Assembly (NCBI RefSeq): GCF_947568905.1
Contig: NC_079167.1
Coordinates: forward strand, 57,226,001-57,290,000
Direction: 5' to 3'
DNA: 64,000 nt
Source of the DNA: Ostrea edulis
Taxonomy: Eukaryota
This document shows, piece by piece, positions 1 through 64,000 of this stretch. The translations under genes and the position numbers were made by a program. How positions within the stretch are numbered: position 1 is the first letter of the stretch; each line of letters begins with the position of its first letter. The notes under the pieces are model-generated. The model was given only the letters and a program-made list of their open reading frames with translations. It was not told where the DNA came from and did no database searches.

Positions 1-998
1 TTTGTTTTCACTTTTAATGATCAAAATCTATTGTCTAATGTGTTTAAAAGATTTCATATCAAAATTAAGGTTATACATTATCACAGAAACTCATTTTAGA
101 GAGTTTATTATTTATTTTGTAAACAAAGATTGCGGTATGTTATTGTTTACGAAATTTTCCAAAGAAATGGATATCAATCTTAGTTTATTATATCTTTCAC
201 ATTTCAAGCATTCTTTTAGGTTATATGTGTCATCTAAAAGTTAAAATTTGTGACTATGCGAAATCAAGATGCTTTATATTACAAAATTAACATTTCACTG
301 GTTTGTTTGTATACATGAAAAGACTCGAGTCTTTGTTTACATAACACAGATTTCAGGCTAAAATATTGCTTTTATTCTTGCGTTCAGAAGGTCAAACTTT
401 TGGCTGTTAACATTAATATTATATTTTTAATGTTTAAAATCAAAAATGAAAAATATAGTTTTTTTTCTTCAAAAATCATGAACCAAGTCCCTTTAACACA
501 CTTCAGAAAGCATGCTGTCATGAAGCATCACAGTTCATGAATACCATACATAGAAATTTATTTCTTGATTATGTTTTGACAATGATTCCAATTGCTTATT
601 GTCAGAGTCTATCTGGTAAAATTTACTAAATGTCTCCTTTTTGGGAAAGTTTGAGCATGTGATAATTTGTATAAACAGTGAAGCCATATTTACAAGAATT
701 ATTCTAGTATCATCATGCACATATAAACACTATACAGCAATTACTTATAATTACATTATAAACTATTTACTACATTTTAAGGCATATAAATAACCTAAAC
801 TCAATATAATTCACTCAATTAACTTTTCATAAACGTCACAGGTTAATGTTCTATAGAGCTAAGCCACAATGGATACCCCATCATTTTTTATCACTCTCAA
901 TTTATAAGTTATTAAAAAATTTAAAAACACTGACTTAGATTCATTATAAATTCATCATTCCTATTTTTGATAGTGCCCAGAGTGGGTTGTTGACTTAC

Positions 999-1091
999 TG
1001 CATATGATGAAATCAGAAATGCAGCATTGGCACGTTTCCTTGCATCAAAGCTTGTGTAGTGAATAATTCTCTTCTTTGCAAGTGAGAAAGA
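999..1091 (-). CDS. CDC14: CDC14 coding exon 4 ([31 protein letters not shown]); gene continues beyond the left edge
   Basis: Acceptor ttttctttcag, donor GCA|gtaagt, 93 nt, phase 0-0. Hallmark KRANAAFLI motif. The expected next exon (..Y....PEEAY) was not found in 1-998. Confidence 0.97.
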
Positions 1092-1469
1092 CTGAAAGAA
1101 AAAAAAAAGTGTTTTTCTGTCAGCATTATCAGTAATAGCAATTAGATAAACCTCTATCTATGCCAGCAAATTAATGACCTCCACATCTATTCAGCAACAT
1201 CGCATTTACAACCCACATAGCTAGAGCATCAAACAAGTTTGTTTACATGGGCTATTTATAGTACTGTAAACAATGCATACAATATCCTAACCAAATGTTC
1301 TACAGATAAGATTAGTTTTTCATATTTAAAAAAAAAGATGTGGAGCACATGTATGTACTTTTGACATGTCATGTTTTGTAGTTATCAATCTGTAACACAT
1401 TTACCTGGATATTATTATTACATCCTAATTCATAACATTAGTCACAACATTCAGCAAAACATTAGTTAC

Positions 1470-1545
1470 CTTTAGTTTTTTATTTAATTTACAACAATAT
1501 CTGTATAGCTGTGCCAAATTCAGTGGTCCAAAGTCTGCATAGAAA
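1470..1545 (-). CDS. CDC14: CDC14 coding exon 3 ([25 protein letters not shown])
   Basis: Acceptor tgtttcag, donor AAG|gtaact, 76 nt, phases 2 to 0. Hallmark [10 protein letters not shown] motif. Confidence 0.97.
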
Positions 1546-2526
1546 CTGAAACAAAAACAGAGACTTTCTGAAAAACTTGAAAATCCTTGACCTGAAAATA
1601 ATTACTTACATTAGCATAAACTTTTCGGTCAGTGATGAAATATCTAGGTCACAAGAAATTTGTAAACAAGAGACTACATACAAACCACTTTTGTGATTTT
1701 TCAAGTGACTTATTTGTTGATTACACAGATAAGATGACAATAATTGTATTTGAGCATTACATAACAAATGTGAAACTCCTTGAGCTTATAATAGTGTTTG
1801 GTTAATAATTCATGGTTGGTGTAAAAATAGCTCTCAACCGGATATCAATACACAGTTTATAAATTAATAATCCTTATTTCAAATAAAGCAAAGATGGCCA
1901 AAAAGTTTATCGCAAGAAATATGTAAATTGTATAAACTGAAAGCAAGCCAAAGTGTGTAGAGTGTTTTTGGCACAATGCCAAACTTCAATATTCAATACT
2001 GGTTGGTACCAGAAAGTTTTAAACATATATATATACATGATCTCTGTACATGAATTTGATTTGTCATCATTATTTTTTAAAAATCAATACTTATCAATTA
2101 ACAGATTCATGGAAATACTGACAGTTCCTGCTTTAGATATAATTCATAACAAAAGATAGGAGCATCAGATCAAATTATAATTAAACTATCAACATACAAG
2201 AAAAAAAAGTCTAGTATATTTGTCTACCAACAAATACTTTATCTAACAATCAAATCATGAATTCCAAACAAATATTTGTATATGTATAAATCTAAACTAT
2301 CAAAAAGTTTTGATATAACCTTGAAATGTGGGTACAAGTTGCATTTAACTGTATGATGTATCTATACAGTACATGTATATCCACTTTAAATGACATTTTC
2401 GTCTTCTCATAACATGTCTTGATAAAATAAATATACCCATGACCAAGCAAGAATCTCTTTTTTTAATCTAAAGTAGCCTGGCCTGTAGTACTGAAGTTGT
2501 TTTTTCAATACACTGTTCTATCTTAC

Positions 2527-2617
2527 TTTTCATACACAAGCTCATCGTCGACACAGAAATAATGTGTGTGTGCTGTAGATCTTGGCTTTGTTCTCAGTGT
2601 GGCAAAGTACAGTCGAT
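2527..2617 (-). CDS. CDC14: CDC14 coding exon 2 ([31 protein letters not shown])
   Basis: Acceptor aatttcag, donor AA|gtaaga, 91 nt, phases 1 to 2. Close match to the CDC14 motif DRLYFATL...THYF..D.ELVYENF. Confidence 0.97.
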
Positions 2618-2775
2618 CTGAAATTAGTATGAAAAATTTGATGTACCCGGGAAGCACATTCAATAGTAGATGCACATGCAAAATTACACAAGCCTCAAAC
2701 CTTGTCGAGACATGTTTAGAATGAAAGGAAAAGGTCAGAGAAATGTATTTTTTCAGAGTGCAAACATGCTCTCAC

Positions 2776-2824
2776 CTTTTATAAACTCGGAAGCACTCCC
2801 TATAATATCATTTTCATCGGCCAT
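2776..2824 (-). CDS. CDC14: CDC14 dual-specificity phosphatase, coding exon 1 (MADENDIIGSASEFIK, phase-1 end)
   Basis: ATG at 2824-2822, donor G|gtgaga. Joins exon 2 in frame to give ...[14 protein letters not shown], the N-terminus I recognise from CDC14A/B. Confidence 0.93.
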
Positions 2825-3086
2825 TCTTCAGTATAACAATCACTTTCGTTTCAATATAGTCCACTGGTAAAATGTTGCCTTGTACAGTTGTTAGCAAATA
2901 TGCTCTCTGTTTACCTGGTAGGATTCGATGTTTTCCAAGTGCGTAAATACACTATTTCACAACAAAATGTTTCTTTAAAACTCTATAAGTCTCCATGTAT
3001 TTAGTATGATCGAATAAAACTTCCTATTAAAAGTAATTTGATAAAATTATCGACCCCCCTTATCTTCACCAAACTTGACGGCCATG

Positions 3087-3192
3087 TTTGAACTGGAGCA
3101 AAGTTAAGTGCAAAAGATCACGTGATCACGGTCTAGACCAATAGTAGATTACACAACAATTGTCGTCATGGGGATTTCGTAGTCTGGCCAAT
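3087..3192. promoter_or_regulatory. Putative CDC14 proximal promoter motifs
   Basis: TTTGAA (CHR-like) at 3087-3092, palindrome GATCACGTGATC containing an E-box at 3116-3127, CCAAT at 3138-3142 and 3188-3192; all 260-370 bp upstream of the ATG. Motif matches only. Confidence 0.4.
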
Positions 3193-4135
3193 GAAATCTT
3201 TGTTTATAGTTTTCAATGGAAACCCCAGCATCTGTCACAAATTCCAATAATCAACGCATATTTTCATAAATGAGACAAACGGACATAATCGTATTTTCAG
3301 ACATTGCACGAAAATGCAAAATTGTCAAAATATGTTTGTACAAGCTTTGATATATCGTTTCTATATTTTGATTAATGATTTTAGAAAGCAGTCAGTGGTT
3401 TTGCATATCAGGCTTTTATTTGCAATAATGTTATACCATTTTCCCTTTTTTTCTTCTTTTTTTTATGAAGGTTAAGCTTTTTTTTTTTTTAAATTATTAC
3501 TTCCAACACCATTTTGCAAAAATTATTACCTACATTGTAAATAATGATGGTTTATTCCAAGGTTGCGAGCATAAAGTTCAAACATTAGGTATATGAATTC
3601 ATGATTTCTTTTGAAGATAGACTTGTCTATTTTATTTGTCAAAAGAACAAGTTCTAACGACTTACTCTCCTAAAAGTATAATGTTCAGCCATACGAGATA
3701 ATAATAAATAGGCAAAATGTACAATAATTAAATGAATCTACTGGTTTCTTCTATAAATTTGTGAATTAACAGCTGAAAAAAAAAATTAATTTATCTATAT
3801 TATAGTCTGCAAAGGCAAATTAACATCACCGCATAATAACAAATTTGTATCAATATTGACCAAGTCAAGCATAAAAAGGCAATTAAAAAGATTATTTCTA
3901 GCTTTAGAGTAATTTTTACAAGCAAAAACGAGATGATATATACATCGATCTCCGTTATGTACAATGTATGAACAAAATGGAGAATTTGTAATATTACGCA
4001 TATAAAAATCATATTAATGAAGTATACATTTGTGCCTTAGCTTTGTAATTTGAATAATGTTGGTAAATCGTTTCCCAAAAGAAAAATATGATGGTGGGCT
4101 TATGATTTCTGTTATTATAATTTTGCGGAATGAGT

Positions 4136-4270
4136 TGATTGAGATGGCTTCTCTGGCTTCTACATTTAATAAATGTCAATGTTTTATCGAACCAGGTACA
4201 AATGATTAGATTGAGATGGCTTCTCTGGCTTCTAATTTAATAAATTCGAATTAGGTACAAATGATTATTT
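4136..4270. repeat. Two-copy imperfect tandem duplication (~70-bp unit)
   Basis: gattgagatggcttctctggcttcta...aggtacaaatgatta occurs twice in a row, the second copy shortened internally. Confidence 0.8.
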
Positions 4271-4411
4271 GAATAACTCTAATCTGCATCACGGAATATA
4301 GAACTGGTTTTTGTTTCGTGTATCATAGCGGGGGGTAGGGACATAGTTTCATGTTTATTTGAAATGATATCATTTAGGCCTAAGTAGTGTGGGGCGCTAC
4401 CATTACAATTA

Positions 4412-4802
4412 CAGTGGCGGATTTAAGGGGAGGGGGGCGCAGCCGGCGCCCCCCCCCCTAACATTTTCAAATTTTATGTAAATCGCGGTATCTTGTTTAG
4501 AAAAATGTACTAAACGATCGAAGAAGCAATAATTTCTTCCACTCCCAGAGAAATAAATGACAAAATCTTTTGATTTCTTGAATTACTTGATTATGAGAAC
4601 TTAATTTTTTCCAAAAACCCTTAAAATTTGCGTCATTTTATTAATTTCACCTTATTAAAAATGATAAAATATAGTACAAATGACTGAATAGGAGACATGT
4701 TTCAGGTCCTATAAAATCTGTAAAATCCAGGACCAGACCCCCTGCCTCATACACTGCCCCCCCCCCCCCCCCCCGTAACAGCAATTCCTGGATCCGCCCC
4801 TG
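4412..4802. mobile_element. MITE with CAGTGGCGGAT / ATCCGCCCCTG terminal inverted repeats
   Basis: TIRs at both ends, non-coding interior. Related termini recur near 19340-19500 and 26050. Confidence 0.7.
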
Positions 4803-4894
4803 ACAAATTTTGAACACGGAAGTCATTTGGGCGATATAAAACGTCTACTTTGTAAAGTTTGCTAACCTGTTTCTGAATAAAGATAGTCTGTAGA

Positions 4895-5080
4895 TCACAA
4901 GATGCGAACATAGGAAGACCAGTGACAATTCTAGCTGCAGATAATTGTACTTTGTCAAGTTTATCAGTATCGTGAACAGAGCAGACAATTGAAGCATATT
5001 CAAGAGTAGGTCTATAAGTAAATGCTACCACAGATGAATCCTACGATTTTTGAACTTTTAAAAGCTTTTTCAAAAGTCCT
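4895..5080 (-). mobile_element. Decayed CR1/L2-like LINE RT C-terminal fragment
   Basis: Translation YRPTLEYASIV...DKLDKVQLSAARIVTGLP matches the RP.LEYAS..W...LE.VQ..AAR.V region of CR1-group RTs. Confidence 0.75.
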
Positions 5081-6545
5081 ATTTTTTATATGCTTTGTCT
5101 TTAGAAGTATGGAATCAATATACACAGACCAACTGAGGTTGTGTAACAATAATAATTAATTAATGATTTAAATGTGGGGGGGGGGGGGGGGGATACAATG
5201 CAGGATTGAGTTCTAGTATCCAAATATTTATATGTTCATGTACGTATGCAGTGGACATCAATCATGAATCATAGTTAAAGGATGTGCAGACGTAGCTGGG
5301 ATGGACACAAAACATGTAACATGTAGCGCAATATCTATGTTGTTGAATTATAATATATATATACTGCAGATGGCAGCAAGAGACGGCGCTATAGGACCGA
5401 CAGAATGAATTCGGTTGCGAAATATTCACTTTTATTAAATACAGTAATTAACAAAAAGCACCTATATACTCCATGTAATATTTAAATTAACTGCAAGTCA
5501 ATTAATGTTTGTAGATTATAAACTGATGCAGAGCTAGGATAGCAAGAGATGGTGCTATGTAGGAAAATCAATTAATTCCCATAAATAAATACCCAATTCT
5601 ACGTATAAAGCAACATATATAATCATATACACAGCACAGTGCAAAAAATATACTGATATTATTTGTAAGGGTCGTAAACATGTAATTTTACATCTGGACA
5701 GTGTAATATAGAACCACATGGAAATCCAACTCTTCTAATCATGTTTGCATAATAAGTACATATTACATGTTGAAAACTGAATTAATGTGCGCATCAATTC
5801 AACTATTGTTCTCATAGATTCAAGGTGGTGAAATTATTTGTTCGCAAAATTTAACATTTGGAGCTCGGTATACATGTATATGATTTGATGATCTCTGACA
5901 TCTTTAGTTATTTACAACGCCTTTAATATAAAGAATTAATGCGCGCATCAATTGTTTTTAAAGAGAGCAACAATTCATATTAAAGAGTTCATTGATTCAA
6001 TTTTGGATATGTTGAATTGAATGTACTAGTATCTCTAATCATATACATATAGTTGCTCTCTCTAAAAGAATGATTGCGGTCATCGAATTAATGATAATTA
6101 TGGTTCCAGACGAAGGTCATGTTTAACTGTACAATACGTATCCAACTTCCCACCCAAGGATATTTCATGCTTTCTCTCGAACCAATTTTCAAATAAAAAT
6201 AAAAAGAGTTAAGATCTTACACAGCTAGTGAGATAATCTAGGAACAGGAAGCTTTAGGGGGATTTTCTCCTAGAACACCGGGATGGATGCAGGGTTTCAG
6301 TTTAGGGGGAGTGGACCAATCCTCACAAAACCCTGGTGGCGCCAGAGGGATTGCCCCCCCCCCCCCCCCCCCCCCCCCGGAAGCTCCCACATTCTTAAGA
6401 AATTTCATTGCAAAATCTAGCATAGAATGAGCTAGATTTCTGGTACACAGTTTCAAATGAAAAATAAAAATAAAACTATATTCCATCAAGGTGTATATAT
6501 TGAGTTTACTTGGTTTATTTTCAACATAGAGTAAATGCTCTTTCC

Positions 6546-6609
6546 TTAGAACGTAAGTACTAGACACACACAGCGTGAGTAGGAAAATCAAACTTATTTA
6601 ATATATAAG

Positions 6610-6665
<56 letters not shown>

Positions 6666-6767
6666 AAAAAATAAAATCCAATGCTCCTTTAGAACATTGA
6701 ACTTAGAACGTAAGTACTAGACACACACAGCGTGAGTAGGAAAATCAAACTTATTTAATATATAAGC

Positions 6768-6827
<60 letters not shown>

Positions 6828-6873
6828 TAAGTTGAAGTTAAAAGTTTGAGCATTGGATTTTATTTTTTGACCT
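6546..6873. repeat. Duplicated 71-bp unit with two (TA)n microsatellites and a 24-bp inverted segment
   Basis: 6546-6616 equals 6703-6773, each followed by (TA)n; 6663-6686 is the reverse complement of 6848-6871. Confidence 0.9.
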
Positions 6874-7272
6874 TTATTCTACCCCGATACCAAGAAAAAA
6901 TTATTTATTGAATATATATATATATATGAATGCATATTGGACTACAGGGGCTTCGGAATTAAGGAATAAACCATACAAAATTGGGTGTGGTTAGGGAGGC
7001 GGTGTCCCCTTCTGTTCGGAAGAAAATTTAGAAATTTCAAAGGTAATTTGTGCCATTTCAAGTACATAAAATTCTTAGTTTGAAATTTTTGGGGGAATGC
7101 ACCCATACGCCCCTCCATCTTCAATACGCCAGTGACACCAGCCCCCTCCTTCTACAAAGGGATCGAAGGATCTCGCGGCTGACCGGAGAGTCTTAAATTC
7201 ACACAATTCCAGGACATCATATCTTCGCTAGGCAAGGGTTTTCGGTCCACACCGCTCCCCATAATTATCCTT

Positions 7273-7745
7273 GGGTGAAGGGGATTCATGTTTGTTCAAA
7301 TGAAGGGCTATGGTCCCTTCAATAAGGAGATACTCACAAAAATGCAACAATAGGGTGGGGTCATATAAGAATCTTCTCATTAACCATTGGGCCAGGAAAG
7401 TTTAATTTTACATGGAAACTTCCTTACATTGTGCAGATTCAAGTTTTTATATTCATGGCCCCTGGGGGTAGAGTGGGGCCACAATAGGGAATCAAAGTTT
7501 TACATGCGAATATTAGTATATAGGGAAAAGTCTTTATAAATCTTCTTCTCAAGAACCACTAATCCAGAGAAGTTCAGATTTACATGGCAGCTTTCTGATA
7601 TAGTGCAGATTCATGTTTGTAAAAATCATGCCCCCCCCCCCCCCCCTGGGGTAGGTTATAGGCACAATAGGGGATCAAAATTTTACATGCGAATATATAG
7701 GGTTTTTTGTTTTTTTAATATGGGCCAAGGTGACTTAGGCCCCTT
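7273..7745. mobile_element. Non-autonomous Helentron-like element with ~165-bp satellite-type monomers
   Basis: Repeated monomer ...ttctcaagaaccact...tttacatg...gtgcagattca.gttt...catggcccc..ggggtag...cacaataggg.atcaaagttttacatgcgaatat; same family at 33400-33990. Resembles the oyster Cg170/BclI satellite (from recall). Confidence 0.7.
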
Positions 7746-7949
7746 ATTTTCATACTGCGTTACAATTATCACATCGGGCGTATAGTGGGGCATTCATGTC
7801 CTATGGACATATTTCCAGTTTCCTTTACATTCCTGTATTATTGATATACATATATTTTGTATATATTGTATTTGACATACTTCTTGGTGTCTACCTCCAT
7901 TTCCTCGCTATTTAAGTCGTGTGATGTTTGTATGTTATACAGTGAACAA

Positions 7950-8440
7950 ACTGGTTGATAGGCCTCCACATTGTGATTTCTCTTTGTACCAAAATTCATT
8001 AAAATCCCCCAAAGGGTTGAGGAGAAGTTGTGAAGACAAAGTATTTTGAACAGAAAAAATTAAATCCAAGGGCCACAACTCCTTGATAGGCCTCCACATT
8101 GTGATTTCTCTTTGTACCAAAATTCATTAAAATCCCCCAAAGGGTTTAGGAGAAGTTCATCTTCGCAAGCCAAGTGTCCGATTCGCTTACGAAGATGGGA
8201 GAAGTTGTGAAGACAAAGTATTTTGAACAGAAAAAATTAAGTCCAAGGGCCACAACTCCTTTAAAAAACATCGGACAGCATTCCCCTTGCAATATGCACA
8301 GCTCCACATTGTGATCTTTCTTTGTACCAAGTTTCATCAAAATTCCCAAAAGGGTTTAGGAGGAATTGTAAAGACGAAGTTAAACGGACAGACGGACGGA
8401 CGACAGCCGTATAGCATAATTTTTAAGCAGGCGTATAAAA
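7950..8440. mobile_element. Non-autonomous Helentron-like element with ~130-bp internal repeats, one carrying a 40-bp insertion
   Basis: gataggcctccacattgtgatttctctttgtaccaaaattcattaaaatcccccaaagggtt is repeated; ends with gacagacggacggac...gtatagcataat...aagcaggcgtataaaaat. Confidence 0.65.
8158..8197. mobile_element. 40-bp micro-insertion with 13-bp TIRs and a 9-bp TSD
   Basis: GGAGAAGTT at 8149-8157 and 8198-8206 flanks catcttcgcaagc...gcttacgaagatg (12/13 inverted match). The adjacent uninterrupted monomer has a single GGAGAAGTT. Confidence 0.8.
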
Positions 8441-8619
8441 ATGCTTGTACATTAACATGATTAACCATGGCCCTGCTGTTCTTGAAGATTTTTTAAAATG
8501 TTTTTTGATCCCCTATTGTGGCCCCATCCTACCTCCACGGGTCATGATTTGAACAAACTTCAATCTGCACTAACCAGGGGTACTTGCACATTAATATGAA
8601 TATTTATGACCCTGTATTA

Positions 8620-9440
8620 ATTTAAACTCAGGTGCTATTGCAGTTGATAAGCATCCGTCGTCGTCAGTTATCAATTGAACATTTTTAATTTCTTGATAAC
8701 TACCACTCGAATTCTTTCCAAATTTGGTATGAAGCATTTTGGGGACAAGGGGGACATAAATTGTACATTTCAGGACTTCTGCACCCTTGGGGCCCTAGGG
8801 TTGGGACAAAAACTGCCAAAAATTAACCACTTTTCAAAAAGCTCCTTCTCTACAACTGCACATCTTTAAGAAAAATTAAATGCATAGTATTGTAGAGTCA
8901 GAAGCCCTCTACCAAAATTGAAAAACTGTTGTAAAAGTTTGGACTACAGGGCAGGGTCAAACTTGGTATATAGTGTACATGTGTATAAGGTCTGAATAAC
9001 ATTTTCTTTAGTGCTATTGATACTAAATATAAACCAAGTCGATATTTAGAAAGACTAGGTAGCCCTTAACCAAAATTGTTCATGACCCCAGGTGTAAGGG
9101 TTTTTGGTATCATGGTGGGGCCAAACTTGGTATGAAGCAGGTTGGGGACATCAATTGTAAATTTCAGGATTCCAGCACCCCTGGGGCCTTAGGGATGAGG
9201 CAAAAACTGCCAAAATTAACCAATTTTCAAAAATCTTCTTCTCCACAACTGCGCAACTTTAAGAAAATCTAAATGCATAGTGATTGTAAATTTCATGATC
9301 CATTGGGTAAAGGTTTTACCCAAGTATGCTTTGTGGCAAATTTGGTTGAAATTAGCCATGTGGTTCTGGAATAGTCAATATGTTAAAAGTTTATGGATGG
9401 ACTGACAGCAGCTAAAAAGCTCAGATGAGATAAAAAAGTG
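8620..9440. mobile_element. Non-autonomous Helentron-like repeat, opposite orientation to 24804-25952
   Basis: Shares caaaaactgccaaaattaacca.ttttcaaaaatcttctt and ggggacaagggggacataaattgta with the reverse complement of 24804-25952 and 26820-27470. Confidence 0.65.
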
Positions 9441-10152
9441 TATCAAAAACTATGATCAAAACACCTAATAAAATAAGTGTGACTTGCAGGCTCAAAAGTA
9501 CAAATATTTATTCAGAAAACTAACAGTCATAGATAAATATGTAAAACATTACAAAGGGAGAAAACTCACTATCATTTTTAAAGAAACCGACCAAGTAATT
9601 TCATGTTGACCTCTTTATTAAAATGTTTGTAAAATTTGTAAATTCATTTCAAACTTACTGTTACAATGCTCCCAAAGCATTCAAAACTGTTACAAAACAA
9701 GATCTGAATCATGTAAACTTCTATGATAAATGCAAAATATGTAAAAAGTTATTTTAGTATGTATCACAATTTAACACACCCTGAATGCAGATTTGATTGA
9801 TAAATTAAAATCAAAATGTACAATATCATTATAGAAAAATCTGCATATCAAAGTTCCTCTTACAAGGCTTAAATACACACACACATACACATGATTAAAT
9901 ACTAATGAAAAAGTTTTGGAGTTGAAAAGTTTGTTACAATTGCTAACTAAAAACACTGGCTAGGTCACTGAGTAATGAATAAATATTAAAAAATAATGTC
10001 TTAAAATAAATAGATCTGTAGTTTCATTCAGAAACATAGTTATAACATAATAAATTGTACTGTTCTTCAGCATGTGATGATGTCAAGACATTACACATGT
10101 ATTACTAGTTTTAACATGATCTGAACACATAGGTGAATTTTGATTTTCATAT

Positions 10153-10280
10153 TTAAACATCAATGATTGGTTTATCTTTTGGAAAGCTAACTGGCTTGAC
10201 ACCTGCAATCTGTAAAAGTTCATTAATTGGAGTCTGGTCTGTGGAATTTTCACAAATATGCATGAAATGGACCTCCTCAT
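10153..10280 (-). CDS. PRXL2C: PRXL2C/AAED1 exon 7, last (DEEVHFMHICENSTDQTPINELLQIAGVKPVSFPKDKPIIDV*)
   Basis: Acceptor (t)n gtag, phase 1, TAA at 10155-10153. Matches the PRXL2C C-terminal pattern IHF.H.D....DH.PIN.VLQ.VGV..V.F......I.V. Confidence 0.93.
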
Positions 10281-10458
10281 CTACAAAAAAAAAAAAAGAA
10301 ATAATCAAAAAATCACCAATAACAAATATAGTTTTCAAAATTTCAGGTACAAACAATTTCAAAAGAATGTTTAATTCAAAATTATTCACTGTTTCTGTGC
10401 TTCATTCTTTATAACAAAAACTTTTTAAGAGAGAGGTCACCAACTTTGGCTGTCATAC

Positions 10459-10581
10459 CTGGTCCTAGGATGTACTCTGCCCCTTGCTGCCGTACATGAC
10501 CCTGGTATTCCTGAGACTTCATAGCTCTCCATGTACTACTCAAAATTCCTGATATCATGCCATGTTTAAGGTGCTTGTTCT
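10459..10581 (-). CDS. PRXL2C: PRXL2C exon 6 (NKHLKHGMISGILSSTWRAMKSQEYQGHVRQQGAEYILGP)
   Basis: Acceptor tcattgcag, donor CAG|gtatga, 123 nt, phase 1-1. Matches the W.A....FQGD..QQGG..ILGPG motif. Confidence 0.93.
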
Positions 10582-11639
10582 CTGCAATGAATAAAACCTA
10601 GAGAATGTTTTTATGAAAAACAAATGTCTCCTCAGCTCCCCAAATCGGAAGTGCTCCAAAAGAAACCTCCTCCCCTTAATGTACTGCAAGGTATGGAGGA
10701 GAAAATCACAAGGAGGAACATAGACATTATGAACTCTGAAAAGCCATATGGGAGAAGTGTTCACAAACTATTTTACACCCTCCACCCCTCAGATACACTA
10801 TAACTATATCTTTAAGGATAACAATCCTGTTCCTACAATATGCACATATGCAAATGGCATTAAAATATTGTATTTTCAAGTCTATCATATAAGCCATATA
10901 GAAGGAGAAGCATTCACAAGCTATATTAACATCCTCCACCCGTCTTAGATCCACTATAACTTTTATGAAAATAATTGGATCCTCCTGTCCCCACAATATG
11001 CACATCTACAAAAGGCAATGAAGCATTGCACAAGTTTTCAAGTATATCCAATAAGCCATATAGGAGGAGAAGCATTCCCAAGATTTTGTGACAGACAGAA
11101 GGACAGATGGTTAGATGAACAGAAACCTATGTCTCCTCCTGGAAATTTTAACAGGCATTTTGTGACTTATCATAAAATGATTTTCAAATCATTCTCAAAA
11201 GAGGATACACTATTAGTTAATAAGTAATCATTAAATAGTAACTTGTAAAATTTTGCATGCAATATATACAGTCATATGTTTTGTAGAATGCTGAAATCAA
11301 AAGAAAATGTTGTTTTATTTCTTTCTTTGGGATATGCAGACCCATCATTGTTGCAATGTAATAACATCATAGAAAATTTATGATTAAACCTTAGAATGAA
11401 TATTCTAAATGTATTTTAAGGTGTCCAATAAATAAATGGGAAATAAATATCAAAAGTGCATAAATACACATGTATAATCAAACTATTGGTTTAAATGCTA
11501 TAAATTTAATTCATCACCAATTTCATTATGATGCCACACTTTCAAAATCACAAAAGGTAGCACTTTAACTAGAATTAATTGCAGTCATACATGTGCAACA
11601 CTATCACTAAAGATGAAAATAAAAGATGTGTTTGTGATT

Positions 11640-12098
11640 AAGGCAGCAAAGTAATTCTGGTACCCAAAGAAAGGTCTTGTCACTAGGAATACACAAGAAA
11701 AGCCCTATCACTAACTATTTATAGCCAAGGTTAAAGTTTTTCAAAAGTAGATCAAACTCCAAAGTCAAGGTCATGAAGTAAAAGAATTTGTTATCTAAAG
11801 ATAGATCTTGTCAAAAGGAATACACATGTGAAATATAAAAGCCATATCACTAAACATTCAAAAGTTATGGCCTAGGTTAAAGTTTTTCAAAAGTACAAGA
11901 AAAGAAGGTAACAAGATAAAAATTTTGGTACCAAAAGAAAGGTCTTGTCACAAGGAAAACACATGTGAAATATGAAAGCCCTATCACCATCCATTCAAAA
12001 GTTTTGGGCAAGGTTAAAATTTTTGTGGACAAACAGATAAACATACTAACTGACCAAAAACTATATGCCCCCGAATCTCTGATTATGGGGACATTAAA
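11640..12098. mobile_element. Helentron-like element with ~145-bp tandem monomers in PRXL2C intron 5
   Basis: aaggtcttgtca...ggaatacacatgtgaaatat.aaagccctatcac...cattcaaaagtt.tgg.caaggttaaa repeated about three times; subterminal hairpin gcccccga...tatgggga. Confidence 0.65.
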
Positions 12099-12560
12099 AT
12101 ATGTCAGAAAAACAATGGCCTATCATTTTTAATATAATATCTTCGTAACCACATTCAACTAAATTCTAAGACATAGCTGAGCCTTAGGTCTCCATTTCAA
12201 ATACCATATACTCATGTAATTTTGACACATTGGAAATGTGGACTTTTTTGGTGAATGAGGAATATTTGTCAAAAAGGAAAATACCAAAATTTCTAATCAT
12301 ATCAATGACACACTTATTAAATGAAAATGTGCCTAAGAAAATGAAGCACTAATATTTCAAACTACATTCTTTAGGAAAATCTGCTAAAATATTCCCAACG
12401 AGAAAATTCCGAATATATGGTAGTCTTGCATCAATAGCAGCAATAACTATTAACTAAGAAACAATAATATTACAATATCAGAGAATTTTTTCCACCTGTA
12501 TGTCATCATTCATATTCCAACTTTACATAGCATACAATTGAGTAAAAACTTGTTTCTTAC

Positions 12561-12672
12561 TTCCTGATCCTTTTCCAAACTGAGGGTTGCTTTTCATACC
12601 AAGGACATTGTAGAGTTCCCTCTCAGGGTCGGTATACATTGTATACATATATCCTGTTTCTTTTTTGAATGA
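12561..12672 (-). CDS. PRXL2C: PRXL2C exon 5 (SFKKETGYMYTMYTDPERELYNVLGMKSNPQFGKGSG)
   Basis: Acceptor ttttgtttag, donor A|gtaaga, 112 nt, phases 0 to 1. Motif TGY...Y.DPERE.Y..LGMK. Confidence 0.95.
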
Positions 12673-13051
12673 CTAAACAAAAGACAAACTAAATAACTAT
12701 ATGATCAAAAGTTATTCCAACACAATTTTTTCTTATAATAATCTGGAGTTGATAAAGAATGCCAATACTAGAAACTAAACTTTTGTTGGCCTAAAACTCT
12801 TCAATTTTATCAAATATTGTGAAATACATGTACAGTTACTACATTTTCTTATATTCTGTCATCATTTACTTTCTGTAAATCTGTTTCATAGTTTTTAAAA
12901 ACAGATTACTAGTAATTCATATTTATACACACCACACTGAAATCAATAACATTTAAAATTAAGATGAATTCAAATATCTTAAAATGGATTAAATATTTAA
13001 GTTCCTGACTATATTACAAGACATGCAAATGCTTAAATCACACATACGCAC

Positions 13052-13105
13052 CTGTATAAATTTATTGGGAGCAGGACCAATCACAACTATTCTTACACCA
13101 GCTTC
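13052..13105 (-). CDS. PRXL2C: PRXL2C exon 4 (EAGVRIVVIGPAPNKFIQ)
   Basis: Acceptor ttttgtag, donor CAG|gtgcgt, 54 nt, phase 0-0. Matches EA.V.L.VIG. Confidence 0.93.
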
Positions 13106-13974
13106 CTACAAAATTAAGTTTACATGTATTCATTTATATTTTAAAACTAGAACTGGTATCATGGAACCAATACACAGTCTATAACACATAACCAAATTTG
13201 AACATTAACATTAATCATGTTTTTGTTTCTGTCGTATGAATACAGTTTAAACTAAGATAGGGCACAACTATAAATAGGGCCTTAAACTTGACAACTCAAA
13301 GCACATAATCAACAGCTAATATGTTTTACGTTATGACCATTGAGATAAGCAGAGACCTTTAACATCTTGCAACATGAGTTTAGACATTTAATCAGCCTCT
13401 TCATTTAACACGGAAAATAGAACACAGTCAATGTAAACAGTGCATTGTGACGTTATATTAGCTGCAATGGTTCTTCTTTCAAACCAAGCAATTATCAACA
13501 AGCTTGTCTGGAATTCAAAAACATTTATATTTCCAAACAATTTATTTATTTTTTCCACGGGGTTGTCAAAGAAGTATATCTCTGTGCGGTGACATTTTCC
13601 CAGACGTATTATGGGTAATCCCCATCATTTTTTAGCTGATGAAGAGCAAATCATGTCACTCAAATGTGTAATCATTGGAGTAAGCTCATCACATCACTTT
13701 GCGATGCTGGCTTCGGTTGCTATTACATTTATAACAAATGAAATAATCCAATTTCCTTTGTGGGATCAATACGCAAGTTCCGAGTTACCCAAAAGTTATT
13801 TCCCTTTGTCAAACTCTTTCGCATTTTATGACATATGGTGGGTACACAATGTATACATAATATCGTAGACTGGCATTGTACATAACGATTACGTATGATA
13901 AATGTAATAAAAGCGTAACTTTTGTTTATATCAGTCACTGGTATGCATATTCTGGCCATATCAAGCATAACTTG

Positions 13975-14532
13975 TTTGAATAAGCTGCTACCAGTCCTGA
14001 CATCACGCCACCTGTCATATAAGACCCGTGGTCGAGTGTATAACACCTGTGTACGGAGCGCTATGCTCCATGCCAGTGAGACCTGGGCACTGACCAAGCC
14101 AAATCTTCATCGCCTACTACGCAATGACAGGGCCATGATAAGACAGATCTGTAACATCAAGCCTGAAGATATGGTCACTGTAAGTTCAACTGAATTGCTG
14201 GGGCGGCTTGGCATCGACGACCTCGACCTCATCTTAAGGGAAAGGAGACTCCGCTGGTATGGCCACGTTGTCAGATCCAGCAGTGCAGTCAAGTGCGCTT
14301 TAAATATACAAGTTCCTGGTCGGCCAATGCTATCTTGGAGAGAGTTGACGGAGAAAGATCGTAGAGAATGGAAGCTCTCAACTGTTGACCCTCAAGACCG
14401 GAAAGAATGGAGATCTGAGGTGAGATCTGCCATGCATGCAGCCAGCCAGATACCTGGAAGGGGGCCCACTAGTGTGGACACTACCCGTGATACTGCACGG
14501 AAATAAAAAGGAACCGACAACAACAACAACAT
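13975..14532 (+). mobile_element. 5'-truncated RTE-clade LINE in PRXL2C intron 3
   Basis: Open frame LLPVLTSRHLSYKTRGRVYNTCVRSAMLHASETW...LRWYGHVVR...W......DR..WR is the RT C-terminal region of RTE elements; it is followed by an A-rich tract and a (CAA)n tail at about 14517-14532. Confidence 0.88.
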
Positions 14533-15017
14533 CAAATTGGCTATTGAATCATTATTCGTTTCCTCTTCTACATGAGTGACGCTTTTATCAAAGAAAGATG
14601 GCAATTAACAATATCTGTTTGAGCCATTTTGTTATCCAATACTCATAAACTCACTAAAGTTGCCTTTTCCCTGAGATAGGATGGTCTCAGAAACTCTGGA
14701 TATCATCTTTTAAGAAATAATACAACAATAGTAATTAGCAAATGTACCCACTGTCATCATATTTTACGTCATAATTTACGGAAGAGTTCGACAAAGGGAA
14801 ATAACTCTTGGGGAACTCGGAACTTCCGTATTAGCACAAGTCAATGTTTTCCCTATATAATCTCAACAACTGTTCAGGTAATATCAAACAAATGTAAATG
14901 CGAGGTATAGGCTAAATTTTTTTACAATGCTGCCCCATACAGGGACAATACAAGAACAATGCAAAGCTCTCACATATAAGTTAAATGGTTTGAAATATTA
15001 AGGTATGATGTGAAGGT

Positions 15018-15160
15018 CAGTGGCGTAGCTAGGTTTGAAATATTTGGAAGCGGGAGGTCTGGGGGGCTGCTGAGGACATTTTTCATAATATGTGTAAAAT
15101 ATTTCAAAATATTTGTAAGCACGTGCATATGAACAGTGCTACAGTGTAGCTACGCCACTG
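15018..15160. mobile_element. 143-bp MITE in PRXL2C intron 3
   Basis: CAGTGGCGTAGCT / AGCTACGCCACTG perfect 13-bp TIRs; AAGGT directly repeated on both sides. Confidence 0.8.
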
Positions 15161-15232
15161 AAGGTTATGTTGTCAAAGAAAGTATTTTTAATTCATATCA
15201 CGTGCCTAAGAAAATGAACAATAAATACATAC

Positions 15233-15264
15233 CTGTAAAAATTCTAATGGTACCTTTGCTAAAT
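15233..15264 (-). CDS. PRXL2C: PRXL2C exon 3, 32-nt microexon (DLAKVPLEFLQ)
   Basis: Acceptor ttctaatcag, donor CAG|gtatgt, phases 1 to 0. Restores EDLAK.P..FLQ between exons 2 and 4. Confidence 0.92.
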
Positions 15265-15405
15265 CTGATTAGAAAGAAAAGATATACATATTATACCATG
15301 CACATAAAATACTCAAAAATATCAATGACAAATAAAAAAACCTTTTTACTTCTAAAATAAAAACAAACTGAAGTTGAGATTCTGATTATAGTTGAATTGA
15401 CATAC

Positions 15406-15442
15406 CTTCAATGTAGTCTTTACAAATAAAGCACAGGAAATG
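15406..15442 (-). CDS. PRXL2C: PRXL2C exon 2, 37-nt microexon with the CxxC motif (HFLCFICKDYIE)
   Basis: Acceptor ctattacag, donor G|gtatgt, phases 0 to 1. Matches HFLC.ICKEYVE; Cys codons are TGC and TGT. Confidence 0.93.
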
Positions 15443-15611
15443 CTGTAATAGATTGATACAAGTCATTTTATCTTATACTAGCGATTAATTTCAAAATAAA
15501 ATATATTCGGCCAGTGCAGGAGTCAGGGACACACAACCCCTATCTAAGTTCTCAATTAAGATATTGTATATACAAAGTATAAGCGTAAAAAATAACAAAA
15601 AAATAACATAC

Positions 15612-15821
15612 CCTTGAGAATATAACTATCGTTTTCTGATGTTTATAGATATCTCCGAATTTTATTTTGTTTCCTCCTTCATCCAAGACAAACATGTCCC
15701 TTGCTTTCGAAAAGTTGAATTTAAAGTCAGACGGTTCTGGTCTTTCTCCCCTAGACATTTCTAAATGATTTATTTCGTCTGCTGTGATTTCAGTTCCGTC
15801 TTTTTCTTCTGTCTTAGACAT
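15612..15821 (-). CDS. PRXL2C: PRXL2C exon 1 (MSKTEEK...VLDEGGNKIKFGDIYKHQKTIVIFSR)
   Basis: ATG at 15821-15819, donor AGG|gtatgt, 210 nt. Matches VLD..G..V.FG.L......VVVF.R preceding HFLC. Seven exons give 231 aa. Confidence 0.92.
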
Positions 15822-16069
15822 TTTGAAGACAAACGTGTTCCTTCAAGCAAGTCAAAACTAACTTGTTTGCTATTGATACGAATTCAATGTTAAATAGACG
15901 CTTCTGTATAAAGCATTTCGTTGACCCCTTAATAATATTCGAAACGTACATGGAATCAGTATCCGAGATAAATAAATACATAGCTGTCAAATATATAAAA
16001 CATCTATAAATTGTCAATGTTGTACCCAGTATGTCATTGTGCATAGAAACTCTATCCGGAACGTAAGTT

Positions 16070-16215
16070 TGGTTCGCTTTACGTGAGTTTGTTCGACAGA
16101 TTGATAACTTCTTCATAACAAATTATTAATTTGTTATAGCAAATTATCAATCTGTTATAACAAATAATTTATTTGTTATTTCAAATTGCTAATTTGTTAT
16201 AAAAGATTATAAATT
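16070..16215. repeat. Dispersed repeat with ~14-bp ataacaaatt/aatttgttat internal units; also about 17720-17850, 19015-19160 and 20640-20825
   Basis: The same self-complementary motifs recur at four loci in both orientations; likely the core of a non-autonomous Helitron-like element. Confidence 0.6.
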
Positions 16216-16619
16216 TGAGGGTGCGGAAAGGGGGGGGGGGGGTAGTCCTTTACCGTCCAAAATTGTAAATTTCATGATCCTAGGGCCGGATAAGGGTTTG
16301 ATCTCAGGGTGGTGTCAAAATCATTATAATGATTTGAAGGACTTCAAATTTGAATATATATTTAGGAATAGCAGAAAAAAATGTATAAAAAATCTGGTGA
16401 ATTTTATAGGACTGAAACGAGCTGCCCTCTTCACGATACGACGCGTATTGCATTTACTTATGCCGTGCGATTCAATACTTTCAATTGATACGATACAATT
16501 TACAGAAGAAACCAATAATAACATTGAAGAAAAAATTCATTACCAAAATTCTAAATCATAATTATAAAGCAAAATGTTTCTGAACTGCCAAACCGTAAGA
16601 TGTCTGTTGGCTCTGTTTA

Positions 16620-16880
16620 AACCACAAGAGCGCAGAGCTCAGACCAGGACTATATAATGATGTAGCGGATTGTGTAGCAGCTGATTGACATTCCATCTAC
16701 ACTCCTGATACCAACCATTTCTCCAAGAGGGAACAACATCACCTTCCTTGTGCCGTATGTTAGGACTACAGTTTACCAGAAATCATTTTTTTCCAGATGG
16801 GATTAGGATTTGGAACTCTTTACCATCTGAGACTGTCAATGCAACATCTTTAGACAGCTTCTAGTGCCAGATCCAGTCCA
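16620..16880 (+). mobile_element. Decayed CR1-like LINE 3' end
   Basis: Frames give QERRAQTR..M..I..QLIDIP and YQKSFFPDGIRIWNSLPSETVNATSLDSF, the SFFP.T...WN.LP terminus of CR1/L2-group ORF2. Confidence 0.78.
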
Positions 16881-17007
16881 TCAGTATCCGACCATAGACA
16901 ACCTGGATTTTAAACTTTTAAATGCACTTGTGAATATTTATATTAATCACATGTCTTAAGTGCATTTAAAAGTTTAAAATCCAAGTTGTCTATGGTCGGA
17001 TACTGAT
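16880..17007. repeat. 50-bp inverted repeat (49/50) with 28-nt spacer
   Basis: 16880-16929 is the reverse complement of 16958-17007 with one mismatch. Confidence 0.95.
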
Positions 17008-19782
17008 CCTTACTGGTCCTTGCACCACACGGTACGAAAATACACTTGAAGTGGCAAAGTACCATACAGGAAGAAGAAGTACATTAAATAAGTACAGGCC
17101 GAGCCTGATTTATTTTACTGAACTTGACCCCTTTGTAATAAACGTATCGAACCGAAAATCGAGGCAATGAATCGAACATTGAATCGAGCGTTTATATTGA
17201 GCAGTATCGATATTTCGGTGAATCGTTTCAGCCCTAGAATTTTGCAACCCCAGGGTTTTAACTCTAGGATAAATTAGTCATATCGTTTAATGTTAATACA
17301 TATTACGTGAAGGCTTTCATCAGTGTATGTACTTTTGAGGGCATTGAAGTTTTAGGAACACATCTCGTTTTATACTGCTGCTGAATAATAGAATTTAGCT
17401 TAGATATTCAGAATCGGATTTTTTTTTCTAGATTTCGTACTTATTGGGACTAGTGATACTTTTAACTAGTACTCAGGTGACCGATAAGATCTGTGGGCCT
17501 ATTGTTTTCTGTATTTGTAAATTGTTTCTTTTGTCTGTCAAAACACAATAGGAACGACATCGAATACGTATATCCGGTGCAATCAATTTGATGCAGATTA
17601 GTGGTGAAAAAGGAAAAACGAAAGGAGTTATAAAAAAGAAGTATAAGAACATCCCCATTAAACCTTTCTCCCCCTTCCACCCCTACCTTCCCCTCCCTCT
17701 CACCCTGTCCGCCCCCTCCAATTTGTTATTTCAAATTACTAATTTGTTAAAACAATATACAAATTCTTACTTTGTTCTTTCAAATTTTAGTATTTAGATA
17801 TTTCAAATGATCAGTTTGTTATTTCAAGTAATCAAATTGTTATTCAAATTAGAGATTTAACAAGAGGCCCATGGACCTTTTCGATAACAGCATTAGTCAA
17901 AAGTATCACTAGACTATGAAATCGAAACTAATTTTCCTGGTTGCATATTTAAGCTAAATTCTATTTATATAATATTTATCTTTTGCAGATTAGCTCAGAC
18001 TCAGGAGATCGTTAAGGCCCACGAACCTCTTGTTTTGCTTTATTGCCATTTTAATAACTACAGTGAATTATTGTGACTTATAAAGCCTTCTAGTTCATGA
18101 TGCTAGATCTGATATTGAGCATATAACTTTCAGTTTGCAGGAAACTCATTTTGAAAATGTATGAATGTTTTTCATTGAATTTTTTTTGGACTGGTGGTAA
18201 TTCATTTTTTTTCTTTAAGAATTATTTATGAATGATTTATACATGTACTTGCAACATTTGAAATTATAATTTGCAAAATATGACACTTTGTAATTTTAGA
18301 CCTTTGTATCAAGACTTTTTATTATGTTGTTTTGCTTGTAGTGCTGTTAAAAACGGATAATGCATTTTGGATTATTTAAATTCAGTACATGTAAATTCTT
18401 CCCTATGTCTCCTGTGAGAGAGTTTAAAATGCAAATGAATTAATCTGCATGTACAAATATATTATAATAGAGATTAAAAAAAGCAATTAAGGTATTCCAT
18501 GTATAATGAAAGGATAATGAACAATTTTGAAGAATTTAGATCAACATAAATGTTTATTGTTAAATAATGATGAAAGTGAAGCAGATGAAATTCACATGAA
18601 TGGTAAATGATTAGAAGCTGACCTTTTTGCACTTACGACTTTTTGGAAGAGTTGTCTGCCCTTTGTAAAAATAAGAAAAATCTAATTTTCTAAAAATGTG
18701 TGTGGTCAATGATTAATTTTATTTCATATTTTCACTAAGAGAGAGTGTTTGTAACTTTCTACCAAGAGATTTGTATGAAAATATAATTTCTTTTTAAAAT
18801 ATTGTAATAAAACATGCTTTTCTCATATACTTCAATGTTAAATTCTAGATGAAATAAATCAAGCAGTAATCAAAATTTTGAAAATTCCTATGGTGGATTA
18901 CTTTTATTTGATGAACCCTTCAAAATGATACCATGATTACAAAAATCCCACCATCCATTTATTAGATATGAAATATGGTCATTGTACATTGAATACCTTA
19001 ATATTTTTATAACAAATCATCAATTTGTTTTAACATATCAATAATTTGTTTTAACAAATCAATAATTTGTTATAACAAATTAGTAATTTGAAATAACAAA
19101 TCAATAATTTGTTATAACATAATGATAATTTGTTAAAACAAATTACATACTTAATAATTTGTTATATTTACATTTGACAATGCACTTCCTTAAATGACAG
19201 TACTAATGCTCTTGACATTCAATTTCTTGTAACATGAAGTTGGCAACGTGATTAGTCTTTTCTTGCGTATGAATACAATCACCGCTTCAAAAGTAAGTTT
19301 CTGTACTGTCACATGGCTTCTTGCTTATGCAATGCAATGGCGGATTTAGACCCACCCATCTACCCCCTTTTCGCCACAAATTTAAAAAGTAGAAACAGTG
19401 CAAGTAAAATTTCAGAATGGCAACTAAAATGGCTGAGTATTTTGGTTAATACTTGACTTTCACACGTGCCCCCTTTCGTAAACCCTGGATCCGACAGTGC
19501 AATGACATCGTAACAGAAACAAACACAGGAAGATATTTATACAGAGTTTATTTTGTAAACAAACAAGAATTTCATCAATTCATAATACAGAAACATTAAA
19601 CATATCGTTCAGTTGTTTCACTTTAAACAGTTTTAAATACCGTCTGCAAAATTGTATGCCTAAACTGCAACTTCTGCATGGCGAATTCATAAAATAACTG
19701 AGATATTGGAAGCGAAAAAATGTAGGCAGAGTTATAAGCCTATTTACTTTATGATGATGATAAGTAAACCTGTTGTTTCCTG

Positions 19783-19931
19783 GCAACTGCCATCACGGCT
19801 ATGACCTGCTGTTTCCTGGCATGATCATAAGCGAGGCCGGTTTCGAGGCTCGAACAATTATGTTCATGTCAAGGTACCGGTGCGAGTCTTCATTAAAATC
19901 CTACAACAGAAATCTCCCAAGTGAAGAAAAA
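19783..19931 (+). mobile_element. Crypton-like tyrosine recombinase remnant
   Basis: ATAITAM followed by EAGFEARTIMFMSRYRCESSLKSYNR resembles the Crypton/DUF3504 C-terminal box RAT.IT....G...R.IM..SGH....SL..Y; decayed. Confidence 0.6.
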
Positions 19932-21994
19932 CTCTGGCAGTTCGTTTTTATTTTCTCTTTCACACATTGACGCAACCTACCTGCATTTCGTCTAAATCTG
20001 TCCTACTGTCTCGGAGCGTCTCCAACTGAACATGGCTAGTACAACCGCGAGTCCTAACGATGAACATGCCGTTGTTTCAATCCAAAAACCTGACTAAGAG
20101 CTAAGCTTTAACATGACCCATCATATCCTCCATCAATTCTTTCAGATCCTTTGAATTTCTGTCGAAATCTGTGTTCAACAATTGCGTTTTCAACTTAGTA
20201 GGCTAGACTAACGCCAGTTTCTCCATCGCTGATTGCGACCAAATCACATCACGGATGTAGTATACTCCGCTCTTCTAGTCTTCATTTCAGTTGACTTTAC
20301 GCTCAAAATGACCTTTATTTTACACCTGTTTCGTCTGTTTTAAACATTCTAAATTAAACATCTATATTTTATATTCTCTTAGATATTGTTCCTAATTATT
20401 TATTCGATAAAACTCTAACGAACTATATTTTGTGTAGTACGATCGTTATTTCGGTCATCTGCTACATAATCATGGAAGCAAGGTAAGAACACAAATCAAA
20501 ATAGAAAATATGATTATAAGAAATAAGATATCATTTTTGAAAATGAAGCAACTCTTCGGGCGTTATAGGATTTGATCACGTGACCAACTTCATGTCATAT
20601 CCCAATAACACTAAAAAATGATATCTTATTTCCTAACCGAATAACAAATTAATAATTTGTTATGATAAATTACTAATTTGTAATAACAAATTGCCAACTT
20701 ATTATAAAAGATTATCAATTTGTTATTACAAATTATCAATCTGTTCGAACAAATTATTAATTTGTTATAACAAACTAAAAATAAAAAGATACGTGTATTG
20801 CTGCGGCCCTAATACGCTTCCGTCCATCAGAGACGTATATAATATATATGTCACTGGTTTCAGTCATCATGTGGTTTTAATGATTTTAAAGCAACACAAA
20901 CTGTAACTTTCTGTATTTTTTCAACAATCCAATTATACACCACATAACACCTATCGGTATAACTAATATAATTCCCAAGATCTGAAGAAAACTTCAGCAA
21001 AATAAACAAGGGAATATTGTTTGAGAGCACACCTACAATGATCGTTTCGTATAAACCGCCATTGCATCGTACACACGGACAAGGGAACGAAGATTGCCGA
21101 ACATAATCGGGTTGCTGAGACCAAGGCATATACAAATACGGAAACTGACGTGGGTAACTACACGTTTCGTTTATTTTAAAATATTACATTATTTCATGAA
21201 TGGCAAAAAGTACTCTAAGTGTAAGAAAGTAATAATCACGCAAATGTGCCACTGAAAGGAAATTTTGGTAGTGAATTTGCTATTTAAAAATGGCATGAAC
21301 TGGTGACCTTCGAGGTCAATGCACATCGGAGATTACGAGCAGGAATTACTGACAGGATGACAATAATTCATGAATCGACATTTTCTGCTAATTTGACGGG
21401 TCTGCTGCTTCAGATTCACTCTGATTCTATGAATGTATATATATTCAATCACACATATGATAAATAGTTGTTCTTTTATTTTTCAATTTATTTACCGAAA
21501 TCTTACTCTTACTCTCCCAATAATAAAACATACCATCGAACTTGAATCTGGGTATAATAATTCTTTCGAAGTGTTTCACATAAACAATACAAGTTTTTAC
21601 GGTCATTCTTCGAACAGGAAAATACTGTATTATAAAATTCATTTAATTTTAATTGATGAAATAAATGTTCTAAATGAAATGAAAATACATCGAATTTTTC
21701 TTTCAATTTACATTCATGAAAACGGTGATGGATCGTCACGATTTGACTCAAGTAATATTCGTTACTTTACTAGAATCAAGTATAATACATAAATAATCAT
21801 ATATAGTAAATATATAATCATACAGTAAACATATAAATGCGGTACAATTTCTGACTTTGTCTTCTGTAGATTAAGCTTTGCATCTGAGACAACATATGCA
21901 TGTACATGTAACATTGAAAAGTGCAAATTTTAAATCAGCAAAGACTAGTGCTAAATTTATCTCCCTTTCGACGTTACACATCATACTTTACAAC

Positions 21995-22197
21995 TAGCCT
22001 CGTTTAACCAGAAGCTCAGCTGTTTCCGTAAACCCCATAATTGAAATTTATTCCCAACTTTCAGCCATTTTGGAAGGTGTTCTTACTAACCAATCAGATT
22101 CAATACCAGGATTTTGGTAAACCTCGTTCCAATCAATGTCGCAACATTACCACCTTTGCTGGTTGGAGTACACGAAAAGAGCCGAGCGTCTGGTTAA
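21995..22197. mobile_element. MITE with TAGCCTCGTTTAACCAG-type TIRs; right TIR interrupted by the next element
   Basis: aaccagaagctcagct at the left pairs with agccgagcgtctggtt at the right; the remaining aaacga appears after the insert at about 22525. Confidence 0.65.
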
Positions 22198-22526
22198 GGG
22201 GGTACTCTACATCGTCATAATGGCTGACTTCCTTTTATAACATGGATGAAAATATAAATATCATCAATACTTGCCTATTCATCTAAAAAAAGAATCATTG
22301 CCTGGCTGAGTAGATCAGTAGGTTAGGACGTCGACTGCTGAACTGTAGATCGCGGGTTCGAGTCTAGCAGGGGTTTGAATTTTCTCAGATTGCTTTCAAC
22401 TAAAACTGCGGTGTTTTTTTTTACTATATAAAGTAGATTTGAAAGTTTTCGATTTCAAAATATTTTTTGTACATATCCTCCACTTTTTATCCATATCAAA
22501 TTCTCTGGTGTAGCATACATCCCTAA
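22194..22526. mobile_element. Kolobok-like non-autonomous transposon with internal tRNA-like cassette, copy 1
   Basis: TTAA|GGGGGTACTCTACA ... GGTGTAGCATACATCC|CTAA termini; collinear with 38610-38947; B-box GGTTCGAGTCT at 22355-22365. Confidence 0.72.
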
Positions 22527-22630
22527 ACGAATTTGCAAATATGTCCAATGAACAAACGCATTTATGAACTGACTACTTTTTACAACGTGTAACGTGACAG
22601 TATGGTGTCCCGTTAGGGACATGTACAAAA

Positions 22631-22813
22631 ACACAACACGCCGTCGCGTTTACACACAACATGCCGTCGCATTTACACACAACACACCGTCGCACTACCA
22701 CACTTCCACACAACACGCCGTCGCAATCCATCACGCTAACACACGACACGTCCTCGCGCTATCACACAACACGCCGTCGCGATTTTACAAAGTAAATAGT
22801 TTGTAAAATCGCG
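22631..22813. repeat. Six 17-bp repeats (ACACAACACGCCGTCGC) with 6-16-nt spacers, ending in a 14-bp perfect hairpin
   Basis: Units start at 22631, 22654, 22677, 22708, 22741, 22764; stem 22778-22791 / 22800-22813. Confidence 0.9.
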
Positions 22814-23444
22814 TTAGGAAGTTGCAACCGGAAATATGCAAATGCGCACGAAACTACCAGAGCATATACAGCAATTTGGACATGGGATCTATGGAGATGG
22901 GGGGGGGGGGGGGGGGGGGGGGGGGGGATTAGACATAACCTAATACGCCGGTTTCGAGATACGTCTGAGTTATTTCCCTTTGGAACTCTCGTGCATGTAC
23001 ATAATAAGGCGCGAAACAATTTGTTTACATGCAGGAGTGGGACAATTTTTCAACCTTGCATAAGTGAATCTGCTCAGTAAGTTTCTCAAACGCAGTTTCA
23101 TCACCCAAATTGGACTGATACATAAACTACGTAAATGATAAATATCCAGAGAGAATTCTTATCATATCACATTATTTCGCTGCTCGTACGTATCATATCC
23201 AGGAAATTACTTGTAAATACGACATTGTTTTCATGTTTCCACTTTAGTAAGATATTTCTTTCAATAGTATTTTGTATTTCCTACATTTACATAATCGAAG
23301 AGAAGCCGCTTTTAATACGTTTCATTGTCTTCCCCACGGACTGTAGGTCCACTCTGTCCCACTTCGGCGTATTTATTCAATATATTCAAAGAATTTCCAA
23401 ATCTAGGGATCGTTTTGTTATGTTGTTAAGCAATATTTGTAAAT

Positions 23445-23705
23445 GATTGATTAATTGTTTTTCACTCATATTGAGACGTCACCAGTTGTAGGTGAAATAC
23501 CACAAATTCAGACCTATGCTTAGCGCCCAGGACCGTAGCAGTGGGGATTCTTTAACGTGCCAACGCCCACCACGACACGGGACCTCCGATTTTAAGGTCA
23601 TATCCGAAAGACCCATGATTCTCACTTCTAAATGCCGAGCGTTTGGCGAAGGAGCAATCACTTCTTATATTTATGTCTTAAGTTTGAAGCGGTCATGGCA
23701 CGAAG
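23445..23705 (-). mobile_element. tRNA-derived SINE, partial; same family at about 30810-31070, 38305-38613, 41270-41450 and 49350-49500
   Basis: Shared body gtcatatccgaaagacc..tga.tctcacttctaaatgccgagcgtttggcgaaggagcaatcact and tail ttcactcatat.gagacgtcacca next to a (tgat)n-like end. Confidence 0.75.
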
Positions 23706-24112
23706 ATTTAATTAAACAATGACAAAGATTACTGTCACGTGTCTATTCAAACAATCTTTCGTGCTGTATATTTTTTGTCCACAAAATAAGGGGAGGGGTG
23801 TTCTAGATTCCCCGTTGTAAAGGTTTCATATGCAATATATCGGAGTACATATTTATCCAACTGTATTGCCAGGGGCGACTCTAGGAATTGAATAAGGGGC
23901 GCTGCGTATTTTGTTACAACAGTACCGTGTATCTTGTCATACACCCCCTCACAAATATAAAATAATTCTTTGTTTCACGCTCTTTCAGTCTTTAACGTTA
24001 AACAGTTGCGTCTGAGTTATATACATCATATTGGGATTCCCCTGACGCGCGTCGGACTATGTATAGACGCCAAACATTTATGCTTACCCACTATATTTCA
24101 TCTTCATAACTA

Positions 24113-24691
24113 AAGGGTTATTGATTCGTTACCTCGCACTAACCCTTGACATCAGTCACCATTCGAAACATGAGTTTGGGACAGAGGAGGACGCAATAAG
24201 CTAAAATTAAATTATCCAATGAGATTCCTTGTTTAAGATGCAAGTTTGGCAAGATCAAAAACAGAAAGTAAACAATGGTCTTCGTGGGGTACTTTTCTTA
24301 ACATCATGAACATTGTATGTTGATTTTACATGTAACGTAGTTAATATATTTCAATTTTAAATAACTTGTTCAATTTGTTAAAACACAATCGACAAATATA
24401 CTTGGACAATCCATCGTTTTCATGCAGCTCGTGTTCTAAAACTTCGTCTAATTGTTTCTTTAAAAAAAAAAAATTAATTTCCGAAAATCAATCGACGGTC
24501 ACAAATCCTACAATATGTTGCTGATGTCGCGCCATGCGTGTTTAGTTTCGTTTTCGACCGATTATAAAAGCCGTTGTCTGATTGGCTGCACGCTACAGGA
24601 TGCAAACCAATCATATGCTCCGTCTCGATTTCATGTTTTGAATGGTGACTGATGTCAAGGGTTAGTTCGCGGTAACGAATCAATAACCCTT
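24113..24691. mobile_element. 579-bp MITE with 61-bp TIRs, possibly Kolobok-like
   Basis: 24113-24173 and 24631-24691 are inverted (58/61 by manual alignment); non-coding interior; target site degenerate. Confidence 0.85.
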
Positions 24692-24803
24692 GACTTGTAA
24701 AGATGCTATAGTTGACGTTTTAGATAATGTAAGGATTTTAAAGTTCTCCCAATAAAAGTACATATAACAATGAATCAAAAGATCTTGTCATTTATTTCTC
24801 TAA

Positions 24804-25952
24804 ACAAGAGTCCCACAGGACTTATCGGTCACCTGAATACTAGTGAAAAAGTATCACTACTTCCATGGGCAATGGAATCTAGAAAAAAAATTCCTGTTCT
24901 GAATATCTAAGCTAAATTCTAATGTTCAGCAACAGTATAAACAAGATGTGTTCTTAAAACTTCACTGCCCTCAAAAGTGCATACACCGATGAAAGGCTTT
25001 AAATAATAGGTGTATTAACATTAAAATATCAAAAGATATGACTAATTTGGACTCATCCTAAAGTCATAACCCTGAGTTATGAAATTCACCATTTTTTGTA
25101 TGCATTTAGATTTTATACAATATCAGCAAACTTACACATACATACTATATACTAAGTTTGGCCCCACCCTGGGGTCAGAACCCTTACTCTGGAGAAAATC
25201 AAATTTACAATTTTGGTAAAAGACTACTTGCTCTATCCATTTAGCATTATATACCAAGTTTGGCCCCGCCCTGCGGTCAGAACCCCTACCCCGGGGATCA
25301 TGAAATTTACAATCTACATGTATGTCCCCCTCGCTCCAAATATGTTTCATACCAAATAGGAAAAGAATTGGAATGATAGTTATCAAGAAGTTAAAAATGT
25401 CTACTGTTCACACATTTAATAACTGACCATTTTGGCCCCACCCTGATACCAAAACCCCTACCCCTGGGATCATCAAATTTACAATTTTGGTAAAGGACTA
25501 CCTGTTCTTTCTAAATATCTATTTACTTTCAATTTAGTATCAACAACACTAAAGAATATGTTATTTAAGTGTTTTACACATAAATACTATATACCAAGTA
25601 TGGCCCCACCCTGGGGTCAGAACCCCTACCCCCGGGGATCATGAACGTTACAATTTTGGTAGAGGCCTTCCTACTCTACATCACCATACATTTAGTTTTT
25701 CTTACATGTGTGTGGTTCTTGAGGAGATTTTTGAAAATTGGTCAATTTTGGGCAGTTTTTGGCCCGCCTTTAGGGCCCCAGGGATGCTGGAGTCCTGAAA
25801 GTTACAATTTATGTCCCCCTTGTCCCAATGATGCTTCATACCAAATTTGAAAAGAATTGGACTGGTAGTTATTAAGAAGAAGTTAAAAATGTTCAATTGT
25901 TAACGCACAACGGACGACAACCAATTGCAATAGGTCACCGGTTGATCTAAAA
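24804..25952. mobile_element. Non-autonomous Helentron-like element with ~170-190-bp subrepeats; second copy at 26820-27470
   Basis: 5' end aacaagag.cccacagg..tt..cggtcacctga; repeated ggccccaccctggggtcagaacccctaccccggggatcatgaaatttacaatt; 3' end ggacgacaaccaattgcaataggtcacc. Confidence 0.75.
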
Positions 25953-26302
25953 ATGATTGCTTCTTTTATCGTTTATTTTTTTTCTAAACAAGAGATCATG
26001 ATGACCTCAACTTTAAAGTTTTAGGGCAGGGACACATCTGGTGTCCTCCTTAAATCCGCCACTGATTTCTGCAGAATTGCATTAAAATCCAATTTAAAGA
26101 GTTAGGTAGTCTGGTGCCTTTACATTTTGAAAAATAAAGAGATGAAATAGTTTATTTATGGGGAAAATCTCTGGCACACAATTAGCTTTTGTGTGTCGCA
26201 CTATGGCCCCTGATGCCCCCTCTGGCTACATAATTTGCCTATGGCTGAGTCAGCAATTTTTGTTGTTGAAATATTTAGATTTGAACTATAAATTATGAAG
26301 TT

Positions 26303-26667
26303 TAAACGAATGTGATATTACTTTTTTCTTTTTCATTGAAGGGCCTCCGTGGCCGAGTGGTTAGAGCATCACGCTCAAAATCACACGCCCTCTTAAACGA
26401 ATGTGATATTACTTTTTTTTCTTTTTCATTGAAAGGCCTCCGTGGCCGAGTGGTTAGAGCATCACGCTCAAAATCACACGCCCTCTCAACTCTGTCGGCG
26501 CGGGTTCGAATCCCCGGTAAGCGAGAAAGTTTCCCAGTTTACTTTCGGAAGGTCGGTGATCTTCCCATGTACATTGGATCTGGGTTCTCTCTTCCACCAA
26601 TAAAAACTGGGCGCCACCATATAACTGAAAAATTGTTGAGTGTGGCGGAAAACATCAATCAATTTCA
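26303..26667 (+). mobile_element. tRNA-derived SINE with duplicated flank plus head
   Basis: 26303-26393 and 26394-26486 are near-identical; A-box tggccgagtggtta, B-box ggttcgaatcc, and tail ttccaccaataaaaactgggcgccaccatataactgaaaaattgttgagtgtggcg...catcaatcaat. Confidence 0.85.
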
Positions 26668-27751
26668 TTGAACCACAGGAACTGGTAATTTTGTCTGTGA
26701 TAATAATATTATGGGTATTTGCATGTACAATACCACCCCTAACAACAACAACAAAAACCACAAGGAATGAAACAAATTTTTTACTCAAAACTTAAAAATA
26801 CTTAAAATAGCTCTATAATTCTGCTTTAATCGTCACCCACCCTGGAGTCCTGAAATTTACAATTTATATCTCCCTTGTCCCAAAGATGCTTCGTATCAAA
26901 TTTGAAAAGAATTGGAATACGGTAGTTATCAAGAAGTTAAAAATTTTCATTGTTCACACATTTTAAAATAACTGATCATTTTGGGGCGACCCTAATACCA
27001 AAACCTCTACCCCTGGGGTCATCAAATTTACAATTTTAGTAAAGGACTACCTGCTCTTTCTAAATATTTATTTTGTTTCAATTTAGTATCAAAAGCACTA
27101 AAGAAGATGCTATTTAAGTGTTTCACAAATAAACACTATGTACTAAGTCTGGCCCTGTCCTGGGGTCAGAACCCCTACCTCAGGGACCAAGAAATTTACA
27201 ATTTTTGTAGAGGCCTTCCTGCTCTACATCACTATGCATTTAGTTTTTCTTACACATGCGGTTGTAGAGAAGAGTTTTGAAAATTGGTCAAATTCTGACA
27301 GTTTTTCTTCTGTCCCTTAAACCCCAGGGGTACAGGAGTCCTGAAATTTACAATTTATGTCCCCCTTGTCCCAAAGATGCTTCATATCAAATTTGAAAAG
27401 AATTGGAGTAGCAATTATCAAAAAGTTAAAAATGTTCATTTGTTAACGCACGACAACCAATTGCAATATTACAAAATTACAATTACAAAAACATACCGCA
27501 AACTTTGTTTACAAAACAAATAATAAGCTCTCCAAGATGAGCTTCTGTGATAATGTATAACCTTAATTTTTATGCGAAATCTTTTAAACACATTAGACAA
27601 TAGATTTTGATCATTAAACGTGAAAAACAGAATTTTGGGGAAAATCGTGAATCAGTCCCTTTAAAGTCCTTCTCGAGAATTTTTCACTCATATGGAGATT
27701 TCACCATTACCGGTGAAGGGATGCAAATTTTAGGCCTATGCTCGACACTTA

Positions 27752-27942
27752 CGTTCGGTAAAGTTTCCATCCATCAGATAGGTGGATTTTTTTTCCCGAA
27801 AAAAAGAAATACAAAAAAATATAGTTTATTCAAGGACTACTGCTCATATTTCTCATTAAAATATTTCATAGAAAATTTATTAAAGGTTTATACATCTATT
27901 CAAAGCTTTGGGTCCATAGATGAGTGGAAACTTTACCGAACG
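27752..27942. mobile_element. 191-bp MITE with 18-bp perfect TIRs, adjoining a truncated SINE
   Basis: CGTTCGGTAAAGTTTCCA / TGGAAACTTTACCGAACG; the SINE sequence from about 27660 stops at the left TIR. Confidence 0.8.
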
Positions 27943-29199
27943 AAAATATCAAGTGTACTTTGGGAGATATTTACATTCTGTTGAGATCCACTGCTTTGTT
28001 CTAGATAGGCATTTTTTTTAGTACTGTCCATTTCGGCAATGTTTTTTATATTCAATATACCTTATCAATTTGTTTCAAATACCTTTTTATATATATCCTG
28101 GTGTTCCTGGTTCCACAGATATGAGGATATTTTGAAAATCTATAAAGAATTAGCGGATATATTGTGGCTTTCATTCTTGTCACAACCTACATTTCGGCTT
28201 TTACACCTATCCGTTATAAATGAAAGTGTGTGAAAGGGGGATTGTGGGGATGTTTAAAACTTGTGTTAGCTTCGCAACCAGAAGGCCCGATGCTGCGTCA
28301 AACCTAAACCATTTAACATAGGTCGGGATTGTTCCTTCCCCAAGAACCCGGTATGTGAACTTAAAAACATAGGTCATTGTAGGAATTGGCATATTTAGTG
28401 TTCCATACGCACATGGGTCATTGCCTCAGGTGCAAATTTGCATCTATAAAAGACAAAAAGTCTCGGTAAATGAAATTCGACATCAGATTATCCTCAACAA
28501 GTTTTACCGCATTTAATTAAGGTAATTGTCCATACCACATTAAAATTGATAACATTGGATGCACTTGTTTCGGACATCCGGGCGACGATCCGGTTCACTT
28601 TTATTACACGACATCTTGGCTCGGTATGTTTTGCAGAAACGAGTAAAAAATCTGCCGAATTTTTTTTATCAAAATGTATAAACAATGATCATGTGTTTTT
28701 CAAAGAACATCTGCAAAACAGATTTCATAAACTGCACACTATGTCAGTAAGCTGCAACTTCCAAGGAGTGTTGATCTTATCGTGCAAACAGAAATAAAAA
28801 TGCCGGAAAAGTTATAACTATTACCTCATAATTCTAACTGAATTTTTTCAATGAATGAAAATACCTCAGTTTTCCGACACATTGTTTTCCATGTGCCCGC
28901 TCTAAATTTATCGGGCAATCCTGGCTAATTTCCGATCGACCGGTGGCTTAAAAATACTTGAAACAAGTTACTAAATGTACCCGCTTCCGGAAGTATCAAC
29001 CGACTTGTCCCATAAACCATAAGCTAGGAATAGATACACTCTTAAATAACTTTTTTCAAAAATTCTACACCTTTAAGATAAGTTAAATATCAAATGCACA
29101 ATAAATTCATTTAAGTTATCATTGCATACCGATGGCCATTCGAATAGCCGCGAATAGCTAACCATGCCGGAACCATAATTGTAATACAACCTGGAATAA

Positions 29200-29283
29200 G
29201 TTGTATTTTATAGTTCCGGTCGGAACTCGAGCTACCCGGAAGTTGTGTTTTATGGTTCCGGTCGGAACTCAAGCTACCCGGAA
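29200..29283. repeat. Two-copy 42-bp tandem repeat containing a GTTCCG/CGGAAC inverted pair
   Basis: 29200-29241 and 29242-29283 differ at three positions; an inverted partial copy lies at about 29167-29190. Confidence 0.85.
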
Positions 29284-29572
29284 CCAGAATATTGTTGGCA
29301 ATGATTCATGACATCATTACTCCATACATAAAGCTAAGTCTTCATAGCATTTATCAATGTTGCTGATGTATATAGCAAGACAGTCTTTCTGATCTTAGAT
29401 CTCCTACAATTATCTCATTCGGTAAAAGCATGTTTCACCCTTAATGAAACATTCATGATGTATTCAATACACAGTCACTGCATTCTAATGTTTGGTATAT
29501 AGCCACAGTAACGCACTACACTCTGTATATATGATACTGTTGGTCTTCTTTTATCTAAATAATAAAATGTTT

Positions 29573-29680
29573 TCTTTGGTTTGTTAACCGGGATATAAAG
29601 GTCGCAAACATTGCAGAAAAAATGCATAGCCCGCGTCTGCAATATTTGCGACCTCCATCTCCCGTTTAACAAACCAAAGA
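29573..29680. repeat. 45-bp imperfect inverted repeat (40/45), 18-nt spacer
   Basis: 29573-29617 versus 29636-29680, manual alignment. Confidence 0.85.
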
Positions 29681-31396
29681 TATTATATATAGATATTATT
29701 AACCTGTAAGTTATTTAAACATTTACGACTGAAAATCACTTGACCTTGACTTGTCTCCATATTTGGTAATTATTTCTGTATTTGAACGATGGTAATGGGG
29801 AATAGTCCTAGACGAATCCTGAATTTCTCAAATAAACCATTGTATAAATTAGGTTTGAACCGTTATTCATTATTCTAAATTCAATAAGACGTAAAAAAAA
29901 AAACCAAAAAAAAAAAAAAAAAAAAAAAAACCCCTAGAAAACATCTTTCAACAATGCCGCGTAATAGGTTTCAGAGTCCGTAGAATGTGTATATTCACAC
30001 GAAGACAGACGACACTCAAAACCGGATCTAACTACATGTAGATTGAAACAAAATATGTCTTCATAGTTGCAAATGACAAGCTATGAATTTCAACAGAATA
30101 CACACAGTGAAATGGCTGAAATAATGCCAAAATGGTGTAAAACCACAACCAATCAAGTACAGTAAATGTAAATGTTGCATCTTTGTTAATAAACAGTCTA
30201 ATCCAATGACGACATACAAAGTAGTTAAAGTTTGTGAAGTGTTCTGGAATAACAGGTCTGTACTAAAAAAAAAGTACTATAATTAAATCAGTTCATTTTC
30301 GATTTAGGTTCTTCTGGTGGAAATAGGAAGCAAGCAATTCTTTTAATAAAAATGATTTTAAAATAAATTCAAATGTTAAACAAAGTTATCACGTGACTTA
30401 CCTTTGGAAAGGTCTTGGGTCGTATCTTTCAAAAATGATAATTTCACGACTGTGGGTGGATCTCATGAGTGTGGATGGGGCTAGACGTGGTCAAAATATA
30501 AACGTTTGGAAAAATAACCATGTGATATATTGTTGGAAGGGTCTTGCAGAGTAGAGTTTGAAAACTGGACAGACAGTGTTTGACCTCATCACACATGTAA
30601 GAGTAACCCTGGTGATTTCTGAGGCTGTCAGTGTTCAGCCATTTTTCGGATCGGTTCAGGAAACAAAACAAATGCAATCATCAATTTCTAATGCATTCTA
30701 TTCACGAAAATAATAAGAAATATTTATTTACAGACGGCATTATGTACAAAATATCAGGCAACATAAGCTCTCAAGAGCTTTTTTAATCGACTATAACTCA
30801 AGGTGAGGTACTACAAATTAAAACCTATGCATGGCGCTTACGGTCGTAGTGGTAGGGATTCTTAAACGTGCCAACGTCTGTCGCAATACGAGGCCTCCGT
30901 TTTTAAGATCATATCCGAAAGACCTGTGACTCTCACTTCTAAATGCTGAGCGTTTGGCGAAGCAGCAATCACCGTCTATGCTTATGTCTCAGGTTTAAGT
31001 GGGACTCGTACGCACGATTTCACGGTCACGAAGCGAACGCTCTACCACTGAGCTACCGCGATCATACTTCAAAATTTTTCAGACTGTGAGTACTTTGTTA
31101 AAAACTTCTTACCCCCCCCCCTTTCTTAGAAAATTAAAGTATATCCACCCTTGCGATTTCTTTGCACATGTCGCCATGTTTTGCTTTACTGTTACCGATA
31201 ATACATGGACTTTCATTGGTTAGAATATCATTGATAAAAAATATCGAACCAATTATACCGCATGTATCAAACAAAATGGGGTATTGTAAAATGTAAACAA
31301 AACCGAACCGAAATCCGGAAAATACCAACCGAACCAAAACTATTTTTACCGCGGTTAACCGACTTTTTGGTTAACCATGACAGCACTAGACCTAGT

Positions 31397-31662
31397 GGTT
31401 GGTTGTATATTGTTTAACATCCCTCTCGAGATCGAATCTCACTCATAGGGAGACGTCATCATTGTCGGTGAAGGGCTGCAAAATGTAGGCCTGTGCTCGG
31501 CACTTATGGCCTTTGAGCAGGGAGGAATCTTTATCGTGACACACTTACTGTGACACGGGATATCGGATTTTGTGGTCTCATCCGAAGGACCGCCCCATTT
31601 ATTCGCCTCTTACGACAAGCAAGCGATATTGAGGACCTATTTTAATCCGGATCCCTACGGGA
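31397..31662 (-). mobile_element. SINE, second family; also about 34445-34625 (-) and 37325-37562 (+)
   Basis: Shared ggtgaagggctgcaaaat.taggcct.tgctcggc.ctta.ggcctttgagcaggga.g.atctttatcgtg.cacac and ctcatccgaaggaccgccccattta.tcgcctcttacgacaagca...ggatccc.acggg. Confidence 0.8.
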
Positions 31663-33137
31663 TGACAGCACTAGTGACTTCTATCCATCATACTCATAGT
31701 TGATCTTAACAAGGTTCACCAACTAATCACAACAACCTGTCTCTGATTTTCTTTTACAAAAGGTCAGAAAACAATATTTGTAAAATGAAAACCCCGATGA
31801 TTTTTTGCTGTTTGACCCAAACATGAATTAATTAAGCAATTTACTAATATACATGTAGAATAATCAGTCTATGTAGTTATTAAGGTCTGTCTATAGATCG
31901 GTCGGACAAGTGATGCGAAAATTTTGTTTTATTTGTATGTTGTTTTAAGTTCTATTCGAGAATGTTTCACTCATAAGACGTCACCTGCTGAGAGTGCAAC
32001 AAAATATGACCTATGCATGATTCTCAAGGCCGCAGTATTGAGGAATCTTTCCAACAAGTTGCCAACAACTAACGTTTTTGAAGTCAGGACTCCTGACTTT
32101 CACTTCAAATGTCGGATGCTTTGGGAATGAATGAATAGTCACTACCCATAAATTACGTGTTAAGTTTGTCAAGGCGCCGGGATCGAGAATCCACCCCCGA
32201 CCCTCCCAGTCTATATAGCGTCCTAATTACCACTCTGCTACCGTGACCAGTGACGTGAGAATTAATATCTATAAAATGACACCAACCGACATATGTAAAT
32301 CAAACATATCTCCGTCGTTTTGAAGATAACATGAACAATAAATTAATCTAGAATTATTTTAAAATCACATTCCTCTTAACCGTGGCTGATGCAAATCGTG
32401 GGATATAGTAGCATGTGATACGGACAAAATAAAATTATCAGTATCTTTGCGAGAGAGTGCGGAAAATCTATATCAAATTCCTGACGGATCATAAGTTGGC
32501 TGGCGCCCCCAAGGCTTTGATTTTTTGAGGGGATTTTTTCTCCTGCTGTGGTCTTTCTAACACACATGCTATTCTGGGTTAAACTTGTTTCTAAATGATG
32601 TTGCAGTCCGGAGTGTGCATAAGCGTTTTCTCATTAATGTCTACGTTACCTGTTTGTCATTTAGTTGAAAATATAAATTTTAAATAAAATGAAAGGAGAC
32701 GTAGTTGAAAATTATGGTTCTTACATGTATTAATAACCAATGTGATATCAACATGAAGGGATAGTTTCTTGTTATTTTTTCGAATTTGATAACACAGCCT
32801 ATTGATTTCTATTTGACCCTTTAAAATGATTATGAACAGGAAAATAGTCCGCCAGAATTACTTCCCTGCGATTGGTTTAGTACATATTACCGCCCCCTGG
32901 GGAGCCACTAAACGATCATCTATTATTCTATCGGGAAATTACGCCGAATTGTTAACCAGAATCACACCAATTAAATCAACATATCTTGTATTTCCTTTCA
33001 AAAAAAGGAACGTTATTATATAGCAATATAGTAATTGAAATTGGGAAAATTGAAAATGTTCAAGCATATCAATAAATACTGTTCTTCAATGTAGGGGAAG
33101 AAAACCAGTCCCGATTCTGTAGTTCTCTGGCGTTTGT

Positions 33138-33230
33138 TCTGTGAGGCAGCAATCTTCAGTGTTCACTTGGTGCTGAGTTTGTTCGATCTGTGAGGCAGCA
33201 ATCTTCAGTGTTCACTTGGTGCTGAGTTTG
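33138..33230. repeat. 44-bp perfect direct repeat, period 49
   Basis: tctgtgaggcagcaatcttcagtgttcacttggtgctgagtttg at 33138-33181 and 33187-33230. Confidence 0.9.
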
Positions 33231-33399
33231 ACCACCTGTATTTCTTCAGTTACATGGTCTGAAGCATTTCCCTAATTAACAAAACATATTTTTGTTACCT
33301 CATATTACATTTCCTGTTGACCTCGAACTGAATATGCAGTAAATACATTTGGGTCGGAATTACGTAACTTTCGCTGCTCTGTTCAGTGTGATTCTTTTT

Positions 33400-33404
33400 A
33401 GCTT

Positions 33405-33440
<36 letters not shown>

Positions 33441-33490
33441 TCTGCTTGTCGTCTGTCCGTCTGTAAACTTTTGACATTTTTGTCTTCTTC

Positions 33491-33525
<35 letters not shown>

Positions 33526-33956
33526 AAAAAGCATTCACGAGTAAAGGGCTTTCGAGTTTGCTCAAATGAAGGGCCATGTCTCTTCAAAGGGAAGATAGTC
33601 ACAAAATGTGGGGTCATTAAAAATCTTCTTCTCAAGAACCACTGGGCCAGAAGAGCTGAAATTTTCATGAAAGCTTTCTGACATAGTGCAGATTAAAGTT
33701 TGATAAAATTATGGCCCCAAGGGTAAGGTGGAGCCACAATAGAGGATCAAAGTTTTACATACAGATATATAGAGGAAATCTTTCAAAAACTTCTTCTCAA
33801 GAACCATCGGACCAGAGAAGTTTACATTTACATGAAAGCTTCCTGTCACAGTGAATATTTAAGTTTGTAAAAACCATGGCCCCGAGGGTAGGCTGGGGCC
33901 ACAATAATTTTACATGCGAATATATAGGGAAACTCTTTAAATAATGGCAAAGGTGA

Positions 33957-33990
<34 letters not shown>
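33400..33990. mobile_element. Near-complete Helentron-like element with ~165-bp satellite monomers
   Basis: Begins ttttagcttacctgagctgaaagctcaagtgagcttttctgatcg, contains ctcaagaaccactgggcca monomers, ends aaggtgactcaggtgagcgatgtggcccatgggcctcttgtt. Confidence 0.8.
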
Positions 33991-33992
<2 letters not shown>

Positions 33993-34458
33993 TGATTTGC
34001 ATTTGCATTCTCAACATATTACATCTATTTAAAAATCATTTATCCCCACGCTACGGAGTTGGGTGCGCAAAGCCGATATAAATTTATATGTTCCGCTATA
34101 CATACTCATAATTCTACGTTTTATTTAACTAATCATATATAAAACGTTTACAAATCTTTCTTCAGATACATTTAAAGTCTACCGAGTCACTCAGATGAAT
34201 GTCCGCCGTCGTGATGTTTGGAATATTTTCAACTTCTTATCAGAAACTACTTGACCATTTGTCATCAGAATATGGATTGTGACATTTTTAGGGATAGGGG
34301 AACCATTCTGAAAGATTGTGGTCACTGCTTTAGGGATGGAGCCAAAACTTTCAAAAAGATACAATTTTAGATTGTTTAAATATACATTGTAGCAGTATAT
34401 ATAACTATCATATAAGCATAAAAGCCTTTTATAAAGATTTTCATTGATAGTTTTTTTC

Positions 34459-34492
<34 letters not shown>

Positions 34493-34935
34493 CAGGGTGA
34501 GTTTTATGATCGCGCCGCACCTGCTGTGACACAGAGCCTCGGTTTTTAGCCGTCTCATCCGAGTGATCGCTCCATTTAGTCGTCTCTTACTGAGCACCTA
34601 TTCTAACGCGGATCCCCATGGGACTACAAAAGTACACAGACCCGGAGTTAATGGTTCAGGCCCCAGGGCAAAGATACGTGAAATTGGACATATAAACGCA
34701 ATATTTCAAATCTTTTGAAATTTTCATCTTCACTCCTAAAAATATAGCAGACAAACAAAGTCTATATTTATGATAAACGTACTGAGAGTAGTATATTGTC
34801 AACATTAACAAGACGGAATACCGTGCAATCAACCACAAATTTGATAAAAGGAGAAAATGATATTAGATCTTGTACGGCTATGTGGACTCGGGGTTTTCTT
34901 TGAGTCCGCTTTCTGTAAGGTTTGATCTGGTCGGT

Positions 34936-34971
34936 TCGGCCAGCTAGATGGCTAACGGCAGTCGGTTTTAA

Positions 34972-35013
<42 letters not shown>

Positions 35014-35095
35014 GGCCAGCTAGATGGCTAACGGCAGTCGGTTCTAAAGATATATATCGGCCAGCTAGATAGCTAACGGCGGTCGGTTCTAAAGA
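34936..35095. repeat. Three-copy ~39-bp minisatellite with a (TA)n expansion after unit 1
   Basis: tcggccagctagat.gctaacggc.gtcggtt.taaaga at 34936, 35012 and 35057. Confidence 0.9.
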
Positions 35096-36732
35096 ACGGC
35101 AATGGCTGCAAGATATCATGTTAGATAGATCCCTATTTGATATCTCATCAGGAGATTGCAGACAGGAAGACTGGGAAAACGGAAGTAGAAATCCAACTAA
35201 TGACAGCTTTGCTTAACGCTTTGAAAATTCATACTCATAGTTCCAGGGCTAGGCTTCGCAACAGAACTAAATAGGCTATATACAAAAAATAAACATGTAA
35301 CAGACACACTGAGACCATAATTAACATGATATTCACATTTCTACCAAAATTCTGATTCCTGGTACAGACTCCAGCCAGAACGGGGTCACATGGGTCAAAA
35401 CATCGAGCTAACTAACTGGAATCACTGTCACAGGACCTGCAAGCTAAGTTAAGACAATATCATTTAGAAAATCACCATGTCTTTCCACCTACCAAAGCTG
35501 AAGAATTGTACCTCTAAGAGAAAATATTGGGACATATATTTTCTCAGAGTGCTACAATTCTGCAGCTACAATTGCATTTTACTTTGATTTATTTGGAAAA
35601 AGATTACAAAATCAGATTTGTTGCTTATCACCAGAACATGTTTTATATCCCTGAGCTAGTGTCATCAAAAGCCCTTTTGATTTACATTGTATGGCCGTTA
35701 AAGCACTCGGACTTTTGTTTATTGTCTAATACTTACTCATGGTTATCTGATTAATAATCTAGCCAGCGCATACCACCACCAGAAACCTTGGATTTTAAGA
35801 TTGCATGTCATGAGTTTGAATCCCACTTGCAATATTTGGTCGCATGAAACACAAGACGTAAAATGGATAGTGACTGCTCCTACGAGGGTCGAGGGTCTTT
35901 CAGTTATAATGCTTTAAAATCAGAGGTCCCCGAGTTACAACTGGCGTTGGCATGTTAAAGAAACCTCACTGCTACGTCCTTAAAAGCCATGCATTGTCTA
36001 AATTTGTGGCACCTCACTTAAAGATCGTGACATTTCGATATGAATGAACAATTCTTCAAGGGACATAATCAAACCCTAATTACATCCGATAAACCCGTGT
36101 TTTTCATTTCTTATTCCGAGAATTTGGTTCACGAACTATTTGAAAGTCTTTGGTTTGACCATGGATTTGAACTAACGAACACACATCAACTACAGAGTGC
36201 GTTCACAAACTCAAAATCGATCTCTTACATGTACGATACGAACTTTCCACTAACTGCGCTCAGAAAACTACTATCTGCTCTATAGCCGCGAGATGTTTCG
36301 TAGACACCATTTAAAGCTTTAGAAGGATTTTGATATAAATCGTATATTACAGAATATGTAATTATGCTGTTTTATCAACAATAGAAATGTGGAGTTTTAA
36401 TAAGATATACAGATATTCAAAGATTAAAGGGTAAAACACGTACCCATTTCCAGATTGTCATGAATGAAAACAACAGGATAGTAATAGTTTTAAAAATTGC
36501 TTTTTAGCCTAAGTGTAAAGCATTTGTCGTGAATTATGATATCACCCAGAGTCAATCAGGAAAAAAAAAGTATTCTCGATAAAAATTGATGGAATTTGAG
36601 ACAAAAATCAAAGGCATACGATCCAGGTCAATTAGTAGTTGACCTTGTAGTAATTGATATAAGGACATGTTTTTCGTTATACATATTTATGTGTATGATT
36701 CTTTTTAACGTCAAGCGCCTGTGATTTTCTCC

Positions 36733-37012
36733 ATTGAAGTCAGCATTTCGCAAATTCTACAGTCGTTGTAATTATCTAATTTGCCAATACAAACCATCAT
36801 TGGGTCAAATGCTGTCTGACGTGTTCATACCGATTGTTAGACCGTTCTTGACACACAGATTTTGACTACGGATTACTCCGTTTATCTGATAAAGACAGGG
36901 CTCACGGCGGGTGATCTCACCTCTGGTATGTCCAGGGGTGTGTGTTTGCCCAACTCCTTCTATTGTATTTCTTGTAAGAGTTATGAGATTGATCACTGTT
37001 ATCTTCACCTTT
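36733..37012 (+). mobile_element. Penelope-like (Naiad-type) 3' fragment
   Basis: Degenerate LKSAFRKFY...QY..SLGQMLSDV..TDC* followed by the same 3' UTR as the 45169 and 60668 copies, internally deleted. Confidence 0.8.
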
Positions 37013-37644
37013 ATATATACATATACATGTATATAATGTATATGTAGTTTGCAACATAACAACAGAGGGAGATAAAACCTGTTCTTATTTCTACAGGTCT
37101 ATCATTTTGGATATGATGCTATTGTATATTTTCTCACCTTCTTGTCATTCAAAATTTTAATAAAGTAGAGACTTTGAAAGAAAGAAAAAAACCAAATAGA
37201 CGAGGGAAAAACTTACCAGGTAAAAAAAAAAGATTATGCAAAAAATTACCCTTTCAATGTTTTATATCTAAATTTCTAATGTTTTTGTCTTTGATATCAT
37301 TACCAATTGCCATTTCTACATGATTCCCGTTGGGATCCGGGTTTGAAAAGGTCCTCAGTACGCCTTGCTTGTCATAAAAGGCGACTAATTGGAGTGGTCC
37401 TTTGGATAAGACCGCAAAAACCTAGACCCTGTGTCTCAGCAGGTGTGGCACGATAAAGATCCCCCTGCTCAAAGGCCGTAAGAGCCGAGTTTGCAGTCCT
37501 TCACCGGTAATGCTGACGTCTCCATATGAGTGAAAGATTCTCGACAATATTCAATCAATCATTTCCTTATGAATGTGAAGCAGTTACGAATTCCGACAGA
37601 AATGAAAGTAGAATGTAAATATAAAAATTTCAGTTTTGAAACTA

Positions 37645-37717
37645 CATGAGGGTATGAACTGCAACCGTTCACGCTGGCATACTTTTCATGAACCACATTG
37701 CAGTTCATACCCTCATG
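37645..37717. repeat. Perfect 20-bp inverted repeat, 33-nt spacer
   Basis: CATGAGGGTATGAACTGCAA at 37645-37664, reverse complement at 37698-37717. Confidence 0.92.
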
Positions 37718-38304
37718 CATTTTCAAAAAGATTATTTCTGAAATATCCCTCACAATACAATTATTAACTTTGCTTGCACTATATCACGTGTTTATTGCAA
37801 TAAAAATTGGTAATACAGAACGGAATCTGCTGCAAAAGCCGTCTTTCGGTCAAACAAACTAATTCAATTTAGACCATTTGATCCGCATACTGTTTCGCTT
37901 CTTATGAATCAATACTTGTTAGCCATTTATGTGAGCGGAATTAAGAATCTGAATTTCATTAGACTGTCTTTCGTATCTAGTATTGTTCGTCGTCTCTCTG
38001 TCTTTCAGTTTCCCCGTTCACCACACTATGAAACTTTGTAAGCTTAAGACAGTTTAGCATGTCCTTGTGTGAAGGTCGTTCAATATATACCATGATGAAA
38101 TGATGCGACACATCTGTCCTTTGGACGAGACTTTACCACACAAAAGCATTGTTCGTCAGATAGGGATTTTACGTCCACCTTATGTCGGGAGAAAAGACTT
38201 AGCCGAAAATGAGAATTTCTTCACTAACATATTATCGCCATAAATGCGTAATTATGATCTGTATATTTATCTTCATATTCTACCACTTCAACCTAGTTCT
38301 TGAG

Positions 38305-38613
38305 CTTCCGGTTGCGGCGGCTTAGTGGTTAGAGCGTTCGCATCATGACCGGTTGGTCGAGGGTTCGAGCCATGGCCGTGTCAAATCTAAGACGTAAGAA
38401 GCGGAGTGTAATTGCTCCTTTGCCAAACGTTCGTCATTAAGAATTGAGACCAATGGCCTTAAAAATCAATGTCCCATGTCGCGACAGGCGTTGGCACGAT
38501 GAAGATCCCTCTCTGTTACGGCCCTGAGCGTCATGCGTAGGACAACATTTGTGGCACTTCACCTATGGTTGGTGACTTCTCAATATGAGTGAAAATTATC
38601 GAAGAGACATTAA
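38305..38613 (+). mobile_element. Near full-length tRNA-derived SINE whose tail is interrupted at TTAA
   Basis: A-box ggcttagtggttagagcg, B-box ggttcgagcc, body matching the 23445 family; tail resumes as caaccaa after 38947. Confidence 0.75.
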
Positions 38614-38947
38614 GGAGGTACTCTACATCGTCATAATGGCTGACTTCCTTTTTAAAACATGGATGAAAATATAAATATCAGCAATATTTGTCTATTCATT
38701 TCAAATATCAATGCCTAGATAAGTAGCTCAGTAGGTTAGCATGTCGACTACTGAACTGTAAATCGCTGATTTAAGACCAGCAGGGCTTTTAAAAAAAAAT
38801 TCAGATTGTTTTCTACATAAACTGTCTTTTTTAACTAAACAAAGTAAATTTGAAAGTTTTCCAATTTCAAATTTCAAAAAAATATTGTTGCACATATTCT
38901 CCACTTTTCATCCATATCAAATTTCTTTGGTGAGCATTCCTCCTTAA
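38610..38947. mobile_element. Kolobok-like non-autonomous transposon with internal tRNA-like cassette, copy 2
   Basis: TTAA at 38610-38613 and 38944-38947 flanks GGAGGTACTCT...AGCATTCCTCC; A-box-like tagctcagtagg at 38724-38735. Confidence 0.78.
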
Positions 38948-40956
38948 CAACCAAATCCTTCCTGTCTGAAATATAACCTTGATGACAGCAACCTTCATGA
39001 CATCTTATTAGAATGATCGTCTGTGACACCCTTACTCTTGGTGGGTGGTAAACATGCGTTACAACAGGACAGCTGCAATCGTCTTTAACAAGGCCACATT
39101 TATTTTTGTGTTAACAAGTAATCAAACGTATTTTCACGATACCGATCAATTTTAAAGAAACATTACAGCTCATTATCACATAATAAGGAGAGGGAGCTCA
39201 TTATCACATAATGAGGAGAGGGAGGGATATAAACTGTATAATTGCCGAAGACTGAAAACGATTGATCGCACGAAATAGCTCTTAGAACTTTTATGTTTAT
39301 ACAAGACAACTGATTGCGCGCCACTTTCTTATCAGACTGGCAGTGGGAGTAAGGGTAAGAGAAAAAAAAATGAATGATTCACAATAGATGATAGACAATG
39401 GAAGTAATATTACTTTGGTCCTGCAACACTTGGCAATTGGGCCATGGATTTCATTGTTTTAAAAAATTAGTCTGATAGAAATATTTAATGTGTTCAGCAA
39501 AGGTGTTATGATGCATTTTTACTCTTCGTGTTTAAGAATATTTACCCAGTCATGTCATAGACTTGGAGGAGATCGCAGCAAAAGAGATGCTAAAACGAAC
39601 TCGCACGTATTTTTAAAATAAATAAATAAATAAATTTTATTTATTTATTTTTGAATTTTTTTTTAATACATTTTCGGAAAATAGCTCAAGACACTAGGGC
39701 CTAATTAATGGTCATCCAATTCCCACAATAGTACAGGTACTTTTACGTCCGTTAGGTTTCTCTCATAATTATCGCCTTTACAAATTGTGAGGATAGACAT
39801 TTCCTCCTGAATGCGCTGCAGTTGTAAACAATGCGGGTATGAATACTATTTGAAAAATAAAGTACGTCTATTCGATCGGTTTGGATTTCCGATGGAAATG
39901 AAAATAAAATGTTAATATAGAAAATAAATTTCATTTTGAAAACACATGTATGTATGAACTACCTCGCTAGTTTAACGGTAACGCCCCTCATGAAGTATAC
40001 CTGTGTGAGGTATCGCAGTTCACATCCTCGTTTTCTAATAGAAGTTCCCATCCTTTATAAAAGGACTGGATTACGTGGATCATAGGTATGTGTTCCTAAC
40101 ACAAACCTAAAATATTCTCGGTTGAGATAAAACTGTATTTTAAAACAGATTTTTAAAAAATAATAATCTTGAAACATGCAAATATTTCATCATATTTTCA
40201 ATATCTTATTGCTAGAGTTACTGATATATTGGCCAAATGGATATGAAATATTTGTAGCTTTGAGTCATCCTTGTATTTCATCTTAACCTTAAAGTTCATA
40301 TTCAAGGGGACACAATGTTATAAATCTGGCAACAAAATATGGATGCTCACAAGCTTGAATATCGATTTTCGTTTCAAAAGCTCAATGTAACTTCACAGAA
40401 GATGTGAACAAAAAAATATTACTTCCTTTGACGAGCGTTGCTGATGTGAATATGTTGCCGTGTAACTATGTAGGAATGGATAAATCAGATTCCATAACAT
40501 TAATCATCTTTATAAAGAACACAAAAATCTGTTTTTATAACCAGAGCATTTTTGGCCCCCGCCGCAACGCGAAAGGGGACATAGAAATACCAGTATCAGT
40601 GCGTCCGCGTGTCTGTCCGTCCCACTTGACTTTGTGGACGCAACTCCTCCAAAATCGCTCAACGGATTTTGTTCAAATTTCGTAGGATTGTTAGTCACCA
40701 TATGTAGTTGATCATATTGCACCACCATTTTAATTCAACAAATTTTATAGGAGTTTCGGAATTTTTGTGGTTCAACTTTTTTTGTGGCGGCTGGGGGCAT
40801 ACAGTGTATGGGTGCGCGTAGTAATCTTGTTTTTCTAATCCTCTTGACACTTGTTTTTGAAACATTGCTGATTTCGATAAACATGTACACGGGCATTCGC
40901 AAGCTGAACCCCTCCGTGCAGTCTATAAATAAAAGTCGCGTCACCAAGCTCCTGTG

Positions 40957-41038
40957 CAATCGGAACATCGCTCGGTCTTTTCCGTATAGTCGAGACGATA
41001 CTCAACTTGACGGAAAAGGCCGAGCGATGTTCCAATTG
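40957..41038. repeat. 29-bp GC-rich inverted repeat (27/29), 24-nt loop
   Basis: 40957-40985 versus 41010-41038. Confidence 0.92.
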
Positions 41039-43839
41039 GCTCCAGTGAAAATCTGTGCATGCACAAGCTGAATTTCCCCCACAGCATCCGGTTTAATTCG
41101 CTTACCGGTATATATTTTCTGCGTGGATCTCGGGGTCCACGCAGTGAAATTCATTTCTTAATAGTAACTTGCCCGTTCGTCTAGCACCTGTCAGGGGGTG
41201 TGGCACTTAACCTACACGTGGTGACGTTCCTATATGAGTAAAAATTTCTGAAATGTTTGTTGTTTTACGTCCCATTCGCGAATTTTTCACATACACAAGC
41301 GGTCTCGTGCATGGCGCTCAGGATTGTAGCCATGAGGGATCTTTATCTTGCCAACGCCTACAATGACACGGGGTCTCTGTTTCAAGGTCTCATCCAAAAC
41401 ACCCATGACTTTCACATCTAATGCCGGGCATAATCACTATCTAAGTTACACGTCTAAAGTTTTACGCAGCCGTCGGAGAAGCTTATAGCAACACAAGGAC
41501 AGGTTCCGGAGGGGACATCAAATCGATGTATATTTAGTGGACAAAGTATTTTATTTATTACGAACTTCCTACTTTCCATGGAATTCCAAATTTCTAATAG
41601 CCCCGAGGAATAAATGCATAATTTTCTGTAGGATTGATAATACATTATTGTAATGAGTGCAGCATTAGACATGTATCTGATGCATATCAGGTACATTTTA
41701 TGCTTATATTTTATTCACGAGAGAACTCATCGAGAGAATTAAGCACATTTAATATCCATAGATGCATTTGCTGGATTTATGCTGTTCAAAATATTATTTC
41801 TTTCTGATTTATGAAGTTGATAAGAATGTAACAAAAAACTCATTTGTAGCTAAATACATCGGTGGCAGGGATAAGTGTCAGGCTGAGCTGGTGACCTTTT
41901 CCTGCTCTTTCGTCAGCTAGTTAGCTCTATCATCATTCAAATGCTTGCCACAGTGCCTTACTGGTGTTTTTTGATATGCACTTTGAGATAAATAAATTAC
42001 TAATGACAGTAATGTTACGTTGACGAGACGGACTACTGTGCATAGTGTGCAAAACTATGCAAATCACTGCAGGATCTTTAATCTAAAATAATCTAATGAT
42101 TTGTGAGTGACTAAATAAAGAGACAGTCATTATCCCCTCGCAGCTTTATTCGTAGGATACTAATATTCTGAAAATTAAATACCCATGATCATTGACTATT
42201 TCAGTCTTCCAAGACTTCGACAAACCACAGACATTGTAAATATTTCCGAGTTGTTTTATTGTGCATGAAACGAGTATTTCTGAGTGAGCATCATGTCTAG
42301 TATGGACATGGAAATCTTTACATCTTAGAATACACAATAGCAATCTCTATGACATGCACACTATTTGACTTTCGGAGGGAAGTCTGGATTCGATCCCAGG
42401 CCACAACGCTGAGTCGTTCATGTTGGTAGCGATTGTTTCGGATGATACATGTATTTGGACTTCCCAAATACTCTATAACATTGCCTTCTCTGAGCCTACT
42501 TGTGATCGAATCGGGTGACTTTTTGGAATCTTAAATTTTATAACTTAAGTATTACAGTTTTTGCGAAGTTTGATGTGGGGAATGTAACAACATTAGAGAA
42601 AGCTGTTGGACAGTTATTTTTCTTAATTTTTTTTTACATTTTGAACTGTAGTGCAAAATATTAAATGACAGCTTAACACGTAGGTAACCCACCACACATA
42701 TTCCTTCGAAACTAGCAATTGCTCCACAAAGCAGGCCTTTGCATCCGTTTGCAAGGTAGAATACTGTAAGACAAATTCCCAACTAATGATATTGAAATCA
42801 TCAAACAGTTCCATTATAGTGACCTTGGCATTTTAAGTGTAAAACTGTGTCCTTGGAAATGCATTTAAAATCGAATACAGAACGCAAGTTTATTAAGAAA
42901 TATCTCTTCCAGTGACCTTGACATTTCTTCTTAAAATAATAGGGTTCAAGATCTTTATGCAAAGTTTTATTCCCGAGACTTAAATTTTGCATACACAATG
43001 CAGTTCAGTTTCCTCTTGGCCATGGAAATCAATAGGAATCCATATGTTTATGCAAAGCACCATTCCTGTAAGTTGTCATTTTGGTTTTTACGTTCCTTTC
43101 GAGAATGTTTTAATCTTGTATAAGATGTCACCAGCTTTACATAAATTGTCACAAGGCTAGGTCTATGCTAGGTGCATTAGGCTATTAACGGGGAAGGTTA
43201 TTTGTTATGCCAACGCCTACCGTGACACATAATTTGCCAAGTTGCAATGAAGTCGAACTTGGGACATGATATGACAGCGAATGACATCCGAATGTCTGGG
43301 CATAAAACACTTTTCTTTCAATATCAAGTATCGTTTGAGCTTTACCAATGAGACTTACATGATCAATCTTCATGATTATACTCTTCGCATACAAAGTTTT
43401 AGATATACTTATATACACAGGGGCTCGTCTTCCGGATTGTCGAAAATAAAAAAAATAAATAATTAAAAATATGAATCTTCTTGAAGTTGTTTTGATAAGG
43501 ATGCCGACACGTTTCGGCAATTTATACATCGTTTAAATTATACCCCCTGCAAGTGGTATCATATCAATACAAGGGACGAAAGTCGCCATCTTGGAAAAAA
43601 ATACCCCCACTCAGTTTAACACCTTTTTTGTACTCCAAGCTAACAATTTATTTGAATATCGTGGCAAAATTCACTGCAGCGATGATTTTCCAAAATGATG
43701 ATTTACATGTACCTGCCGCCGGTTGACACGCGTTCCATCAAATGAAAACACACACGATTTCAACTATTTTGAGGACCATCTCCAATCTCATATCGTTTGA
43801 TAAAAGTATTTTATATGTATAGTTGCTTGTTAGTGCTTT

Positions 43840-44015
43840 GTCTTTTCGTTATTTCGGGGCGAAAAGACGACCGAAAAATTTGCGTCTTTTGTCTCGAAAT
43901 AACGAAAAGACGACGGAACGTAAAGACGACAAAATCTAGGAGAAAAGACGACATATTCGATCTGCAATTTATAGCGATTTCATTTTTGCCATCTTCTCGT
44001 CTTTTCGCTCTTCTG
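43840..44015. repeat. Cluster of CGAAAAGACGA / TCGTCTTTTCG motifs in both orientations
   Basis: aaagacga occurs four times and gtctttt three times within about 175 bp; probably a transposon internal repeat. Confidence 0.6.
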
Positions 44016-44249
44016 TCGATTTTTTTTTTTACAATCATTGTGATCAGCTCTTTGGACTAATTCGTTTCCTAGATAACAAATTGAATAGCAAACCACCAAC
44101 ACTAAACATGTAATTTGCAGCGTAAATGCGTTTGAGGGTTTTGTGCTAGCTTTTAGTACATCTTTTATAATCTTTAGCCAGCCTGTGTAAAACTTTTTCG
44201 TTTGTACTGAGGAAGGGATAGGTGGTCACGAAAATTTGACAATCTAATT

Positions 44250-46015
44250 GTTCGTGTCGTTGGTTATTTTGATGCTTTATATAATTGTTGCCCCCGAGAT
44301 TGAAAATCGGGGGCATATTGTTTTCCTGTCTAAAACTTTAATCTTGCTCATAACTTATGAAGGATGAAGAGTAAGGCTCTCATATTTCTTATGTGTATTC
44401 CTTGTGACAAGCACTTTCTGTTTGTAGCAAATTCTTTGACCTTGTGATCTTGGAGTTTGACCTACTATTTAGAAAGGTTAACCTAGGCAATATCTCCTGA
44501 AATATTCAAATTAGTAGAGCTTTCATATTTTGTATGTAAATTTTTAATGACATGGTTTCATTGATATGTTTGGTAGACCACATATAGTCCGCTCAATCTC
44601 TTGAGAACCATTCACTTGATCGTAATGATAATTCATATGTAGGTCATTCATGACTAGAAGAGGACCCCTGTTGATTTTCAGATCAAACGGTCAAAGGTGA
44701 ATTCACTTTGGACATAGGAAGATACTGTTCGCTCAATATCTTGAGAGCCCTTTCCTTGAAAGACATCAAAAACTTGGTACATAGTGAGGAATAGATGACT
44801 TCTATTGATTTTGAGGTCACATTATCAAACATCAAATTGGACATAGGAATATATTGTCTGCTCAATATCTTGAGAACCCTTTGCTTGACAGACATCAAAC
44901 TTGGTACACTGGTACATCGTAAGAACTAGATGACCCCTATCAATTTTGGGTTCACATGGTCAAGGGTCAAACTGGACATAGTAATATATTGTCTCCTATA
45001 TATTAAAAACCATTTGCTTGATTGGCATCAAACTTAGCACACTGATTGACACCAAACTTGGTACACTGGTACATTATAAGGAGTAAATGACTTCTATTGA
45101 TTTTTAGGCCAAGGGTTAACCCTCTCTGGACATAGGAAGATATTGTTTGCTCAATGAAATGTGAAGTATGAAAGGTGAAGATAACGAACAGTGATCAATC
45201 TCATAACTCCTATAAGCAATACAAAATAGATAGTTAGGCAAACACGGACCCCTGGACACACCAGAGGTGGAATCAGGTGCCTAAAAGAAGTAAGCATCCC
45301 CTGTCGATCGGTCACACCCGCCGTGTGCCCTATATCCTGATCAGGTAAACGGATTTATCCGTAGTCAAAATAAGTGTGCCAGGAACGGCCTAATAATCGG
45401 TATGAAACACGTCAGACAGCATTTGACCCAATGATAGGTTGTATTGACGAACTATATCGTTATAACGACCATAGAATTTGCAAAATGTTGACTTCAATCG
45501 AGACTGTTGAAACCCCTGTACCATCAACTTGTTTGTCAGTAGCTTACCTCGATTTAAAAACCGACTATACGTAGAACAAGCTCTTGCGTATCGAATCAAT
45601 ATGGCTTTACTATCAATTAATTGATGCATATAACTCTTGAATTTTGCACCACAAGGGGCATATGTGTTTTACAAACATTTCTTGTGTATATAGATTTCGT
45701 ATTATAAAGACCTTGCATATGATACCATATTTCACTTTGTGACCTTTGAGTCTAACCAAAATTTGAAATCTTTAACCTTGCTCACAACTTTTGAATAGTG
45801 AGTGATAGGGGTCTTGTATTTCATTTTGTCATTCCTTGTGACAAGACCTTTCTTTTAGAGCCAACTCTTTTTGATCTTGTGACCCTGACTTTGGAATTTG
45901 GCCTACTTTAAAGAAACGTTAATTTAGACAGTATCACCCGAACTTTCCTTATGACAAGACCTTTCATTTCTTTCTTTGTTGCCATTGGGGGCACATTGTT
46001 TCACAAACACATCTT
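44250..46015. mobile_element. Helentron-like repeat cluster (ggacataggaa.atattg..tgctcaata monomers) interrupted by the Penelope-like copy
   Basis: Repeated ttggacataggaa...ctcaatatcttgaga.ccctttgcttga..gacatcaaacttggtaca; ends ggggcatatgtgttttacaaaca...cttgt at about 45655-45685 and 45985-46017. Confidence 0.6.
45169..45598 (-). mobile_element. Penelope-like (Naiad-type) 3' fragment
   Basis: Open frame LIRYARACSTYSRFLNRGKLLTNKLMVQGFQQSRLKSTFCKFYGRYND...DVFHTDY* plus ~220-bp 3' UTR, highly similar to 60668-61100. Confidence 0.85.
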
Positions 46016-48327
46016 GTATTTGACCTTATAACAACTTTGTTGATCCGACACTATAGGACACCAGCTTTTAATGATATGATAGGATCTGCTCCAAAAACGT
46101 TTCAGATACAAGTTAACGTTATTGCACTTTAGTTGTAAACAAAAATGTCTGATCAGCTTTCGTTTGGAAAGCTCTGGTGCCGTTTCAATATCATATTTAT
46201 TAAGTATCAATTAATTCTTCTTATATTTCGACCTTGACCTAGAGTGAAAGATTAGCAATTACAGGAAATTTTCCTCACAATTTGAAATCATCGATGTAAT
46301 TAGATGAACGGTTAAAAACGTGCGTAACTGTCTTATCGCTCGCATGCATCAGTGCCAATAATGCTTCAATGTCTAAACATGACGAAAAAATAAATTCTTG
46401 ACATGAAACAACTGAAATATGGTTTACCTATATAATAGAGGCGTTATTGAACTTACAATGGTGAATATTGGCACTCGTTGAGTATAAACTTCGCTCACAA
46501 TTTTGCGAATTTTCGAACTCAAGTCCGTCAACATTTATCCCCCCCCCTCTCTCTCTCTCGCAAGACCAATAAAAGTTAACGTACAACAGAGCCGGAATAG
46601 CTATATTTATCGGAGTCAACAAATTTCATATCTCTCCTAGAATTTTTAACTCTTATTTTTGGCAAAGAGATGTGAACACGCGCGTGGATATTTGATGTAG
46701 TGGCAGTTACGCGCCAAGTGCGCTACATAGACCACAGCCATTTAGTATTCATGTAGCAAAGTTAGATATTGGTCTATATAGCGTTCTGTGCTGGTGCTAG
46801 AAAAGATGCATGCGTTGGTCCTTCGGCACTGGAGCTAGTCAAAAGGCATAAAGTAAAAAAGCTATTTGGGCTCATAATGAAACAAAGCGTCATTGTGCTC
46901 TGATCTCGTAAAGCTGATTTAGCGGTTTGATGCCCAGATACGGCAGCTATATTAACCCTTTCTACTCTGGACTCTGTCTGAGGGCTCTATGTACAAGAGC
47001 GCTCTTGAGAGTGAGATACATTCTAGCTTGGGCACTAGTATCGTATGCATAACTGAATATATTGTGTTTTGGATTGTGAGCGTTTTCTTCAAGCCATTGG
47101 GGGGGGGGGGTTAAAGACAGATGTTTTTTTAAAGGATTAAAACATTTTCACTATATGAGCGTTAAAGCTCCGCCCTTAGCACCAGGACCCCTGATCCAGG
47201 AGCGATGAATTTCACAATTCTGGTAAAGGCAGGAACGATGAATTTCACAATTCTGGTAAAGGCACACATGCTCATCATGACTATACGCGCACTTTGTTAC
47301 TTTTTTACTAGATGCTATAATTTAAGGAGTTTTGATCTCCAACTTAGCACCAGATCAACTGACCCAGGAGCCATGTATATCAACATTTTGGATAGAAGAC
47401 TCTTCAATATTTATATGTACATATACTCAGTTTAGTTGTTAATGCTCACGAGTTGAGGAGAACATTTTATAAGAAATAACATTTTTACTACTGAATATTT
47501 AAGCCATAAAGTACCACGTTAGCACTAGAACTCCTGACTCGGAGACCAAGAATTTCACAACGTTGGTAGAAGCTTCCATGCTTGTTGACTGTACGTACAC
47601 ACTTTGTCTGCTAGATACCCCTGTGTAAAGAAGATTTTCAAAGATCGCATCATTTTTAAGGTTTTGACCCCCACCCCACAGGCCCCAGGGGAGAAGTAAC
47701 CATGAAATTCACAAATCCATTTATGTTTCATACATAATAAAATATTGTTTAAATAAAAAAAAAATTCACAAATTTACACCTAAGTTTTCCATAACAAATA
47801 TGAAAAATGGTCTTGTACCGTCAATGAAAAGAGGATTGATTTAAATGTTAACGGACGACGACGGACAACTACATGTACCAGTCGCAATAGGTCGCACGAG
47901 TGACCCAGGGGACCTAAAAATAGCATGTCTGTCAGACCAATTCACAGAAGTTCTTTTTTTCTTGGGGGATGGTTGGGTTAGAATTGGAGACATATCAACG
48001 ATGATTTTTATTATTTACATGATATCAATATAGTGTAAGTCCTCTATTTAACAGACACTAATATTTCATGGTGACCTACATACATATATTCCTTGAATAA
48101 ATAGAGCTAGTTTCCAACACACTGTCATACAAACGAATCAATCTAAAGGATCACATGGTTATATCAAAATTCACATTTCTTTGGACGTCACGAACGATAT
48201 CCATCCATATGATTCTCCGTTACTACGGAGAAGTTGACAAAATAATCGGGTTAAATCATCAATCATTATTATCATTGCAATCTTGAACCAATTATGCTTT
48301 CGAAGAATCTGAGTTGTATATTAAATT

Positions 48328-48545
48328 TCATCCATATTTCTCTTGGGGATTTTGTGCCTTCCTTATCGACGACGCTTTGCTCCAGCTCTGCTTTGATGAT
48401 ACAGTGTTCATTTCGTATCTTTCGGTTCTGGGAAGGGAACTTTTGTTCTTTGATGACGTCATAACCGACGGTACTCGAATTTTTTTACTGGTACATTTAC
48501 ACCTGGAGAGGCGTAGCACCGACTGGAACTCCTTCCGAAATTTTG
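48328..48545 (-). CDS. Orexin/allatotropin-type GPCR, last exon (AKFRKEFQSVLRLSRCKC...NPQEKYG*)
   Basis: Acceptor atttcatgcag, phase 1, TGA at 48330-48328. Continues NPFIYNFMS into helix 8 (KFRKEF) with distal Cys residues. Confidence 0.9.
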
Positions 48546-50478
48546 CTGCATGAAATAAAACAATGAAGGAAATAAGTCAAATTACATGTTAATTCTACCT
48601 CCGACTGTCTCCATTAAAGCTGAGATTTAATAGAGGACAAATACCCCCACATGGCTTATTCCTACACATGGACATACTAAATGAAATCAGTTATTTCCTC
48701 TAATAACAGATGGATACGGAAATGCTGAAACCAATAAAACCCAAAAAGTTGTTTGTTCAGGGGGATACTGACAGAATGTACAGAAATATCAATGAAAAAT
48801 AGCAACAAATTACCTTAATTTACTCAAAATTGAACGAATCAGTCTGAAAATGCCAGAAGCACATATCTACATACTAGATATATACAGCATTTTAACACAT
48901 GGTAAAAAAGACATGAGCAGTCTCCGGGCAAAATACTTTGATGGACGGATGAAGTGAAACCAATACCCCAAAAAACTTCATTTGCGAGGGGAGAGTTTAA
49001 CAAGCTTAAAGTTTACAAAACCAGAATTACCAATACATTTAAAACGATATAAAAAGTGTAAAATGTAAAAGATTGATTAATATCTGTTAGCATTTAGTAA
49101 GCTTCATATGCTTTCCTGAAGCCCATCTATAAACATTTCACTACGTTGAATGCGAGTTTATCAAAAACTAGATAAAAACAAGTCCGGTGTATTTCATAGA
49201 GAATTTACGAATGACATGTGAATTGCCTGAGTAGATAGCAGGTTTGAGATAATTCACGAAACAGAATTTCAGATGATAATGTTTTAACTATTCGATGTAA
49301 ATCTATATAATGTAGATGTACCAAAACAAGTTAGACAGGGATTTATTTGTGTGTTGTTTTAGGTTCCATTCGAGAATGTTTCACTCGTACAGAGACGTCA
49401 TTAACTTTGAAGTGCCACAAATTTTGACCCATGCTTGGCGCTCAAGACTGTAGCAGCGAGGGTTAGTCACGTGCCGAAAACCTGCCACAACATTTAAAGT
49501 CTTATCCTATACAAAATTCACATTGTATCATTGCAAATAGAAAGTCTATACTTAGAATCATTTATATTATATCAAGTAACAAAGGATTTGATTGAAGAAT
49601 ACTTGTAGTATATTTTAGTGATAGTGACCATATCATTATGTATCCCAGTACTAGCACCCGACATGTACATCATGTAGGAATTATTGTCGCAAGTTGATTA
49701 CAGACAGACTGGTAACGAACAATAGTTCTTTGAAAATTTAACCTGTGAAAAAGAGGGACACTTCATCTACAATGTTGAGGAATGCTAATATATCATCGTA
49801 ATATATAATATATTATCGTAATACTTTGGCAATCCTTCAAGATGACCGTATATAGTCCTCCATACCGATATTTCATATCTGTGGTGATGTTGATTTTCAG
49901 ATTAGGTTTTTGATTAACGAACGCGACAAGTTCAAGCGAGAAGATTTAGCAAATGTTTTGTTTCGAATATTATTACTATTCAATCAATAGAATCAAAGGT
50001 AGGCAGGTTTATTTTTTGATATCCCGTTTAAAAGAAATCGCATGCTAGTCATAAGTCCATTTATAGTACTTGTAGACAATAGACAAATCACCACTTCTTT
50101 CCTTCACTTCCTGAAATTGTCTTATTCCGTATATCTTCTGTGCATTTCTATACTAGGACGGTAACTGATTTTTGATCATCATATTCTGACGGATCGACCC
50201 GCTTGTCACTCAGTGTTACATTTTGTACTAATGTTGGTGTAGTTGAAATTGAATATCTAAAACAATCTTAAACTCGCTTTACCTATTGTTTCATCATAGC
50301 AAATGGGCAAATTAATAAAAAAAAATTGTGTTTGGAAATTAGATACCGACCCTCCTCAAATGTTTTACCGGCAGGTAATTAGACAGGAATTTGTGAGTTT
50401 TTAAAAATAACATCTGCCTCCAGTGAAGCTAAGGTTAATAACAATGCCAAGGAAGTCTTTTTGATGATAATCTAAAAA

Positions 50479-50576
50479 TACTACGGCTTTCCTATTCAAA
50501 CCCTCTCCTATAGCACTGGTATTCAGCTACTACGGCTTTCCTATTCAAACCCTCTCCTATAGCACTGGTATTCAGC
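50479..50576. repeat. Perfect 49-bp tandem duplication in the last GPCR intron
   Basis: 50479-50527 equals 50528-50576. Confidence 0.95.
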
Positions 50577-50914
50577 TGTGAATTGAAGTGGCCTGAATGT
50601 GTGTCATGTTTTTGTCACAAAAATCATACATCGATTTATTAAATGAAACAAGATTCTATGGTCAGTAATCAAAATTAATCATACTTTTCCCAGATGAAAT
50701 GCGGGCGGTAGATGATGGAAGAGCATCTAAGGTTTTTGGTGGTTTTTATTACATAGGACAGATATACTGCCAGAAAACCAATTAAAGATGGTTTTTGTTT
50801 TACTTTCTTGCACGATTGCATCGTTTGTTGATAAAAGAGGAATGAAACAGACTTTGCACTTTAGATACAACGAAGATGTGAGTGATTAAAATGAGATAAT
50901 TACAATATACATAC

Positions 50915-51033
50915 CGCTCATGAAGTTGTAGATGAAAGGGTTCACCACACTGTTAGCATAGCAAAGGATATGCGAGGTGAGTACTATGATCGATATCCAT
51001 TTGGCTGGGATTTCACCAAACGATGCTGTGTAC
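50915..51033 (-). CDS. GPCR TM7 exon (RYTASFGEIPAKWISIIVLTSHILCYANSVVNPFIYNFMS)
   Basis: Acceptor ctcttgcag, donor G|gtatgt, 119 nt, phases 2 to 1. NPxxY motif; SH.L.YANS.VNP.IYNFMS is typical of orexin/allatotropin receptors. Confidence 0.95.
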
Positions 51034-52373
51034 CTGCAAGAGTTTGAGAAAAATGCTATTTTGAAAACAAAGATTCCATGTGGAAATGGAACAATTACCT
51101 GCACGTGTTCCTATTTTGAAATCTATAATGTTTTTCACTTGCCGTTTGTTGATTTCTAATTTTTACACTCTGGTCTCACCTATCGCCATCTGTTCTCGTC
51201 CGTCCTGGTACGTTAACATTTTCAGTTTCGACAAATATTACTGGTCCAATTTGGCGCGTAGCTTTACTGGGGTAAGGGGAACAAAAAACTGAATTTTGTG
51301 GCCTCTGCCCCCTGAGGGCTGTGGGGCGGGGCCAAAACCTAGATAAAATATGTGGAAATCTTCATCTCTACTCCGGGACATCTATATCTAGTCTAGTCAA
51401 TCTAGCTCATATATGAGCAAAACCTCAAACTAATAAGACAAACTTTGTTCATAATCATGATGAGCAAGGATATTTCTACCAAAATTGTTAAATCCAGTGC
51501 TCTTGGCTTCTATGGCCCAAACATTAAAAACAATTCCTTGACTCATGGCAATCAATAAACCAGAGTGAATACATGGTAATGATAACGAGAGAAGCATTTA
51601 TCGAAATTGGGAAAATTATGGTCCTCTGGGCAAGGCGTTATGGCTTATGATAGTAAAAATGTGTTACTTCTTTTAAATCTTCCTCTTGATTCTTGAATAT
51701 CAGTCAACCAGACTGTGCAAATGATGATAACGAGGAGAGGAACGTTTGCCAAAATTGCGAAAAACATGGTTGGTGGGTTAGGAGTTCTGGTGCTAAGGTG
51801 GGTTTTATGGCTCATATATATAGAAATGTATTACTTGGACACGGAACAGCCAAACCTAGTTATTTGTCCATGACTGTAGTGTAGAAATATTGAAAGAATC
51901 GAACACCACTTTTAAGATTCTGAGAGTTAGGGTCATTGCACCATCACCATGCGACACTTCCAGTGTACATGTAGGGTTTTTGCATGTGGTACACAGGTGA
52001 CTGGTAAGGCCCATGGTCTCTTGTGTTTTATTGAATGTAAGTACAGGATTATGAAAAACTGGATATTTTGAATTAGAAGTAAATCTTTAAAAAAAAGAAT
52101 AAATACCAATATTTAATATCCTATGTGCTGATCTTAATATTTTATAAATATGTTTATTTTTTTTAAAAAGAGTAAAAATGATACTTGTTTGAAATTCATT
52201 TCATATCTAATTTGTTAAAAACAGCTGATATTTAAAAAAAAAAATATGAAATAAAAATTATTGACGGTTCCAGGTTTTTTTATTATGTCAATGAAAAAAA
52301 AATCAGATTAGGAAGAGAAAAAACACCGCCAATTATTAAAATATATAGGTATATACATATGCCCAAACTTTAC

Positions 52374-52515
52374 CTTGTTAAATTTAACACATGGACTGGC
52401 AAATAACACACAGCAAACACCACAACAATAGCAATAAGCATTTTTGCCGCTCTTTGTCGGGATCGAAGTTGACTTTCTGGTCCAGATGACACCATTTTGT
52501 TCATTGGACGATGTT
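52374..52515 (-). CDS. GPCR ICL3-TM6 exon (EHRPMNKMVSSGPESQLRSRQRAAKMLIAIVVVFAVCYLPVHVLNLT)
   Basis: Acceptor ctgttgcag, donor AAG|gtaaag, 142 nt, phases 1 to 2. QLRSR..AAKML...V.VFA.CYLP motif. Not in the supplied ORF track because it has no qualifying start. Confidence 0.95.
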
Positions 52516-52920
52516 CTGCAACAGTGATAATAAAAAACCATTAATGACTAAGATTACTCCTTTAGCATTTTTTGTTTGCATTTGTTGTTATATTAAATCT
52601 GCTTTAAGCGTTCCTTATTGCATCTAGCCTTTGTTTAGGACACTCTTGGAAGCAATTAGCCTACTGGTTCCATCTGGGACCGCACACGCGGTTTAGAAAG
52701 GAGAAATTAAGTGCATTCCAAGTTCTGCGTTTGATGCGTAAAGTGAATTTCAATTTCATAACCGGTAAAGCTCTTCAATAAAGCTTACCGCCTTTCTCTT
52801 GGTTCTATTAATTATTGCAGATTACACTATGTTGAATATGTTCATAGACCGTCAATTAGTGAGCCCATAACTTTAAACAGCATAACATTCATATTCAACT
52901 ACAGTATTCATTAACATTCC

Positions 52921-52999
<79 letters not shown>
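52921..52999. repeat. Compound (AT)n(AG)n microsatellite
   Basis: Directly visible; lies in a GPCR intron. Confidence 0.97.
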
Positions 53000-53002
<3 letters not shown>

Positions 53003-53756
53003 AGAAGCAACCTATGCCGTAATCTTTGGATATTATCGTAAGAATAAAAAACGTGTTTCATATCAAGCTATACAAGCTTTATGCGATTTAACTCTATCGG
53101 TTTAAAAAGTAATCAAGCTAATTTCCTATTTGATTATGTATTCTCCGAGTTGGATAGTGAACGCCACATTTCGAAATATTCATGATAATGTGACGTTGCA
53201 TGCGGAATTTCGAAAGTCAACAATACGTGGTGACGTGAAAGCGTAGACAGCCTCTAGGCAACAGCGAGAAAAATTCAGCAATAAAAGACAGTCAGACGGA
53301 AAACAGGGTAGATGGAACCACTTTAAACAATATAGTGGGAGTTAATTTTCATGTTTAACATGAAATCACCATTCAGTCCACGGGCACTGGAAGTTAATGT
53401 AAATATATAGTATATCCATGTATAAAAAAGGAAGGGTAGGACACTCTTTTTGAGGCAAATTCGGGTTTGGGTTATTGTGGACGTTTCTCAAACGGCCTGA
53501 CGAGATGAATCGTTCACATATGCCTTACTTTCAATATCTGTAGGGTTTCGTTTCGTTCCAATGCCGTTCATTCGAAGAAAAAGATGTTTTACACCTCCAA
53601 GTGTCTAAGAATTTCGCAAGACTGTCTTACTTCCGGTTTAATCGCACTGAATTGAAAGGTAAGTTCTGATTGGTCAATGTAATAAACATTTATAAATTTA
53701 TAATGTCATTCTTATTGGTTCTGAAATAATGATAAGAATATTTGAACTATAAAATA

Positions 53757-53910
53757 GACCGCCGCGGTGGTCTAGAGGTTAGAGCGTTCGCCCCGCATGG
53801 GGAAGGCCGGGGTTTGAATCCCGGCCAGGACAGCCCTTCACTGGTCTTGGTGACGTCTCTATATGAGTGAAAAATTCTCTCGAAATACGTTAAACAAGAT
53901 ACAATCAATA
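53757..53910 (+). mobile_element. Internally deleted SINE (tRNA-like head joined to tail)
   Basis: gaccgccgcggtggtctagaggttagagcg...ggtttgaatcccggccaggacag runs straight into cccttcactggtcttggtgacgtctctatatgagtgaaaaattctc. Confidence 0.75.
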
Positions 53911-54443
53911 CATCGAACAAAATACTGTTTAATACGGCACATATACCTTTAAGGTAGAATGGGGAAAAAAATACTGGATATTAAAAAATATGTAGACATA
54001 ATAGTTCATGAAAATAAGATAAAATAGATAACTCGTACATAGATTTGCTGTAATTATCAATTACATCTACTAGCCTCAGCGACTAATCAACCAATAACAT
54101 AAATGTCAATGTCAATGTAATAGAGAGGAGGCGAGGGATCCTGGTCTTTAAATAGCGACATGATTTTTCAAAGTTTATCTATCTTCTTGCAACGAAGAGG
54201 TCAACAGAATAGTATGTTTGTGCACGCAACAATTAATTCACGAGCTTTTGACAGACGATATGATATGTCTACAAAATCATACCCGCAACATCTGGAAGAA
54301 GACTGACGGCGGATATTGCAACATATACGTGGGTTGTACTTGACCTTGAAAACTTTCTAAATCCAAGTTAATATAATTTGTAGGCTAGAGGGAATAGAGA
54401 AACCAATGTTAAAATTTGATATTTATCAAAGAAAAGCTCAAAC

Positions 54444-54816
54444 CTGCTTCAACAATCCCAGGAAGATCTTTCCGCCAAAGTTGTTTCGAAATAATTGCGT
54501 ATGTGTAGGCCATCAGGCATATTGGGATGGAATACAACACTATCAAAATAACCAAGTTATAGATCATATTGTCTCGGACTGTCCATCGACGGCTGCAGTA
54601 ACGGAGATAGAAGGTGACGCTTTCTTGGAACGTGGTAGTGACGGAATAGTAGACCAGGTCCGGTATGGAAACAACAATTCCGATAAACCAGATAGCGATA
54701 ATGATTCTCAGAATGAATCGTCTGGAGAGTCTCCGTGTCCACGGTTTACAGATGGCGAAGTATCGCTCCACCGATATTGCCGACAGTGTAAGTACTGACA
54801 CCGTCACAGAAGTTGT
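54444..54816 (-). CDS. GPCR TM3-TM5 exon (TTSVTVSVLTLSAISVERYFAIC...LWRKDLPGIVEA)
   Basis: Acceptor tctgttttcag, donor CAG|gtttga, 373 nt, phases 0 to 1. Rhodopsin-family ERY motif, TM4 Trp, ECL2 Cys; VSVLTL..I...R..AIC and LW..D.PG match the orexin/allatotropin receptor group. Confidence 0.95.
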
Positions 54817-57800
54817 CTGAAAACAGAAATATTTTTTCGTTATGTATTATATTTGGAACAGTGGTGTTATATATGTCACAAATAAGTGGATTCTTTCGCT
54901 GAACGCCGATCTTACGCAATAAGATAGACTTGCACTTGGATAACTACGATGTTACGTTTGTGGACTTTGGTATTTTTAATATGCAGTTTTAGATATCTCA
55001 ACTTTCTAACTTTTTGCTGTAAAATTACGAAACACAAAAGTTATCTTTAAAGATTTAAACAGACGATTAGATTTGTCCAGTAAATACTGGTTGCAATACA
55101 TTTGTTAGTAGGGAGAAACTAATCACAGAAAGAATTGCATAATGTATTATCATCCTATACAGCTAGATTGGGATGGACGGTAGAAGTTTCCGTACCGCTT
55201 GTGAACACTATAAAGCTGGAACTCTTACATGCATTTTACAGAGGCGTAATCTGCCGAAGTCCTGTGTGCCGGTTATATCCAAAATGACTAAAATAGCTTT
55301 TTATTGCACAAAAACCTTATTACGATATATACATCATGCAACCCTTTGTGACAATTTTGTCAAAACATTTTACGATTTTTTAAAAAAGATTTATCCCCCC
55401 CCCCTTCAAACATATTCCATTATTTTAATCATGGATCTGGATTTAAAAAGTTTTACTCCCTAGTCTACCGCCAGTACCCCTCAAAGTATTTTGATATACA
55501 AAAATCATCTCGAGTAGATTGAGAGAAAGTATGATCCTCAATTTCCACAACAGAGAAAACAAAAATGACTTTGAAAATATTTGATAGAGTGAATCAGTCT
55601 TTCATATGTTTTGTTGAATTATTCGTTCTACAAGATGACTGATAAAAATGTCACCAAAAGAATAGTACAGATATAAGGTATCAAAGTTCCTGCTAGAGTT
55701 CATTGTAATATCAAAGCATTTACCAAAGTAAATCAGAGTATATTTCTCTCTCTCAGAATATTGACGTTTTGCTCAAGATAACATCGGTATTATCTTTATT
55801 ACGGTTGTTTATATAGTTGCTCTTTAAAAAAAAAATTCTTGATGATGTAAAAGTTGACAGGTGATGCGGTACAGGTGATCGATGCTGTCTAACCTTCTGA
55901 CCTCTGAATGGATGATAATCACTTACTTCCGTTATCAACGCTAGTATGTCTGATCAAATTAGATGACATGCAGGTGCGAAGTATGGATTTTGCATGGAGA
56001 AGTGGGGAAATCAGGTAGTTTTGTGAAAGGTCTGGGAATTCAGCAAGAAACTAGCTAATCATAAGCCGTATATAGAGGATGAAATTTTTTTCCCTTAAGC
56101 CCCGCCTGGTATGCAAATTAAAAAAAGAAAGACAATCGAAGTACGTAAACTAAGATTATAGCTTGCAAATGATTTGACCATTGTAGCGTCTATGCCATTT
56201 AAACAGAATACCACGCCTTCAGGTCAAGTTAATGCATTTCAAATAAGGGTTGCATAGTTATCTTTACATTTCTTTATGAAATGTAATGATAGACAATTCC
56301 TGATGAACGAGCAGCAGATTAAGTAATGTGCGTATGAATACAGAACTACTCGATAAATATAGTACGTCTATTTTAACGGTTTGGAATTCCAACAGAAATT
56401 AAATATGCATGTACCTCGGTTAAATGTGATCTAGTCAAGGTCATGACACACTTTCAACAAGGTACAACAACAAATGATATTGTTTGAATTCATTAAGAGT
56501 TGCTGATTGATATACCTCAATCACAGTATCCAAATACAATAAATAAATGTATCGTGGAATGCCCTGAAATACTCATATATTCTGTTTGAATTACAAGGTA
56601 CTGTACTTTGAAATGCAAATTAATCCTGACTTTGCTTTTATAATGTACCGAGTACTTTGCAGACGATGCTGGGATGGTCGCCGGAATGTTAATTGCATGT
56701 TGGATAGCGGTAAAGGAAATGTATGTGGAACAAAACTGCTTGATCTTTTTACAGTTTGCTGCTGCACTGAAAGAAAATAATCCCCATAATGCACAACAAA
56801 ACCCTTGAAATGGTCTGTGTCCTGAAATTTCACGTATTGATTGCAGTGTTATGTTTAAATAGATATAAACCTGCAATTTTGCTGATTTATGGTACAAGAG
56901 AAATTTAATATGTACTGGTTGGGATAGTCTAGTGATTACGGCGCTTCCTTTGCAATCGGGAGACCCAGGTTCGAATCTCAAACCCGGAGTCGTGACAAAC
57001 CTAAAATATTTAACCTAGGTAGTGGTTGTTCCTTCCCCAAGCCCCCGGAGTTTCGAGTCTTTTGAATAGGACCTTCAACACGATCGGGTCGGCCCAGGGC
57101 TCCATGCATAAGTCAAAGTTCGTGGCTAGTGACGTCTCTACGTAAGTATACAATTCTCGAATAAATATTATTTCACGTTTCTTCGCAGTGCGCTCTATTA
57201 GGCAAATCTCTGTGTTGTTCAGTAATTAGCGAGAAATATTGGGTTTTTTTTTTATGAGGCACATACAAGTTCCGTAACGGTGAACGGTAGTGGCAAGATT
57301 CTGTCGATAGTCATATTTCTATTAAAATTGGCTTTGTTTGTTAACAAAATGATAAAATGAATCAATGCATTCGCGTTGAAACAAAGGACATCAAAAGATG
57401 ATTCCTATGATAGTATGTGTTGTGTGTGTGGTCCTGTTTTGCACTTGCAACCGTGTGATTTACTTAGGGAAGGTGTTTTATCTAATGCTAATTCTTACTA
57501 ACTTCGCAGTGCAGTATTGGTATTGGTAAGGCGACAGTTTGTAGTGCAGCCCAGATCATTAGCTTGATAATACGATGTTAACAACCTAAGTATATATATG
57601 TTGGCAACGTGGCGGGAATATTTGATTTCTACAATGCATCTTTTTAATGTTTGTTCTGATCCAAGATAAAATCTGCATGCAACTTTTCATCGCGTATGAT
57701 TTCCATAATTCAAATTTCTAAAAAGAAAATAAGGAATTTGGTGGTACATGTTTATCTCTGTCTGGGACATATTTATTTTCATAACAAACACGACTAGCTG

Positions 57801-60667
57801 TCGTATCATACGTGAAGGAAATATGATCTATTCTCAAGATACATCAAAACCGATGAAAAACGCGTAATGATGTTAAGTTAGGATAAAGATAAAATTGGCG
57901 CCCATTAATTAGTGGGCAAGACAAGGTATATAAACCGTTGTGAATATAGAACCCCCTTGTATTATAAAAATCACTTATACATATATTGTCTTTCTGCCAT
58001 ATCGTTTAAATTTACTTGTAGCACGCAGTTTTAGAAAAAGTAGACAATTGTTCAAATGTGAAGGCTTGAGGACGGACAAAAATTATGACGGGTAAACACA
58101 TTAGCCTATATGTGCAAGAACGCCGCACATCGTGTGTAAAGCTTTCTGAGTGATGGGATTCATTTCAAATACATGAGCAATGCTAGCAATTACGTTGAAT
58201 AAAAAAAATTCCTATATATCACTCTGCCAGATATAGTTTTTGTTAATGAATATTAGTAATAATGTATGCCTTTATTTTCTTCCTCTCCATTTGTTTTCTT
58301 CACGTTTGTCTTAGAACTGATGAAGGAACATGTCCCGAAAACTTGACGGTGTCTAGCTTTGTTGGTCGGAGAGACTGTGTCGCTGTTTGGCAACTGTAAA
58401 CAATTTCTAGCTGTGTTAGTCGAGTACTAGAACTCATATGATGTGAATATTTCCATCAGCCTGGCATCTGTATACAATATTTACCTCATCTCTGATAAAA
58501 GTTAAGCTGTTGTCCGTCTGTCTTTCTCGTTCACTACACAACTGCAGCAGGCATTTTCGATATTTTTGAAAATAGGTCCGATTTTTTAATATAACGCAGT
58601 CAGGTGACTGTCGCCGATCCAATCCACATCGTGGACACAGATCATCAAGAGTTTCGTGTCGTCACAGTAAAGTTAGTTTGATCTCATTCATTAATAGCAC
58701 TTCTAAAGCTGGGGATGTTTGGCATAAATTTCAAAACCGGTAATCGGTGGCCATACGTAAATCTTTATCCCTTCTAATGGGTAAAGAGATGCCTGGCTTT
58801 GTCTTCGCTGGAAAATTACAGAAAATCATTTGCATTTTTATGGAATTTGTCTTAGTTGTGACATTTTAGAAACTTTGATCTGACACGTAAACACGAATTT
58901 TTGAATTAACACAAGCGTTGTAAAAGACCGTTTGTGCGCATTGCGGTTTTCAATGTTCAATAAGCAAACAATTTCATACACTGAAAATTCCCAAAGTAAT
59001 GTTTAGAATACAGCAAACAACACGCCTTTGATGTCACAAGCTTGCAAAACTTGCAGAATATCTATACAGGAAGCACGTTTTTGTTTCAACGGGGGTGCTT
59101 CTCAAGCGAGATTTCTCCTTAATGCAAGCGATGGCGTCACAGGCATTATATTTATAGTTTCATTTAAGTTTTATTTAACAACGTGCTAATGACGCTGGAT
59201 TAATTATCGTTAGGAAACCATCAAACATCCGTGATTCCTCTTCAATACCCACTTTGTCGTAACTTTTATAAAACATTTCTGCATTCTGCAACCATCAAAC
59301 CTGTTTTAACAGGGAAATGTTCAGTTAATGAAGTCTTCCGATCGTCCGTCATATTCAGCGTGTAACCTAGTCATAACCCAGTAGTAGATCCGAACATCCT
59401 ATTTAATCTGGGCTATTAATATAATGTTGTCTTTGCAGTCAGATAGTCTGGTGATTACTACAGTTATTCTGTTTGAACAATCTAAGATAAAAATATGCCT
59501 TTGTGAGATTTCTTTTTTCACGATATCAAAACGTTGAATTTCTATGGATTTTCTGCCCCCTTTCTGCGGGTGCGCAGCTTCTATCTTCATGTTTCTTGCA
59601 TGCTTTCTTATCGCGTTGTTAATATTGAATTTCTGGTGTCGAATTGAATTGAATTTTACAAAATGTCGTTCTAGGTATGGAATTCGAGATCAATCTCTAT
59701 AAATGTTAGTTTAGTCTACTTGATATGCATTATCACTTTCGTCCTTTTTTCGGTTTGCAGGTTTCGCCAAAGTCGTAGAATGCAATCTGCTGCTATTGAC
59801 CTCGTAGAACTAGTGGCATTGGTGATTGACTTAGCATTATCTTGAAGCCCTGACAGTTAATAGGTCTTCATTTTGCATGTCGGGAAGGATTTGTTATTTT
59901 GCCTCGGAGTGCATAACTTAATATTGTCAGAAAACAGGTAATTTTTATGTAAATTGCGCTGTGTTTATACTGCGTTGTCGATAAATCTGGGATCAAACAA
60001 GTTTATCGAGGATAAATAACTGTCCTCTGTCAGTTGTCATACGCACGTGTGTTGATGCTAAGTATAATTCTTGTCATCAATTTGAAGATAAGTTTGTATT
60101 TTGTCTCCTGTTTTCGATCCATATTCAGCAATGTCTGGCAATACTTTACGGACACGTCCTGAATTATGTAAAGTACATTTATTTGGGTTTAATTGATATG
60201 AAACTAGAATCTGATCAGTAATTTATCGTACAACGAATCAGTACAAACATTTGCATACTTTCATCAACATTTTACAAATCCGGAAAAAAAAGATTCTTTG
60301 TATACAAACCATCATGTGTCTACAAATATTGTACAGCAGAAAAATATTTCAAAATGAAATAAAAAGTTACTTTTAAAAATGCTAATTTTTTATTTGACGT
60401 CCCTTCGGAGAATTTTCACTCATATTGAGACACCCCCAGTTGTAGGTGGAGTACCACAAAAGAACTAAGTTTAGCACTCTGAGACTTGTTTCGTCAAAAG
60501 GCGTAGACTTGAGACAAAATCTGCGATAATCTACCTGACGTATCTCTAGGTAGGTATTCTCTCTTGAATGCCACCTCATCTTTAGTTTTAGTTCCCTACT
60601 TTCACGAAAGAGGGAAAATTAAATCTCATACATCCGTCCATCCGTCGGAAAACTTTCATCTGCCTAA

Positions 60668-61868
60668 TGAAAGGTGGAAATAACGAACAGTGATCAATCT
60701 CATAACTCCTATAAGCAATACAAAATAGATATTTGGGCAAACACGGACCCCTGGACACACCAGAGGTGGGATCAGGTGCGTAGGAGGAGTAAGCATCCCC
60801 TGTCGACCGGTCACACCCGGCGTGAGTCCTATATCCTGATCAGGTAAACGGAGTTATTCGTAGTCAAAATCAGTGTGCCAAGAACGGCCTAACAATCGGT
60901 TTGAAACACGTCAGAACAGCATTTGACCCAATGATAGGTTGTATTGACGAAATATATCGTTATAACGACCATAGAATTTGCGAAATGCTGACTTCAATCG
61001 AAATTGTTGAAACCCCTGTACCATCAACTTGTTTGTCAGTAGCTTACCTCGATTTAAAAACTGACCATATGCAGAATAAGCTCTTGCGTATCGAATCAGT
61101 TGAGAGATATAAACACCATATGCAGGTGATAATGGAATATTGCTACATAAATATGCGAAGAAGCTGAAATCATCCCGTTTGTCATACAGTTGAGTTGTCA
61201 GTTTACCGTTAATGTCTACTTTCAGTAAAATATTTAAGTATGGAGCAGAAGTGGACGACTCTGTGGTGTCTTTTATTTCGAGCTCATTGGGATATATTGA
61301 ATGGACATATGAATGAAAGTTATTATTGTTAATAGCAAAACGTCGTCGATATATCTAAATGTCGAATTGAAGGCCACAGCAAGAGAATTTTTCTTCTCAC
61401 GTAGAAGTTTTTGAGTAAATTCTGCTTCATATGAATATAGAAACAGGTCAGATAACAAAGGAGCACAATTCGTGCCCATGGGAATTCAAACAGACTGTTG
61501 GAAGACCTGATCCCCAAAGACCACGAAGATATTGTCAATGAGGAACTCTAGCATATTCTTTATTTCAACTTCAGAGTACTTGTGCGTGGAATTAGCATGG
61601 TGTTTAACAAAGTAATATTTCACATGACTGATCACTAGATATGAATATTTCCTTTTTCAATTTTTGTTAAAGAAGCAACTGTCTATGATGTCAAAAAGTC
61701 TAGTCTTTAATTTATCGTGAGGAATGGCTGTGTAAAGTGTTGAAAAGTCATAGGTTTTGATGTTATTGATTTGGGAAAAGTTTTACGATTTCAAATTTAC
61801 TAAAAGTTCTTTAGAATTTTTTAGAATCCACATTTGATTAACACCACTTCTGGCATATGCAGTCGCAT
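60668..61868 (-). mobile_element. 5'-truncated, decayed Penelope-like retroelement RT (Naiad-type, RT at the C-terminus)
   Basis: NQMWILKNS...KTYDFSTLYTAIPH...*IPMGTNCAPLLSDLFLYSYE...FRYIDDVL...YDKRDDF...YGVYISQLIRYARA, then 3' UTR. Three in-frame stops and frameshifts; no endonuclease after the RT. Confidence 0.88.
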
Positions 61869-64000
61869 AATAGGGCAAATAATTCTGCTTCATGGTTTAT
61901 ATTTGGCATGCATAATCCTTGTGACCATCTCTCTTGATTGACGCCGAAGGGAACTGGTGCCCCTAAAAAAGTGCTTGTTTGTCGCACTTTTCGGCTAAAC
62001 GCATCCAGTGAAACTATTTCCTTGTGCAGAACATCAAAATGTTGAATGAGACCGTCAAGTTAATGTGCGTAAAGAAAGGAAGATGCTTTTGAGAGCTGTC
62101 CCAAAATACATCTTAGTTTACGTACTTCCTTTACTGACCAAAAACTGCTGAGCCCAAGTACACATAAACAACCCTGACGTCGAAATGTCACATTGATTCC
62201 TTCGATTTCTTTACAGATTCCTCGATATAGTTCATAAATCAGTTACTTTGTACGCAAATATTCGTTTACTTGTCCTTAATTGGATTTTCAACTATTTGCT
62301 TCATTGATTGCCAAAAGATGTTTACATACGAGTAATCAAGGGAATGAAAAAAAGAGATAAAACGTTACTAAATTAAAAGTGATACCAGTCATCCGACGAA
62401 TCTAAAGAACTGGGATTGGTCAATCAGGTTTTGTAATGGTCATTAAAGAGATCGAATGTTACCATCCCCGTATTGTTTCGTAAACATAAAACAAACATTA
62501 ATGGTAAGGATATTCAACAAAGATCGTAACCTATCGTCAATATGTGACATAAATGGTTTTTTCCCGGAATATAGTCGCTTATTACGTATAATAAACCAAA
62601 TATCACTGATGTATTTGCCTGATAAATCTTATATATTGAGGTTTAACATATCCACATCATTTTATTTACGTGACAAACCCTCAATTTATGTTAACGATGA
62701 ATGTTATTCAGAGACAGCTTTCTGCGAGCTTTTAACTGCCCCTGCAACTAAAAAGTTTTAAAATGTTGTGTCGTACATCCTAAATTCATATTAGCACCAA
62801 TTTACATTTCTGTTTTTTGTTTTTTTGTTTACTTTAGGAAAGATTACTCAGATACTATTAAGAATAATTGTTCTTCGTTTGCAGGAATTAAAACACTTAC
62901 ACATGTGCTTAATCCAACTTCTTAATGCTTTATCGTCTGTGGTATATTACAATTTTTTACATTTTCACCAGTGAGTGCACGTGAATACTGTAATTCATCC
63001 ATTGAATAAAAAGTAATATGTTCACACTGAAAAAAAAGAAAGCGATATCTTCACAGTGTTGAGGTAGCTGGAACTATAGTGAACTGCCGGAATATTCATC
63101 CGCAATATATAATCACGTTCATTTTTACAGTTGTATGTCTAATTAAATTGTCCATGTTTCGTGTTGGAATAACAAAAATAACATTGAGTTAAAGTTGTCT
63201 TATATCGATTTTTTCAAAATGTCTTTTGAATCTTTCTTTTTCTACGCAATATTGTTTTGAACGTCAATAAAGAGACGGCTAAAAGAGGTAAAAGAAAACC
63301 CCAAGAAAATGTAATAAACAGAAAATCAATCTTTTGTTGTTTTATATAGAATTGAATTTATTCCACTCGTCAAACAGGAATTCCTTTTTAATATATACAC
63401 TCATGCTTCGCATTCGTGAATATATACTTTCGAACAAAGCAGATATCATTGTTTAAATTCTGTCAGTTGTCCCATTTTGTACTCCAGCAAAAGATGAACC
63501 AGACTTACTTAATGCATCATGTTTTTTATTACAACGCTGGTTGCATTTAGAATAAAATTTGAAAAATCAGATGAATTTAAAATTCATATATCATATCTTT
63601 TCTAAAGAGTTAAAGAGCGGAAGCCCCATTCCATGAAATATTCTACATGATATAAGGTACAGGAGAGTACTGGAGAAAGGAACAGCTTTTTCTGGGGTGC
63701 CTCCCCGTGACATGATTTCATCCTGTTTGAATGGATTTGCAATCCATCCTTAGGCCGAGCAAAGTTACGATAAAATCTCACCTTTTACTTTACTGAATGG
63801 GTCACTTTCATCTTTTGTACTCTGTTTAGATCAAATCCTGGTTAGAGAGCCGTTGTAATTAGGAACCCCCCCCCCCCCTCCATCATGTTGTCCATGTTTA
63901 GACTAAGTCCTGGTGTTAGATGATATTTGAAATTAGAACTTTGTAATTAGAAATACCCCCTCTATCACGTGAGACTCTGTTTAAATCAAGTCCGGGTTTT

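What the first reader, a model, noticed from the sequence alone, without database searches (positions are those of the whole stretch)
999..15821. PRXL2C lies directly upstream of CDC14 on the same strand, apparently as in human 9q22
Seen: a complete PRXL2C gene and the CDC14 5' end are neighbours, both on the minus strand, with ~7.3 kb between the PRXL2C stop and the CDC14 ATG and no recognisable gene in between. Recalled, not checked: human PRXL2C (AAED1/C9orf21) sits immediately upstream of CDC14B in the same orientation. Inference: the pair may have stayed linked since the protostome-deuterostome ancestor, which would suggest shared cis-regulation or read-through between a CxxC redox protein and a Cys-dependent phosphatase.
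Basis: partly seen in the sequence, partly recalled or inferred. Interest (0 to 1): 0.72.

Follow-up and report, generated by a model that had tools for sequence, protein, structure and literature searches.

The report
Ancient PRXL2C–CDC14 gene neighbour pair
In this oyster genome a small redox gene (PRXL2C) lies just upstream of the cell-cycle phosphatase gene CDC14 on the same strand, as it does in a chiton, an annelid, a pipefish and mammals. The neighbourhood is therefore an old inherited one, but the two genes look like separate transcription units, not a co-transcribed pair.

Summary
On the minus strand there is a complete seven-exon PRXL2C gene (ATG 15821, stop 10153-10155, 231 aa). It is followed by CDC14 coding exons 1-4 (ATG 2824, exon 4 ends at 999). 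The stop-to-ATG gap is 7,328 nt and contains only repeat and transposon debris.

Both orthology calls hold. The oyster protein scores 313 bits against a PRXL2C profile, against 48 bits for PRXL2B. Its intron positions and phases match chiton, crinoid, nemertean and fish PRXL2C. The CDC14 exons pass the Pfam DSPn threshold, and spliced contigs confirm their junctions.

The same tandem arrangement is present in Liolophura (chiton), Dimorphilus (annelid) and Syngnathus (teleost). The literature places the two genes next to each other in human and bats. The pair is broken in a nemertean, a priapulid and two echinoderms, and undetermined in five species, with Pinctada probably linked. Ancestral bilaterian linkage is well supported.

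Read-through is not supported. CDC14 exon 1 starts at about 3093, just downstream of a CCAAT / CCAAT / E-box / CHR promoter module that is conserved between oyster, pearl oyster and chiton, and no transcript contig crosses the spacer. The finding is one more conserved ancestral microsyntenic pair, of moderate-to-low interest. The scan had not noted this pair before.

The parts
15612..15821 (-). PRXL2C coding exon 1 (ATG 15821-15819; 70 codons, ends in phase 0)
   Evidence: ORF and GT donor. 87% identical to an oyster fragment, P0001. Aligns to Saccostrea exon 1.
15406..15442 (-). PRXL2C exon 2 (37 nt), encoding HFLCFICKDYIE with the CxxC motif
   Evidence: The same 37-nt exon is present in chiton, crinoid, Saccostrea and Lineus.
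15233..15264 (-). PRXL2C exon 3, a 32-nt mini-exon (DLAKVPLEFLQ)
   Evidence: Phase-aware AG...GT search; BLOSUM score 43 against 10 for the next independent candidate. The same 32-nt exon is present in chiton, crinoid and Saccostrea.
13052..13105 (-). PRXL2C exon 4 (54 nt)
12561..12672 (-). PRXL2C exon 5 (112 nt; YTDPERELY motif)
   Evidence: Weak Pfam AhpC-TSA_2 match on the fragment.
10459..10581 (-). PRXL2C exon 6 (123 nt)
10153..10280 (-). PRXL2C exon 7 (128 nt, including the TAA stop at 10155-10153)
   Evidence: The 128-nt last exon is conserved in six species.
13922..14506 (+). LINE-type reverse-transcriptase C-terminal fragment inside PRXL2C intron 3, on the opposite strand
   Evidence: ORF translation. 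No Pfam family above threshold. Identified from its sequence character only.
3094..10152 (.). Spacer between the PRXL2C stop and the CDC14 transcription unit. It contains repeats, a TA microsatellite (6596-6826), an RT-like remnant (4747-5031, minus strand) and high-copy elements (about 3759-4862 and 5783-6150).
3078..3199 (-). CDC14 core promoter module: inverted CCAAT (3192-3188), inverted CCAAT (3142-3138), TCACGTGA E-box (3124-3119), and a CHR-like TTCAAA followed by CATGGC (3092-3081)
   Evidence: Motif positions relative to the ATG nearly coincide in oyster (-368/-318/-300/-268) and chiton (-371/-322/-305/-275). Alignment. Local alignment z = 4.7 against chiton and 9.2 against the Pinctada flank, with 0 of 300 shuffles reaching either score. 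The RNA-like contig ends at 3093.
2776..3093 (-). CDC14 exon 1: 5' UTR of at least 269 nt (3093-2825) plus CDS 2824-2776 (MADENDIIGSASEFIK)
   Evidence: Contigs X1 (to 3070) and X2 (to 3093) joined to exon 2. The N-terminus is identical over 15 aa to Dimorphilus CDC14.
2527..2617 (-). CDC14 exon 2
   Evidence: Pfam DSPn 33.4 bits. Joints.
1470..1545 (-). CDC14 exon 3 ([26 protein letters not shown])
   Evidence: Joints.
999..1091 (-). CDC14 exon 4, the last CDC14 exon found in the window; the gene continues beyond the window start
   Evidence: Pfam DSPn 32.3 bits. Contig X2 carries 892 further transcript bases beyond this exon.

Best explanation
This is an ancestral bilaterian gene adjacency, a conserved microsyntenic pair. 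A PRXL2C orthologue lies immediately upstream of CDC14 in head-to-tail orientation. The arrangement was inherited from the protostome-deuterostome ancestor and is still kept in molluscs (oyster, chiton, probably pearl oyster), an annelid and vertebrates, but it has been lost in several other lineages.

In the oyster the two genes are separate transcription units. PRXL2C ends at 10153. CDC14 starts at about 3093, directly downstream of its own TATA-less promoter of the cell-cycle type (two inverted CCAAT boxes, an E-box and a CHR-like element), which is conserved across molluscs.

Inferred, not shown: the pair persists because CDC14's upstream control region abuts the 3' end of PRXL2C. In compact genomes only about 1 kb separates them, so few breakpoints would be harmless (mild regulatory constraint plus a small target). 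Co-transcription or a redox-phosphatase functional coupling is not the likely cause.
For: Gene models and orthology:
- The oyster protein scores 313 bits against the PRXL2C profile, like named orthologues at 319-370 bits. PRXL2B (PDB 9us9) scores 48 bits.
- It is 79% identical to Saccostrea PRXL2C and 42-46% identical to vertebrate PRXL2C.
- Exon sizes 37/32/54/~110/123/128 and their phases are shared with chiton, crinoid and Saccostrea. In fish and Lineus the same exons appear fused.
- CDC14 exons pass the DSPn threshold and are spliced as modelled.

Synteny (PRXL2C then CDC14, same strand):
- Dimorphilus, 1.0 kb gap.
- Syngnathus, 1.1 kb gap.
- Liolophura, 8.5 kb stop-to-ATG.
- Human and bat adjacency from the literature.
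- The other flanking genes differ in every lineage: OvoA in Dimorphilus, an F-box/LRR gene in Syngnathus, HABP4 and ZNF510 in human. Only the pair itself survived.

Independent transcription:
- Contigs end at 3070 and 3093. Depth is zero in X1 and X2 over 3391-3942 and no listed piece lies between 3283 and 4488.
- The promoter module is conserved in sequence and in position.
- The spacer is otherwise unconserved and full of repeats.
Against: - The pair is not adjacent in Lineus, Priapulus, Anneissia or Amphiura, so any constraint is weak or lineage-dependent.
- Neutral survival cannot be excluded: hundreds of ancestral pairs survive in slowly rearranging genomes.
- No non-bilaterian, amphioxus, hemichordate or arthropod could be sampled.
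- The RNA evidence is from assembled contigs of runs only guessed to be RNA. These cannot show rare read-through transcripts or exact transcript ends.
- Human strand orientation was not verified with a tool.
Confidence: 0.8

Rival explanations
1. Neutral relic. The adjacency is ancestral but under no selection. It simply has not yet been broken in slowly rearranging lineages (molluscs, annelids, vertebrates) and has been broken elsewhere.
For: Broken in 4 of 8 scorable lineages. The oyster and chiton spacers tolerate 7-8 kb of transposon insertions, and bats tolerate an endogenous retrovirus between the genes. No conserved non-coding sequence exists apart from the CDC14 promoter itself.
Against: All other neighbours were reshuffled around the pair in every lineage that keeps it. 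That is the pattern Irimia et al. 2012 (PMC3514665) attribute to constraint. Retention in at least three deeply separated clades with the same order and orientation is unlikely for an average pair.
Confidence: 0.4
2. Regulatory coupling. CDC14 enhancers lie in or around PRXL2C (a bystander model like a genomic regulatory block), or the two genes share elements and are co-expressed, and this selects against separation.
For: The pair is retained while the surroundings are scrambled. In compact genomes the CDC14 promoter lies within about 1 kb of the PRXL2C 3' end. PMC8251932 lists long-range chromatin contacts of both human genes with sequences in the same 9q22.3 deleted region.
Against: CDC14 is not a developmental transcription factor. 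Comparing the window with Saccostrea across PRXL2C gave only exons and repeats, with no intronic conserved elements. The two oyster promoters share none of the scanned CCAAT or E-box motifs.
Confidence: 0.3
3. Read-through or conjoined transcription, or direct functional coupling (a CxxC redox protein servicing the catalytic cysteine of CDC14), keeps the genes in one unit.
For: Same strand, with PRXL2C upstream, in all lineages that keep the pair. Both proteins use reactive cysteines (general knowledge).
Against: CDC14 transcripts in X1 and X2 begin at about 3093 with their own UTR exon. No listed contig piece lies between 3283 and 4488. The single loose end at 3034 matches nothing in the window, including PRXL2C exons. 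Candidate poly(A) signals lie 0.5-1.5 kb after the PRXL2C stop. The pair is dispensable in four lineages.
Confidence: 0.06
4. Chance or convergent adjacency: the neighbourhoods arose independently in spiralians and vertebrates.
For: None specific. The patchy distribution could in principle reflect gains instead of losses.
Against: With about 2x10^4 genes, the chance that a given gene becomes the immediate same-strand downstream neighbour of another is about 10^-4 to 10^-5 per lineage. Here the same order and orientation occur in molluscs, an annelid and vertebrates.
Confidence: 0.02

Closest known systems
Conserved ancestral microsyntenic pairs (CAMPs) of Irimia et al. 2012, Genome Res 22:2356 (PMC3514665)
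   Same: Two unrelated genes stay adjacent, with conserved order and orientation, between protostomes and deuterostomes while the surrounding genes are reshuffled.
   Different: The published pair list could not be consulted because no supplement is held, so I cannot say whether this pair is already in it. It is a head-to-tail pair without a developmental gene, so it fits neither of their two main explanatory classes (5'-5' co-regulated pairs, genomic regulatory blocks) cleanly.
Human 9q22.32 PRXL2C (AAED1) - CDC14B neighbourhood
   Same: The same two gene families are immediate neighbours, about 20 kb apart. The genes are also adjacent in bats, and in a teleost they have the same orientation as in the oyster.
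   Different: Vertebrates have CDC14A and CDC14B paralogues. The pipefish neighbour looks CDC14B-like, a judgement made from memory of the human sequences. The oyster has a single pre-duplication CDC14. Human strand orientation was not checked with a tool.
Genomic regulatory blocks (bystander gene plus developmental target)
   Same: A small gene lies next to a larger regulated gene, with long-term linkage.
   Different: CDC14 is not a trans-dev gene. No conserved non-coding elements were found in PRXL2C introns. The only conserved non-coding block is the CDC14 core promoter.
CCAAT/CHR promoters of G2/M cell-cycle genes (NF-Y plus DREAM/MuvB targets)
   Same: TATA-less, with two CCAAT boxes about 50 nt apart followed by a CHR-like TTCAAA close to the transcript start.
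   Different: The assignment is by motif only. No binding or cell-cycle expression data exist here, and an additional TCACGTGA E-box is present.

Membership tests
PRXL2C (AAED1) orthologue group | Full-length similarity to PRXL2C clearly above that to the paralogues PRXL2A/B | tested here: met
   313 bits against profile A1, which was built from 12 PRXL2C proteins. Solved PRXL2B (9us9) scores 48 bits against the same profile. All 120 listed hits of that profile are named PRXL2C/AAED1, uncharacterised or hypothetical, or carry no name; none is named PRXL2A or PRXL2B.
PRXL2C (AAED1) orthologue group | AhpC/TSA_2 thioredoxin-fold domain with a CxxC motif | tested here: met
   The CFIC motif lies in exon 2. 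Exon fragments give weak AhpC-TSA_2 matches. Full-length orthologues carry PF13911.
PRXL2C (AAED1) orthologue group | Shared intron positions and phases with animal PRXL2C genes | tested here: met
   Exact spliced mapping in six species. Exons of 37, 32, 54, ~110, 123-126 and 128 nt have identical phases.
CDC14 dual-specificity phosphatase | N-terminal DSPn domain (PF14671) | tested here: met
   Exons 2 and 4 each score above the gathering threshold. There is 53-96% identity to the annotated DSPn+DSPc genes of Dimorphilus and chiton.
CDC14 dual-specificity phosphatase | Catalytic DSPc domain with the HCX5R motif | not testable with these tools
It lies outside the window. Contig X2 continues for 892 nt beyond exon 4.
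Conserved ancestral microsyntenic pair | Orthologous genes adjacent in both protostomes and deuterostomes, with conserved orientation | tested here: met
   Oyster (window), chiton, annelid, teleost, and mammals from the literature.
Conserved ancestral microsyntenic pair | Retention above the neutral expectation | not tested
   Only 13 species could be sampled (12 look-ups). The score is 4 linked, 1 probably linked, 4 unlinked and 4 undetermined. No matched control pairs were examined.
Read-through / conjoined gene | Transcripts joining exons of both genes, or continuous transcription across the spacer | tested here: inconclusive
   None was seen in contigs of X1 and X2, and CDC14 has its own first exon.
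Genomic regulatory block | A developmental target gene plus conserved non-coding elements in the bystander's introns | tested here: not met
   CDC14 is not a trans-dev gene. Comparing the window with Saccostrea gives only exons and repeats within PRXL2C.

The most novel reading that the evidence does not exclude
The PRXL2C-CDC14 tandem is actively maintained: CDC14 regulatory input depends on the PRXL2C transcription unit (elements in its 3' part, or transcriptional interference or priming from PRXL2C into the CDC14 promoter). This would couple a redox-responsive gene to a mitotic-exit and ciliogenesis phosphatase since the bilaterian ancestor.
Probability: 0.15. Interest if true: 0.55.

Novelty: new member of a known kind. 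Interest (0 to 1): 0.3.

Why it matters
Deeply conserved gene pairs are rare natural experiments on whether gene order matters. This one is simple (two genes, one orientation). It is present in experimentally tractable vertebrates and absent in echinoderms, a nemertean and a priapulid. That makes it a usable test case for constraint on head-to-tail pairs, which are less well explained than bidirectional pairs or developmental regulatory blocks.

A by-product is a CDC14 core promoter module alignable between bivalves and a chiton (inverted CCAAT, inverted CCAAT, E-box, CHR, at nearly identical distances from the ATG). Non-coding conservation is uncommon at that evolutionary distance.

As a discovery it is modest. 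The phenomenon is well known, the human adjacency is visible in any genome browser, and no evidence for a functional link between the two proteins emerged.

Tried and rejected
1. The first PRXL2C model had a frame break between exon 2 (which ends in phase 1) and the 54-nt exon. A phase-aware search resolved it by finding the 32-nt mini-exon.
2. tblastn of the oyster CDC14 N-terminus found no CDC14 exons in the downstream flanks of Pinctada, Lottia, Lingula, Saccostrea, Pecten, Lineus, Priapulus, Anneissia or Amphiura. For the first five this is uninformative, because the flank is at most 10 kb or the contig ends.
3. A search for OvoA upstream of oyster PRXL2C found none in the window.
4. Cross-phylum conserved non-coding elements in the spacer: none beyond the promoter block.
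5. The loose end at 3034 in X1 was tested as a possible splice from PRXL2C. It has no match in the window.
6. Literature: no paper links AAED1, C9orf21 or PRXL2C with CDC14 as a conserved pair. No supplement is held for Irimia 2012. There was no hit in the supplements of PMC8851819.
7. The third homologue search, with a crinoid query, aimed to reach cnidarian, amphioxus or hemichordate PRXL2C and found none. This is a limit of the word-based search, not evidence of absence.
8. A CDC14-side search was not possible. No full-length CDC14 protein was available by reference, and exon-sized queries are barred by the length filter.
9. I fetched no contig that I took for human.


Full report
**What is in the window.**
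That fits the 79% protein identity of the PRXL2C gene modelled here to Saccostrea cucullata PRXL2C.

On the minus strand I reconstructed a complete PRXL2C gene of seven coding exons: 15821-15612, 15442-15406, 15264-15233, 13105-13052, 12672-12561, 10581-10459 and 10280-10153. All have canonical AG/GT borders. The total is 696 nt, giving 231 aa plus TAA. The 32-nt third exon was missing from my first model, which had a frame break. A phase-aware search found it with a score of 43, against 10 for the next independent candidate.

Downstream on the same strand lie CDC14 exons 1-4:
- exon 1, CDS 2824-2776
- exon 2, 2617-2527
- exon 3, 1545-1470
- exon 4, 1091-999

Together they encode 103 residues. 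Exons 2 and 4 each pass the Pfam DSPn gathering score on their own.

**The spacer.**
No spacer ORF matches a Pfam family and nothing in 1-17000 matches Rfam. The spacer contains tandem and dispersed repeats, a TA microsatellite at about 6596-6826 and an RT-like remnant at 4747-5031. DNA contigs pile up to a depth of about 97,000 over 4495-4678, against a single-copy baseline of about 8. These are high-copy mobile-element remains. 'No recognisable gene in between' therefore holds.

**Orthology.**
The oyster protein scores 313 bits against a profile of 12 PRXL2C proteins from fish, axolotl, crinoids, a priapulid, a brachiopod, a nemertean, an annelid and molluscs. Bona fide orthologues score 319-370 bits. 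The only solved relative, prostamide/prostaglandin F synthase (PRXL2B, 9us9), scores 48 bits against the same profile. None of the 120 listed hits of that profile is named PRXL2A or PRXL2B: they are named PRXL2C/AAED1, uncharacterised or hypothetical, or carry no name.

Exact spliced mapping shows the same exon sizes and phases (37/32/54/~110/123/128) in Saccostrea, chiton and crinoid. In pipefish the 37- and 32-nt exons are fused, and in Lineus the 32- and 54-nt exons are fused.

**Synteny.**
I used all 12 context look-ups on PRXL2C orthologues.

Same arrangement (PRXL2C, then CDC14, same strand, next gene):
- Dimorphilus gyrociliatus, an annelid, with a 1.0 kb gap.
- Syngnathus typhle, a teleost, with a 1.1 kb gap.
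- Liolophura sinensis, a chiton, with 8.5 kb from stop to ATG.

From the literature:
- Human CDC14B (9:96,490,241-96,619,843) and PRXL2C (9:96,639,577-96,655,317) are neighbours (PMC8251932).

Not adjacent:
- Lineus longissimus: a Tudor gene on the opposite strand.
- Priapulus: PI3K p85.
- Anneissia: a 2OG-Fe(II) oxygenase.
- Amphiura: a kinase.

Undetermined:
- Lingula and Saccostrea: the contig ends 8.5 and 6.5 kb downstream.
- Lottia: nothing within 10 kb.
- Pecten: a tandem PRXL2C duplicate comes first.
- Pinctada: nothing is annotated within 10 kb. However, the last 100 nt of its flank, 9.9 kb downstream and in the same orientation, align to the oyster CDC14 promoter block. The alignment has z = 9.2, with 0 of 300 shuffles reaching it. 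The pair is probably linked there too.

In every lineage that keeps the pair, the other neighbours differ. Independent origin of the same order and orientation in spiralians and vertebrates is extremely improbable, so the adjacency dates at least to the protostome-deuterostome ancestor. It has been lost several times.

**How the two genes are transcribed.**
Two runs guessed to be RNA (X1, X2) contain spliced contigs with exactly the modelled CDC14 joints: 1091|1470, 1545|2527 and 2617|2776. The first exon extends upstream of the ATG to 3070 (X1) and 3093 (X2, at the end of the contig). A separate low-depth contig covers 3119-3282. There is no depth at all over 3391-3942 and no unique contig further into the spacer. 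The DNA runs X3 and X6 cover the whole stretch without these joints, as expected.

Just upstream of 3093 lie two inverted CCAAT boxes, a TCACGTGA E-box and a TTCAAA element followed by CATGGC. Their positions relative to the ATG are:

| Species | CCAAT 1 | CCAAT 2 | E-box | TTCAAA |
|---|---|---|---|---|
| Oyster | -368 | -318 | -300 | -268 |
| Chiton | -371 | -322 | -305 | -275 |

The two regions align over about 120 nt, with z = 4.7 and 0 of 300 dinucleotide shuffles reaching the score. Dimorphilus shows ATTGG and TCACGTGA at similar distances but no significant alignment. The pipefish shows none.

This is the architecture known for NF-Y/CHR-controlled G2/M genes. That is established knowledge of the promoter class; binding was not tested here. 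The PRXL2C promoter region contains none of the CCAAT or E-box motifs. A single loose end at 3034 in X1 matches nothing in the window, so it is not a splice from PRXL2C.

CDC14 therefore has its own conserved promoter about 7 kb downstream of PRXL2C. There is no positive evidence for read-through. Contigs cannot exclude rare read-through transcripts, and I could not lay reads on the PRXL2C 3' end because only one call was allowed. Candidate poly(A) signals lie at 9619, 9512 and 8689.

**Why the pair persists.**
This part is inference. Three readings remain:
- neutral survival;
- mild regulatory constraint, because the CDC14 upstream region abuts PRXL2C, with only about 1 kb between them in compact genomes;
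- true coupling.

Reshuffling of everything else around the pair favours some constraint, following the logic of Irimia et al. 2012. Four independent losses, tolerance of kilobases of transposon or retroviral insertions, and the absence of conserved intronic or spacer elements other than the promoter favour weak or no constraint. Nothing supports a redox-phosphatase functional link.

**Comparison with what is known, and novelty.**
The finding is an instance of a conserved ancestral microsyntenic pair. I found no paper that names this pair as deeply conserved. The Irimia pair list is not held, so prior listing cannot be excluded. I rate it a new member of a known kind, with interest 0.3.

**Limits.**
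- No cnidarian, cephalochordate, hemichordate or arthropod orthologue was reached.
- Human strand orientation and the CDC14B-versus-CDC14A identity of the pipefish neighbour rest on memory.
- I fetched no contig that I took for human.

Noticed in passing
L003:5850-9672 (Dimorphilus) and L002:1-7361 (Lingula): A ~750-aa FGE-sulfatase(+methyltransferase) gene sits head-to-head immediately upstream of PRXL2C in both an annelid and a brachiopod. Its domain make-up is that of OvoA, the ovothiol synthase. This is a second possibly conserved neighbour with a thiol/redox theme. It is absent from the oyster window and from the other fetched loci.
   Followed up: partly
L003:10190-10411: The annotated Dimorphilus PRXL2C model (P0096, 200 aa) skips a 69-nt exon that encodes the CxxC segment (HFLCFVCKEYVEDLSLISDNLLK). 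The exon is present with AG/GT borders inside the annotated intron. This is probably an annotation omission or an alternative isoform.
   Followed up: partly
L011:23619-25122 (Pecten maximus): A second PRXL2C-like gene (224 aa) lies 8.5 kb downstream of the first on the same strand, a tandem duplication in scallops.
   Followed up: no
window:2776-2824 vs L003:12054-12100: The first 15 residues of CDC14 (MADENDIIGSASEFI) are identical between the oyster and the annelid Dimorphilus, and nearly so in the chiton (MADDNDVIGSASEYI). This is unusually strong conservation for an N-terminal tail.
   Followed up: no
window:54409-54807 (-): An exon-sized ORF matches rhodopsin-family 7TM receptors (PF00001, 66.6 bits). 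A GPCR gene lies about 39 kb upstream of PRXL2C.
   Followed up: no
window:13922-14506 (+) and 4747-5031 (-): Reverse-transcriptase-like remnants of LINE-type elements lie in PRXL2C intron 3 and in the spacer. The spacer copy belongs to a very high-copy family, with DNA contig depth up to ~10^4 times baseline.
   Followed up: partly
window:11650-12100: A tandemly repeated unit inside PRXL2C intron 5 has several copies in the Saccostrea locus as well (L010:2861-3818 and 15952-16779). It is a repeat family shared between oyster genera.
   Followed up: no
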